Assembly: GCA_041746575.1 (NCBI GenBank) | Contig: JBGTGT010000083.1 | Coordinates: 1 to 53,721, forward strand | DNA from: Microcystaceae cyanobacterium | GTDB taxonomy: Bacteria; Cyanobacteriota; Cyanobacteriia; Cyanobacteriales; Microcystaceae | Length of the DNA stretch: 53,721 nucleotides | Direction of reading: 5' to 3' | Shown here: one piece after another, positions 1 to 53,721 of the stretch | How the letters are laid out: each line of letters begins with the position of its first letter | How positions within the stretch are numbered: the stretch's first letter is position 1 | Position numbers and translations under genes: made by a program | Notes under the pieces: model-generated | Told to the model about the DNA's origin: nothing | What the model saw: only the letters and a program-made list of their open reading frames with translations | The model's database searches: none

Positions 1-816
1 AAACAGAAATTCTAGGGCGCGATTGCGGAGATTATAATAAAGTGGGTCTTCCATAATTTGAGTGCGATCGCGGGGACGCTCAAAAGGGATATCCAACACT
101 TCACCAATTTTAGCAGCAGGACCATTAGTCATCATCACCAGTCGATCGGCCAGAAACAATGCTTCATCGATATCGTGAGTAATCATTAATACCGTACAAC
201 GATGTTCGTTCCAAATGTTTAGCAGTTCTTCTTGCAATTCCTCTTTGGTAATCGCATCTAATGCTCCAAAGGGTTCATCTAAGATTAACACCTCTGGACG
301 GATGGCCAAAGCGCGCGCAATGGATACCCGTTGTTTCATGCCTCCAGAGATTTGAGGCGGTTTTTTGTTTTCTGCTTCCGTTAAACCCACCATTGCTAAA
401 TGATCCCGTACAACTGCCATTTTTTCTGCCTCTCGCTTGTTAGGACTTACTGCATCTACTGCTAAATAGACATTCTCAAATACCGTTAACCAAGGGAGTA
501 AAGCATAATTTTGGAAGACTACCATGCGATCGGGCCCTGGTTTTGTGATAGGTTTACCATTGACGGTCACAACACCCGCAGTAGGATTAGCGAAACCTGA
601 TACCATATTTAAAAGGGTGGATTTGCCACAGCCTGAATGACCGATTACACAGATAAATTCTCCTTCATTGACGGTTAAATTGACGTTTTCGAGGACAGTA
701 TAAGGACCTTTAGGGGTGGGATAAACTTTGCTGACGTTTTCGATGACGACAAAGGGATTAGCTTGCATGGCGGGTTGAGGCTTAAGATTAAGAGTTTGCT
801 TTTTGGTGGCTTGCAT
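1..816 (-). CDS. cmpD: Bicarbonate ABC transporter ATP-binding subunit CmpD (3' end runs off the window; absent from the ORF track)
   Basis: Manual minus-strand translation: [72 protein letters not shown] (Walker A); AAGGAA RBS-like site upstream; directly downstream of cmpC. Confidence 0.88.
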   Translation of the reverse strand, partial: MQATKKQTLNLKPQPAMQANPFVVIENVSKVYPTPKGPYTVLENVNLTVNEGEFICVIGHSGCGKSTLLNMVSGFANPTAGVVTVNGKPITKPGPDRMVVFQNYALLPWLTVFENVYLAVDAVSPNKREAEKMAVVRDHLAMVGLTEAENKKPPQISGGMKQRVSIARALAIRPEVLILDEPFGALDAITKEELQEELLNIWNEHRCTVLMITHDIDEALFLADRLVMMTNGPAAKIGEVLDIPFERPRDRTQIMEDPLYYNLRNRALEFLF

Positions 817-872
817 GGCGGTTTTCCTTGGTAGTAGGTCTTTTTTCTAGGTAAAAATGATTGAGAAAAGCT

Positions 873-892
873 GTAGAGGCGCAAGTCTTGCG
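873..892 (+). repeat. GTAG-type REP-like palindrome between cmpC and cmpD
   Basis: GTAGAGGCGCAAGTCTTGCG; related copies at 3081-3103, 3998-4018 and 22443-22460. Confidence 0.55.
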
Positions 893-1026
893 TTTTAATC
901 TCACTTAAGTCGAGTTTTTTAACTCACCCTAAAATTACTTTCAGGGCTAATAGCTTAAATCCATTGAAATAGATTGGTTATGGGCTTTAAACTTAAGTTA
1001 AGGAACAGTCTTACGCCCTCACAGCA

Positions 1027-3036
1027 TTATGCAGCAACAAGGACAGATGGCTTTATTCCGTCGAGATGAATTTCGGCCATCGTAAAATTCTGTTTAATAG
1101 CTAATTGGTTCAAATAACCGATAGGATCTTCAGAATCAAAGGTAATTCCGTCAAATAGCTTAATCGGTTCACGACGATACTTAATATCCACCATTCCTAA
1201 CTCTCGTGCGGCGGTACTAAAGACGCTTACCCGACACACCCGTTCGAGAATTTCCACCCAGTTACGAGGAAAGGGAATATGTCCCCAACGCGCCATCTGT
1301 GTCATCATCCAGAGATGTTCTGTGCGACTCGGACGGTTCATTCCTTCGCCAAAGAACATATGATGAGCATATTCGACAGATTTTTCTAAGTTACAGGTGT
1401 AATTGTTGGGATCTCCCAATTGAATGTATTCGGAATTGGTACTGAGATACTGGCGACTGGCAAGGAGTTGACGAATTTCCTCGTGGTTTTCGGGGTTTGC
1501 ACAATAGCGACAACCTTCCAAAAGAGCTTTAACAAGGGCAATATGACTATTAGGGTGAGCATTTGCCCAATCTTCTCGGACTCCTAATACTTTACCCGGA
1601 TGTCCTTGCCATATCTCTAAATCGGTGGCGACGGTGAAACCTAACCCTTCCATCGCCGCGCGCATATTCCAAGGCTCGCCCACACAGTATCCATCAATTG
1701 TACCGGCTTTGAGGTCGGCTACCATTTGAGCAGGGGGAATGGTTTCTAAATGAACATCTATGTCAGGATTAATACCTCCTGCAGCTAACCAATAACGAAG
1801 GAGAATATTGTGCATTGAGGAGTCATGAACCATACCAAAAATATGATTTTTTTCGGTCGATTCTAGTAAGATTCGGTGTAAATCGCTAACCGTATGTACC
1901 CCTTGTTGATACAAAGTATTACTTAAGGTAATCCCGTTACCGTTGCGCGTCATCGTCAGAGCAGTCACAATCGGTAAAGGTTCTTCTCGGTATCCGCCAG
2001 CCGTCAACCAAGCGGGCATTCCGGCGGGCATTTGCGCTCCATCGAGATAACCCCCTTTAATACCGTCAACAATGCCTCTCCAACTGCTTTCACGGACTAA
2101 ATTGACCTCATCTAAGCCATGTTTAACAAAAAAGCCTTTTTCTTTAGCAACAACTAAAGGCGCACAGGCGGTGAGCGGAACAAACCCAATCTCTAAATTG
2201 ACCTTTTCTAAGCCATGACGGGCAACCGTCTCGACTTTTCTGGCTCTTAGCTTCTTAATGCGCTTCTGTTGATTGAGAAAGTAGATAATTTCACTGCGCA
2301 GACTGTAGTAACTGGGATGGTTAACCACTTCCATGCGTTGACGAGGACGGAGAATATCTACTTCAAGAATACCCCCGATTTTAGATCCCGGTCCGTTAGT
2401 TAACATGACGATTCTATCCGAGAGAAAAACCGCTTCATCAACATCATGCGTGACCATAACTGAGGTAATATGGTACTGCTCACAGATTTTCATTAATTGC
2501 TCTTGTAAATTACCTCTGGTAAGGGCATCTAATGCACCGAAGGGTTCATCCAGTAGCAATAATTTAGGACGGATAGATAAGGCGCGTGCAATGGCAACTC
2601 GTTGTTTCATTCCGCCTGAAAGTTGTTTAGGATATTTATCTACCGCATGACGTAAACCGACTAAATCAATATGTTGTTCGATGATTTCTTGGCGTTCTTT
2701 TTGAGGTAAATCCCTCATAACTTCATCCACTGCTAAAGCAATATTTTGGTGAACGGTTAACCAAGGAAGCAGAGAATAATTCTGAAAAATAACCATCTTA
2801 TCGGGACCCGGTTTACTGACTTTTTGCCCTTCTAAGGTGACAATTCCTTCAGTTGGTAAATCTAAGCCTGCAATCATATTTAATAAGGTTGATTTTCCAC
2901 AGCCGGAGTGACCAATTAAGGAAATAAATTCCCCTTTTTTAATTTCTAAGTCAATGCCTTTGAGAGCGATATATTCACCGCCTCCGCTTAGAGGAAAGAC
3001 TTTATCAATACTGTCAACAGCAACAAAAACACCCAT
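1027..3036 (-). CDS. cmpC: Bicarbonate ABC transporter ATP-binding subunit CmpC with C-terminal NrtA/CmpA-like regulatory domain
   Basis: [35 protein letters not shown], plus a C-terminal solute-binding-like domain ([11 protein letters not shown]); 669 aa; operon context. Confidence 0.92.
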
Positions 3037-3080
3037 AAGTTTGACCTCACTATTTTAGATTGAATTGATAGAGTTGGATT

Positions 3081-3103
3081 GGGCGCAAAGCTTGCGCCTC
3101 TAC
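3081..3103 (-). repeat. GTAG-type REP-like palindrome between cmpB and cmpC
   Basis: GGGCGCAAAGCTTGCGCCTCTAC, reverse complement GTAGAGGCGCAAGCTTTGCGCCC; forms a hairpin. Confidence 0.6.
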
Positions 3104-3108
3104 CGAGT

Positions 3109-3951
3109 TTATTCGCCGGGTACGATAATCTTTTGAAGGTAGGCAATGCCTCTATCGAGAATTAAGCCCACCGCACCAATATAGATTACCGCTAAAATAA
3201 TTTCACTGATGTAGTTTTGTTGATAAGCATCCCAAATAAAGAAACCAATTCCCACGATGCCAGACATGACAATTTCTGCGGCAATAATCGCTAACCAAGC
3301 TAGCCCAATGGCAATTCTTAAGCCTGTAAAAATATAGGGCAAAGCAGAGGGTAACAAAATCTTGAAAAAGAATTTTTGATTCGACAATTGTAAAACTTGT
3401 TGTACATTGAGATAATCTTGGGGAATTTGTTTGACGCCTTCGGTAGTGTTAATTAAAATTGGCCAAACTGCGGTAATAAAAATTACGAAGATCGCCGCCG
3501 GTTGGTTTTGTTGAAGGGCAACTAAGGCAATGGGAACCCACGCCAAGGGAGCAACCATTCTTAAGAATTGAAAAAGAGGATCTAATGCTTTATTAATCAG
3601 GGGTTTTGTTCCGACTAAAATACCGACACTAATACCAATAATTGCCGCTAAAGAATAGCCTTGGGCAACCCGTCCTAAACTGGCTAAAGTTTGCCAAAAT
3701 AACCCCTTATCTAAACCACCGCGATCATAGAAAGGATACATTAATAAAGTACGAGTGCGATCGTCTGTCCATAAACTACTGGGGGGAGGTAATTTAATCA
3801 GTCCAATCATTGAGGCCAATTGCCACACTAAGAGAAAACCTAAAACGCCGAGTAATGGAAGAATAATTTCTTCTTTATTTTTGTGCCAAAAGTTCAATAC
3901 GGGATTGTTACTCTTGGTGCGATTTTTACGCATTTTTACGGTTGCTGCCAT
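3109..3951 (-). CDS. cmpB: Bicarbonate ABC transporter permease CmpB (likely start MAATVK)
   Basis: NrtB/CmpB permease motifs (PLAWVPIAL, WPILINTTEGV, WLAIIAAEI, WDAYQQNYISEII). Confidence 0.9.
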   Translation of the reverse strand: MAATVKMRKNRTKSNNPVLNFWHKNKEEIILPLLGVLGFLLVWQLASMIGLIKLPPPSSLWTDDRTRTLLMYPFYDRGGLDKGLFWQTLASLGRVAQGYSLAAIIGISVGILVGTKPLINKALDPLFQFLRMVAPLAWVPIALVALQQNQPAAIFVIFITAVWPILINTTEGVKQIPQDYLNVQQVLQLSNQKFFFKILLPSALPYIFTGLRIAIGLAWLAIIAAEIVMSGIVGIGFFIWDAYQQNYISEIILAVIYIGAVGLILDRGIAYLQKIIVPGE

Positions 3952-3997
3952 GGGTTTTTTCCTCATCTAATAATAGTTGGTAATTTGTTTCTGACTT

Positions 3998-4018
3998 GGC
4001 GTAAGCTTTACGCCCCTA
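3998..4018 (-). repeat. REP-like palindrome between cmpA and cmpB
   Basis: GGCGTAAGCTTTACGCCCCTA, same family as 3081-3103. Confidence 0.55.
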
Positions 4019-4026
4019 TCAGGATC

Positions 4027-5388
4027 TTAAACTCGTTTGATGTTGAGACTATTTAAGTAAGCTGATGGATTTTCAGGATCAAACGTTACGCCATCAAAGA
4101 AGGTTTCAACGCCTCTTGAAGTGCTACTGGGAATATCAGCCGTAAATCCTGCTTCAGTTGCAGCTTCTCGCCAAATATCTTCTCGATTGACTTTATCAAT
4201 GATTTTTTGAGCAGTGTCAATATCAGGAATTGCTCCTTTATGAAAGCCCCAACGAATACTTTCAGTCAAGAACCAAAGATCATGACTCTTATAAGGATAA
4301 GAAACATTTCCTTTACCGTCTTTCCAGTATAACGGTCCCATATTTTTATCTTTAATTTCGGCTTTGCCATCTCCCATCTTGTAATTACCTTTATAGGGAG
4401 GTTCTAAGATATCAACAGGAATATTGAAGTAGTTTCTTCCGGCTAAAATGGTAACCGCAGAATCCCGATTACTATTGTTATCAATCCACTGTTGCGCCTC
4501 CATTAATCCTTTTAACAATGCTTTCGTTGCTTTGGGATTTTTATCTACCCAATCCGCACGAATAGCAAGGTATTCTTCAGGGTGATATGGCCAAATTTGC
4601 GCCGTTAAACCTGCCATATAACCAATATCTTCGGCAATAATACGATAAGGCCAAGGATCACCTGTACTAAATGCGTCCATCGTGCCATTGCGCATCCCTT
4701 GAACGGTTTCTGCTGGAGGAACAGCGAGTAAATCAATGTCTTGGTCTGGATCAATGCCTCCGGCCGCAAACCAGTAACGAATCCAGAAATCTTGGTTGAC
4801 ATTGGGGAAAGTATGCGCCGCTTTGAACTTTCGTCCGTTGGCTTTAGGAAAGCTTTTGATATAATCTGCCGCTTGGGATAAATCTAGTGTCACCCCCTTT
4901 CCTTGGTGCATCGGTGCAACGGCAATCCCATTCCCTTGGGTGATTAATTGTGCTAAGACATACATCGGGATTTTCTGTCCATTAGTGATGATTCCCTCAG
5001 TAATAAGGTGAGGCATGGGCATTTGCCACTGTCCTCCATCAATTCCGCCTCCTTGCGAGCCAATTGTCACATTATCTCTTGCAGAAGCCCAGTTTGCTTG
5101 CTTAGAAACTTCTACATCTGTCATGCCATATTTGGCAAAAAAGCCTTTTTCTTTGGCAATAATTAAGGGTGCTGACTCTACAATGGGAATATAGCCGAGT
5201 TTAATTGACATAGTTTCCGGCATCATCTCTGGGCTAATGTCTGCTGTTGCTTGCGTAGTTGAGGAAGCGGTTGAAGCATTGGGATCAGGGGGATTACCGA
5301 CACATCCTTTAAGTAACACTGCCCCAGCCGCAGAAGCGACGGATGTTAACAGAAACTTACGACGGGTTAAAGGAGAAAATTGAGACAT
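4027..5388 (-). CDS. cmpA: Bicarbonate-binding lipoprotein CmpA
   Basis: Tat plus lipobox N-terminus (TRRKFL...LKGC); [21 protein letters not shown] and [11 protein letters not shown] resemble CmpA rather than NrtA. Confidence 0.9.
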
Positions 5389-5963
5389 AAAAACCTCCTA
5401 CTGCCTATCAAATGAGACAGAAAAAATGGGTATGTTTACAGTTAAGAAAAAAGAGAAAAAGCCCTGCCGTACCTGCTTTATTGCAGTACCATTAGTTAAT
5501 TTTATGGATATTATTGCTTGAGCTTTTTAATTGTTTACTTAGTGAGTTGGTTAACTTGATAAATAAGTTTAGCACCTTTCTTAAAAAAAGATTAGTTTTT
5601 CCAATATGGGTTGATAATAAATTTTTAATGGGTGCTATAAGCATAGGTTAAAATAAATTGTATAATTAAAATCATAGCTTTTTATGAATATATTTTTAAG
5701 AAGTTATATATATAACAAGTAAAATCGCTAAAAGATGACTAAATCCTATAAAGTAGAGATATTTTGATAAATTAGGCTTAAATAAGCTTAAAAGAGATTT
5801 TAAATCCTATAAAAATCAAATTTATTGCAAAAAACTACAATTTTTTATCTCGTTTGCTTATTTTAAATGATCACTTCATAATTCATCATTCATAATTTCA
5901 TGGGTATCCACTACTATGGAAGTTGAACCAACTCCCAAAACCAAATCTTAGTTGATGGGAACC

Positions 5964-7046
5964 ATGCTAGATGCCATTATCATTCTCTTATTTATCGTTG
6001 CTATTGCTGGCGTCGGCTACGATAGCATTGATTTACTTCCTCCAACTGTCCAAGGCCAAATTTCCAACATTGATGCCCTACGCTGGTTAGCGGCCGGCTT
6101 TATGTCTATTATTGGTCTAGCAGTAGGTCTAGTTGTACAAACCACTTACCGACGCTTAGAAACGAAGATTCGTCAAACCCCCATCGAAGTTATTTTAACA
6201 AGGGCGGTCGGCTTAGTAATTGGTCTCTTAATTGCTAACTTAATGTTAGCCCCAATTTTTCTGCTACCGATTCCCAAAGAATTAGCTTTTGTCAAACCCG
6301 CCATGGCTATTCTTGGCAGTGTCATGTTTGCCTTTTTGGGGATTAGTTTAGCGGATACTCACGGACGAACTTTCTTGCGATTAATCAATCCTAATAGCAT
6401 TGAAAGTATGCTAGTAGCCGAAGGCACATTAGAACCTGCCTCCCCTAAAATCGTTGATACCAGTTGCATTATTGATGGACGTATTGAGCAACTGCTAGAT
6501 ACTGGATTTATTGAAGGACAAATTCTGATTCCTCAGTTTGTTTTACAAGAATTGCAACAACTTGCAGATGCCAGTAATGATCAAAAACGCATTAGAGGGC
6601 GACGAGGACTAGATATTCTTGGTCGGATTCAAGATGCTTTCCCAAAACGCACTGTGATTCATTCGGCAGACTACGAAGACGTTGCTACGGTGGATGCAAA
6701 ACTGGTGCATTTAGCTCAAGAAATTAACGGGACATTGTTAACCAACGATTATAATTTAAGCAAAGTTGCCAACTTGCAAAAGGTCAATATTCTCAATGTT
6801 AACGATATTGCCAAAGCCATTCGCCCTATTTATCTACCCGGTGATCTTCTTGATCTCAAAATTCTCAAACAAGGTAAAGAACCGAGTCAAGGGATTGGGT
6901 ATCTTGAAGACGGCACTATGGTCGTAGTAGAAGAAGGAAAAGACTATGTTGGAAGTGAGGCCAGAGTTGTGGTAACCTCTTCTTTACAAACATCGGCCGG
7001 ACGCATGATTTTTGCGAAACCGCAATCGTTGGTTACGTCGTCTTAA
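5964..7046 (+). CDS. Membrane PIN/TRAM domain protein (YacL family)
   Basis: N-terminal TM helices, PIN motif DTSCIIDGRI, LLTNDYNL, TRAM motif GKEPSQGIGYLEDGTMVVVE and QTSAGRMIFA. Confidence 0.88.
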   Translation: MLDAIIILLFIVAIAGVGYDSIDLLPPTVQGQISNIDALRWLAAGFMSIIGLAVGLVVQTTYRRLETKIRQTPIEVILTRAVGLVIGLLIANLMLAPIFLLPIPKELAFVKPAMAILGSVMFAFLGISLADTHGRTFLRLINPNSIESMLVAEGTLEPASPKIVDTSCIIDGRIEQLLDTGFIEGQILIPQFVLQELQQLADASNDQKRIRGRRGLDILGRIQDAFPKRTVIHSADYEDVATVDAKLVHLAQEINGTLLTNDYNLSKVANLQKVNILNVNDIAKAIRPIYLPGDLLDLKILKQGKEPSQGIGYLEDGTMVVVEEGKDYVGSEARVVVTSSLQTSAGRMIFAKPQSLVTSS

Positions 7047-7056
7047 GAGGAAACTT

Positions 7057-7401
7057 ATGAAAGTTTGGTCAAGTTTAATTTTATCGGGATGGGTGTGGGG
7101 AATTCCCGCTTTTGCTTGGGCAAATCCTCCTCTAATTTCAACAGTGGCGACGGATTTATTGGATATCTCTCCGCAAATGTGCCTCACAAAGGCAGAAAAA
7201 ACGATTGAATTGTCCCCCATGACAATGACCACCAAAGGAGAAGATTTTGTGGCCGGAACATGGAAAGATTATAAAGCCATGATTCTCTGTCGTTCTACTT
7301 CTGTTAATAAAATTGTGGTGGTTTATACAGTAGCAGGGGAAGGGAATGAACAGGTGGAATCCATCGCTTCTAGATTAGCAGATATCTTTAGGCATCAATA
7401 A
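7057..7401 (+). CDS. Hypothetical secreted protein
   Basis: AGAGGA RBS before ATG 7057; signal peptide ending AFAWA; two Cys. Confidence 0.65.
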   Translation: MKVWSSLILSGWVWGIPAFAWANPPLISTVATDLLDISPQMCLTKAEKTIELSPMTMTTKGEDFVAGTWKDYKAMILCRSTSVNKIVVVYTVAGEGNEQVESIASRLADIFRHQ

Positions 7402-7861
7402 ACTTCCATTGGGGATAAGTCGCCGCCTGACCTATATAATCCCCCTGTTCATCTAGAATATTCCAAAGGGTGACATTTTGAATCCAAAAGTGTCTTCCGG
7501 TGCGGGAAATTCTTAAACCTTGAATATTTTGAAGATAGCCCTGTTGCATAGCCTTTTCTAATAGTTTTTCTCTTTGCTGTCTTTGTTCGGGTTCGGCAGA
7601 TTGTTGGGAAGGCATTTGGGTAAATTGTTCCCAATTCATTTCCCATAAATTAAGTGCCATCTGATTGCCGTAATTAAAAAGGGGAGGAGATTGGGTATTA
7701 TGAGAAACCACGACAAAATCGCTAAAAAAGAGTTCTTTGGCTTCAGTAAGAGGATTATTTTGACGCTTAATTAATGGCTGTCCAAGGAAATGATCATAAC
7801 TGTCTAAAAGATACTGATTCCAAGTAATAACTTTGGGATCTTGCCAAATGTTTTGTGTCAT
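7388..7861 (-). CDS. MEKHLA domain protein
   Basis: VVVSHNTQSPPLFNYGNQMALNLWE, PSQQSAEP, G.RISRTGRHFWI, GQAA motifs of MEKHLA. Confidence 0.85.
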   Translation of the reverse strand: MTQNIWQDPKVITWNQYLLDSYDHFLGQPLIKRQNNPLTEAKELFFSDFVVVSHNTQSPPLFNYGNQMALNLWEMNWEQFTQMPSQQSAEPEQRQQREKLLEKAMQQGYLQNIQGLRISRTGRHFWIQNVTLWNILDEQGDYIGQAATYPQWKFIDA

Positions 7862-7921
7862 AATCAACATTTTCTTTAAGGTATAATACAAACCTGAATA
7901 AAAATAGATTATCAAAAAACG

Positions 7922-8674
7922 ATGCAAAATAGTCAAGCATTAATTATTGGGGCAAGTCAAGGCATTGGTTTCGGATTTGTTCAGCAACTTCTAGCAAATC
8001 CCTTCGTTGATAAAATTTATGCCACCTATCGTCATCCAGACTCAGCCTCAAGTTTATTAAGCTTGAGCGAAAATTATCCGCAAAAACTCACTTGTTTAAC
8101 CGTGGATATTACCGATGAAAATCAAGTCATTGCCATGGCGGAAACCCTTAAAACGCTGACTGAGAAACTGAACTTAGTCATAAATTGCGTGGGTTTATTA
8201 CATGATCAATCTATTCAACCCGAAAAAAGTTTAAGACAAATTAATCCCGAACATTTACTAAAATACTTTCAAGTGAATAGTATTGGTTCGGTGTTACTTG
8301 CTAAACATTTATTACCCCTATTAAATCATCAAGAACGCAATATTTTTGCAGCGATTTCTGCTAAAGTCGGCAGTATTGGAGATAATCATTTAGGGGGATG
8401 GTATGGGTACAGAAGTTCAAAAGCCGCTTTAAATATGCTTATGCGCACTATTTCTCTTGAATATCGCCGTAAATCACCCCAAACCATTGTTGTTTGTCTT
8501 CATCCCGGTACAACTGATACTCAATTATCAAAACCTTTTCAAAAAAATGTTCCCCCCGAAAAATTATTTTCCGTTGAAAAAACAGTAACGCAATTATTAA
8601 ACGTAATAGAACGATTAACCCTACAAGAGACAGGTCAATTTTTTTCTTGGGATGGTAATCCCTTACCTTGGTAA
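7922..8674 (+). CDS. Short-chain dehydrogenase, C-factor-like (Myxococcus CsgA type)
   Basis: GASQGIG, SAKVGSIGDN.LGGWYGYRSSKAALN, LHPGTTDT.LS.PF. Confidence 0.88.
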   Translation: MQNSQALIIGASQGIGFGFVQQLLANPFVDKIYATYRHPDSASSLLSLSENYPQKLTCLTVDITDENQVIAMAETLKTLTEKLNLVINCVGLLHDQSIQPEKSLRQINPEHLLKYFQVNSIGSVLLAKHLLPLLNHQERNIFAAISAKVGSIGDNHLGGWYGYRSSKAALNMLMRTISLEYRRKSPQTIVVCLHPGTTDTQLSKPFQKNVPPEKLFSVEKTVTQLLNVIERLTLQETGQFFSWDGNPLPW

Positions 8675-8762
8675 AAATGAAGTCATTTTACAACAGCACG
8701 ATGCTTTGTGGTTCATCAAGATCAACGAGCCACCATTGCTAACTCGTCCCTTATACCGATAC

Positions 8763-8790
8763 ACTGATTACTGATTACTGGTTACTGATT
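8763..8790 (+). repeat. Heptamer short tandem repeat (STRR-type), ACTGATT x4
   Basis: ACTGATT ACTGATT ACTGGTT ACTGATT immediately upstream of tyrS. Confidence 0.75.
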
Positions 8791-8794
8791 AATA

Positions 8795-10015
8795 ATGACT
8801 GTTGCTTCCTTTGATTGGCTGTATCGCGGCACCCATGAAATTTTTCCAAATCAACCTAATTCGATAGACACTGCTGAAAATTTAGAACAATTAATCTTGA
8901 AAAGCGAAAAACCTCTGCGAATCAAACTGGGAATTGATCCCACAGGTTCAGACATTCACTTAGGTCATAGTATTCCCTTTCGCAAACTGAGATCCTTTCA
9001 AGATGCAGGTCATACAGCAGTAGTCATTATCGGCGATTTTACGGCACAAATTGGCGATCCCACTGGAAAATCAGAAGTTAGACAACAACTAACCCCCGAT
9101 CAAGTCATTAACAATGCTAGAGACTACCTAACTCAACTCAAACCCATTTTAGATTTTGATACCCCCAATCGTTTAGAAATTCGTTACAATTCCGAGTGGT
9201 TATCAGAACTGGATTTAGGCAAGACGTTGGAACTATTGGCTACCATGACGGTAGGACAAATGTTGGCAAAAGAAGGATTTTCAGAACGCTTTAACCAAGA
9301 AAATCCGATTTTTCTCCATGAATTTCTTTATCCCTTGATGCAAGGTTATGATTCCGTTGCAGTAGAAGCCGATCTAGAATTAGGGGGAACCGATCAAAAG
9401 TTTAATATTGCCGTCGGACGGGATCTTCAGCGTCACTTTGGCAAAAAACCCCAATTTGGATTATTATTGCCAATTTTAGTGGGAACAGATGGTAAACAGA
9501 AAATGTCCAAATCCCTCAATAATTATGTGGGATTGAAAGAAGATGCTCTTTCTATGTATTCTAAACTAGAAAAAACGCCAGATATCCTCTTAAAAGACTA
9601 TTTTGAACTGTTAACTCAACTTCCTCTTGAGCAAATTCCCGATAACCCTAGAGAGGCGCAAAAACAGTTAGCCGTAGCCATTGTTGCCCAATTTCACGGC
9701 GAAGAATCCGCCTTAACTGCCCAAAAAACCGCTTTAGATATTGTGAAAGTGCAAAATACTGCCGCCGCAGCCGAGGTTCCTGAATACGAACTGTCGAAAG
9801 TCCAGTTTCCCGCTAAAATCTTTTATATTTTGAGTTCAAGTGGCTTATGTGCGAGTAGCGGCGAAGGAAGGCGACAAATTCAAGGGGGGGCAGTAAAATT
9901 AGAAGGCGATCGCATCACTGATGTTAACCTTAGTTTTGATACACCTGAACAACTCAACGGCAAAATTCTGCAAGTTGGCAAAAAAAAGTTTATTCGTTTG
10001 GTAAACAATAAATAA
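8795..10015 (+). CDS. tyrS: Tyrosine--tRNA ligase
   Basis: [13 protein letters not shown] (HIGH motif), [24 protein letters not shown]-terminal S4 domain. Confidence 0.96.
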
Positions 10016-10046
10016 AGGTGGAAGTGAGACATTGAACGATTATTCC

Positions 10047-11270
10047 CTATTCCTCTTCTAAGTCTTTGATAATTTCTAATAGGGGCAAATAGGCAGGATA
10101 AGTCCCTTCTGTTTTAACTCGTTTTATTTCCGAGTCAGGAATCGGCAATCCTTGTTTAACCGCAATCGCTTGAACAATATCTCCGCGATCAATAATACCA
10201 GCGACTGCCCCTGCTAGAGAAAGAACAGTTAGGTAAGGTTCTGCAAGCTGTTCTAAGAGCTTGATTACTTGAACTAAAGACGTTTTTTCAGTCACTGAGG
10301 CAATATCTTGTAACGGAATCGCCAAATTTCCTAAATTTTTTTGTTCCCATTCTCGGCGATCAATCCCATTGACATCAGATAGATTAATTTTTCCCCGATA
10401 CCGTCCCTCTGACGCACAAAAATAAGCAATATTCGCTGTATCAGCAGAAATCAAATGGTTTTCCACAAATTCCCTCACACTGAGATGAGCATTCACCACC
10501 CGAAAATCTGAAGACATGGCATCAGATGCCCGAATTTGTCGCAGACGAGTTTGGATCTTCGCCAACCGCTCATAAGCAGTCGCATTCCGTAGAATGAACC
10601 AACCAATAAAAGCAATCCAGAGAGAACCGATTTGAAACTGCTCAGACTTTAACATCATCATGATACCAAAGCTAATTCCCAGAATTCCCAAAAATTTACC
10701 ACTGGTGGCCGCCCAGCGAATTCCTGTTAAGCGATCGCCGGTAATTTGCCAAACCAAAGCTTTTAAAATTTGTCCTCCATCAAGAGGTAATCCCGGAATA
10801 AGATTGAATAGAGCTAAAATGAGATTAATTCTGGCTAAATCTGCCGCTAAATAATGAATCAACTGCTGATCAGCGAAAATATAGGTGACGAAACTAAAAA
10901 TCAGAAAGAGACAAACACTAACAAAAGGACCAGCGATCGCTACCCCAAATGCCCCCATCGGGGTTTTCGATTCCCGCTCAATAGCCGCCACGCCACCGAA
11001 TAAAAAGAGAGTAATCGAATTGACCTTAATACCTTGCAAACGAGCCATTAGGCTATGACCCAGTTCGTGAAGTAAAACAGAGCCAAAGAGGAGCAAAGCC
11101 ATGGTTAATCCTGCAATCCATCCCCAAAATGCAATATCACCGACCAAACGACGTTCTATGATTTCCGATGCATTGGCCAGCGTCACCAAAGCCACAATAA
11201 AAAACCAAGAAGAATCTATATAAAAGGGAATACCGAGTAAATTTCCGATTTGTCGACGATTTGAGCGCAT
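10047..11270 (-). CDS. Site-2 (M50) zinc metalloprotease with CBS-like C-terminus
   Basis: HELGH, AIAGP, FNLIPGLPLDGG, several TM helices. Confidence 0.9.
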   Translation of the reverse strand: MRSNRRQIGNLLGIPFYIDSSWFFIVALVTLANASEIIERRLVGDIAFWGWIAGLTMALLLFGSVLLHELGHSLMARLQGIKVNSITLFLFGGVAAIERESKTPMGAFGVAIAGPFVSVCLFLIFSFVTYIFADQQLIHYLAADLARINLILALFNLIPGLPLDGGQILKALVWQITGDRLTGIRWAATSGKFLGILGISFGIMMMLKSEQFQIGSLWIAFIGWFILRNATAYERLAKIQTRLRQIRASDAMSSDFRVVNAHLSVREFVENHLISADTANIAYFCASEGRYRGKINLSDVNGIDRREWEQKNLGNLAIPLQDIASVTEKTSLVQVIKLLEQLAEPYLTVLSLAGAVAGIIDRGDIVQAIAVKQGLPIPDSEIKRVKTEGTYPAYLPLLEIIKDLEEE

Positions 11271-11330
11271 TTTAGAGAAAAATTAGGTTTTAGGTTCACT
11301 GGTCACTGACTAACAGACAAAGGGATTTAG

Positions 11331-12023
11331 TTAAACTTGAAAAATAAAGGTAACGAGATCCCCTTTACCTAGACTAACGCGATCGCCACTGCGTAAACGA
11401 TGACGATTACCTTGAGGGAGAGGAGTATGATTAACGTAAGTCCCGTTAGAACTGCCCATATCCTCCAAATAATAGGCATCTCCTTCCACTCGAATATCCG
11501 CATGAATGCGAGAAACCACTTCAGAATTGGGGAAACCCGATACATCAACGTCAGGAGGAATACGATCATTCGGTTTGCCCATGTGAATAACGCTTAAATC
11601 CAGAGGTAATTCAATACGGGTTTGAGTTTGAACGTGCAGTAAACTTGCCGCATAGACTTGTAATTGCGTCGCTGAAACCATAGGAGAGGGGGCAGGGATT
11701 GGGTCGACTTCCGCCATCACAGACGTTTCTGCTGTTTCTTCGGCGTTCGTTTCTTCTTCATCCCAAGGAGAGGGAACAGTTTGATGATTAATCATAGCTG
11801 TTGGAATGTTCTCATTTTCTGCCTTTTCCGCCCCATTTGTCTCCGGAGAAGCCTTAATCGGCTGTAAATTATAACCGCATTGTCCACAAAACGTAGCATC
11901 CGTTTGGATAGATGCGCCACAACTAGGACAGGCTATCAGTTGCGGTAAATCGGTGTAACAGGCTTCACATTGAGTTGCGCCATCAGGGTTAACATGATTA
12001 CAGTTCGGACAGTCAATCATCAT
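11331..12023 (-). CDS. Double zinc ribbon plus FHA domain protein
   Basis: Four CxxC pairs; VSRIHA, DMGSSNGTYVN FHA motifs. Confidence 0.88.
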   Translation of the reverse strand: MMIDCPNCNHVNPDGATQCEACYTDLPQLIACPSCGASIQTDATFCGQCGYNLQPIKASPETNGAEKAENENIPTAMINHQTVPSPWDEEETNAEETAETSVMAEVDPIPAPSPMVSATQLQVYAASLLHVQTQTRIELPLDLSVIHMGKPNDRIPPDVDVSGFPNSEVVSRIHADIRVEGDAYYLEDMGSSNGTYVNHTPLPQGNRHRLRSGDRVSLGKGDLVTFIFQV

Positions 12024-12106
12024 ACGTTAATCGATAAATAAGGAATACGTCCGTTAGTGACTGAATACAGACCCAAATTTTAGGACGTTAGGGAACTTAG
12101 CTGTCA

Positions 12107-12838
12107 TCAATGAGAGAGAGGAGTTAACGCCCCACCTGCCGCTTGATCTAATAACCACCAAAGTTGACCTTGAGGACAAACAAAGCGAGACGGATACTCA
12201 TTTCCATCGCCCTCGGGTGCAAAAATAGCCGCCAAGGCCGGTCGTTTATTTTCTCCTGATACTAGGAAAATGACCCGATGAGCCTGATTAATGAGGGGAA
12301 AGGTGAACGTCAAGCGAGGTTCTCCCCCTTTACTACCCACCGCAATCAAGCGATCTTTGACCTTAAGGGCTTCAGTTTGAGGAAAAAGCGAGGCCGTGTG
12401 ACCATCATCTCCCATCCCCAATAAAATTAAGTCAAAAGCCGGAATAGCAGGACTAGGACAGTTAAACACACGGCGGATTTCAGCTTCGTAGGCGGTTGCA
12501 TCTTTTTCGGGATCCGCTGACTGAGTCGGCACAGGATGAATCTGAGTAGAGGACATGGGAACATGATTTAACCAAGCTCGACGGGCCATTCCTTCGTTAC
12601 TATCGGCGTGATCCGGCGCAACATAGCGTTCGTCCGACCAAAAAACGTCAATTTTGTGCCAAGGCAATGCTTTTTGAGAGAGGGCTTCGTAGAGCGGTTT
12701 GGGCGTACTACCTCCCGCTAAAGCTAGGGTAAAACGGTCTTGAGTGGCGAGAGCGGTGGTGATTTGGTCAGTGATCAGATTGAGCGATCGCTCAATTAAA
12801 GCGGTTTTATCGGGCAGAATTTCAACCAGTTTACTCAT
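12107..12838 (-). CDS. pgl: 6-phosphogluconolactonase
   Basis: LAGGSTP, FWSDERYV, SNEGM, LLGMGDDGHTASLFP. Confidence 0.93.
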   Translation of the reverse strand: MSKLVEILPDKTALIERSLNLITDQITTALATQDRFTLALAGGSTPKPLYEALSQKALPWHKIDVFWSDERYVAPDHADSNEGMARRAWLNHVPMSSTQIHPVPTQSADPEKDATAYEAEIRRVFNCPSPAIPAFDLILLGMGDDGHTASLFPQTEALKVKDRLIAVGSKGGEPRLTFTFPLINQAHRVIFLVSGENKRPALAAIFAPEGDGNEYPSRFVCPQGQLWWLLDQAAGGALTPLSH

Positions 12839-13038
12839 AGAAAATTAAAATTAGGATCTGAGCCATTAATGATCAAGAAAGAAGCGTGCTAACTTAAAGA
12901 CTATAACTTCACTTCTCAAGTGTGCGGTTTAACTATATTATATTGGGCAGAATCAGATCCTCTCGGTGATGTTTGGATTGTTTTAATCTGACGATTCGAG
13001 ATAAACCTATCTAAATTAATCCTTTAGCTGTAAAATTT

Positions 13039-13836
13039 ATGAATTTTTCTGCTTACACTTCCCTCGCTTTAAAACTAATTGGGATCATCTTTATTTTGTC
13101 AGCTTTCCTTGATTACGTCACCCTTGCTTTTCCTCTACAGTGGCAAAATCCTCAGTGGCAAATCGGGTTCGTTACCAGTATTGTAGATAGAGGAATTGTC
13201 CCTATGGTGGGCATTGCCTGTATTCTAATCGCTTATTGGATGGATATGACCACGGGGGCCGGAGGAAAGCCCTCTAAGCTGGATTTACGCTTGCCCACTT
13301 ATGCGGTCGCCAGTGTTCTAGGTTTATTGTTTCTGCTCATGGTGCCGCTTCATCTCAATAATTTAGGTCAAGCTCAGACCGCCGCACTTCAGCGAATTGA
13401 ACAGGGGGCAGATCAAGGCGCTCAACAAATTACCACTTTTCTTAATCAAGTTGACCGCTTGTCTAAAAATCCCCAACGACTTAATCAAGAAATCGTTCAA
13501 CGAACTCAGGTCATTGAAACCGGGCAGTTACAGGGACAACAACTCACCGCCCAACAAATTGATACTTTGCGTCAACAACGGGATCAATTGCAGGAGTTAA
13601 AAAATCTCTCCCAAAACCCCCAAGAATATAAAAAACGAATTGACCAAATTAAAAATACTTTACAAACCCAACTGGCTGAACGGAAACGTGAGGCTGAAGG
13701 CCAAGCAAAACAACAAGCGATCAAGCAAGGCATTCGGATTGGGATGAGTAGCTTAATGTTGGCTATTGGTTATAGTGCGATTGGCTGGTTTGGCTTACGC
13801 AACTTAAAAAACATCCCGACCGATAAAGGGAGATAG
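13039..13836 (+). CDS. HpsJ-like membrane protein with a Gln-rich coiled coil
   Basis: TM helices, WQIGFVTSIVDRGIVPMVG, PLHLNN, Q-rich periplasmic region, C-terminal TM. Confidence 0.65.
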   Translation: MNFSAYTSLALKLIGIIFILSAFLDYVTLAFPLQWQNPQWQIGFVTSIVDRGIVPMVGIACILIAYWMDMTTGAGGKPSKLDLRLPTYAVASVLGLLFLLMVPLHLNNLGQAQTAALQRIEQGADQGAQQITTFLNQVDRLSKNPQRLNQEIVQRTQVIETGQLQGQQLTAQQIDTLRQQRDQLQELKNLSQNPQEYKKRIDQIKNTLQTQLAERKREAEGQAKQQAIKQGIRIGMSSLMLAIGYSAIGWFGLRNLKNIPTDKGR

Positions 13837-14099
13837 ACTGAGAAACACTTTAAAAAAATTAACAATCTGGGGGGGCAGAGTCACGAGATCCTCCCTTATT
13901 TTTTGGGAGCTAGTAAGGTTTAATAGCATAAATAAGGACTGTTTTCCGCCTTTTTGCGTTTTTTTAAAGCTAAAGCCTTCCCTAAAGAAAATCCGTCGAT
14001 TAATGTCAAGACTTGTTAAAATTATTAAGCAAGCTTCCCCTGTTCATCACGTTACCGCCGACCGTCCCTATCGCCTTTGGCAATTTCTCGATAAATTCT

Positions 14100-14864
14100 A
14101 TGGAGTATCTGCGTTCTCGGCTTCAACGCTTTAGACAAGATTTAAAAAATGATCTCATCGCCGGTCTTTTGGTTGTTATCCCTTTGGCAACGACGATTTG
14201 GTTGACCCTTACCATCTCGACATGGGTAATTAATCTTCTAACGCGAATTCCGAAACAAGTTAATCCCTTTGACGGACTTGACCCCCTTTTGAGCAATTTA
14301 CTCAATATCGGGGTAGGATTGACTGTTCCATTGCTTTTTATCCTGATTATTGGCTTAATGGCGCGCAATATTGCGGGGCGTTGGTTATTAGACTTCGGTG
14401 AACGCCTTTTACAATCGATTCCTCTTGCCGGCTCGGTTTATAAAACCCTGCAACAAATCCTAGAAACGCTCTTTAAAGATTCTAAAACCAAGTTTCGACG
14501 GGTAGTGATGGTAGAATACCCCCGCAAAGGGGTCTGGAGTATTGGTTTTGTGACAGGAACGCTGAGTAATCCGCTACAATCTCATTTAGACCAACCGATG
14601 TTAAGCGTCTTTATTCCTACGACTCCTAACCCAACCTCTGGATGGTATGCGATTGTTTCAGAAGAAGATGTGATTAATGTGCCGATTTCCATTGAAGAAG
14701 CGTTCAAGGTGTTAATTTCGGGTGGGATTGTTAGTCCTAATGGTACACTGGCGAATCCGAATATTTTACCCTCTCAAAAAGCCCCGTCAACGTTGGCCTT
14801 AGAACGAAGCGTTTTACAAGATAAACATCCAGCTATGCCCTTAGAATTTGAAGAAAATTCTTAA
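14100..14864 (+). CDS. DUF502 domain membrane protein
   Basis: GLLVVIPLATT, IPLAGSVYK, VEYPRKG, VFIPTTPNPTSGW, ISGG. Confidence 0.88.
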   Translation: MEYLRSRLQRFRQDLKNDLIAGLLVVIPLATTIWLTLTISTWVINLLTRIPKQVNPFDGLDPLLSNLLNIGVGLTVPLLFILIIGLMARNIAGRWLLDFGERLLQSIPLAGSVYKTLQQILETLFKDSKTKFRRVVMVEYPRKGVWSIGFVTGTLSNPLQSHLDQPMLSVFIPTTPNPTSGWYAIVSEEDVINVPISIEEAFKVLISGGIVSPNGTLANPNILPSQKAPSTLALERSVLQDKHPAMPLEFEENS

Positions 14865-14889
14865 ATTGATTAAACTTTAAGCGATTATT

Positions 14890-15528
14890 ATGCCCCCTCG
14901 CCAACATCCCCGTCGTATTGCCCGTGAACTCGCTCTCCTCAGCTTGAGTCAAATTAAAGGGAGTGAAGAAAAACTAGAACAGACTCACCTCAATGATTTG
15001 ATTTTAGTGGCAATTCGGACTTTGACTGGAGAAATTCAAGAAACCTTAGAAATAGCGGCCAGCGAGGTAACAAAAGGCAATGAAAAGCTTTTACAGACTG
15101 AAACTCGGCTCAACACCCAAGAAAGTGCTAAAGAAATGGTCAAAGAAGCCCTAGAATTATCTCAAAAAGCGATTAATCGCTTAGGCACTGTCCTCGAATT
15201 GCCCGAAATGATTCAGTTGGCAAGTCAGCATGAAGTGAGAAGTTACACTCTTGACTTAATTGGAACTGTGCGTCGTCGTGGCTCAGAAATTGATGAAAAA
15301 TTAGATGGCGTAATGGTCGATTGGCAATTAAAGCGATTACCGAGAATTGACCGAGATATTCTCCGAATTGCAGTTGCTGAAATGTCTTTCTTAGAAATTC
15401 CACCAAAGGTGGCTATTAACGAATCGGTAGAATTGGCTAAACGCTATTCGGATGAGGAAGGATACCGCTTTATCAATGGCGTTTTAAGAAAAGTGGTTGA
15501 TCACTCCCGTCAATCCATCAAACCGTAA
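14890..15528 (+). CDS. nusB: Transcription antitermination factor NusB
   Basis: [43 protein letters not shown]. Confidence 0.94.
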
Positions 15529-15542
15529 ACCGTAATTTGTCA

Positions 15543-16913
15543 TTATCTTTCTTCTAAAAAAGTTTTTACTTCGCCTTTGGGAGTTAAAACTAAGCGAATT
15601 GTTTCGTTTTCTAGCAAGTCCGAAGGAGAAACAAAGGGTTGTCCCACAGAAGGCATAGCTGTTTTAGATTGATAGAGAATTGCCGCTTTGCCTAAAGGAG
15701 TAATCTTTGTTAAAGAACCATTTTGAGCTAAAATAAGGCGATATTCGAGTGTTTGCTTCAATTCAGTAGGAGGATTCCAGTTTTTTTCAAAATAAGTTCT
15801 AATTTCTGTTACTTGGGGAATTGGTTCTAATAAGCCTCGTTGAGGAATTGGCGAAGGGGAGGCAGATTTTTGCCGAGCTTGTAACGTATTGTCTTTGTTA
15901 TCTTTAAGGGGGGGCAACTGCGGAAAATTGACATCGGGAATCACAGGTTGTCCTGTGGGCGGGCTTAAATTCGGCTCAGCGGTTGCTTGTTTGGGAGAGG
16001 GAATAATAGTAATTTGATTGCTCCCTGAGGGAGCTTGGGGCGTAAGGGTAATCACTTGTCGCGGCGGAGCAGGGGGAACAACGGGAGAAGGGGGAAGAAC
16101 GGCATTAGGGGGGATAACCAAAGGATTGCGAGAAGGACGAGACGGCGTGGGCAGGTTTTCCGCCGAGGGAGGGGGCGGCAATTGTTCTTTAGACGCTAAA
16201 TTGGGCGGCACATTAGGACTCGGCAGAATTTCTTTAGGGGCAGGCGGAACAGGAGGAGTTACGTCGAGAAAGGAATTATCAGGCTCAGGTTTAGTGGTTT
16301 TGCTAGCAACAGGGGAATTTTTCTCAGATTGAGCTTGAAACCAAGGAATCCAGATGGTGGGAATAGCAAGAGCCAGTAAAACAGTGGCCGCTAAACTGCC
16401 CCAAAGCAGCAATGTCTGACGTTGGGTTGATCGAGAAAGAGACGGCAGGAGGTGCAGATCGGTTTGATAATCTTCTAAGGTATTGGCTAAGTCAAATAAT
16501 TGAGAAGAACTGAGTTTGACCGTCTGATGATTTGTATTTTGCCCTAATTCCCCTAAATTGAGTTCATGAAACAAGCGATCCGTCGGCTGTAAACTGAGAT
16601 GGGTTAAGGTGGAAGAAGTGGCTTCCTGTGGCAGATTAATAGTGGAAGACGACGGAATAAAGCTTTGCCCCAAAAAATTCTGCACATATTGACCGACCAC
16701 TTCACATAATGCTTCTAATTCGTGATGATTTCCCTTAATTGAAACCTGTTCGTGATCGAGCAGGCGGGGATCATCAAAATTCAGTTCAAATTGTAACGCT
16801 TGGACAATTGGGCGATTCAGCCAGCGGGATAGAGGCGAGGCTTTGGCGATAATATTCAAGCTACAGGTGGGGGGGGTATAGCGACGAATAATATTCGGTT
16901 GATTAGACATCAT
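15543..16913 (-). CDS. DUF4335-type cyanobacterial membrane protein with Pro-rich linker and TonB-C-like C-terminus
   Basis: RRYTPPTCSL, FDDPRL, QLFDLANTL, single TM, Pro-rich region, W.PP...LEYRL. Confidence 0.65.
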   Translation of the reverse strand: MMSNQPNIIRRYTPPTCSLNIIAKASPLSRWLNRPIVQALQFELNFDDPRLLDHEQVSIKGNHHELEALCEVVGQYVQNFLGQSFIPSSSTINLPQEATSSTLTHLSLQPTDRLFHELNLGELGQNTNHQTVKLSSSQLFDLANTLEDYQTDLHLLPSLSRSTQRQTLLLWGSLAATVLLALAIPTIWIPWFQAQSEKNSPVASKTTKPEPDNSFLDVTPPVPPAPKEILPSPNVPPNLASKEQLPPPPSAENLPTPSRPSRNPLVIPPNAVLPPSPVVPPAPPRQVITLTPQAPSGSNQITIIPSPKQATAEPNLSPPTGQPVIPDVNFPQLPPLKDNKDNTLQARQKSASPSPIPQRGLLEPIPQVTEIRTYFEKNWNPPTELKQTLEYRLILAQNGSLTKITPLGKAAILYQSKTAMPSVGQPFVSPSDLLENETIRLVLTPKGEVKTFLEER

Positions 16914-17010
16914 TTTAAAGATTATAATTTAAGAATTAGGAGTTTAAAATTCGGCAAAGATTAATCCTGCGAGACTTTAAATTTTGTCAATTCTGAGCAG
17001 GAATGAGAGG

Positions 17011-17607
17011 TTAGGGATTAGGATTGACGGAATGATCTAATAAAGCTAGCCAAAGACGACGATGACCGTTTTTGCCACTATAAAAAAGTAAATCAATTAA
17101 TAATTTTAAAGCTAAATCGGATAAGGAATGACCCGAAAACTGAGCGTTTTCATTCATGCGCTCCCCATACAAATGAGCAAAATTATCAAGATAATCCCCT
17201 AAAATTGAAGTTCGAGACGGATCTTCTTGGCGAATCGTTATCTGTTCTAATAAATTAACTGCCCGACGGATTAACTCTTGATGTTCATGGGCAAGATAAC
17301 CAATAATTAACACAAACGATCGCGCTTCTTCTACATCCAACTTTTTACGTCCTGCCGCGCTTTTTCGTAAGGGATTGGATTGTCGTAATCGCCACAGACT
17401 AATGCGATCGCCGATAACATCCTCTAAGTTTAATTTTTGGGCGGCTTGAATCATGGACTCTGAGCCAATATTCGCTAGGGCTTCTAGGGCAATTAAAATT
17501 AAATCAAGATGGGCTTTAATATTTTCTAATTGTTCCCCATTCGGGAGTTTTTTCAGGGGAAAATCCTCTTGATTAAGGGTTACTTTAGTAGATTTCGCAG
17601 TCATCAT
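17011..17607 (-). CDS. DUF3038 family protein
   Basis: LDLILIALEAL, LWRLRQSNPLR, LLIDLLFYSG..G..RLW.AL. Confidence 0.75.
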   Translation of the reverse strand: MMTAKSTKVTLNQEDFPLKKLPNGEQLENIKAHLDLILIALEALANIGSESMIQAAQKLNLEDVIGDRISLWRLRQSNPLRKSAAGRKKLDVEEARSFVLIIGYLAHEHQELIRRAVNLLEQITIRQEDPSRTSILGDYLDNFAHLYGERMNENAQFSGHSLSDLALKLLIDLLFYSGKNGHRRLWLALLDHSVNPNP

Positions 17608-17829
17608 AAATGAGCAAGTTAAAGTCTAAAATAAGGGAAAAAATCCCAGTAACATTAGAGGCAACTTTGATAGGATTGTCCTCTCTTCTTTCCCTATCTC
17701 CCGACTTCCGACGTTCCGCCTTATTCATGATTCTATACAGAGTCAATCGAATTAAGTATTACTGGTCACGGGTTACAGCAATATGAGAGAATAAGGATCA
17801 GTGCGTTAGCCATCAGAGGAGATACATTT

Positions 17830-19371
17830 GTGTTCGGGTTTAAGCCACAAAGATCATGGATTGCCACCGTTATTGTAGCGGTTCTTTTATTCTTTTTAGG
17901 GGGATGTAGCGATCGCCTCTCCGCCTCAGCTCCTCCCCTAGAAACCGCTTCCCCACCCGTTGTAACAGCAAAATTACAAGAAGTTGCTCCTCCGTCGGTG
18001 ATTCAAGCCTTAAATAAAAGTTTAGACCAATATCAGCCTCAAGTCCGCATTCTGAGTCCTCAACCCAACCAATTTCTCTCTGATACCACGGTTGATGTCA
18101 CCTTAGCGGTTCAAGATTTTCCTATCTTTAAGGATAAAACGCTAGAAATGGGTCCAAATTTACATTTTATTCTTGACAATGAACCTTATCAGACGATTTA
18201 TGACCTCAGTCAACCGATTACTCTAACAGATTTATCCCCCGGTACTCACACCTTACGAGTCTTTGCCGCTCGTCCTTGGCACGAAAGCTTTAAAAATGAG
18301 GGAGCTTATGCTCAAACCACTTTTCATGTATTTACTCAAACCGAGCATCATGCACCTGACCCGAATTTACCGCTTTTGACCTACAATCAGCCCAAAGGGA
18401 ATTATGGCGCAGAACCCATTTTGATCGATTTCTATCTGACGAATGCACCGCTACACGTCGCCGCTCTAGAAAATGAATCCCTTGCTGATTGGCGAATTCG
18501 AGTCACCGTCAATGGTGAAAGCTTTTTGCTGGACAATTGGCAACCCATTTACTTAAAAGGTTTTGAAAAAGGCGCAAATTGGATCAAATTAGAGTTTTTG
18601 GACGAACAAGGCAATACAGTTGATAATGCGTTTAATAATACGGCTCGCTTGATCACCTATACCCCTAAAGGCGCAGATACCCTTTCTAAGCTTGTGAGAG
18701 GGGATATTTCGGCAGAAATGGCTTATTCTATCGTTAATATGAAGGCACCGGTTGTCATTCCTCCTTTTGAGATCCCACCCGTGGAAATTATCGAAGAAGA
18801 AATACCCGAAGAGGCAGTGATAGAAGAAGTTCCTCCTGAAATAATAGAAGAAACCTCAAAAGATGAAGTAGAAATTCCCTCAGAAACTGAGCCAACACCG
18901 ATAGAAAGCCCATCGGAAACCAAACCTCAGCCTATTTTATTAGAACCGCAAGAAACAGAAATTCTTCTTCTCGTTCCCGAATCCGTCACTGAGGATGAAG
19001 CTGAAAATACGCCCCCAGTTACGGAGAAGCCCCAAAAAGAACTCCCCCCCGTAGAAATTATTGAAAAACCTCAAATATTAATGCCGACAGAAACCGTAGA
19101 AAAACCATCTGAAGAAGAGGATCTTTCTGACTTAAATTCAACCGATTTACAATTAAAATTATTGGAATCTATTGAACAATTAGAAAAAAGATTAGATGAT
19201 CTCGAAACAATAAGACAACCCGAAATTAAACCGATACTCATTCCTTTAGAAAAAAGCGATCTGCCAGAGCTTAAAATTCCCAATTCTTCTCCTCCTCAAG
19301 AATCGGTGCAAGATAATCTCAAAAATCGCTTGAAAAAATGGCGAGAATTATTACAAAATGCTCAATCCTAA
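17830..19371 (+). CDS. Conserved cyanobacterial lipoprotein with acidic Pro/Glu-rich C-terminus
   Basis: Lipobox LGGC, PGTHTLRVFAARPWHESFKNEGA, long E/P-rich tail; AGAGGAG RBS before GTG. Confidence 0.75.
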   Translation: MFGFKPQRSWIATVIVAVLLFFLGGCSDRLSASAPPLETASPPVVTAKLQEVAPPSVIQALNKSLDQYQPQVRILSPQPNQFLSDTTVDVTLAVQDFPIFKDKTLEMGPNLHFILDNEPYQTIYDLSQPITLTDLSPGTHTLRVFAARPWHESFKNEGAYAQTTFHVFTQTEHHAPDPNLPLLTYNQPKGNYGAEPILIDFYLTNAPLHVAALENESLADWRIRVTVNGESFLLDNWQPIYLKGFEKGANWIKLEFLDEQGNTVDNAFNNTARLITYTPKGADTLSKLVRGDISAEMAYSIVNMKAPVVIPPFEIPPVEIIEEEIPEEAVIEEVPPEIIEETSKDEVEIPSETEPTPIESPSETKPQPILLEPQETEILLLVPESVTEDEAENTPPVTEKPQKELPPVEIIEKPQILMPTETVEKPSEEEDLSDLNSTDLQLKLLESIEQLEKRLDDLETIRQPEIKPILIPLEKSDLPELKIPNSSPPQESVQDNLKNRLKKWRELLQNAQS

Positions 19372-19514
19372 ACGCTTTAATTGAGTCGTAAACAATAGAT
19401 TCTTGTGCTAATCTAAGAATCCACCCTCTAAAAATCCAAAATCGAGCTAGATACCGATAGCGTTTTAAATTGTAGGCTAAAGTCTTGATAGGGTCAATAC
19501 AATGGAGTGAAGTT

Positions 19515-20891
19515 ATGCAATCGCGCACCATAAGAGAAGGCAGTGTCGGATTATTTGCTATTTTAGGGTTAATTCTCTTGGGGGGATTGGTCGTCTGGTT
19601 AAGGGGGGGAGGATTGGGTCGCACGAGCTATCAAATTCAAGCTAGTTTTGAAGATGTTAGTGGTTTACAGTTGGGGGCACCCGTTAACTATCGAGGGGTT
19701 ACTGTAGGACGAATTGCCGGATTAATGCCGGGTAGCAATGAGGTCAATGTTATCTTAGAAATCGATTCTACGGACTTAAAAATTCCCCGTCAAGTAAAGA
19801 TTCAAGCCAACCGTTATGGACTCATTGGAGAAGCTTCGGTGGACATTACTCCCTTAGAAACCCTTTCTGAGCAAGCTTTAAAGATTGACCCTCATAGCGA
19901 AGAATGTGGCGACAAAAATTTAATTTTATGCGATGAAACTCAATTGCAAGGGGAATCGGGTTCTCAATTGATTGACAGTTTAACTCGTCTCAGTGAAGCC
20001 TATAGTGATCCTCGATTTATTGCTAACATTAATGAAACGGCTAAGAATGCAGCTATTGTGGGTAAGAAAATCGCAAAACTAGCGGATGAAATGACTTTAC
20101 TAACTCAAAACACTCGCCAAGAAATCCGAGGAATTTCGGAAACCACAGCAGCAATTCAGGGAACAGCTAACCGTGCTTCTGGCTTAATTGAAAATTTAGA
20201 TAAAACGGTCACTACTAATCAAAAAGGTCTGCAAACAACGATTGATAATGCGTCAACTTTGGTCAAGGATTTAAACGAAACTGTAACGGAAAATCGTGCT
20301 AATATTCGTCGGACGTTAATCGGTATTGAAAAAACCACTAATGAGCTTCAACGGTTAGCGTTGGACCTAGATGTAACGGTCAATCAAGTTAATAGCGGAC
20401 TTTCGACTTTGAATACTACAGCAATCGCTGAAAATATTGACTCTATTTTAGCGAATACTTCTCAGACGTCTGCTAATCTTCGTCAACTTTCTGATACGCT
20501 AAATGATCCGGCTAATATTATTGCCATTCAAAAAACGCTTGATTCTGCTAGAGCAACTTTTGAAAATACACAAAAAATTACAGCAGATGTTGAAGAGTTA
20601 ATTGGTGATCCGGTTTTAAGAAATAATCTTCGCAAGATGATCAATGGGTTAAGTGATCTCGTTTCTTCAACAGAGCAACTCGAACAACAAGTTGTTGCCT
20701 TAAAACAGCTTAATGTTCAGACGATACCGGCCGATTCTCCTTCGGTTTCAGTGCGTTTAACGCCTTTTGTTCCTTCTAATAAGATGTTGCCAATTCATCC
20801 TAAAACCACCCGTTATCAATTAGCCCCTTTGCCAAAAGATCAAAACCGCCTAAAACACCCCCGATTTTTAACTCAAGTTAAAGAAGATTAA
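19515..20891 (+). CDS. MlaD/MCE family protein (Ycf22-like)
   Basis: REGSVGLF TM, GLQLGAPVNYRGVTVG.I, GLIGEASVDITP, long helical region. Confidence 0.88.
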   Translation: MQSRTIREGSVGLFAILGLILLGGLVVWLRGGGLGRTSYQIQASFEDVSGLQLGAPVNYRGVTVGRIAGLMPGSNEVNVILEIDSTDLKIPRQVKIQANRYGLIGEASVDITPLETLSEQALKIDPHSEECGDKNLILCDETQLQGESGSQLIDSLTRLSEAYSDPRFIANINETAKNAAIVGKKIAKLADEMTLLTQNTRQEIRGISETTAAIQGTANRASGLIENLDKTVTTNQKGLQTTIDNASTLVKDLNETVTENRANIRRTLIGIEKTTNELQRLALDLDVTVNQVNSGLSTLNTTAIAENIDSILANTSQTSANLRQLSDTLNDPANIIAIQKTLDSARATFENTQKITADVEELIGDPVLRNNLRKMINGLSDLVSSTEQLEQQVVALKQLNVQTIPADSPSVSVRLTPFVPSNKMLPIHPKTTRYQLAPLPKDQNRLKHPRFLTQVKED

Positions 20892-21055
20892 GCCCGTTTG
20901 ATCTATCTCATGGTTTTTATGTTAACTGTTGTTAAATAATAAAAGTACAAGTACAAAAGACGAAGCAATTTCTTTCAATCGGAAGATGTTCTCTTCTTTT
21001 TTGTGTGTCATCTTGGAACGGAAAATGGCAAGGTGGTTGCTAAGGAGAAAAGCCA

Positions 21056-22093
21056 GTGAATCTCAGTCGGCGTGATTTAATCAGAATTGCCTCAACATCG
21101 GGTTTAGGCGTTATTGGACTAGCGGCCGCTCAAAAAAGCCTAAATTCGCTTTCGTCGTCTCCACAAACCTTAGCTATGGACGCAAACCCTGAAAAAATGC
21201 TCTATCGAACATTAGGACGTACCGGAGAACAAGTCTCGTTGATCGGTTTGGGGGGTCACCATATTGGACGAATAGCGGATGCTTCCGAAGCAATCTCACT
21301 GATGCGAAAAGCCCTTGAACACGGTATTAATTTTTGGGATAATTGTTGGGATTATCATCAAGGAGAGAGTGAAATCCGCATGGGAAAAGCACTGCAAGGG
21401 GGCTACCGAGATCGGGTTTTTTTGATGACCAAAATTGACGGTCGTACGAAAGAGGCCGCCGCTCAGCAGATTGATGAATCGCTCAAACGTTTGCAGACTG
21501 ACCGGATCGATTTACTACAACATCATGAAGTAATTCGCCTAGAAGACCCTGATCGTATCTTTGCCGAAGGGGGGTCAATGGAAGCTGTTGTAGCCGCACA
21601 AAAAGCAGGGAAAGTTCGTTACATCGGTTTTACGGGACATAAAGATCCCCTTGTTCACCTGAGAATGCTAGAAATTGCCGATCAAAATCAATTTCGCTTT
21701 GATGCTGTGCAGATGCCCTTAAATGTCATGGATGCCCATTTTCGCAGTTTTGAGCAACGAGTTCTGCCCATTTTGCTTAAAAATGAGATTGGGGTATTGG
21801 GTATGAAATCGATGGGAGACAATTATATTCTTAAAAGTAAGGTCGTTAGCCCAATTGAGTGTCTGCACTATGCGATGAATCTGCCCACCTCAACGGTGAT
21901 TACAGGCATTGAGAGTCAAGCCATTCTCGATCAAGCGATTGAAGCTGTTCGCACGTTTCAACCGATGAGCCAAGAACAAGTGGTGGCTTTACTGGCGAGA
22001 ACTCAGAAATGGGCAGTTGGAGGAGAATACGAATTATTCAAGACAACGAGTCAATTCGACGGGACGGCTAAGAATCCTGAATGGTTAGGTTGA
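21056..22093 (+). CDS. Aldo/keto reductase with N-terminal twin-arginine signal
   Basis: AAGGAG RBS before GTG; SRRDLI; YRTLGRTG, GINFWDNCWDY, SLKRLQTDRIDL..H, GKVRYIGFTGH. Confidence 0.88.
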   Translation: MNLSRRDLIRIASTSGLGVIGLAAAQKSLNSLSSSPQTLAMDANPEKMLYRTLGRTGEQVSLIGLGGHHIGRIADASEAISLMRKALEHGINFWDNCWDYHQGESEIRMGKALQGGYRDRVFLMTKIDGRTKEAAAQQIDESLKRLQTDRIDLLQHHEVIRLEDPDRIFAEGGSMEAVVAAQKAGKVRYIGFTGHKDPLVHLRMLEIADQNQFRFDAVQMPLNVMDAHFRSFEQRVLPILLKNEIGVLGMKSMGDNYILKSKVVSPIECLHYAMNLPTSTVITGIESQAILDQAIEAVRTFQPMSQEQVVALLARTQKWAVGGEYELFKTTSQFDGTAKNPEWLG

Positions 22094-22196
22094 TACTCTA
22101 CTTTTTCCCCTAAAAACGGGAAATTCGGAGTTCAATAAACTTGAGTGCGATCGCCACTGGTTTGCTGAAATTAAATATTTTTTACTTCTTAAAGTT

Positions 22197-22396
22197 ACGT
22201 GAGTTCGACGAGGGCAATTATCTTAATCCTTTTGTTCATTCTAGTTTATTGGGATTAGGAAAAGAAAAACAAATTCTTGATTGGGGGACTAGCCCCCCTA
22301 ACCCCCCAACGGGGGACGGAGTGCCTCCCCCGCACCCCCTGCACAAAAAAATTAAATAAAGAAGTCTCGTAGATTTTTTGATGGTCGAACTCACGT
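22197..22396. mobile_element. 200-bp MITE (non-autonomous element, AC...GT ends, possibly IS982-related)
   Basis: Perfect 13-bp TIR ACGTGAGTTCGAC (22197-22209) / GTCGAACTCACGT (22384-22396); 7-bp direct repeat TAAAGTT at 22190-22196 and 22397-22403; no transposase. Confidence 0.85.
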
Positions 22397-22705
22397 TAAA
22401 GTTGGAGACTGACAGAAGAGGGAGATAATCATAAAATGGGTTGGGTGCTCGCACCCCTACAGAATTATGGTCGTTTAAACAGATTTGAGATGATTCTCAT
22501 CACAGATTCCCCTCATAGGGAAATTTTGGATTTTCTACATTTATTTCCTTTTATTTCCATGTTGCCTTTGAGGATTTTCCCGATTGCGCCCCAGCCATTC
22601 CCTTTATTTTGGGACTGACATCCTATAGAAATTTACCTAAGCTTAAGTCAATTGCTGAATCATTGAAGCAAAATTTACTCTAAAAGCTGAGGAGCTTCTT
22701 AAATA

Positions 22706-23020
22706 ATGAAAAATCTTGTTCTATCTATTTTAGGCTTAACTTTTCTGGGTGCAATGCCCCTAGTCGCCTATGCAGGGGATGAAGTCAATGTGCAAACCAG
22801 TGATGTCGTCGTCACCCAAGATGGAAATGGTAACATTGGTGCGGTTACAACTGAACAGACCATTCGTTCTACGACTCGTTCCCGTTCAAGAGAACAAATG
22901 ACTAATAGTGCTGGCAACGTTCAAGATTATCGCGTAGATGTTTATCAGCGAGGAATGGGCAACGAAACCAGAGTTCGAGGTCGTCAGTCTGTTGAACGCA
23001 ATATCAACTATCGACGGTAA
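22706..23020 (+). CDS. Small secreted protein with two curlin-like repeats
   Basis: GAGGAG RBS; signal peptide (AYA); repeats NVQTSDVVVTQDGNGNIGAVTTEQTI and NVQDYRVDVYQRGMGNETRVRGRQSV. Confidence 0.8.
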   Translation: MKNLVLSILGLTFLGAMPLVAYAGDEVNVQTSDVVVTQDGNGNIGAVTTEQTIRSTTRSRSREQMTNSAGNVQDYRVDVYQRGMGNETRVRGRQSVERNINYRR

Positions 23021-23035
23021 TTGAAAGATATTGAG

Positions 23036-23073
23036 AGAAGGAAGAATCAAAATAGCTATTCTTTCCTTCTTTT
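23036..23073 (+). terminator. Stem-loop with short U tract after the first gene of the secreted-protein cluster
   Basis: AGAAGGAAGAAT-loop-ATTCTTTCCTTCT followed by TTT. Confidence 0.5.
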
Positions 23074-23103
23074 GTTAAAAATAGACGTCAAGAGGCTAAA
23101 TTT

Positions 23104-23433
23104 ATGATTTCTCAGTCCTTATCAGGATGGCTCGCTATTGGACTCCTTATTTTATTTTCAGGTGTCGTTGAAGCGGGAGAAATTCAGATTAATACGGGAA
23201 GGGTGAGGGTAGAGAAAGGAACGACAGGAAACATTACGGTAGAAACGGGGGAATGGCGTCGAAGAAATGAATTGAAACGCTCATTTTATCCTCATGACTC
23301 GTTTGTGAACCCTTATTATCCCTATGATAACGTCAATCACTGTCAGATGAGATCCCATCAAGACGTTCAATCCAGCGATCGCAATGGTCGCTATCAACAT
23401 CATCATCTTAATATCAGTCAGCGATGTTCTTAA
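23104..23433 (+). CDS. Small secreted protein
   Basis: AGAGG RBS; signal peptide ending VEA; beta-rich N-terminal part; two Cys near the C-terminus. Confidence 0.75.
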   Translation: MISQSLSGWLAIGLLILFSGVVEAGEIQINTGRVRVEKGTTGNITVETGEWRRRNELKRSFYPHDSFVNPYYPYDNVNHCQMRSHQDVQSSDRNGRYQHHHLNISQRCS

Positions 23434-23477
23434 AAAAGCGTAAACAGACAATCACTCTAAGGAGGAGGTGCTAATTC

Positions 23478-23849
23478 ATGAAACCTAGCTTATTTTTATT
23501 AAGTGTAGCTGTCATTTCAACAGGATGGGCTAATCATCCTTCCGTTAGTCAATGCGTACAGGCGGATGTCTCAGTTCAATATAGCATCCGTTCTTCAAAG
23601 CAACCGACAGAGCGAAGCAACGATGTGACGATGAAACCAGATCCTGAGTGTAGCGGTAATGCTAGTATTACAACTGGGATACAGGGATATCGAGGGGATC
23701 AAGAAAACCTACGACAACAACGACGCATTCGTCAGGTACAACAAGGGGGGCAGAGTAATAGGTCTGGGATAGAGGGCAATACTGTACAAATTCGCTCTAA
23801 TGTCCAAAAAGACTTTTATTTGCCTAGATTACCGAACAAAGTTGATTAA
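23478..23849 (+). CDS. Small secreted protein, Gln/Asn/Ser-rich with a Cys pair
   Basis: AAGGAGGAGG RBS; signal peptide; CVQADVSVQ...CSGNASITTG. Confidence 0.78.
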   Translation: MKPSLFLLSVAVISTGWANHPSVSQCVQADVSVQYSIRSSKQPTERSNDVTMKPDPECSGNASITTGIQGYRGDQENLRQQRRIRQVQQGGQSNRSGIEGNTVQIRSNVQKDFYLPRLPNKVD

Positions 23850-23876
23850 GGTTGACGTTAGTGAGGGATATGAGTT

Positions 23877-24311
23877 ATGAATCGTCTTTTTATTCGTTCT
23901 TTCAGGGGTATAGGAAATCTTTTAGGGGCAATAAGTCTGCTATTTGTCTCTGGGACAATGGGAGAGGCTGTGATAGCTCAAAATTATGGGCAAAGCATTC
24001 ATACAGTGACTGTTTTCTCAGAAAATCTCAATCAACCTTATTGGTTAATCATCAATGCACCCCCTTCTACCCAAATTAGCGGAGAAATTCGCCTGAATGA
24101 TCGCTTGATTCAGCGACTCAATTCTCCTTCTCTTCGTCTTAATCTTATGCCCTATCTAGGTTTGGGTCGTTATCGCTTGGAAATTATCGGTCACTATACG
24201 CCATCGGATAACGGGATTGAACTGTCTTTATCGGGTGGAAATACGCAAATTAACCAGCGAACGGCGGGAAGTGGTGTAATTAATCACATTATTAATCTTG
24301 AGGTCAAATAA
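23877..24311 (+). CDS. Secreted beta-sandwich-like protein
   Basis: Signal-like N-terminus; alternating beta-strand pattern (GEIRLND, GRYRLEIIGHY, IELSLSG). Confidence 0.72.
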   Translation: MNRLFIRSFRGIGNLLGAISLLFVSGTMGEAVIAQNYGQSIHTVTVFSENLNQPYWLIINAPPSTQISGEIRLNDRLIQRLNSPSLRLNLMPYLGLGRYRLEIIGHYTPSDNGIELSLSGGNTQINQRTAGSGVINHIINLEVK

Positions 24312-24317
24312 TAAAGC

Positions 24318-24596
24318 ATGAATCGTATTTTATTGAGTACCCTATTATTTAGCACTCTGACGTTGCCGACGTTAGCACAAAACACTGATCAAAGTGCTTC
24401 AGCAGAAGCCAATATCTTGGGTAATAACAATACCGTTAATCAGACGATTAATCAAACCATTATTTATCATCCGGGTATTGTCAATCGTCGGGAAAATAAA
24501 GAAAAAACTGAAAATCGAGGACAGTCTCGTTCAAGATTTCAGGGCGAAGAAACGACTAAAAAGAAACAAAAGCACGGCTATAACAATCTCATTTAG
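24318..24596 (+). CDS. Small secreted protein with one curlin-like repeat and a basic C-tail
   Basis: GAGG RBS; signal peptide (TLA); QSASAEANILGNNNTVNQTINQTI; K/R-rich tail. Confidence 0.75.
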   Translation: MNRILLSTLLFSTLTLPTLAQNTDQSASAEANILGNNNTVNQTINQTIIYHPGIVNRRENKEKTENRGQSRSRFQGEETTKKKQKHGYNNLI

Positions 24597-24671
24597 ATTG
24601 TAAATCAAACTAAAAATAGAAAGCGGGGAACAAACAACAGGGGCGGTGTTTTCAGCTTTTTTCTTATTTAA

Positions 24672-25613
24672 CTATAATGATCGAACTTGAGCAATAATAG
24701 CACGATGACGGGGACTAATAGGGGTAATTTGTGGGGTTTGAAAACCTGCCTCTATTAAGGCTGAAACTACATCTAAGGTGAAGTATTGATCGAGATAAGG
24801 TTCGGTACTTTTGAGCAAGGTTAAGACGTAGGGAGGCATTTTTCGATATACTTCTGAACGAGGATTCATGTCCATCATCGCAAAGTAACCCCCATTGCCT
24901 AAAACCCGTCTGGCTTCTTGAAAAATCGCTTTAGCGGCACTTTGAGGCAGTTCATGAAACACCAGAAAGGCAGAAACGAGATCAAAGCTGTTATTTGGGA
25001 ATCCTGTTGCTTCTGCGGCAGCGTGAAGCCAAGTAATGTGATGATTTTCGTAGAATTGACTCCGATATTGTGCTACAGCAAGACAATAAGCCGATAAATC
25101 CAGTCCGGTAATCTGAGATTGGGGATAAGCCTTTTGAAGGGGAAAGGTACTTAAGCCCGCACTACACCCAAGATCAAGAATATTTTGAGGGGGTTGTATT
25201 AATTGAGATTTGAGGACATGATGGTAATTTTGACGAATTTTGGCATCTCCTTCAATGCTAATGCCTTCTGTATCCTTCCAAATCGTTGAATGTACCGCTT
25301 TTGCCGCCGATTCTACTTCTAAGGCCGCTTCCCAACACAAATTCCCCTGCTCATAGGCATGGAAAGAGGCTAGATAATAATCAGGATAGCTTATTTGAGT
25401 ATTTTCTATTTTTGTATATACTTCTGTCCAATTCTGAGCTTTTTTCAAAATTTTTACATTATTTCGCCAAGGAACACCTATTTTTTCCGCACGGTTAATC
25501 ATCATCTGACGTGCTTGATATTTTGCGATGTTCCACAGGGGTTTAATAGATAAAAGTCGATTGATAAGATGGGTTGTTAAAGGGGGTTGAGGGGTGGTTT
25601 CGGTGGCATTCAT
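24672..25613 (-). CDS. Class I SAM-dependent methyltransferase
   Basis: ILDLGCSAG, GLDLS, FDLVSAFLVFHELP. Confidence 0.88.
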   Translation of the reverse strand: MNATETTPQPPLTTHLINRLLSIKPLWNIAKYQARQMMINRAEKIGVPWRNNVKILKKAQNWTEVYTKIENTQISYPDYYLASFHAYEQGNLCWEAALEVESAAKAVHSTIWKDTEGISIEGDAKIRQNYHHVLKSQLIQPPQNILDLGCSAGLSTFPLQKAYPQSQITGLDLSAYCLAVAQYRSQFYENHHITWLHAAAEATGFPNNSFDLVSAFLVFHELPQSAAKAIFQEARRVLGNGGYFAMMDMNPRSEVYRKMPPYVLTLLKSTEPYLDQYFTLDVVSALIEAGFQTPQITPISPRHRAIIAQVRSL

Positions 25614-25790
25614 ATCTATTCAAAGAGAAAAAAGACTCAACCGATCATCATAAATAATTCAGATCACGGAATAGTCAAAACGGTGGCGACTGTAACGTTA
25701 CTTAACAATTTTGTTACCGAAAATGTAACTTTATCCCCTTTTTCGGGAATTGACGGCATACTAAAACAAACATCTCGTCCATGAAGGTTT

Positions 25791-26678
25791 ATGATGTCTT
25801 TTAAAGATGCCCGTGATTATCAAATTCTTTTCTTAACGACCTTTCTTTTATTAGGAATTGTCACCAGAGACTGGACGTTAAAAATCGAATTAATTCCTAT
25901 TACGATCGCTGTTTGTTTGATCACACAATTTTTTTTATCACAGCTTAGTGATTTTGTCAAGGCTTTGTTTAATCAGCAAGGAAGCCAAAAGTACCATGCT
26001 CACTCTCGAAAATATCACTTTTTTGAGTTTCTGTCAACTTCTTCTTGGAAAAGTGCTTTAATAACGGCGTTAGGATTGTGCTTACTTTTGCGAGCGAATC
26101 ATTATCAAACGATGATTTTGGCAGGAAGTTTAGCGATTAGTAGTAAGTTCTTTTTACGATATCAAGAAAAGCATTTTTTTAATCCAGCGAATTTTGGCAT
26201 TATTGCCGCTTTATTGTTGACTCAAGATGCTTGGATTTCTCCCGGACAGTGGGGAACGGATTGGTGGTATTTATTATTATTTTTAGGACTGGGAGGCGTC
26301 GTTCTAAAACAAGTGGGACGATGGGATACTTCTGTGACTTTTTTACTTGCTTATCTAGGGTTAGAAGCCATGAGAAATTTTTGGCTAGGATGGAGTTGGG
26401 ATGTTTTGCAACATCAATTGATGAGTGGCAGTTTATTACTCTTTGCTCTTTTTATGTTGACGGATCCTCGTTCCCTTCCGAATGCAACTAAGGGACGATT
26501 AATTTGGGCAGTAAGTATTGCTATTTTAACCTTTATCTTGCAACATAGCTTTTATCTTTCGACGGCGATTTTTTGGGCATTATTTATCGTGTCACCGTTA
26601 ACCCTTATCTTAGATATTTACTGGTCATCTCCTCGCTTTACTTGGCACAAACAATTAACTGTAACCCATAATTTGTAA
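25791..26678 (+). CDS. NqrB/RnfD-family-like integral membrane protein (stand-alone)
   Basis: SALITALGLCLLL, SKF...KHFFNPANFG, FMLTDPRS. Confidence 0.72.
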   Translation: MMSFKDARDYQILFLTTFLLLGIVTRDWTLKIELIPITIAVCLITQFFLSQLSDFVKALFNQQGSQKYHAHSRKYHFFEFLSTSSWKSALITALGLCLLLRANHYQTMILAGSLAISSKFFLRYQEKHFFNPANFGIIAALLLTQDAWISPGQWGTDWWYLLLFLGLGGVVLKQVGRWDTSVTFLLAYLGLEAMRNFWLGWSWDVLQHQLMSGSLLLFALFMLTDPRSLPNATKGRLIWAVSIAILTFILQHSFYLSTAIFWALFIVSPLTLILDIYWSSPRFTWHKQLTVTHNL

Positions 26679-26776
26679 CTTGTTTGTCGAAAAAAATGAA
26701 GAGTTTTTTGGAAAATAATTTTAATTTCTGTAATCTCTTCTTACTTTTTATTCTTCCCAATACTCTCTACTGGAAA

Positions 26777-28156
26777 ATGATAAAACTATCTCAACTCTTT
26801 TTGACTTTTTTCCTAACCCTAATAGTGAGCTTAGGATTCCTAGAACCCGCTTGGGCTTTCTGTGGCTTTTATGTATCTAAAGCTGATAGTAACTTATATA
26901 ATCAAACCTCTCAAGTAATTATCGCTCGTGAGGGCGATCGCACCCTTTTAACGATGGCAAATGACTATCAAGGGGAAGTCAAAGATTTTGCTTTAGTTGT
27001 ACCTGTACCGGTGGTGATTAAAAAAGAACAAGTTAATATTGGAGATCCCCAAATTATCAATCGGTTAGATAGTTTTAGTGCGCCTCGTTTAGTAGAGTAT
27101 TTTGATGCTAATCCCTGTGACATCAGAGCATTTGATGAAGCGGTGCCTCAGCCTGCACCAGCATCTGCTTCCTTAGAAGCCGGAAAAGTTGAAAGAAATA
27201 ATGCACTCGGTGTAACGATAGAAGAACAATTTTCAGTCGGCGAATATGACATCTTAATTCTCAGTGCCAAAGAATCCAACGGCTTAGAAACATGGTTAAG
27301 ACAAAATGGCTATCAAATACCGTCCGGTGCTAGTACCGTTTTACAACCCTATATTCGTCAACAAATGAAATTTTTTGTGGCGAAAGTGAATCTCAAAGAA
27401 TATGCTAAATCCGACTTTCAAACCTTACGCCCTTTGATGATAGCTTACGAGTCAGCTAAATTTATGTTACCCATTCGTTTAGGGATGGTTAATGCCAAAG
27501 GAGAGCAAGATTTAATTGTTTATTTACTCTCGCCTCAAGGACAAACCGAATTAACCAATTATCGCACAGTGCAAATTCCTTCAGATGTCGATATTCCTGA
27601 ATTTGTTGAGCCAGAATTCAGTAAGTTTTATCAAGCGATGTTTACGCATTCCTATCGCCAAGAAGGGAAAAAAGTGGCTTTTGTCGAATATGCGTGGAAT
27701 ATGAGTAATTGTGACCCTTGTTCTGCTGAACCTTTATCCCCTGAAGAATTAAGAAAAGCAGGAGTTTTTTGGCTTAATAATGCTGATTCTCAAGGACGAT
27801 TTGTCCCCAATTTCCAAAATGTTTTTATCACCCGTCTGCATATTCGTTATCAAAGAGAAACCTTTCCAGAAGATTTAAAATTTCAAGCGACAAATAATCA
27901 ACAACTTTTTCAAGGTCGTTATGTTTTACGTCGTCCGTATCGAGGGGAAATGAAATGTAATGCGGCACAAGGTTATTTAGAATCGGTGAAAACGCGTCAA
28001 GAACAAGAAGCTCAAACTTTAGCTCGTTTAACGGGATGGAATTTGAGGCAGATTCTTAACAAAATTGATTTTGTGGATGTTAAACCCACCACTTGGTGGT
28101 GCAGATTATGGTCTTGTAAAGGCTTTCAAAAATATCGTAATTTTCAGATAAGATAA
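26777..28156 (+). CDS. DUF2330 domain secreted protein
   Basis: Signal ending AWA then FCGFYV; FALVVPVP, FSAPRLVEYFD, MLPIRLG, EYAWNM..CDPC, FITRLH. Confidence 0.8.
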   Translation: MIKLSQLFLTFFLTLIVSLGFLEPAWAFCGFYVSKADSNLYNQTSQVIIAREGDRTLLTMANDYQGEVKDFALVVPVPVVIKKEQVNIGDPQIINRLDSFSAPRLVEYFDANPCDIRAFDEAVPQPAPASASLEAGKVERNNALGVTIEEQFSVGEYDILILSAKESNGLETWLRQNGYQIPSGASTVLQPYIRQQMKFFVAKVNLKEYAKSDFQTLRPLMIAYESAKFMLPIRLGMVNAKGEQDLIVYLLSPQGQTELTNYRTVQIPSDVDIPEFVEPEFSKFYQAMFTHSYRQEGKKVAFVEYAWNMSNCDPCSAEPLSPEELRKAGVFWLNNADSQGRFVPNFQNVFITRLHIRYQRETFPEDLKFQATNNQQLFQGRYVLRRPYRGEMKCNAAQGYLESVKTRQEQEAQTLARLTGWNLRQILNKIDFVDVKPTTWWCRLWSCKGFQKYRNFQIR

Positions 28157-28182
28157 AGTCACTGAGTTCTAGGAACGCAATT

Positions 28183-29346
28183 ATGGCAATGCTCAACGGA
28201 TCTGATCTATTGGCTCAAAATCAAGAAATAAAGAGCAAAAGTCATCAAATACATCGGACTTTAGGCTTTTTTCTGTCGGGATTGTTGGTTTTGCCTAGCT
28301 CAGTTACCTTGGCGGCAACTTTAACCACTGAAGTTCATCGGGAATCCCTCCTTATCACAGAACCCACAGCGATCGCACCCGAAACCTTAGCGGCTCAATT
28401 TTTTGTTTCTGCTGTCTCTGAGGTGGATGATCCGGCTTTTTTTGCGGCAAATGCTCCTTCTTTAATTCCGTCGACCTTATCCTTTGATGCTGTTGTTGAT
28501 TCTATAGGCCGCTTACGCTTTAATACACCTGATCTAAAGGCGATCGCGGAAGTTTCGACGCTCTCTCAAGTTCCCTCTTCTCAGGTAATGCAAGGAATTT
28601 ATGATTTTCCCAGTTCGCCTATTTCTCCTGCATCGTCTGATTTTTTCGTTTTTGAAGATAATAGCCTTAAATTGAGCAGTCGTCCTCCGGCAGTAACCCC
28701 ATCCTCTAAAATCACTTCCCCCAATAATCAGGCTAATTTACCCTCTAATGGCGGAATTAGTCCCAGTGGCATCAGAGTTCCTTCCTATGCAGGGATTAAC
28801 GTTCTTAACAGTCCTCAAGTATCTTCTGTCCTTGCTCCTTCTGTCGGAAACGGTAGTCATTCATCCGGCACACCCAATAGCATCCGAGCGCAATTGATTC
28901 AACTGTTTCAAGATGGGATAGATGCCCGTTGGGATCTCTATCCGAATGGCGAATTCAGTAAAACCCCCCAAGAGTGGAAGGCAAATCTCTCCGATCAAGC
29001 GAGACAATTGGATCAAATCTATCGTCTAGATGTCGGCGTCGCTTTACCGACAGCCCCCAAAAATATCTTTTTAACCCCTTTAGACTTAAAAGATGATTAT
29101 GCCAAAAACAGTCCTATCCTAAGTCGAGACTATGCTAACGCCTTTTTCCAAGTGAGTGATGACTTCCGAGATTTTTTGCAAGAAAATGCTCAAAAACAAG
29201 GACAAGCAATTACAGAAATTCAGCAAAACCGCCAAACAACCTCTTATAAACGCAATAAATCTTTACCCTCAGCTTACAAACTTTATCCAGACAATTCTGA
29301 AAAAAACAATAAAAAGCGAGCAAATTATACCCCTTTTGGGCGATAA
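28183..29346 (+). CDS. Hypothetical Ser/Pro-rich, probably exported protein
   Basis: 387-aa ORF with an N-terminal hydrophobic stretch; no recognised domain. Confidence 0.6.
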   Translation: MAMLNGSDLLAQNQEIKSKSHQIHRTLGFFLSGLLVLPSSVTLAATLTTEVHRESLLITEPTAIAPETLAAQFFVSAVSEVDDPAFFAANAPSLIPSTLSFDAVVDSIGRLRFNTPDLKAIAEVSTLSQVPSSQVMQGIYDFPSSPISPASSDFFVFEDNSLKLSSRPPAVTPSSKITSPNNQANLPSNGGISPSGIRVPSYAGINVLNSPQVSSVLAPSVGNGSHSSGTPNSIRAQLIQLFQDGIDARWDLYPNGEFSKTPQEWKANLSDQARQLDQIYRLDVGVALPTAPKNIFLTPLDLKDDYAKNSPILSRDYANAFFQVSDDFRDFLQENAQKQGQAITEIQQNRQTTSYKRNKSLPSAYKLYPDNSEKNNKKRANYTPFGR

Positions 29347-29379
29347 AAAAGCGGTCAAATCCCCAACTTCTGCCTCAAA

Positions 29380-30024
29380 TCAAGGAGCTAATCGTTCTCT
29401 ACGCCAATGATGCCCTTCTATCCAGCAATAGCATAAGCGATCGTGAAGACGGCTGGGACGACCTTGCCAAAATTCAATTCGGGTGGGAATTACCCTAAAT
29501 CCTCCCCAATAAGGCGGTCTTGTCGGTTTTTTACCTCGATACTCTTCCCTTAAATCTTGTAAGTGTTGTTCTAAAACCGCTCGACTTTCGATTACTTGAC
29601 TTTGCGGTGAAGCGATCGCCCCTAATTGAGATTCTAGAGGACGACTATTGAAATAAGTATCTGAGACTTGAGGAGAAACCTTTTCCACCTCTCCTTCAAT
29701 ACGAACTTGCCTTTCTAATTCTGCCCACCAAAAAACCAAGGATGCCCAAGGGGTTACCTGTAATTGTTGTCCCTTGGCACTATTATAGTTGGTATAAAAG
29801 ACAAAACCTTGTTGATCAAAGCCTTTGAGTAAGACCATTCTCGCCACGGGTTTGCCTTCAGGGGTAACCGTCGCTAACGTCATGGCATTGGGTTCGATGA
29901 TATTAGCAGAAACCGCCTGATCAAACCAACGTCGAAACTGATCAAAGGGATCGTTTGAAGTATCAGCTTCCCGTAACCCGTCTTTGGTGTAATTTTTGCG
30001 TAAATCCGCAATCGAAAGATTCAT
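29380..30024 (-). CDS. pdxH: Pyridoxamine 5'-phosphate oxidase
   Basis: [45 protein letters not shown]. Confidence 0.95.
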
Positions 30025-30029
30025 TGCTT

Positions 30030-30806
30030 ATGACCTCATCCTCTGCTCAAGAAGCGATCGCCCTACTAATTGATCTAGCACAAACCGGAGAAATTGATCC
30101 TTGGGATGTGCAGGTCATTGATGTCATTGACCGTTTTTTAGAAGAATTGGGCATCTCTGGCAGTGTATCATCTTCTTATGAATACAGTCACCTTCCTCGT
30201 TCGGGACAGGCGTTTTTATGGGCATCAATGTTAGTTCGTTTTAAGGCGGATACGTTAGAGTTAGTCAATCAGGAGACAGTAGAAGCAGAATCATCCCCAG
30301 AAGTCGAAGATTGGACAGAAAATGGCGATCATATTTTCTCTGCCTTGGTTTTAGAAAAACAAATTCGACGACGCACGGCGGCTCCTCCTCCTCGTAAACG
30401 AAAAGTGACGTTACAGGAATTGATTACGCAAATTGAAGAGATTGCGGCTGACTTTGAGAAAATTACGCTGAGTCGCCCTAAAAAACGGTCTGTTCGTCCT
30501 TACAATCGCAAAGAAGCTTTAGACAGTATTACCCAACTGGCACACCAAGAAAATCTAACGGAATTAGCCACCCAATTAGAAGACTTTTTTCGAGAGCAAA
30601 TTGTCCAAAGTCTCAAAGATCAAGAATGGATAGAATTAGAAAACTTGTTAAACGTCTGGCATCAACTTCATACGCCGCTCAAAGATGATCAACCCCCTGA
30701 TAGAGTGGGGATTTTTTGGGCATTATTATTACTTTCCTCCCAGTCTAAAGTCGCCTTATCTCAAGAGGAATTTTATCAGGATTTAAAGGTTCAGTTTTTA
30801 CAGTAA
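30030..30806 (+). CDS. scpA: Segregation and condensation protein A (kleisin)
   Basis: LIDLAQTGEIDPWDVQVIDV, FLWASMLV.FKA, FWALLLL...KV.L.QEEFY. Confidence 0.88.
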   Translation: MTSSSAQEAIALLIDLAQTGEIDPWDVQVIDVIDRFLEELGISGSVSSSYEYSHLPRSGQAFLWASMLVRFKADTLELVNQETVEAESSPEVEDWTENGDHIFSALVLEKQIRRRTAAPPPRKRKVTLQELITQIEEIAADFEKITLSRPKKRSVRPYNRKEALDSITQLAHQENLTELATQLEDFFREQIVQSLKDQEWIELENLLNVWHQLHTPLKDDQPPDRVGIFWALLLLSSQSKVALSQEEFYQDLKVQFLQ

Positions 30807-31434
30807 ACGGTGAGAAATCGGCCGATTCCTTGATCCTAGTTTTTCTTTCTTTTTATTAAGTATTTTTAACTCAGAAGTTAAAAATATTATAATTCCTACT
30901 TTTTCCCTTCAAATCCATTTGCTACTGCACTAATATCTATTACTGTTAAGAAAGACATGGGTATTAAATACCACCATTTAAAAGTTAGACTTTCATTGAC
31001 AAATAATAGCAATATCCACAGGATGACAATGATTACCGTAGTGCATCCTAGTATAATCGCTAATAGGCTTCTGCCATAAATACGATTATAAGAATTCTTA
31101 ATTTTTTGTTCTATCTCATAAATATCAACAATATCACGGTTATCGTCTTGTAGGAGTTGTTGCCTGATTTCTATATCTTACTTAAGTTGCGATCGAGAAT
31201 TATTAATTTTATTTAATACGGTTGGTAAAAATCCAGCAATTCCCGAAAGAAAAGGCAATAATAAATTGAAAAATAATGAAGATAAGTCCTGCATCCTCGA
31301 TTTTAAAGTACCGTTTAGCAATACATTTTGATCTATATTTTCTTGTTCATAAACAGGTTCAGATAATAAAATAACCATCAAGAAAGTCGCTATACATATT
31401 AATGTAAATTAAACTTTTTTCTTATTAGTGGCAT
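30804..31434 (-). pseudogene. Degraded AT-rich multi-TM membrane protein gene
   Basis: The frame of ORF 31178..31381 continues past the TAA at 31178-31180 (DIEIRQQLL...LLAIILGCTTVIIVILWILLLFV...WWYLIPMSFLTVI) to a TAG and then the final TAA; a 5' frameshift separates it from ATG 31434 (MPLIRKK / FTLICIATFLMVILL). Confidence 0.55.
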
Positions 31435-31478
31435 AGAATTTATTCAAGAATTCACAGAAAGAATTAATTAAAAGTTAC

Positions 31479-32597
31479 TTAAAGTTCCTCAATAAGTTGA
31501 TCAATTTTCTGTATAACTTCCGAGTCATTCTGTTGCTGATAGAGGGTTTTGGCTTTCTCAAAAGCAGGTTTTGCTTCCCTTTTTCTTCCTCTTCCTTGAT
31601 AAGCTAATCCTAAATAATAATAAGCTTGGGCATTATTGCCATCGCGATCAATAATATCTTTCGCTTCAACAATTGTCCCTAAATAATCTTTCTGGGCAAA
31701 GGACATTCGCATCATCCCTAAATGGGCTTCTAAGGAATTGCGATCGCTATAAGTAACTCGACGATAAGCATCTAATGCCTCAGAATAATTCTCTTTTTGC
31801 TCTAAAATTGTGGCAATTTTTAACTGAATAATCGTATTGCGAGGATCTAAACGTTCAGCATCTTGTAGATATTTTAACCCTGATTGAAAGTCTTGTTTAT
31901 CTAAATACAGACGGGCTAATAGTAACTTTAATTCTCCACTCTGAGGAAACTTGCTTAAGGCATCTTCAATAAATTGCATCGCTTCTTCGTTTTGTTGTTG
32001 CTGTACTAAAGAAGCCCCCATAATCTCATAAGCTTGTTGATTTTGAGGATCTAGGGCAATAACTCGCTGATAAGCTTCTAATGCTCCTGTGTAGTTTTTC
32101 TGGCGCAATAAGACAACCCCTAAGCCAATATAGTTTTGAATATTGCGAGGTTCTAGCTGAATAGCGTAGTAATAAGCGGCGGCGGCATTGTTATTATCTC
32201 CACTGTTCGCCAAACTATACCCTAAAGCATAATAAAATCTAGCGTTATTAGGATCTAAAGCGAGAGCTTTTTGATAAGCTTTCGTTGCTTCCTGATATTC
32301 GCCCATTTGAGCGTACAAATAACCAATACCAGAGAAAATTTTGGCATTGTCGGGGTCAAGTTGAGCGGCCTGTTGATAAATGGCGATCGCTTCTTGATAA
32401 TATCCGCCATCCACATAGTCTCTTCCCTGTTGTAGTAAGTGACGCAGTTGATCTTGAGCGGTTGCTTGACTCGGAAATGAGGAGGGGTAGCTCTCTTGTG
32501 CTTGAGCAAGTATAGGATCATAGAGACAACCTAAGAGCAAATTAAGCGATAAAAAGACGGCAGAAGCAAAACAGGGAGACTTTATCATTATGGACAT
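31479..32597 (-). CDS. Exported tetratricopeptide repeat protein
   Basis: Signal peptide; repeated A...Y..A..LDP.N TPR units. Confidence 0.9.
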   Translation of the reverse strand: MSIMIKSPCFASAVFLSLNLLLGCLYDPILAQAQESYPSSFPSQATAQDQLRHLLQQGRDYVDGGYYQEAIAIYQQAAQLDPDNAKIFSGIGYLYAQMGEYQEATKAYQKALALDPNNARFYYALGYSLANSGDNNNAAAAYYYAIQLEPRNIQNYIGLGVVLLRQKNYTGALEAYQRVIALDPQNQQAYEIMGASLVQQQQNEEAMQFIEDALSKFPQSGELKLLLARLYLDKQDFQSGLKYLQDAERLDPRNTIIQLKIATILEQKENYSEALDAYRRVTYSDRNSLEAHLGMMRMSFAQKDYLGTIVEAKDIIDRDGNNAQAYYYLGLAYQGRGRKREAKPAFEKAKTLYQQQNDSEVIQKIDQLIEEL

Positions 32598-32647
32598 GAC
32601 TACGAATGTTTTTAACTTCCCTATTTTAAGGCTGACCCTGAAAAATT

Positions 32648-32673
32648 GGGTATCCTTCTGCTGAAGAATACCC
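32648..32673 (-). terminator. Hairpin downstream of gifA
   Basis: GGGTATCCTTC-TGCT-GAAGAATACCC, with a T-rich tract following on the minus strand. Confidence 0.5.
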
Positions 32674-32699
32674 TTGAAATGATCCCTTAAAACGTGAAT

Positions 32700-32897
32700 T
32701 TAACTTAAGGAAGCATTACTACGATCATAACTATTACGAAAACTGGACTGAGGTTTTCCCTGAATACTTGTCCAATAGTCTTTATCAACATCTACACCAA
32801 TTTCGGCGGCAGCTCTTCCTAATAAGGATTGTTGACGGTTTTTGACGGTATGGTGATGACGGTTCATTAAGGCGCGTGCTTGTTGTTCTGTGGACAT
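32700..32897 (-). CDS. gifA: Glutamine synthetase inactivating factor IF7
   Basis: MSTEQQARALM.RHH..KNRQQSLL.RAAAEIG...QGKPQSSFR.SYDRSNASLS matches IF7 as I recall it; GGAGG RBS. Confidence 0.92.
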   Translation of the reverse strand: MSTEQQARALMNRHHHTVKNRQQSLLGRAAAEIGVDVDKDYWTSIQGKPQSSFRNSYDRSNASLS

Positions 32898-32978
32898 GGT
32901 GGTTTCCTCCGATTGCCGAAAATTGATTGCTTAATTAGGGTTAAATCATCCTCTAATAGTATTTATAACATAAATTTC

Positions 32979-32994
32979 TGTAACATTTTATACA
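32979..32994 (-). promoter_or_regulatory. NtcA-binding site at a repressor position in the gifA promoter
   Basis: TGTA-ACATTTTA-TACA (GTA-N8-TAC); minus-strand extended -10 TGTTATAAA at about 32970-32962 places the box over the -35 region. Confidence 0.85.
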
Positions 32995-33249
32995 AAAATG
33001 CCTTTTAGAAAAGAATCTTAATATTTTTCTTAAGATTCGTCGGCGAGATTGTCATTAAGTGCAATAGGCTGTAAAAAATCAAATTTGACGTAATCTCTTG
33101 AGCAAATTAGGGAATTCTTCGAGACAATGATCTAAATGATCGATATTAAAGGATTCTATGTCCGATTTTAAGGTATTGCTGTAGGTGATGAGTGATTGAC
33201 AATGATGACGATATCCCTTCTCAAGCACTTGATGAGTAAAATTTCTAAT

Positions 33250-35127
33250 TTATCGAAAAATATGAGTCTTTATGGCATTTTCCCACTCTTTTTCCAGATT
33301 TTCCGATTCTTCTAGCCACTCAGGAAAAACAGTTACTAGCGGAGGAAAGATTTTCTTTAATTCTGCGACTAATTGGCAATATTGAATCGGTTTTCGGATA
33401 AATCCTAGGCAGAAAGGTTGAATTGCCTCTTCTTCCTGCTTTGATGCTGAGGCGATTAAAATAATAAGGAATATCAAAAATAGATTCTAAAGCAAGACTA
33501 GCATAGAGAATTTGGTAATATTAATAATGCTGATTAATATTATCTGCTAACTGTACACATTTCTCTTCATTTTCTCTAAGAATATCTTCTACTTGAAGTC
33601 GCTCTAACTCTGAAGCTGCGCGAGACGCAAAAATCTGAAGAACTTCTTGCATCAGTTTGGTATTTTGGAAAGGATAGGGAGACATCACACAAATCAAGCC
33701 TAAAATTGCTTGGCTACTGTCTAAAATAGGAACCCCTATATAACTTTTAATTTACCATTCTTGTAAGTAAAAGTCATAGAGAAATTCTTGAGAAGGGCAA
33801 TGGGTATAAAAACATTGTTTTTCTTCAATAACCTTTTGACATGGCGTATCCACTAAGGGATATTCAACATTCTCCGCAATCTCACCATTGAGACAGAAAG
33901 CTAGACTTTTAATCGTATCAGAATTGATTAACTTTCCCATTAAAACATACTCAACGTTTAAAGCTCTCGCAATATACTGAATCATCAATTCAAAAAAAGC
34001 TTGACATGATTTGACTTGAACGCCAATGGCAATATTTCTAAGGATTTCTTCTATCTGGGAACGTCGGCTGATTTCTTGCTTTAGTTGCTGATTGCTCTGT
34101 TCAATTGAGCGGTTCTTCGTTGCACTCGTTTTTTAATTCTTCATAGGTAGATTGCAAGATTTATTTAGCTTGTTTTCGTTCGGTGATATCCCTAAGAATG
34201 ACTGTTAGAATTAGATCATTATCAACTTCAATTTTAGAAATAGAGGCTTCTGCTTTAAATTCTGTGCCATCTTTCCGTAAGGCTGTAATTTCTCGAAATC
34301 CATTCATTGGATGGATTTGGTCAATATCTTTGACATAATTATTTACATGATGATAATGAATTTTACGCATTGATTCAGGTAATAATATATTTAAGGATTG
34401 TCCCATCAATTCTAAGGGGCTATAACCAAACATTTGACTCGCTCCTTGATTGAACACGGTTATTTCTTGTTGATAATTAATCAATATAATGGCATCTTGG
34501 GCTAATTCCAAGATACTGGCTAGACGTTGTTGGGACTTGTGCAAGGCTTCTTCAGTCTTTTCTCTCTGATAAATCTTTTGTTGCAATTGTTGATCGAGTT
34601 TTAGAAGATAATCAATTTTATTTTTAATGTTTTATAACTCATTAATTTCTTTTTGGGAATTGAGATGAGCAGAATTTAAGCTGAGATGATTCCGATAGTT
34701 TTTACGAGCAGAGATACAGGTAATTGTCAATTTTTCTAGCGTAAGATTTTCAGAGTGAATGACATCATGAATTTCGTATTCTAAGAGAAATTTTAAGGGA
34801 GGTTGAGCTTGATAAGTCAGTAAAAGAATGCTAGTTAGGGTATTTTGTTCTTGAAATAAGGTCAAAAAATCAGCAATTTCTTCGAAACGTAAAATGATAA
34901 TAATCGATCAGAATAATGGCAATTTCTGCGAAACATAATTTAGCATCTAAAAAAGATTGAAAAGATAAAAAAGGCGTTATTTTGAGGGGATGTCCTTGCC
35001 ATGTCAATGAAGCGATTACCCTTCGCAGTAAGAGATTAAGGATTGCATGGGGTGAAATCTGGACAATTTGCCAAGCTAGAGTTGTGATATTAAGCTCAGA
35101 ATCAGAAGGAGGAGAATCGGTATTCAT
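33250..35127 (-). pseudogene. Fragmented multidomain signalling gene (receiver-like, PAS, GAF, C-terminal receiver-like remnant)
   Basis: Collinear fragments 34870..35127, 34632..34865, 34161..34586 (PAS: DAIILIN..FNQGA..FGY..ELMGQ, RKDGTEF, RDITERK), 33752..33988 (GAF: EYPLVDTPC) and 33250..33477 (FIRKPI), broken by stops and frameshifts. Confidence 0.8.
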
Positions 35128-35382
35128 GATCAGAAAAATATTAACGGAATTTCAAGGTCAAAAGCATTTTTAACGTTTTTGAGGGGAGTTCTATTTTTAT
35201 TACTGAAAGATTTCTCTCTGGGAAAATGCCTAACATGTTTTTCTTCAGACAATCTTAATGAAATAACTGAGTATAACGGCTCTAGTAATGCTATTTAAAA
35301 TAAAATTTTGCTACTCAATATTTAACGAAACTTAGTTATAATAATTTTGTTTTATTATGCTCTTTTGAATTGGATCGAGACA

Positions 35383-36021
35383 ATGAGTCTAAAAATTTAC
35401 TTTTTGCGACACGGTGAAACCCCGTCGAGTCAAACGGGAACTTATTGCGGTCGTCTCGATAGCGATTTGACCCCAGAAGGGTATCAAATGGCAGAAGATT
35501 TTGCAAAAGTTTATGAAAACCTGCCTTGGACTGCTATTTACGTTAGTCCTCTTAAACGGACGCTAGAATCCGCAAAGCCGATTTGTAAACTTTCGGAAAT
35601 TGAACCCCAATTAAGAGACGGTCTGAAGGAGATAGCTTACGGAAAATGGGAAGGGAAAACGCCAACAGAAGTCAATCAGCAATTTCGGGATGAATATGTA
35701 CGATGGCTAGCTGATCCGGGGTGGAATGCACCTACAGGCGGAGAGAAGGGGATTGATATTGCACGGCGCAGTGGAAAGGTGTTAGAAGAAATTGAACAAA
35801 CTTACTTCGATGGCCATGTGTTAATTATTTCCCATAAATCCACCATCAGGATTATGTTATGCTCTTTGTTGGGTATTGATGTCGGACGATTCCGAGATCG
35901 CATTGGGATGCCCGTTGCTTCTTTAACGATTGTCGAAATGGCTGAACATGGACCTTTAGTTCATGTTATGGGCGATCGCTCCCACTTGAGCAGTAAGTTA
36001 AGACAACGTAAGGGAACTTAA
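35383..36021 (+). CDS. Histidine phosphatase (phosphoglycerate mutase family)
   Basis: LRHGET, SPLKRT, LKEIAYGKWEG, LIISH. Confidence 0.9.
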   Translation: MSLKIYFLRHGETPSSQTGTYCGRLDSDLTPEGYQMAEDFAKVYENLPWTAIYVSPLKRTLESAKPICKLSEIEPQLRDGLKEIAYGKWEGKTPTEVNQQFRDEYVRWLADPGWNAPTGGEKGIDIARRSGKVLEEIEQTYFDGHVLIISHKSTIRIMLCSLLGIDVGRFRDRIGMPVASLTIVEMAEHGPLVHVMGDRSHLSSKLRQRKGT

Positions 36022-36054
36022 GTTTTTTGAACATTGAATCGTCGTCCAAAATTA

Positions 36055-36648
36055 GGCGTTGCTCAATAGACAGTGGTTTAAGCAATTGTAGGTATTGTAT
36101 TAAATCTTAAGTAGTACATCAATAATCGGATTGAATACCATAACATTTTTAGCGATTTCGAGTAACATAGAGTATCTTGATGTAAGCCTTAATCTTGTAT
36201 TTTCTCCTTCTACTCTTGTTAATTTCGTCTTAGGCAAAACTGCCTGTTTTTCTGGCTCAATATAATTAGCATAAACACAATAACCATCAGTTAAATACCT
36301 TTGGCTGTCCCATTTTTTTACTCTTTCCCAGAGTTTTTCAAAAGTCTTTCCACTACGGTCTCCTATCTGTATTGCTAAGACTCCAGAGCGATAATGATTG
36401 ATAGCTGTCCCAAGCCAAACTTTCGCGCGAAATCCCATGCCATTCAAATACATGTTTAAGAAAATCTCCTTGACTTGGGGATGATAACCTCTCTGTTAAT
36501 AAGAGTCTCGGAAAATACGCCTGCAATCTTTACATTTCCATCGTTGTTTACCCTCTTGATGACCATCTTTACGAACATTAGAAGAGTTACACTGTGGACA
36601 TTTCATGTCGTTCAACTTTAACAAAACCACTGCAAAATCAGCAACGTC
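36055..36648 (-). mobile_element. IS1-family element remnant (internally deleted, nonsense mutation)
   Basis: Imperfect TIRs GACGTTGCTGATTTTGCAGTGGTTT / GGCGTTGCTCAATAGACAGTGGTTT; InsA zinc ribbon MKCPQC...CKDC, MYLNGMGFRA, InsB TDGYCVY and TRVEGENTRLR; near-identical to 53191-53721. Confidence 0.88.
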
Positions 36649-37557
36649 CTAAAAAGACGATGGGGATTGACAAGAAGAGAAAGTGCTAAGTTGCAATACC
36701 ATACTATCAATCGCACTCACAATAGAATCTCCGGATTGGTAAGGATTATTAGCCAAAATACTGAATAATAACAAACCGTGTTGAGGATGGTGAATATAAC
36801 CTGATAACGCCCTCACACCCCTTAATGTTCCTGTTTTAGCATTTACCGTCCCTTCAGCAGGGGTACGCTTCATCCGATTGATTAATGTGCCACTATAACC
36901 CGCCACAGGTAAAGAAGAATAAAATAAATCTCTCTTGGGACTATAATACATTGCCCGCAACAGTTGAACAATGACTTTAGGGGTTGCCGCATTACTGCGA
37001 GAAAGTCCTGAGCCATCCGCTAAACGATAACTATTAGGACTAATCCCAATCTGGGCGAGAGCAGTCTTAGCCGCACTTGCGCCGCCAATATATTTGAGTA
37101 ACGTTTCTGCGTACCAATTATTACTTCTTTGATTGGTCACATTAATCCATTCTCTAACGGATTTCGACTTAATCAAGCCATTTGGGTCTAATCTTTGCAA
37201 GGCCGCCGCCGTCGTGAATAATTTCGTATTAGAGGCTGGAATAAAGTATTTATTGGCGTTATGACTATAAATCACTTCGCCCGTTTCCAACGATTCCACC
37301 AAAACGCCCCAATTATTGGGGTATTTGCCCATAATAGAAGCCACTGAAGGGGTGAGAAACGCTTGACATAAGCCCTGCTTCTCATTTTCAGGCAGAGGAA
37401 CTTCAATTTCAATAGACTCACGACCTTGAAAGTAATCAATTGTCGCTAGAGAGGTGGTATCTTCGTTGGCGAGTGCGGGAGTTGTCCAGAGAACACTAGC
37501 AGTGGTTAAAGCGACTAGCGGACTGAACCAAGTATCTATGCGATTCATAAGATTCAA
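36649..37557 (-). CDS. dacB: D-alanyl-D-alanine carboxypeptidase/endopeptidase (S13, short PBP4-like)
   Basis: PASNTKL (SxxK), SNN, DGSGLSR, AKTGTL; signal peptide. Confidence 0.85.
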   Translation of the reverse strand: MNLMNRIDTWFSPLVALTTASVLWTTPALANEDTTSLATIDYFQGRESIEIEVPLPENEKQGLCQAFLTPSVASIMGKYPNNWGVLVESLETGEVIYSHNANKYFIPASNTKLFTTAAALQRLDPNGLIKSKSVREWINVTNQRSNNWYAETLLKYIGGASAAKTALAQIGISPNSYRLADGSGLSRSNAATPKVIVQLLRAMYYSPKRDLFYSSLPVAGYSGTLINRMKRTPAEGTVNAKTGTLRGVRALSGYIHHPQHGLLLFSILANNPYQSGDSIVSAIDSMVLQLSTFSSCQSPSSF

Positions 37558-37708
37558 ATGTACCGTTCTAACTACCTCACTAAACTTCTAAATTTTACCA
37601 GTGATTGAAAAAATAGCAAGGTTTATTTGATAGATAGGCTATCGGCCTCAACTTGTTCCCGCTTTTCTCTCTCAATCGAGGTGGCAATGATTAAAGTACA
37701 ATGGGACA

Positions 37709-38626
37709 ATGGTGTCCCTATCTAGATCAACCATGAATCAAACTTCTCTTTTCTACGACTGGCAAGGATTTCGCTGTGCTTATCGGGTGTCTCATCCAAC
37801 GCCAAGCGATGATTCTAGGGCATTCGTCTTAGTCCATCCGATTGGAGTAGGGCTATCCGGCAAATTTTGGCAACGTTTCAGGCAAATTGGTCTAGAAAAA
37901 GGACTCAATCACCCCATTTATACTCCTGACTTATTGGGATGTGGTGACAGTGCCATGCCTTCATTGGCTTATTATCCTGAAGATTGGGCAGAACAATTAA
38001 GATATTTCATAGCTGAAGTTGTGCAGAAACCTGTAATTTTAGTTGTTCAAGGGGCTTTATTGCCTGTTGCCATTAAATTGAATCAAATTTCGCCTGATTC
38101 TTTTGATTTTTTAATTCTATCGGGGCCTCCCTCGTGGCAACTTATCACAACAGCAACCAATAAAACAAAGCAAAAATGGTTATGGAATCTCTTTTTCGAC
38201 TCTCCCGTTGGTATCGGTAATTTATTTTATCGTTATGCTCGTCGGCGTGAATTTTTACGCTCATTTTCTGTCCGCCGTTTATTTGCCGAAGAACAAGATG
38301 TAGATGCTCAATGGTTAGATACCCTAGAAAGTGGAGCAACGGATTTACAAAGTCGCTATGCTGTCTTTTCGTTCTTAGCCGGATTTTGGCGAGAAAACTA
38401 TGAAACGGCGATTAAACAAATCAAACAGCCTACTTTAGTTTTATTTGGTAATGAAGCCTCCAGTATTGGGAAAGAAGGCAAAACGGCCTCCCCTCAACAA
38501 CGTTTAGACGCTTATTTGAAATTTCTACCCAACGGTAGAGGGCAATTAATCTCCGGTCGCAATGTTCTGCCCTACGAGTCACCCAAGGCTTTTGTCAAAG
38601 CCGTTGAGGAATTTGTCAGCCGTTAA
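37709..38626 (+). CDS. Alpha/beta hydrolase fold protein
   Basis: VLVHPIGVG, PDLLGCGDS, QPTLVLFG, GRNVLPYE. Confidence 0.8.
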   Translation: MVSLSRSTMNQTSLFYDWQGFRCAYRVSHPTPSDDSRAFVLVHPIGVGLSGKFWQRFRQIGLEKGLNHPIYTPDLLGCGDSAMPSLAYYPEDWAEQLRYFIAEVVQKPVILVVQGALLPVAIKLNQISPDSFDFLILSGPPSWQLITTATNKTKQKWLWNLFFDSPVGIGNLFYRYARRREFLRSFSVRRLFAEEQDVDAQWLDTLESGATDLQSRYAVFSFLAGFWRENYETAIKQIKQPTLVLFGNEASSIGKEGKTASPQQRLDAYLKFLPNGRGQLISGRNVLPYESPKAFVKAVEEFVSR

Positions 38627-38636
38627 GCGTGGCAGT

Positions 38637-38891
38637 TTATAAATTTTCTTTAAATTCTTCGAGAGTAATATTGGCTTGTCTAAGAATATTTTTCAAGGTT
38701 TTGGGATTTAATTCTTGACGATGTGGGACGGGAAAGGATATCTTGTCTTTTTTTAGAATAATATGCGCCCCAGTTTGTCGAACTTTACTAAATCCGAGAC
38801 GATTTAACGCTTTAATGGCTCGTTGACTAGATATATTTGTTAAACAGGAAGTAATAATGGCTTGATGCTGATTATCTTCGGATTGTTCCAT
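38637..38891 (-). CDS. HicA-family mRNA interferase domain, in frame with the upstream ORF
   Basis: AIKALNRLGFSKVRQTGAHIILKK...VPHRQEL.PKTLKNILRQA.IT.EEF, the typical HicA pattern. Confidence 0.8.
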   Translation of the reverse strand: MEQSEDNQHQAIITSCLTNISSQRAIKALNRLGFSKVRQTGAHIILKKDKISFPVPHRQELNPKTLKNILRQANITLEEFKENL

Positions 38892-38897
38892 ATCTTC

Positions 38898-39755
38898 TTA
38901 TAAAATTATTATTTGTTGGATGAAGTTTTCTTTTTCTTCAGTTAATTGCTTATTAAGGTATTCTAAGTGTTTATTTTTATGTTCAAGTTCTCCATTAAGT
39001 TGTTGTAATTGTTGATTATTTTCCTCAAACTCATAAGCCTGTTGCCAAGCATAATTCTTTTCTTGTTGCGCTTGCTGAATGGCAATTTTTAATTCTTGAT
39101 TAGAATCTTTAACATTAGATAATTGATTAATTCTCGCTTGGAAATTGATATTTTTTGTTTGTAATGATTGGATATTAGCATTCAGCGTTTGAATTTTTTG
39201 TTGAGCTTTTTGACTATTAACTTGAGATTCTTTTAATTTGACGTTAGTGTCTTCTAATTCTTTTTTAATAATTTCTTGCTGTTCTAAATTTCGACTTAAT
39301 TCGGTATAATCGTCTAACTGTAATTCATAGTGAGAAATCTGTGACTGAAACTGTTGAATCGCTTGGTTTTGATCGAAGATTTCCTGTTCTAGTTCTCTTC
39401 TTTGTCGTTGTTCTTGTTGAATCCGTAGTAAGTTTTGTCGTTTTTGATGCTCTAATTGTTGTTGAAGATAATTTGCTTCTTCCTGTAACTTTTCTTTTTC
39501 TCGTTGTACCCACTGATTCAGTTCACGTTCAGCTTTGATTTTTTTCTTTAATAAGCGACGATAAACGATCGCCGTTTCGTTAACAACCCATAAGGCAAGT
39601 CCAGCCAATAAACTCGCTAAAATCATCGAATTGTAAATTATAAAAACCAAACCAAACCCAAAAGCCAATAGTTCAATAAAGAGAAATCGAGCTAAACTGG
39701 CGATGAACTGCCGAGATGATAAACGGGTTTTGATAAGGCGGGATAAAGGTATCAT
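38898..39755 (-). CDS. Two-TM membrane protein with a long Gln/Glu-rich coiled coil
   Basis: Two N-terminal hydrophobic helices, then about 220 aa of heptad-like Q/E/K/L sequence. Confidence 0.75.
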   Translation of the reverse strand: MIPLSRLIKTRLSSRQFIASLARFLFIELLAFGFGLVFIIYNSMILASLLAGLALWVVNETAIVYRRLLKKKIKAERELNQWVQREKEKLQEEANYLQQQLEHQKRQNLLRIQQEQRQRRELEQEIFDQNQAIQQFQSQISHYELQLDDYTELSRNLEQQEIIKKELEDTNVKLKESQVNSQKAQQKIQTLNANIQSLQTKNINFQARINQLSNVKDSNQELKIAIQQAQQEKNYAWQQAYEFEENNQQLQQLNGELEHKNKHLEYLNKQLTEEKENFIQQIIIL

Positions 39756-39936
39756 AGACTGCTGAAGTTAGTCAATTTAATAGTTAATCTTCTATTGTTT
39801 TGTCCTTTGTAATCCCCTTTATTTTAAGTTTATTACCATCTGTTGACTCCGTCAGTCAAGCGTAATCTGAGAATTCTTTGCAAACTTCTGTTAACTTAAA
39901 TAAAGATAGTCCCTCAGACGCAATCCGATTGACTTT

Positions 39937-41004
39937 ATGGAAAATTCGACAGAAAACCGCAAAGCTGACCATATTAATATTGTTTTACGCGAAAATGTAA
40001 CAGCAAAGGGGATTACAACGGGATTTGAACGATTTTTCTTAGAACATAATGCCTTACCCGATATCGACCTCGATGGGGTTGATTTAAGTTTAACCCTTTG
40101 GCATCGTAAACTTAATGCGCCTCTTCTCATGAGTAGTATGACAGGAGGAACCGATATGGCTTTGATAATTAACCTAAATTTGGCCGAAATTGCTCAAAAA
40201 TTAGGGGTAGCGATGGGAGTCGGTTCGCAACGTGCGGCTATCGAACAAGATGACTTATCGGCAACCTATCAAGTGCGAAAAGTTGCGCCGGATATTTTGC
40301 TATTTGCCAATTTAGGCGCAGTTCAGCTAAATTATGGTTATGGTGTAGAACAGGCAAGGCGAGCCGTTGATATGATTGAAGCAGATGCCCTTATCCTTCA
40401 TCTCAATCCCTTACAGGAAGCTGTGCAACCCGAAGGCGATCGCCACTGGGATCAACTCTCGTTTAAAATCGAAAAACTGGTCAATCAGTTGTCTGTGCCA
40501 ATTATTGCTAAAGAAGTGGGAAATGGCATTAGTGGTGCCGTAGCTCGTCGTTTAGCAGACTGTGGCGTGGCCGCTATTGATATTGCAGGAGCAGGGGGGA
40601 CAAGTTGGAGTGAGGTGGAAGCCTATCGTCAAAAAAATCCCTATTATCGGCGTCTTGCCCATTGTTTTGCTAGTTGGGGCATTCCTACTGCCGTTTCCTT
40701 ACAAGAAGTCCGTCAAGCTGTCCCAGAATTGCCTGTTTTTGCCAGTGGAGGGATTCGGACAGGGATTGATACAGCCAAAGCGTTGGTTTTGGGCGCAACC
40801 TTAGTCGGGTGTGCCGCCCCTCTTTTAGACGTAGCAACGCAAGAAGCAGAAAAAGTTTACGAAAAGTTTAGTCTTATGTTAGAAGAACTAAAAATTGCGG
40901 CATTTTGTACGGGTTCAGCCAATTTGACCCAACTGAAGCAAGTCAATCTGCGTTATGTTGATACCGGAGACAAGGTTAAACCCATCGTGATGAAAAATGG
41001 ATAA
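39937..41004 (+). CDS. fni: Type 2 isopentenyl-diphosphate delta-isomerase
   Basis: [48 protein letters not shown]. Confidence 0.95.
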
Positions 41005-41103
41005 GCCATACCGGATTCGTTGCTATTTCCCTTGAAAATCAAAAGTCAAATTGACCCTAAATTAGGGTAAAATCCTAGAATCTTGTTGAGAGTCGTAATT
41101 AGC

Positions 41104-41418
41104 GTGAAATATTTCTTCTTATCAGAGGGATGGACGCACAAACGGGTGTGGGAGTTTGGCGGATTGTGGAATATTGCCGTGTGGCAACGAAAACCCCATA
41201 TTCAGCGTCTTGATTTGGGAATTGTCGAAAAAGGCGAAATTCTCTGGTTATATGAAGTTGAGGATGCCGTATTAATGGTGGAAGTGGGGCCGATTGATTG
41301 TCATAAAATGACACAACCTTTGGGACAAGTGGTATTACGACGATTAATCACTGCTGAACAGGTTTTAGACCGTTTACGCATCGCTGACAAGTTAATTCGG
41401 AAAGAGAGCAAAATCTAA
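41104..41418 (+). CDS. Conserved hypothetical cyanobacterial protein
   Basis: GTG start KYFFLSEGW..RVWEFGGLW, LWLYEVEDAVLMVEV, GQVVLRRLI. Confidence 0.6.
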   Translation: MKYFFLSEGWTHKRVWEFGGLWNIAVWQRKPHIQRLDLGIVEKGEILWLYEVEDAVLMVEVGPIDCHKMTQPLGQVVLRRLITAEQVLDRLRIADKLIRKESKI

Positions 41419-41522
41419 GGAGACAGAAGAATAAGATGCGATTTTGATGCTATTTGACAGAATGTTGACAGAAGTCCCTACCTAAAATCTCCTTAGGTAA
41501 AAATACACCAGATTTAGGGAGT

Positions 41523-41828
41523 TCACAGCTTAAGTTTCTGAGAATTGTACCAAATCCACCCTGCCGCCGCACATAAGGTAAAATTGCCAACAACCGTCAT
41601 GGCGGCTTGTAAGGTGACTAACCATTCTAAGGATTCCAGATTATCAAAGAAGTGCCAAGTACAGGCACACATAGCACTGACTAAGGCCGGTAACATCGCG
41701 AATGATAACCATCCCCAACTGCGATCACCAGTTACCTCTGCGTATCTCCAAATAAACCACATTGCCGCCGTCCATTCGATGACGCTCGATATATGAATTA
41801 TCCAAGTCGGTATTGATAGTACATTCAT
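41523..41828 (-). CDS. ycf49: Ycf49/DUF2499 membrane protein
   Basis: LSIPTWIIHISSVIEW, MLPALVSAMCACTWHFFDN, LVTLQAAMT. Confidence 0.8.
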   Translation of the reverse strand: MNVLSIPTWIIHISSVIEWTAAMWFIWRYAEVTGDRSWGWLSFAMLPALVSAMCACTWHFFDNLESLEWLVTLQAAMTVVGNFTLCAAAGWIWYNSQKLKL

Positions 41829-41861
41829 GAGATTTAAGTAAAGTCGGTTGACAGAACAAGA

Positions 41862-42830
41862 TTAACAATTTACGGTCTTTTCCAGCCATTTCATCACTTC
41901 TTGTCCCAAATTGACCTGATTTAAACGATCAATTTCACGAATCCCTGTCGGACTGGTAACATTCACTTCAGTCAGATAACCGCCAATAACGTCTAAACCA
42001 ACGAAATATAGACCATCTTGACGCAATTTTGGCGCAACAAATTCACAGATTTCCCGTTCTCTAGGGGTGATTTCTGTTTTCTCGACTCTTCCGCCGACGG
42101 CCATATTTCCTCGAAACTCTTTCCCCGTTGGCACACGATTCACTGCCCCAATAGGACGACCATCGAGTAAAATAATCCGTTTATCGCCCTCTTTCGCTTC
42201 AGGTAAGAATTTTTGCACCATTACGGGTTCTTTTCCCCGTTGGGTACTAATTTCTACTAAAGAATTAAAATTGCGATCGCTTGGCTCTAAGAATAAGATA
42301 CCTTCTCCTGCCTTGCCACCCAAGGGTTTTAAGATGGCTTTTTCTTTTTCTTCAAGAAATTGACGTAAAATATCCTTATCTTGACTCACGACGGTTTCCG
42401 GCATCACCCCGCTAAACTGCAAAGTATAAAGTTTCTCGTTTGCTTCGCGTAATCCTTGAGGGGAATTGATGACAAGGGTATGCGCAGGATTGATTAATGC
42501 TAAGAGATAGGTTGCATAGAGGTAAGGAATCGTCACTGGTGGATCTTTGCGCATAAAAACCGCGTCCATGTCCTCTAAACAGGTTAAAATTCCCTCTGAA
42601 ACAGAATACCATTGCGGCACAGCCACCCAGCGATCGCCTTTTAATTCGACGGGAATTAAGCGAATAGACTGCAAAATAGCCCATGTTTTGCCATTGATCA
42701 CACTTAGTTGGTGCATTTCTGCGCCATAGACTTCATATCCTAACTGTTGAGCGGCTTCCATCATAGCGACTGTGCTATCATGGCCGGGGTCAAGTAGAGA
42801 TAGAGGGTCAATAATAAACGCTAATTTCAC
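41862..42830 (-). CDS. gshB: Glutathione synthetase (GTG start, KLAFIIDP)
   Basis: MRKDPP, ANEKL, KPLGGKAGEG, GDKRI, FRGNMAVGG, EVNVTSPTG. Confidence 0.95.
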   Translation of the reverse strand: MKLAFIIDPLSLLDPGHDSTVAMMEAAQQLGYEVYGAEMHQLSVINGKTWAILQSIRLIPVELKGDRWVAVPQWYSVSEGILTCLEDMDAVFMRKDPPVTIPYLYATYLLALINPAHTLVINSPQGLREANEKLYTLQFSGVMPETVVSQDKDILRQFLEEKEKAILKPLGGKAGEGILFLEPSDRNFNSLVEISTQRGKEPVMVQKFLPEAKEGDKRIILLDGRPIGAVNRVPTGKEFRGNMAVGGRVEKTEITPREREICEFVAPKLRQDGLYFVGLDVIGGYLTEVNVTSPTGIREIDRLNQVNLGQEVMKWLEKTVNC

Positions 42831-42850
42831 GCCAATACCTTCAAGAATAC

Positions 42851-43120
42851 CTAAACGGCTTGACTTTGCAAGAGAGAATCGAGTTTTTTGCGGGATTCCA
42901 GTTCGTATAAATCGTCGCATCCACCAATATGTTGGTCATTGATAAAGATTTGCGGTACACTACGCCGTCCGTTAGCTCTTTCTGCCATTTTTTCCCGTGC
43001 TTTGCGATCGCCATCAATACAGTATTCGGTGAAGTCAACGCCTTTTTTGCTGAGTAACGCTTTTGCTCGTAGGCAGTAGGGACAAGTACTCCATGTGTAG
43101 ATTTCAACGTTAGCGGCCAT
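42851..43120 (-). CDS. grxC: Glutaredoxin 3
   Basis: CPYC, SVPQIFI, HIGGCDDL. Confidence 0.93.
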   Translation of the reverse strand: MAANVEIYTWSTCPYCLRAKALLSKKGVDFTEYCIDGDRKAREKMAERANGRRSVPQIFINDQHIGGCDDLYELESRKKLDSLLQSQAV

Positions 43121-43261
43121 AGGACTCAATAAATGTTACAAATTGTTACTTTCCTCTAGTCTAGCAAAGGTTAGGGCATTGGGGTAAAAATTTAAGAGAC
43201 GATAAAAGGCAGAATGATTAACGGTTTCCTAATTTTTATTCTTAATTCGATCTAATTACTT

Positions 43262-44215
43262 ATGAAGTATTACTTAGTGTTTTATCCCTATCAACGTCCT
43301 TTTATTCACCCTTTAAACACTTACCACGGAGAATGGAAAGTTAGAAAAGGTATCATTATTCACCTAACTGATGAAAAAGGTCAGAAAGGATTAGGAGAAA
43401 TTGCCCCTTTACCTTGGTTTGGTTCAGAAACTCTAGCAGAAGCTTTAACCTTTTGTCACTCTTTAAAAACGACAGTTACTTTAGCTAAAATCTTAAATAT
43501 TCCTTGCCATTTACCTGCCTGTCAATTTGGTTTTGAATCTGCTTTAGAAAGCTTGCTGAATCCGATTATTGTTGACCATTCAAGAATTAATCATAGTTAT
43601 TTATTACCGGCAGGGAAAAAAGCATTAACACAATGGCAAAAAATAGAGAAAAGCCATCATTCTCAACAGAAATTGACGTTGAAATGGAAAATTGGTCTTG
43701 AATCACTAAAGCAAGAATTAAGCAACTTTGAAGAATTAATTTCGATTTTACCCTGTTATGTTAGAGTCCGTTTAGATGCCAACGGCGGATTGACAATAGA
43801 TGAAGCCAAAGAATGGTTAAAACAACTTGATCAAGAAACAAGAATCGAATTTCTTGAACAACCTTTAGCTCCGTCAGAATTTAACACGATGTTATCTTTA
43901 GCTCAAGACTATAAAACCCCCATTGCGTTAGATGAATCGGTGTCTAATTTACAACAAATTGAAGATTGTTACTTAAAAGGATGGCGAGGAATTTTTATTA
44001 TTAAAGCGGCCATTGCAGGTTATCCTTCTCGTTTACGCCTCTTATTGCAAAACTATCTTTTAGATACTGTTTTTTCAACGGTATTTGAAACAGAAATTGG
44101 ACAAAGTTTCGTTATAAAACTAGCACAAGAACTCAGTCAGAGAGAACGTGCGCTCGGTTTCGGGAATAACATCCAATTAGGAGAAATTCAACCTCTTTCC
44201 CCAAGAGAAGATTGA
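43262..44215 (+). CDS. menC: o-Succinylbenzoate synthase
   Basis: GEIAPLPWFGSE, KWKIG, RLDANG, EFLEQPL, IALDES. Confidence 0.88.
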   Translation: MKYYLVFYPYQRPFIHPLNTYHGEWKVRKGIIIHLTDEKGQKGLGEIAPLPWFGSETLAEALTFCHSLKTTVTLAKILNIPCHLPACQFGFESALESLLNPIIVDHSRINHSYLLPAGKKALTQWQKIEKSHHSQQKLTLKWKIGLESLKQELSNFEELISILPCYVRVRLDANGGLTIDEAKEWLKQLDQETRIEFLEQPLAPSEFNTMLSLAQDYKTPIALDESVSNLQQIEDCYLKGWRGIFIIKAAIAGYPSRLRLLLQNYLLDTVFSTVFETEIGQSFVIKLAQELSQRERALGFGNNIQLGEIQPLSPRED

Positions 44216-44826
44216 GCTTGACAGGATTTAGCAACCCAAATATGTAAATAGTTTGCCGCCTTTCGCCAAGATCCTTGGGATTTCTGCACAATTTCTTCTG
44301 CTTGCTCTAGCGTTAAGGTTAGGGGAATGGGAATCTGGAGAGATAATTGTTCGGCTTTTAGGGCAATTTCTAGCAAACTTATGAGATTTTCCACAGAAAG
44401 GGTGGATAAATATATTTTTCTTAAAGAAAAACCCAATAAACCTGCAATCCATGCAACATTACGATGAGTAGATACCACGATAGTTGCACGACACCCTTTT
44501 GCAGATATCAGGCTGAACAATAGAATAAGTAAGGGAATACGGTCTGCTTCATCCCAATAAGCGATCGCAGATATGGGAGGAAATTGCCAGCTTAACCACC
44601 CTTTAGGACAGTAATAATAGATTCCCTTCGTTTTTTCGTGCCAATGAAGCAAATGAGATGTTTTTCCTGCCCCTTTTTCTCCTAAAACTTGCCAAAATAG
44701 ACAACTTTGACGAGGAGGAGGCTGAGAAAATCCGAAATCAACCCAACGGTTTATTGGAATATATAACGTTTCCAAGTTTATAAAGGGATTGCGACGTAAT
44801 CCAATACGATGATAGGGATTGCTCAT
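44188..44826 (-). CDS. Small P-loop NTPase-like hypothetical protein (start MSNPY)
   Basis: GLRRNPF, Walker A GEKGAGKT, Walker B YWDEAD, STH. Confidence 0.7.
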   Translation of the reverse strand: MSNPYHRIGLRRNPFINLETLYIPINRWVDFGFSQPPPRQSCLFWQVLGEKGAGKTSHLLHWHEKTKGIYYYCPKGWLSWQFPPISAIAYWDEADRIPLLILLFSLISAKGCRATIVVSTHRNVAWIAGLLGFSLRKIYLSTLSVENLISLLEIALKAEQLSLQIPIPLTLTLEQAEEIVQKSQGSWRKAANYLHIWVAKSCQAQSSLGERG

Positions 44827-44828
44827 TT

Positions 44829-45185
44829 TCAGGTTATTATTTGACGAGGAACAACTAAAAAAAACGTTTTTTCTTGGTTTTTCTTGATCCCAAGCCATTG
44901 AGAACAAGTGACAGAAACTTCCCAAATAATTCTAATTAATTGACCATCATAAGTAACGGGGCCAGCTTGAGGAATTTTACAATCAAAATAGCATTTTGTG
45001 GAAGGTTTTACTATCGTTTCATAAAGCGTTTCTTGATCTTTATCTCCTCGGCCTTCTGTACGCCAACCGACTGTTAATTGCAAGGACTGTTTAGTGTTTT
45101 CTTGAGGAGAAGGTGTCCATAGACACGAACCTAAAACGCGATCGCCGACTTCGAGAGTAATTTCGTTAAGATGAATATCAATCAT
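44829..45185 (-). CDS. Small beta-sandwich hypothetical protein
   Basis: GWRTEGRG..D, IPQAGPVTYDGQLIRIIWEVSV. Confidence 0.65.
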   Translation of the reverse strand: MIDIHLNEITLEVGDRVLGSCLWTPSPQENTKQSLQLTVGWRTEGRGDKDQETLYETIVKPSTKCYFDCKIPQAGPVTYDGQLIRIIWEVSVTCSQWLGIKKNQEKTFFLVVPRQIIT

Positions 45186-45859
45186 AGGACAATGACCGGA
45201 TCAACAAGAATTGTAAAATGAGAATAAATATTTTTAGAAATTCCCGGAATTTCTTGATGAACCGACATAACCCAGCGAATTTGATTATGTTTTCCTTCAA
45301 ATGAAGGAGGAAGATAAGAGGGAATTTCAAGGGAATTTTTCATCTCTAAAAGATTACTTCCTTGATAAAGAGGGTAGGAGGTAGAGGGAGATTCCCAAAC
45401 GACATGAGTTTCGGTTTCGGTATCTGTGCCTTTCGTATATTCAACTTTTTCGACACAAGAAAGGGTGAAATACAGTTTTCCTGCCTGAGGAAGGATCCTA
45501 TTCTTTTTCAAGCGACGACGAAATTGAAAAGTAGATTTTTCTCCGAGTTTTAAAGGATAACTGGGTAAAATAATTTCAGCAGGTAATAATTTAAAAGAAG
45601 CTAATATATCCACAATGATCGTGGGATTAATAACAAATATAATCACACCACCGATCAGAAAAATAATGAGGAAAAACCACCAAAAGAGAAATAGAAAAAT
45701 ACCGAAAATCAAGAAACCGATAACCTTAGAAAAAAGACTGGCTTTTTGAGAAATGCGATTACTTAGGTTTTCTTTCAAGAGAAATCCTTGATTATGAGGT
45801 TCGACTTCAGCCGGCGCAAAGGCAAAAGAATATTTGTGAAAAAGCGTTAAATCCATCAT
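45182..45859 (-). CDS. Membrane protein with a C-terminal beta-sandwich-like domain
   Basis: Long hydrophobic TM region, CVEKVEY.KGTD, IPSYLPPSFEG.HNQIRWVMSV; AGAGGA RBS. Confidence 0.7.
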   Translation of the reverse strand: MMDLTLFHKYSFAFAPAEVEPHNQGFLLKENLSNRISQKASLFSKVIGFLIFGIFLFLFWWFFLIIFLIGGVIIFVINPTIIVDILASFKLLPAEIILPSYPLKLGEKSTFQFRRRLKKNRILPQAGKLYFTLSCVEKVEYTKGTDTETETHVVWESPSTSYPLYQGSNLLEMKNSLEIPSYLPPSFEGKHNQIRWVMSVHQEIPGISKNIYSHFTILVDPVIVL

Positions 45860-46049
45860 TTTTCCTCTTCTTTTAACTTGAGGATATGCTTTTATTTTAA
45901 GAAGAGAATTTTAGTAAAAAGGTTAAGATTTGTTTCTAAATTTTTTAGAAGGGAATTGGGGATATTGTAAAACCGAAAAAAAGGGACACAATTATCACAA
46001 TATGCCCCTTTATCTTAGATTAAGCTTAAATTTCTTCAGATTTTATCCC

Positions 46050-47051
46050 TTAAGAGGCCACCTTAATTTGATTGTCTTCCCATTTACGGGGTGAACTGGC
46101 GCGGCGGATATTGCGCCAAATTTGGGTGGCCGCCAGCGTACCATCAGCAACTGCCACAGATACTTGATTTAGTCCTTTTTTCAAGTCTCCAAGGGCAAAA
46201 ATGCGAGAATCACTGGTTTGCGCCATGTCATTAGTGACTAGATTTTCTCCATCCCATTCTAATCCTTGAAAATTCTTGAGGTAATCATTGTAATATTTCG
46301 ATCCCATATTAATGAGGCCAGTGGTTGCTTCGATGATTGTGCCATTTGCTAATTCTACACCACTCATTTGATGATTTTCCCCTAAAAAGCGTTGAATCGG
46401 AGCTTCGTAAAGGGGATAGCCATGTTCAGCGAGTTTTTGCTTCATTTCGTCACTTATCGTACATAAACCATTAGTTAAAACGGTGATATAAGGTGTAAAC
46501 CAATTTAAGACAAAGGCCGCATTAATTTGGGACTCTTTAGCGACAATCAACACCGATTTTTGGTCCCACATATCAAATCCATCACAAATCATGCAGACAT
46601 GAAGGGTATATCCTGCATAATCATAGACGTTCTGCATATCCGCCAGTTGCGGCAGATGATCAATAATTCCTGAAGCGGCAATGAGATATTTTGTCCGAAA
46701 AACGGGATAAAAACTATTTTCTTTACCAACTTTAGCTTTGACAGCTAGGTTTTCTCCTTCGTCCGTCACTTCTTCGACAAATCCTCGTAAATAATCTCCT
46801 CCCCATTCAATCAATTGTTTTGTACTGTAAGCAAGAATATCACGACCGGGAGTATCGGGGCTGAGACCGACATAATTGCGTAAATCTTGCATCCAGAGGG
46901 ATCTTCCTCTACCCTTCTCGATAATGAGACATTTTAATCCGTAACGCGCTAGATAAATGCCTGCTGATAGGCCACCCATTCCACCACCGACAACAATCGC
47001 ATCATAAAGGGTATCTAAACGAGTATCAAGGTTTTTGCTAGAGAGTTTCAT
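46050..47051 (-). CDS. Thioredoxin-reductase-like flavoprotein, DDOR type (Slr0600-like)
   Basis: VVGGGMGGLSAG, redox motif CMIC, no GxGxxA NAD(P)H-binding motif, FALGD; strongly resembles my recollection of Synechocystis DDOR. Confidence 0.8.
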   Translation of the reverse strand: MKLSSKNLDTRLDTLYDAIVVGGGMGGLSAGIYLARYGLKCLIIEKGRGRSLWMQDLRNYVGLSPDTPGRDILAYSTKQLIEWGGDYLRGFVEEVTDEGENLAVKAKVGKENSFYPVFRTKYLIAASGIIDHLPQLADMQNVYDYAGYTLHVCMICDGFDMWDQKSVLIVAKESQINAAFVLNWFTPYITVLTNGLCTISDEMKQKLAEHGYPLYEAPIQRFLGENHQMSGVELANGTIIEATTGLINMGSKYYNDYLKNFQGLEWDGENLVTNDMAQTSDSRIFALGDLKKGLNQVSVAVADGTLAATQIWRNIRRASSPRKWEDNQIKVAS

Positions 47052-47200
47052 TGTGATTCTCCGATTCGGTGTGAGGTTAATTTGAGGGTAAAAGGTTAGT
47101 TAGTAGATTAATGAACAAGAATAATAGTTTTTCATCTTTTAACAGACGAATTGAGGGAATTTTCCCCCAATTCTCAATAATTCAGCTTAATTTTGCTGTT

Positions 47201-47776
47201 TTAGCCAACAAAAGCTAGACGAGGTTCAGAAACCCCTGCCGACTCCGTTCCTTTGAGATAACCTAACATAGTATCAGCATCAGAGACTTCAAAAGGATCG
47301 GTAGGACAATTATCACCAAAGTCTTCCTCTACGAAGATTTTTTCAATTTTGCCGTCGTTGACAAACATAGAATAACGCCAAGACCGCATGCCAAAGCCTA
47401 GATTCGATTTATCGACTAGCATGCCCATTTTACGGGTAAATTCACCGTTGCCATCGGGTAATAAAGAGACATTCTTCGCATCAACTTTTTGACCCCATTG
47501 GAACATGACAAAGGCATCGTTCACGGAAAGACAGATAATGTCATCTACGCCTAACGCTTTAAACTCATCATACAGTTCTTCGTAGCGGGGGAGATGATTA
47601 GAGGAGCAAGTAGGGGTAAATGCGCCGGGGAGGGAGAAAACAATCACTTTTTTACCACCGAAAATCTCTTGGGTCGTCTTATCCTGCCAACGGTAGGGGT
47701 TGGAACCCGGAACAGACTCATCTCGTACTCGGGTTTTGAAGACCACATCGGGGACACGATTAATTGCAATAGTCAT
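47201..47776 (-). CDS. Type II peroxiredoxin (Prx5/Sll1621-like)
   Basis: [37 protein letters not shown]. Confidence 0.92.
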
Positions 47777-47844
47777 ACTTACCTCTTAAAACGTCAAGTG
47801 CTAATCAGTTGAATAGTTTTCACAATCAGCTATTGCCATTATAG

Positions 47845-47929
47845 CTCAGAATAATTCTTAGTTAAGAAAAAGTCAATGGTTATAATGACTCATTTACCTT
47901 CCCCATAATAACTCGGTATAATTCTGAGT
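47845..47929. promoter_or_regulatory. Two Per/Fur-box-like palindromes in the divergent prx-perR promoter
   Basis: CTCAGAAT-A-ATTCTTAG (47845-47861) and ACTCGGTAT-A-ATTCTGAGT (47911-47929). Confidence 0.55.
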
Positions 47930-48017
47930 AAGTGCTGATAGTTTAAAAATACAACACCCAGCCACAAGATTTTATTTTTCCTTAAAATTTTGGCGGTAGT
48001 TGTGGGAGAAAGAAATT

Positions 48018-48446
48018 ATGAAACCGTCCATGCAGACGATTGTCCAGCAATTAAAGTCAAAAGGGTTGAGAGTAACCCCCCAGCGATTCTCCGTGTATGA
48101 AAACCTATTAAATCGGACAGACCATCCGACTGCCGAGCAGATTTTGATGGATTTAAACCAAGAGTCCCCAAAATCATCTCAAGCGACGGTATATAGTTCT
48201 TTGCAAGCGTTACAGGAAGTGGGACTGATACGGGAAGTTTTACTCGAAGAAGGGGTGTGTCGTTATGATGCTAATACCGCTCGCCATCATCATTTTCGCT
48301 GTCGCCATTGCAGAGAAATCGAGGATATTCCTTGGGAGCATTGTGAAGGACTGCAATTTTCCTTAAGAAAGGGTTTAACGGTTGAGAATTACGAAGTGAT
48401 CATGCACGGACGTTGCGATCGCTGTCAAGGGGTAGGGATATCGTAA
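48018..48446 (+). CDS. perR: Fur-family peroxide regulator PerR
   Basis: GLRVTPQR, DHPTAE, ATVYSSL, RYDAN...HHHFRC..C, C-terminal CDRC; divergent from the type II Prx. Confidence 0.82.
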   Translation: MKPSMQTIVQQLKSKGLRVTPQRFSVYENLLNRTDHPTAEQILMDLNQESPKSSQATVYSSLQALQEVGLIREVLLEEGVCRYDANTARHHHFRCRHCREIEDIPWEHCEGLQFSLRKGLTVENYEVIMHGRCDRCQGVGIS

Positions 48447-48526
48447 AATGCAGAAGGCAGTCTCAAAAACCGCTCTTTGTCTAACTGCTAAACGTTACCT
48501 TGATTAATTAATAGTGGAAACCCCCC

Positions 48527-49030
48527 ATGATGAAACCAAAACCCACGCCGATTCCACCAGAGACAGGACAAGAATCTGTTTGGGATTATCCCCGTCCAGC
48601 GCGCTTAGAAGATACCGACAAAGCGATTTTAGTTATCTGCCAAGGAATTGTTTTGGCGGAGACTCATCAAGCGAAAAGAGTCTTAGAAACCAGTCATCCA
48701 CCCGTTTACTATATTCCACCAGAGGACATTAAATTAGAGTATTTAAAAGAGACAGATAAAGTAACTTGGTGCGAATGGAAGGGAAGTTGTCGCTATTATG
48801 ATATTAGCATTGGCGAGCATTACATTTCTCCCGGAGCTTGGCGATATTTTGATCCCACTCCACCGTTCAAAGAGATTCAAGAATATTATGGTTTTTATGC
48901 GGGTGTCATGGACGCTTGTTATATCAATAATGAATTGGTTACCCCTCAAGCAGGCGACTTTTATGGAGGGTGGATTACGTCAGATATTGTCGGACCTTTT
49001 AAAGGAGAGGTAGGAACAAGATGGTGGTAA
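48527..49030 (+). CDS. DUF427 domain protein
   Basis: QESVWDYPRP, RVLETSHPPVYYIP, CEWKG, FYGGWIT. Confidence 0.85.
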   Translation: MMKPKPTPIPPETGQESVWDYPRPARLEDTDKAILVICQGIVLAETHQAKRVLETSHPPVYYIPPEDIKLEYLKETDKVTWCEWKGSCRYYDISIGEHYISPGAWRYFDPTPPFKEIQEYYGFYAGVMDACYINNELVTPQAGDFYGGWITSDIVGPFKGEVGTRWW

Positions 49031-49033
49031 CCC

Positions 49034-50389
49034 ATGAAAATCGAAAGGATTAAAATAGAAGAACTGAGACTGCATGAACATCACCTAGACATTCGTTATA
49101 GCGCAGACGAATTTAGATTTTCGACTAAGATTTTTTATCACGATGTCACTTTTTCTAGTCTCATTGAACGCTATTCAAACCCTTTAATTCAACGAATCAG
49201 TGCTTACATTGCCTTATTTGAGGGGATGAAATTTTGTTCGCTTTATCCCCGTTATTATGATATTTCCCTGATTTCTCAGCAATTAAATGAGAATGTGATT
49301 GAGGGATTTATTAAGGTTTATCAAGGGGTATTTGCTCAACATTGGTATGAAAATAATATAACAGATTATCCTCATCCGGACTTGATTTATGCTCAAAAAT
49401 TAGGAAACTATCAACCGCTTGCAATTTTTGGTAATAATCAAACCCTTTTAATGGGATGTGGTGGTGGCAAAGATAGTATTTTGGGTATGAAAATTTTAGA
49501 AGAATCAGAGATTGCTTATGCCACCATTCAATATGCTCACAGTGTTTATGGCAAAGCAGAATTACAGCATCAGTTAATTGATCAAGTGATTGAAACGATG
49601 AACCCCATTAAATCCCATCGCATCTCAATTTATGATGACTTTACTGATTTTCCTTTTCTCCCATTATATCATCCCAAAAATTCAGGGATTATTTCTCCTG
49701 AAACGCCTATGTCTGTTTTTGAATGTTTGTTTATTATGTTAAATGAAGGATATCATTATCTCTCTTTCGCTCACGAAAAAAGTGCGAATACGGGTAACTT
49801 TTTTTGGAAAACCTTAAGCAGAGAAGTTAATCATCAATGGGGAAAAAGCCTAGAAGCTGAACAACAATTAAATCAATGTATTCAAGCCAATCTATTGGAA
49901 AATTTCAATTACTTCAGTATTTTACAACCTATTTATGACCTTCGGATTTTTGAAAACTTAAGCAAGTATCCTCATATTTTACCTAAAATTCATTCTTGCA
50001 ATATTGAAAAGCCATGGTGTAAAAAATGCCCTAAATGTGCTTATGTGTGGTTAGGTTTAATGGCCTTTTTTGACTCGAAAGATGTTGATGCGGTTTTCGG
50101 CATGAATTTATTCGACGATGAAGATTTACAACCCATTTTTCGAGAAATGTTAGGTTTATCTGAGCATACCCCTTTTGAATGTATTGGAGAAATAGCGGAG
50201 AGTCGTCTAATGATGAAAAAATGCTTAGAAAAAGGCTTATCAGGCAAAGCTTTAGATCTATTTAAAGAAGAAATTCTCGCCGATTCTTCAATTGACTGGC
50301 AAGTAATTATCAATAAATACAGTCAGGTTTACGAACAAGAACACGCCATCCCCGCTTGGTTATTTGCTCAGATCAAAAGACAATTTTAA
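49034..50389 (+). CDS. MurL-like ATP-dependent peptide epimerase (PP-loop family)
   Basis: GGGKDS PP-loop, EKSAN, VNHQWGKS, YFSILQP, SCN...WCKKCPKCAYV, PFECIGE. Confidence 0.6.
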   Translation: MKIERIKIEELRLHEHHLDIRYSADEFRFSTKIFYHDVTFSSLIERYSNPLIQRISAYIALFEGMKFCSLYPRYYDISLISQQLNENVIEGFIKVYQGVFAQHWYENNITDYPHPDLIYAQKLGNYQPLAIFGNNQTLLMGCGGGKDSILGMKILEESEIAYATIQYAHSVYGKAELQHQLIDQVIETMNPIKSHRISIYDDFTDFPFLPLYHPKNSGIISPETPMSVFECLFIMLNEGYHYLSFAHEKSANTGNFFWKTLSREVNHQWGKSLEAEQQLNQCIQANLLENFNYFSILQPIYDLRIFENLSKYPHILPKIHSCNIEKPWCKKCPKCAYVWLGLMAFFDSKDVDAVFGMNLFDDEDLQPIFREMLGLSEHTPFECIGEIAESRLMMKKCLEKGLSGKALDLFKEEILADSSIDWQVIINKYSQVYEQEHAIPAWLFAQIKRQF

Positions 50390-50472
50390 AAATATATTTT
50401 GGAGATAAATTTGTCCTAAATTAGCGATCATAGGATACATTATAAAATGAACTTAATCATGCCGTTAAACCG

Positions 50473-51789
50473 ATGACCCACCTTGCTCTTACTCCACTAG
50501 ATTGGTTAATCAAAAAAGATATTCAGGTTATCGATGAGGAAAACCTTGAAGATGATTGGAGGAATAAAATAAATAAATCTATTCTTACGGAAACAGTCCC
50601 TCAAGCCCTAATCATACCAAAAAGTAGCAAAGAACTCTCTGATGTCATCACCCAATCTGCACAACACAAAATTCCCCTTTTGCTCTGTGGCAATGGCAGT
50701 AAACTTAATTGGGGAGGATTAACCGACTCGCCTCAGTGGGTCGTTAGTACCCAGAAGCTAAACCATATTATTGACCATGCTGTGGGGGATTTAACGGTAA
50801 CCGTAGAATCTGGGGTCAAATTAAAAGACTTACAAAAAATGTTGCAACCTTACGGTCAATTTCTTCCGATTGATCCTGCTTATTCCAATTTAGCAACCGT
50901 GGGTGGAATTGTGGCAACGGCAAATACAGGGAGCTGGCGACAACGATATGGTAGCGTGAGAGATTTAGTCTTAGGCATATCCTTTGTAAGATGGGATGGT
51001 AAAATCGCTAAAGCAGGCGGAAAAGTAGTCAAAAATGTTGCAGGGTATGACTTAATGAAGTTATTGACAGGATCTTATGGCACGCTAGGCGTCATCACCG
51101 ATATTACCTTTCGCTTATATCCCCTTAATAAAGCATCAAAAACGATAGTCATTACAGGAAATGCAGAAAATATCACTCTATTAGGTCAAACGTTAAAAAA
51201 TACAGGACTTTCTCCTATGGCGGCCGATTTTCTATCGGCTTCCGTCGTTAAGATCTTGGAGTTAGGGGAAGGAATCGGATTAATTTTGCAATTTCAAAGT
51301 ATTTTAGAAAGTGTTAATGAGCAAATTCAGCAAGCCGAAAAATATGCCGAATCCTTTGATTTAAAAAGGCAAGTTTTTAGTGAACAATCTGAAATAAATC
51401 TATGGCAACAATTACCAAATATTATCCAGATTACCCGCACAGAAGCGTCAATCACTGGCAAAATAGGAGTAATATCCAACCAAGCCGTAACCGTTCTCAC
51501 TCAGTTGAATAAATTAACCCAAAATCAAGGGTTAGGTATGATTAATTTAAAACAGGGCATTGGCTCAATTCAGTTTGATACAAATACCGATGTCCAAGTG
51601 ATCAAAAAAATGCGATCGCTCTGTCAATTTCATCAAGGTTATCTCACGCTTTTAGACGCTCCTCTAGAGATTAAACAAAAAATCGAACCTTGGGGTTATA
51701 CTAATAATGCTTTAACCCTCATGCAAAAAATTAAGCAACAATTTGATCCGCATAATCTACTGAATCCCCGAAAATTTTTATTTCAATAA
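50473..51789 (+). CDS. glcE: Glycolate dehydrogenase FAD-binding subunit
   Basis: GNGSKL.WG, DLTVTVESG, ATVGG, GGKVVKNVAGYDLMKL..GS.GTLG, FDP..LLNP. Confidence 0.85.
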   Translation: MTHLALTPLDWLIKKDIQVIDEENLEDDWRNKINKSILTETVPQALIIPKSSKELSDVITQSAQHKIPLLLCGNGSKLNWGGLTDSPQWVVSTQKLNHIIDHAVGDLTVTVESGVKLKDLQKMLQPYGQFLPIDPAYSNLATVGGIVATANTGSWRQRYGSVRDLVLGISFVRWDGKIAKAGGKVVKNVAGYDLMKLLTGSYGTLGVITDITFRLYPLNKASKTIVITGNAENITLLGQTLKNTGLSPMAADFLSASVVKILELGEGIGLILQFQSILESVNEQIQQAEKYAESFDLKRQVFSEQSEINLWQQLPNIIQITRTEASITGKIGVISNQAVTVLTQLNKLTQNQGLGMINLKQGIGSIQFDTNTDVQVIKKMRSLCQFHQGYLTLLDAPLEIKQKIEPWGYTNNALTLMQKIKQQFDPHNLLNPRKFLFQ

Positions 51790-51808
51790 TCTCCAATTTT
51801 AAATAACA

Positions 51809-53185
51809 ATGGTACAAACTCCCAATCCACCCCCAGAGACCTTTAACTTCTCAGAAATTGATCCTTTGTCTCAAAAAACAACCAAAGGATTTGATGCCAA
51901 AAATCCCCCCGCTCAGGACTTAATTGATGCTTGTGTTCACTGTGGTTTTTGCCTCGCCACTTGCCCCAGTTATCGTATTATTGGTAAAGAAACCGACTCT
52001 CCGAGAGGTCGCATTTATTTAATGAATGCTATTAACCAAGGGATAGCCTCTTTAGACGAAACCACAACCCCCCATTTTGACACTTGTTTAGGTTGTTTGG
52101 CTTGTGTGAGTACTTGTCCTTCTGGGGTAAAATATGACCAATTACTGGCGGCTATTCGTCCTCAAATAGAACGAAATCAAGCGCGCAATTTTAGCGATAA
52201 AATTATTCGGTTTTTAATCTTTAATCTCTTTCCCTATCCCTTCCGTTTGCGCTTATTACTGCCTTTCTTTTGGCTTTATCAAACTATTGGCATTCAAAAA
52301 ATAATTCGAAGGTTAGGACTCTTAAAACCCTTTCCTCGTTTGGCAGCAATGGAGTCCATTTTACCCAACGTTACCCGACAATCTTTTCGTCAAGATTATC
52401 CCAATTTGATTCCTGCTCAAGGGGAAAAACGCTATCGAGTAGGTATGATTTTGGGGTGTGTGCAAAGACTCTTTTTTTCTCCCGTTAATGAAGCTACTGT
52501 TCGCGTTTTAACAGCTAATGGATGTGAGGTAGTAATCCCAAAAAATCAAGGATGCTGTGCCGCCTTACCAGCGCACCAAGGACAAGAAAATCAAGCGCAA
52601 ACTTTAGCAAGACAAATGATTGATGCTTTTGCAGAAACAGAGGTAGATTATATTATTATCAATGCCGCCGGCTGTGGTCATACGCTTAAAGAATATGAAC
52701 ATATTTTAGCCGATGATGTAGAATATAAAGAAAAAGCAAAAGCCTTTGTCATTAAAGTGCGAGACGTACAAGAATTTTTAGCAGAAATTCAGTTAACGAC
52801 ACCATTATTGCCTTTGAGTGATGAGAATTTACCCATTGTTTATCAAGATGCGTGTCATCTTCTGCACGGTCAAAAAATTAGTTTACAACCTCGTCAATTA
52901 TTACAGCAAATTCCGAATGTAATCTTAAGAGAACCTTTAGATGCCGCCTTATGTTGTGGCAGTGCAGGCGTTTATAATATGTTGCAACCTGAAATCGCTG
53001 AAGAGTTAGGTCAACAAAAAGCTCAAAATTTATTGAATACAGGAGCAAAATTAATCGCCTCTCCGAATCCCGGATGTTCTTTACAAATCCAAAAATATTT
53101 ACAACTCAAAAAACAAGAAATTCCCCTTAAACATCCAATGGAGTTGCTAGATATGTCAATTCGAGGTATTAAGTTATTCCCTTAA
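51809..53185 (+). CDS. glcF: Glycolate dehydrogenase iron-sulfur subunit
   Basis: CVHCGFCLATCPSY, DSPRGRI, CLGCLACVSTCPSGV, two CCG domains. Confidence 0.9.
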   Translation: MVQTPNPPPETFNFSEIDPLSQKTTKGFDAKNPPAQDLIDACVHCGFCLATCPSYRIIGKETDSPRGRIYLMNAINQGIASLDETTTPHFDTCLGCLACVSTCPSGVKYDQLLAAIRPQIERNQARNFSDKIIRFLIFNLFPYPFRLRLLLPFFWLYQTIGIQKIIRRLGLLKPFPRLAAMESILPNVTRQSFRQDYPNLIPAQGEKRYRVGMILGCVQRLFFSPVNEATVRVLTANGCEVVIPKNQGCCAALPAHQGQENQAQTLARQMIDAFAETEVDYIIINAAGCGHTLKEYEHILADDVEYKEKAKAFVIKVRDVQEFLAEIQLTTPLLPLSDENLPIVYQDACHLLHGQKISLQPRQLLQQIPNVILREPLDAALCCGSAGVYNMLQPEIAEELGQQKAQNLLNTGAKLIASPNPGCSLQIQKYLQLKKQEIPLKHPMELLDMSIRGIKLFP

Positions 53186-53190
53186 TTTTG

Positions 53191-53721
53191 GACGTTGCTG
53201 ATTTTGCAGTGATTTTGTTAAAGTTGAACGACATGAAATGTCCACAGTGTAACTCTTCTAATGTTCGTAAAGATGGTCATCAAGAGGGTAAACAACGATG
53301 GAAATGTAAAGATTGCAGGCGTATTTTCTGAGACTCTTATGAACAGAGAGGTTATCATCCCCAAGTCAAGGAGATTTGCTTAAACATGTATTTGAATGGC
53401 ATGGGATTTCGCGCGATTGAAAGAGTGACAGGAATTCATCACACAACTATTATGAATTGGGTTAAAGAATCGGCTTCGGAATTACCAGAAGATGAACTTC
53501 AGACTTATATGGGGAGAAGAAGCAATAAAATTTGGCTTGGGATAGCTATCATTATTATCGCTCTGGAGTCTTAGCAATACAGATAGGAGACCGTAGTGGA
53601 AAGACTTTTGAAAAACTCTGGGAAAGAGTAAAAAAATGGGACAGCCGAAGGTATTTAACTGATGGTTATTGTGTTTATGCTAATTATATTGAGCCAGAAA
53701 AACAGGCAGTTTTGCCTAAGA
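53191..53721 (+). mobile_element. IS1-family element remnant (right end beyond the window)
   Basis: Left TIR GACGTTGCTGATTTTGCAGTG; ATG 53233 MKCPQC...CKDCRRIF followed by a premature TGA; HTH MYLNGMGFRAIERVTGIHHTTIMNWV; frameshifted InsB part. Confidence 0.88.

What the first reader, a model, noticed from the sequence alone, without database searches (positions are those of the whole stretch)
22706..24596. Five-gene operon of small secreted proteins: candidate undescribed cyanobacterial amyloid or fibre system
Seen: five co-directional ORFs (104, 109, 123, 144, 92 aa) with short spacers. All have signal-like N-termini, most have clear RBSs, all are beta-strand and Q/N/S/T-rich, and none has an enzyme motif. 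Genes 1 and 5 carry curlin-like repeats. Known: curli (CsgA/CsgB) and Fap operons pair a major repeat subunit with a minor nucleator and small periplasmic helper proteins. Inference: gene 1 is the major subunit, gene 5 a nucleator with a basic tail (as in CsgB), and genes 2-4 are accessory. No CsgG- or FapF-like channel lies in this window, so export would use another route. I do not recognise this as a described system.
Basis: partly seen in the sequence, partly recalled or inferred. Interest (0 to 1): 0.85.

Follow-up and report, generated by a model that had tools for sequence, protein, structure and literature searches.

The report
Cyanobacterial secreted glutamine-ladder fibre-like operon
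Five neighbouring genes for small proteins with export signals form a conserved operon found only in some cyanobacteria and very highly transcribed in a cultured relative; it likely builds a curli-like protein fibre or matrix outside the cytoplasm, but it is not related to curli and fibre formation is untested.

Summary
The five ORFs are real, and their order g1-g2-g3-g4-g5 is conserved. Of 16 related loci fetched, 8 have all five families in order. In 3, a 366-368 aa repeat protein with a PEP-CTERM-like tail replaces g5. Flanking genes are not conserved, and every positive genome lies in one cyanobacterial order.

- **g1:** holds two homologous repeats (hhalign 95.9%).
- **g5:** its core is one such repeat (89%), followed by a basic tail.
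- **g4:** a confident Ig-like beta-sandwich.
- **g2 and g3:** each has two invariant cysteines.

This is not curli. Curlin_rpt is below cut-off and matches 1 of 45 family members. Profiles do not match any of CsgA, B, C, E, F or G, and the genome has no CsgG.

A stacked beta-arch subunit remains the best reading:
- Conservation in g1 alternates every second residue on a Gln/Ser/Asn face.
- Equivalent positions of the two repeats co-vary.
- The only structural matches of a low-confidence g1 model are the CsgA and FapC fibrils, both weak at Z 3.0.

In Crocosphaera subtropica the orthologues are cce_1572-1576, and cce_1572 ranks 23rd of 5,193 genes by array signal. No paper searched names these genes.

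Oligomer modelling was unavailable, and fibre formation and export route are untested. Earlier scan notes e1-7328856 and e1-7866912 describe similar cyanobacterial cassettes on other DNA.

The parts
22706..23020 (+). g1, 104 aa: signal-like N-terminus (residues 1-23), repeat R1 (about residues 25-57, nt 22778-22876), basic Ser/Arg linker, repeat R2 (about residues 68-100, nt 22907-23005), C-terminal RR. Proposed major subunit.
   Evidence: ORF. Family of 57 database proteins plus locus copies. R1 vs R2 hhalign 95.9%, E 6e-9. AF2 predicts four long strands, 27-41, 44-57, 70-84 and 87-100, at pLDDT 63. Conservation has a two-residue period on a Q/S/N face. Repeat positions co-vary. Orthologue cce_1572 ranks 23rd of 5,193 by array intensity.
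23033..23073 (+). Hairpin followed by a U-rich run in the g1-g2 spacer; possible partial terminator or attenuator.
   Evidence: RNA fold -13.8 kcal/mol, z -1.57, with 15 of 200 shuffles folding as well, so not significant on its own. The consensus terminator scan did not report it. Hairpins of -10 kcal/mol or better followed by at least 4 T lie downstream of 14 of 24 g1 copies, but no control was run.
23104..23433 (+). g2, 109 aa: signal-like N-terminus, conserved N-terminal beta-hairpin-like motif (EIxVQTGNVRIxxxxNGxIxIxTG), variable basic middle, two invariant cysteines (C80, C108). Accessory protein, role unknown.
   Evidence: ORF. Alignment A7 of 18 sequences, in which only M1, C80 and C108 are invariant. 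Found between g1 and g3 in the related loci. No PDB sequence relative at E <= 0.1.
23478..23849 (+). g3, 123 aa: signal-like N-terminus, best conserved member of the operon (about 50% identity), two invariant cysteines (C26, C58), GN-containing beta-like motifs. The family found in the most genomes here.
   Evidence: 68 homologues, all unnamed or 'hypothetical', and all cyanobacterial where named. Alignment A5. Found in 20 of 401 genomes of the phylum sample. ESM Atlas nearest clusters are cyanobacterial 'secreted protein' without a Pfam family. No PDB sequence relative.
23877..24311 (+). g4, 144 aa: signal-like N-terminus, then one Ig/FN3-like beta-sandwich domain (residues 38-144, nt 23988-24308). 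Its last hairpin (GGNTQINQRTAGSGVINHIINLEV) weakly resembles the g5/g1 repeat. Proposed accessory protein (cap, nucleator, chaperone or carbohydrate binder).
   Evidence: 270 representative homologues. AF2 mean pLDDT 85.9, above 95 over residues 40-144. Only generic beta-sandwich matches: best Z 6.1, and no Foldseek E <= 0.001. Weak Glyco_hydro_2_N, CBM-like and Big_7 hits in 5 of 68 members. g5 core vs the g4 C-terminus: hhalign 52.6%, E 1.4e-4.
24318..24596 (+). g5, 92 aa: signal-like N-terminus, one highly conserved repeat unit (ANILGNNNTVNQTINQTIIYHPG, residues about 29-52, nt 24402-24473), then a Lys/Arg/Glu/Asn-rich tail (nt 24474-24593). Proposed nucleator or anchor.
   Evidence: Alignment A6 has invariant G35, N37, N38, V40, Q42, Q46 and I49, and a tail conserved in character only. 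g1 vs g5 hhalign 89%, E 2e-6. In L028, L034, L037 and L054 a 358-368 aa repeat protein takes its place; three of these were scanned in Pfam and two gave sub-threshold PEP-CTERM hits.
24618..24661 (+). Hairpin with a U-run after the g5 stop; likely end of the operon.
   Evidence: RNA fold of 24590-24670: -14.3 kcal/mol, z -2.16, with 5 of 200 shuffles folding as well. The next gene (24672-25613) is on the opposite strand.

Best explanation
This is a conserved, cyanobacteria-only operon of five small proteins with signal-peptide-like N-termini that are predicted to be exported by Sec and likely assemble outside the cytoplasm into a beta-rich polymer (fibre or matrix), working like curli without being related to it.

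Proposed mechanism; each step below is inferred unless marked as shown:
- **g1, the major subunit.** It is made in excess. Its two 27-33 residue repeats each fold as strand, Gly-x-x-Asn turn, strand, and stack on one another. Conserved Gln/Ser/Asn side chains then form ladders on one face. Subunits add end to end by the same stacking.
- **g5, the nucleator or anchor.** It carries a single such repeat plus a basic tail. In some relatives the equivalent is a long repeat protein with a membrane-anchor-like C-terminus. It would template the first g1 and hold the polymer at the cell envelope.
- **g4.** This Ig-like beta-sandwich has a last hairpin that resembles the repeat. It would cap, chaperone or nucleate the polymer, or tie it to polysaccharide.
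- **g2 and g3.** These are disulfide-bonded minor components.

Shown here: the genes, their conservation and order, the repeat architecture, the g1-g5 paralogy, the absence of curli homology, the g4 fold prediction, and high transcription of the orthologous operon in Crocosphaera subtropica ATCC 51142.
For: Conservation and order:
- In a sample of 61 related genomes, g1 was found in 13 and g4 in 15, with both in 12.
- Of the 16 related loci fetched, 8 have all five families in order. Three have g1 (one to three copies)-g2-g3-g4 followed by a long g5-like protein, 4 have three or four families in order, and 1 has g4 only.
- No flanking gene family is shared by more than 4 loci.
- In a 401-genome phylum sample, g4 was in 17, g3 in 20 and both in 13. 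The two genes lie within 1 kb of each other in 10 of those 13.

Subunit-like features of g1:
- Internal duplication.
- Three tandem copies in L034, L037 and G033:C2.
- Top-residue frequency is 0.64-0.80 at alternate positions and 0.36-0.42 between them, in all four predicted strands. The conserved face is N/Q/S/G.
- Equivalent positions of R1 and R2 are identical in 35% of cells, against 5-16% for shifted registers.
- These positions change together: 53/96 is N/N or I/I, and 34/77, 36/79 and 47/90 are V/V in the window where most sequences have Q/Q, S/S, Q/Q.
- Of 48,161 PDB representatives, only the CsgA fibril (8enq_A: Z 3.0, rmsd 3.1 A, 48 residues) and the FapC fibril (9u4u_A: Z 3.0, rmsd 2.6 A, 60 residues) reach Z >= 2 against the g1 model.

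The g5 slot:
- g5 is a one-repeat paralogue of g1.
- The alternative protein in its slot has a PEP-like motif, a hydrophobic stretch and basic residues at its C-terminus.

Abundance in Crocosphaera subtropica ATCC 51142 (orthologues identified):
- In the intensity-sorted array table of PMC4431719 (supplement 1, 5,193 gene rows), cce_1572 is 23rd, cce_1573 57th, cce_1576 162nd, cce_1574 208th and cce_1575 293rd.
- The g1 paralogue cce_2070 was detected by mass spectrometry with 58% coverage and 129 spectra (PMC3043056, Table S2).
Against: - No experiment or oligomer model shows polymerisation. The complex predictor never ran.
- The g1 monomer model is weak: pLDDT 63, with the other four models at 44-57.
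- Z 3.0 is far below the level the aligner's own notes treat as meaningful.
- Foldseek found nothing at E <= 0.001.
- A second look at Foldseek's 8 chains, which include another FapC entry and HET-s, gave no Z >= 2.
- There is no homology to any Csg protein.
- Curlin_rpt matches 1 of 45 family members.
- No outer-membrane channel is encoded in or next to the module in any locus, so an extracellular location is unsupported. A Sec signal in cyanobacteria may also lead to the periplasm or the thylakoid lumen.
- g1 is short and strongly hydrophilic (GRAVY -1.14, 26% hydrophobic residues).
- Co-variation of the two repeats could come from gene conversion rather than contact.
- cce_1572-1576 were not found in the proteome tables held (two PDF files could not be read).
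- Raw array intensities depend on the probe and come from another species, 31-51% identical.
Confidence: 0.45

Rival explanations
1. These are abundant but non-fibrillar envelope proteins. They would be small, basic, hydrophilic exported proteins that coat or organise the periplasm, peptidoglycan, outer membrane or exopolysaccharide sheath. They might act as polysaccharide-binding or water-retaining proteins, with g4 as a carbohydrate-binding beta-sandwich, and would not form a defined polymer.
For: - Basic pI of 8.4-9.8 and very hydrophilic composition.
- Basic tails on g1 and g5.
- No outer-membrane export component in any locus.
- Weak carbohydrate-module hits in 5 of 68 g4 relatives: Glyco_hydro_2_N in 3, CBM-like in 1, CE2_N in 1.
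- g4 matches accessory sandwich domains of glycosidases at Z 5.5-5.9.
- High expression fits any abundant structural protein.
Against: - The strict two-residue conservation period on a Gln/Ser/Asn face, and the co-variation between repeats, point to a defined stacked fold rather than disorder.
- A five-family fixed gene order with a paralogous major and minor pair is typical of assembly systems.
- The carbohydrate-module hits are all below cut-off.
Confidence: 0.27
2. This is a non-amyloid pilus of the kind recently found in Microcystis, the cyanobacterial tubular (CT) pilus. There, small signal-peptide-bearing subunits built from long beta-hairpins pack into a tube through antiparallel sheets, and the export machinery is unknown.
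For: - The CT pilin has a signal peptide and two long beta-hairpins, occurs only in cyanobacteria, and its secretion system is unknown (PMC12397347: sections 6 and 7 and search passages read).
- g1 is predicted as four long strands in two pairs.
- It comes from the same broad group of cyanobacteria.
- A pilin-like paralogue sits beside the CT pilin, as g5 sits in the operon with g1.
Against: - g1 has no C-terminal helix-turn-helix.
- No O-GlcNAc transferase or methyltransferase is conserved next to the module.
- The g1 profile finds no PDB chain other than signal-peptide matches.
- Neither Foldseek nor VIA-align returned the CT pilus.
- The conserved face is a Gln/Ser ladder, not the pattern described for CT pilin.
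Confidence: 0.12
3. These are secreted signalling or antimicrobial peptides, or another non-structural secreted function such as a bacteriocin-like cluster.
For: Small exported proteins. g2 and g3 have conserved disulfide-type cysteine pairs. Distribution is patchy, one copy lies on a 50.9 kb contig that looks circular, and the two same-genus genomes gave no match.
Against: - No immunity gene, transporter, protease or modifying enzyme is conserved nearby.
- No PADLOC or Pfam match.
- Expression at the level of photosystem subunits and tandem gene copies fit a bulk material better than a signal.
Confidence: 0.05
4. This is a true but very divergent curli (type VIII secretion) system.
For: The window's g1 gives a Curlin_rpt hit of E 0.0068. 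The first half of the repeat fits the curlin motif recalled from memory (S-x5-Q-x-G-x-G-N-x-A), and hhalign aligns it to CsgA residues 42-56.
Against: - That hit is below the cut-off and is found in 1 of 45 family members.
- hhalign probabilities against CsgA, B, C, E, F and G are at most 1.6% in 36 comparisons.
- The g1 profile does not find CsgA among PDB sequences at E <= 10.
- The best CsgG match in the whole genome is 14.4 bits, against a cut-off of 20.8.
Confidence: 0.03

Closest known systems
Curli system of Escherichia coli (csgBAC / csgDEFG; CsgA major subunit, CsgB nucleator, CsgC chaperone, CsgE/F/G export)
   Same: - An operon of small Sec-exported proteins.
- A major subunit made of strand-turn-strand repeats with Gln, Gly and Asn at fixed positions.
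- A paralogous minor subunit that could nucleate.
- A small Ig-like sandwich protein in the cluster.
- The only structural matches of the g1 model are the CsgA and FapC fibrils, both weak at Z 3.0.
   Different: - No detectable homology to any Csg protein.
- Two repeats per subunit, rather than the five recalled for CsgA.
- Longer strands, with Gln/Ser alternating along them.
- No CsgG channel in the genome, and no CsgE or CsgF.
- Two extra cysteine-pair proteins.
- Restricted to cyanobacteria.
Fap functional amyloid of Pseudomonas (FapC fibril, PDB 9u4u / 9nqd)
   Same: A secreted repeat protein that stacks into a beta-solenoid fibril. 9u4u_A matches at Z 3.0 over 60 residues. FapC 9nqd is the top, non-significant, Foldseek row.
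   Different: No sequence relation was seen. 9nqd gave no Z >= 2 on a second look. No FapF-type channel or other Fap genes were noticed; FapF itself was not searched for.
Cyanobacterial tubular (CT) pilus of Microcystis aeruginosa (pilin MrpC / BH695_0841; PMC12397347)
   Same: Cyanobacteria-only. A small pilin with a signal peptide and long beta-hairpins. A pilin-like paralogue sits next to it. The export route is unknown.
   Different: The CT pilin has a C-terminal helix-turn-helix and is heavily O-glycosylated. Its cluster holds an O-GlcNAc transferase and a methyltransferase. None of this is seen here, and no sequence or fold match was found.
EbfG1-4 biofilm matrix proteins of Synechococcus elongatus PCC 7942 (PMC9981879)
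   Same: An operon of four small secreted cyanobacterial proteins. Three are amyloid-prone in a curli-based reporter assay, and one is found at the cell surface and in the matrix. The authors propose a split between nucleator and subunit roles (passages read).
   Different: As recalled, EbfG proteins are exported through a double-glycine leader and a dedicated peptidase-transporter. The passages returned did not show those lines, though the count listed 'double glycine' and 'PteB' once each. The proteins here have Sec-type N-termini and a different repeat. Sequence comparison with EbfG was not done.

Membership tests
Curli (Csg, type VIII secretion) | Subunit matches Pfam Curlin_rpt (PF07012) above the gathering score | tested here: not met
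   The window's g1 scores 16.8 bits against a cut-off of 20.7. Only 1 of 45 g1-family members matches at E <= 0.1. None of the 22 other repeat and neighbour proteins from related loci matches at E <= 1. There is no over-cut-off match in the whole genome.
Curli (Csg, type VIII secretion) | Profile-level homology of the subunits to CsgA/CsgB | tested here: not met
   hhalign of A3 against E. coli CsgA gives 0.5% and against CsgB 1.2%. The trimmed profiles give at most 0.4%. hmmsearch of the g1 profile against PDB sequences finds no CsgA at E <= 10.
Curli (Csg, type VIII secretion) | CsgG outer-membrane channel encoded in the genome | tested here: not met
   The best PF03783 match in the 99.8%-complete genome is 14.4 bits against a cut-off of 20.8. 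It lies on another contig.
Curli (Csg, type VIII secretion) | CsgE, CsgF and CsgC accessory proteins | tested here: not met
   hhalign of the g2, g3, g4 and g5 profiles against the E. coli proteins gives at most 1.6%. The templates were single sequences, so very remote relations could be missed.
Curli (Csg, type VIII secretion) | Repeat motif S-x5-Q-x-G-x-G-N-x-A-x3-Q (recalled from memory, from no call) | tested here: inconclusive
   The g1 consensus is Q-x-S-x-Q-x-S-x-Q-x-G-x-x-N-x-S-x-Q-x-x-x-Q. It fits S-x5-Q-x-G-x-x-N-x-S, but the later Gln spacing differs.
Bacterial functional amyloid (as a kind, not a family) | Cross-beta fibrils that bind thioflavin-T or Congo red and resist SDS | not testable with these tools
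   This needs recombinant protein or native material. The oligomer predictor was not available.
Fap system (Pseudomonas) | FapC-like fold of the subunit | tested here: inconclusive
   9u4u_A matches at Z 3.0, rmsd 2.6 A, 60 residues. 9nqd has Foldseek E 2.0 and Z < 2 on a second look. The model has pLDDT 63.
CT pilus (MrpC family) | Pilin with two long beta-hairpins followed by a helix-turn-helix | tested here: not met
   The g1 model has four long strands and no helix.
CT pilus (MrpC family) | Cluster with an O-GlcNAc transferase and an FkbM methyltransferase | tested here: not met
   No conserved flanking gene families in 16 loci. The methyltransferase-like ORF at 24672-25613 on the opposite strand (read by eye) is not conserved beside the module.
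PEP-CTERM / exosortase cargo (for the long g5 replacement in relatives only) | C-terminal PEP motif, hydrophobic helix and basic residues scoring above the model cut-off | tested here: inconclusive
   Pfam PF07589 gives 16.3 and 17.7 bits against a cut-off of 20.7, in 2 of 3 proteins. TIGR02595 gives 13 bits against 16, in 1 of 4. UniRef names cce_2074 a PEP-CTERM sorting-domain protein. The window's own g5 has no such tail.

The most novel reading that the evidence does not exclude
This would be an undescribed functional-amyloid system private to cyanobacteria, with no dedicated channel. It would be built from two-rung glutamine/serine-ladder beta-arch subunits (g1). These would be seeded and held at the cell by a one-rung paralogue with a basic tail or a PEP-CTERM-type anchor (g5). 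Three proteins unlike any curli or Fap helper would assist: an Ig-like sandwich with a repeat-mimicking edge hairpin, and two disulfide-bonded proteins. It would be a major cell product, since the subunit gene is transcribed at the level of photosystem genes in Crocosphaera subtropica. It would also be one branch of a wider set of cyanobacterial cassettes in which g3 and g4 accompany several different Gly-x-Gly-Asn repeat proteins.
Probability: 0.35. Interest if true: 0.8.

Novelty: new variant of a known kind. Interest (0 to 1): 0.62.

Why it matters
Cyanobacterial sheaths, aggregates and biofilms matter for blooms, mats and nitrogen-fixing unicells. Their protein scaffolds are barely known: the EbfG proteins and the CT pilus are the only examples met in the papers read here.

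This module is present in cultured model strains: Crocosphaera subtropica ATCC 51142, Rippkaea orientalis PCC 8801 and Halothece PCC 7418 (names). It is among the most strongly transcribed operons in one of them, and no paper searched names it.

If it forms a fibre, it would be a further, independently evolved bacterial amyloid or pilus system, and one without a known outer-membrane export route. Its very small subunit (81 residues, two repeats) would be convenient for structural and materials work.

If it does not form a fibre, it is still an abundant and unexplained component of the cell envelope.

Tried and rejected
- **Family libraries.** Pfam, NCBIfam, PHROGs and PADLOC on all five proteins gave nothing over cut-off. 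The DUF4642, PatX and BCL_N rows are weak and compositional, and were set aside.
- **PDB sequence searches.** Profiles of g1, g4, g3, g2 and g5 gave only signal-peptide or chance rows.
- **Curli proteins.** hhalign against the six E. coli Csg proteins gave at most 1.6%.
- **g4 fold.** Foldseek and VIA-align gave only generic Ig/FN3/carbohydrate-module sandwiches (Z <= 6.1), so no specific family could be assigned. CsgC was not among the rows shown.
- **g1 fold, second look.** The pdb_via job on Foldseek's 8 chains gave no Z >= 2.
- **ESM Atlas.**
  - g3 has only cyanobacterial unnamed clusters.
  - For g1 the best score is 0.87, plus a 'putative DUF3060' cluster at 0.86. That is below the 0.9 level and was not followed up.
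- **Rfam.** Nothing at E <= 1 in 22000-24800, so no riboswitch was found in the 612-nt upstream spacer.
- **Promoter and terminator scan.** Counts were no higher than in shuffles.
- **Sequencing runs.** No RNA holder was listed. There are four DNA holders from one study, and three of them may be the source of this DNA. No reads were laid.
- **Complex prediction.** The job (four copies of mature g1) never ran because the queue was full, so there is no verdict.
- **Papers.** Full-text searches for the locus tags cce_1572-1576, cce_2070-2074, PCC8801_2291-2295, PCC7418_0812 and PCC7418_0813 gave 0 papers. The tags occur only in supplementary tables.
- **A label left unexplained.** The group label 'LRG' given to cce_1575 in a supplement of PMC2695482 is not explained in that paper's main text, so it was left uninterpreted.
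- **Earlier scan notes.** A look-up by g3 sequence gave no look-alike window.


Full report
**Observation**

The window has five + strand ORFs at exactly the stated coordinates: g1 22706-23020, g2 23104-23433, g3 23478-23849, g4 23877-24311 and g5 24318-24596.
- Spacers are 83, 44, 27 and 6 nt, and each start has a GAGG/GGAG-type motif 12-19 nt upstream.
- Each product starts with a hydrophobic segment that ends in a small-x-small site. This is read from the sequences and is conserved in the family alignments. No signal-peptide predictor was available, so export is predicted, not shown.
- Mature parts are basic (pI 8.4-9.8). They hold 31-42% Gln+Asn+Ser+Thr, against 22.7 +/- 4.1% for the 36 ORFs of at least 200 aa in the window.
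- No curated family reaches its cut-off in Pfam, NCBIfam, PHROGs or PADLOC.

**The genes are real and form a module**

In 61 related genomes, g1 was found in 13 and g4 in 15, and both in 12. All but one positive genome belong to the window's own family. The two same-genus genomes (92% and 77% complete) gave no match.

I fetched 16 related loci and clustered their ORFs:
- 8 loci carry all five families in the order g1-g2-g3-g4-g5.
- 3 carry g1 (one or three copies)-g2-g3-g4 followed by a 366-368 aa protein in place of g5.
- 4 carry three or four of the families in the same order.
- 1 has g4 alone.
- No flanking gene family is shared by more than four loci, so the module is self-contained and sits in different neighbourhoods.

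In one genome it runs across the two ends of a 50.9 kb contig, as expected for a circular replicon.

**Reach of the families**
- g3 has 68 database homologues and the g1 profile 57. All are unnamed or 'hypothetical' and have no Pfam domain. Where named they are cyanobacterial: Crocosphaera, Rippkaea, Hydrococcus, Halothece, Myxosarcina, Pleurocapsa and Xenococcaceae.
- A profile of 16 g4 sequences found 270 representative proteins at E <= 0.001 in 1.84 billion.
- In an even sample of 401 genomes of the phylum, g4 (profile of 68 sequences: the window plus 67 of the 150 listed) was in 17. g3 (profile of 44: the window, 33 of 68 hits and 10 locus copies) was in 20. All positives lie in one order.
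- Both genes were in 13 genomes. In 10 of these they lie within 1 kb. In one they are 4.2 kb apart with reverse-transcriptase- and transposase-like ORFs between them (read by eye). In two they are on different contigs.
- These genomes are related, so the counts are descriptive, not a test.

**Anatomy of the proteins**

*g1 (alignment A3: the window, 14 locus copies and 30 of the 57 hits)*
- It has two repeats with the consensus x-V-Q-x-S-x-Q-x-x-x-Q-x-G-x-x-N-x-S-x-Q-x-x-x-Q-x-N, joined by a basic Ser/Arg linker and ending in basic residues.
- With signal peptides trimmed, hhalign relates R1 to R2 at 95.9% (E 6e-9).

*g5 and the protein that replaces it*
- hhalign relates mature g1 to mature g5 at 89% (E 2e-6, 29 columns). 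g5 is therefore a one-repeat paralogue.
- Its core (SGDNNQVYQTINQTIINHPG in the consensus) is nearly invariant. Its tail is conserved only in being rich in Lys, Arg, Glu, Asn and His.
- The long protein that replaces g5 carries several g5-like motifs (hhalign 66%). It ends in VPEP-hydrophobic-basic, a PEP-CTERM-like tail that stays below the cut-offs. UniRef gives one of them (cce_2074) that name.

*g2 and g3*
- g2 has an N-terminal hairpin-like motif and two invariant cysteines.
- g3 is the best conserved member (about 50% identity) and also has two invariant cysteines.

*g4*
- AlphaFold2 with 68 sequences gives one confident beta-sandwich: mean pLDDT 85.9, and above 95 from residue 40.
- Foldseek and VIA-align return only generic Ig, FN3 and carbohydrate-module sandwiches (best Z 6.1), so no family can be named.
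- Five of 68 g4 relatives give weak hits to sugar-binding sandwich families.
- The last hairpin of g4 weakly resembles the g5 repeat (52.6%, E 1.4e-4). This is a lead only.

**It is not curli**
- The Curlin_rpt hit in the window's g1 is 16.8 bits against a cut-off of 20.7. It is seen in 1 of 45 family members at E <= 0.1.
- I fetched the E. coli K-12 csg genes. In 36 comparisons of the g1, g2, g3, g4, g5 and long-g5 profiles with CsgA, B, C, E, F and G, the highest hhalign probability was 1.6%.
- The g1 profile does not find CsgA among PDB sequences at E <= 10.
- The best CsgG match in the 99.8%-complete genome is 14.4 bits against 20.8, on another contig.
- The resemblance is at motif level only. 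The first part of the repeat fits S-x5-Q-x-G-x-G-N-x-A, a motif I recall for curlin, and hhalign aligns it to CsgA residues 42-56.

**Why a stacked beta-arch subunit is still the best reading**
- AlphaFold2 on g1 gives four long strands (27-41, 44-57, 70-84, 87-100) with the turns at the Gly/Asn positions. Confidence is low: pLDDT 63, with the other four models at 44-57.
- In all four strands, conservation alternates with a period of two. Mean top-residue frequency is 0.64-0.80 at one phase and 0.36-0.42 at the other.
- The conserved face reads N-Q-S-Q-S-Q-G / N-S-Q-S-Q-N. A conserved polar Gln/Ser/Asn face on long strands is what side-chain ladders in stacked beta-solenoids look like; that link is an inference.
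- Equivalent positions of the two repeats are identical in 35% of cells, against 5-16% for registers shifted by 1-4.
- These positions also change together. Positions 53/96 are N/N in one subgroup and I/I in another. The window's own protein has V/V at 34/77, 36/79 and 47/90, where most sequences have Q/Q, S/S and Q/Q. This fits in-register stacking of R1 on R2, but gene conversion between the repeats could produce the same pattern.
- An all-against-representatives structural search of the g1 model found 2 of 48,161 chains at Z >= 2. These were the E. coli CsgA fibril (8enq_A: Z 3.0, rmsd 3.1 A, 48 residues) and the FapC fibril (9u4u_A: Z 3.0, rmsd 2.6 A, 60 residues).

Three results count against reading much into that match. 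Z 3.0 is well under the level the tool's notes call meaningful. Foldseek had nothing at E <= 0.001; its top rows, FapC 9nqd and HET-s, were at E 2-6. A second look at those 8 chains gave no Z >= 2.

**Expression in a cultured relative**

Exact look-ups show that the Crocosphaera subtropica ATCC 51142 orthologues of g1-g5 are cce_1572 to cce_1576. A second locus there holds cce_2070 (g1), cce_2073 (g4) and cce_2074 (the long g5 form).

No paper text in the library holds these tags, nor those of Rippkaea or Halothece. They do occur in supplementary tables. Supplement 1 of PMC4431719 lists average raw array intensity, sorted, for 5,193 gene rows. I read part 1 and the rows found by search:

| Tag | Family | Rank | Intensity |
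|---|---|---|---|
| cce_1572 | g1 | 23rd | 136,341 |
| cce_1573 | g2 | 57th | 85,807 |
| cce_1576 | g5 | 162nd | 38,679 |
| cce_1574 | g3 | 208th | 29,155 |
| cce_1575 | g4 | 293rd | 18,766 |
| cce_2070 | g1, second locus | 1,322nd | not noted |
| cce_2074 | long g5 form | 3,339th | not noted |

- cce_1572 sits among photosystem and phycobilisome genes.
- In Table S2 of PMC3043056, cce_2070 was detected with 58% coverage, 10 peptides and 129 spectra. cce_1572-1576 were not found in the files held; two PDF files were unreadable.
- The module is therefore expressed. The g1 gene gives the strongest signal of its operon, as expected for a major subunit.
- Raw intensities depend on the probe, and the organism is a different species.

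In the window, a hairpin with a U-run lies in the g1-g2 spacer (-13.8 kcal/mol, z -1.6) and another after g5 (z -2.2). Neither is significant alone. The similar hairpins seen after 14 of 24 g1 copies had no control.

**Wider context**

g3 and g4 also accompany other small secreted repeat proteins in other cyanobacteria:
- 150-160 aa proteins with 'Q-T-G-A-A-V-G-I-G-N' repeats.
- Three tandem 111-116 aa 'G-x-G-N-V-x-G-V' proteins.
- Ala-rich 180-190 aa proteins.

None reaches Curlin_rpt. The window's operon looks like one branch of a larger set of cassettes. Two earlier notes of this scan describe similar cyanobacterial cassettes on other DNA (e1-7328856 and e1-7866912). I did not test them, and they are not independent evidence.

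**Mechanism and odds**

My best reading (0.45) is an extracytoplasmic beta-rich polymer:
- g1 is the stacking subunit.
- g5, or its anchored long form, is the nucleator and anchor.
- g4 is an Ig-like accessory.
- g2 and g3 are disulfide-bonded minor parts.

Everything about assembly, location and roles is inferred.

The main rival (0.27) is an abundant but non-polymeric envelope or exopolysaccharide-associated protein set. This fits the hydrophilic, basic composition and the lack of any outer-membrane export gene. A CT-pilus-like non-amyloid filament (0.12) is a further possibility. The CT pilin of Microcystis has a signal peptide and two long hairpins, and its secretion route is unknown (PMC12397347: sections 6 and 7 and passages). 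However, g1 lacks its helical C-terminus and the glycosylation genes.

**What stays open**
- Homo- and hetero-oligomer modelling was not available.
- No RNA run was listed for this organism.
- A FapF-type channel was not searched for.
- No comparison with EbfG sequences was made.

Noticed in passing
window 22094-22705, especially 22197-22209 / 22384-22396 and 22306-22338: The 612-nt spacer upstream of g1 holds a G+C-rich stretch (CCAACGGGGGACGGAGTGCCTCCCCCGCACCCC). It occurs once in the window and is bracketed by a perfect 13-nt inverted repeat 174 nt apart. There is no Rfam match. It could be a small inserted element or a regulatory structure.
   Followed up: partly
window 22706-23020 (g1 residues 34, 36, 47, 77, 79, 90): The window's g1 has Val at six positions of the conserved face, where most relatives have Gln or Ser. 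They fall in matched pairs in the two repeats (34/77, 36/79, 47/90). The DNA holders are labelled hot-spring metagenomes, so a more hydrophobic core may be a heat adaptation. This is speculation.
   Followed up: partly
L028 8570-9670, L034 9010-10116, L037 9277-10383, L054 1660-2736: In four loci of Crocosphaera/Rippkaea-type genomes, g5 is replaced by a 358-368 aa protein. It has several g5-like motifs and a VPEP-hydrophobic-basic C-terminus (PEP-CTERM-like, below cut-off). These loci also carry one or three tandem g1 copies.
   Followed up: partly
L053 6119-6571; L057 4351-4830; L062 4390-4848; L058 3141-4383; L045 5463-6680; L047 5606-6828: In other cyanobacteria, g3 or g4 sit beside different small secreted repeat proteins. 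These include 'NSGAAVGTGNVVDQ' and 'QTGAAVGIGN' repeats, three tandem 'GxGNVxGV' proteins, and Ala-rich 180-190 aa proteins. This suggests a family of cassettes with exchangeable subunits.
   Followed up: partly
L054 1-2736 and L055 5854-6885 (G033:C2, 50,894 bp contig): One copy of the module runs across both ends of a 50.9 kb contig: three g1 copies at one end, and g2-g3-g4 plus the long g5 form at the other. This is as expected for a circular plasmid, so the module may be mobile.
   Followed up: no
L048 3473-5996: In one large-genome cyanobacterium, g3 and g4 are separated by about 4 kb. The gap holds a 605 aa reverse-transcriptase/maturase-like ORF and a 237 aa transposase-like ORF (read by eye; no family scan was run).
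   Followed up: no
L044 9031-11144: Upstream of g2-g3-g4 in a large-genome cyanobacterium lie at least four tandem genes for 110-200 aa secreted proteins with 'QEGAAYDGSSVIQ' repeats and cysteines. Part of this stretch is masked (reads X/N).
   Followed up: no
window 25791-28156: The membrane-protein ORF and the exported protein just downstream (opposite side of the methyltransferase-like ORF) are covered by another note of this scan (e1-9833732). They are not conserved next to the module in other genomes.
   Followed up: no
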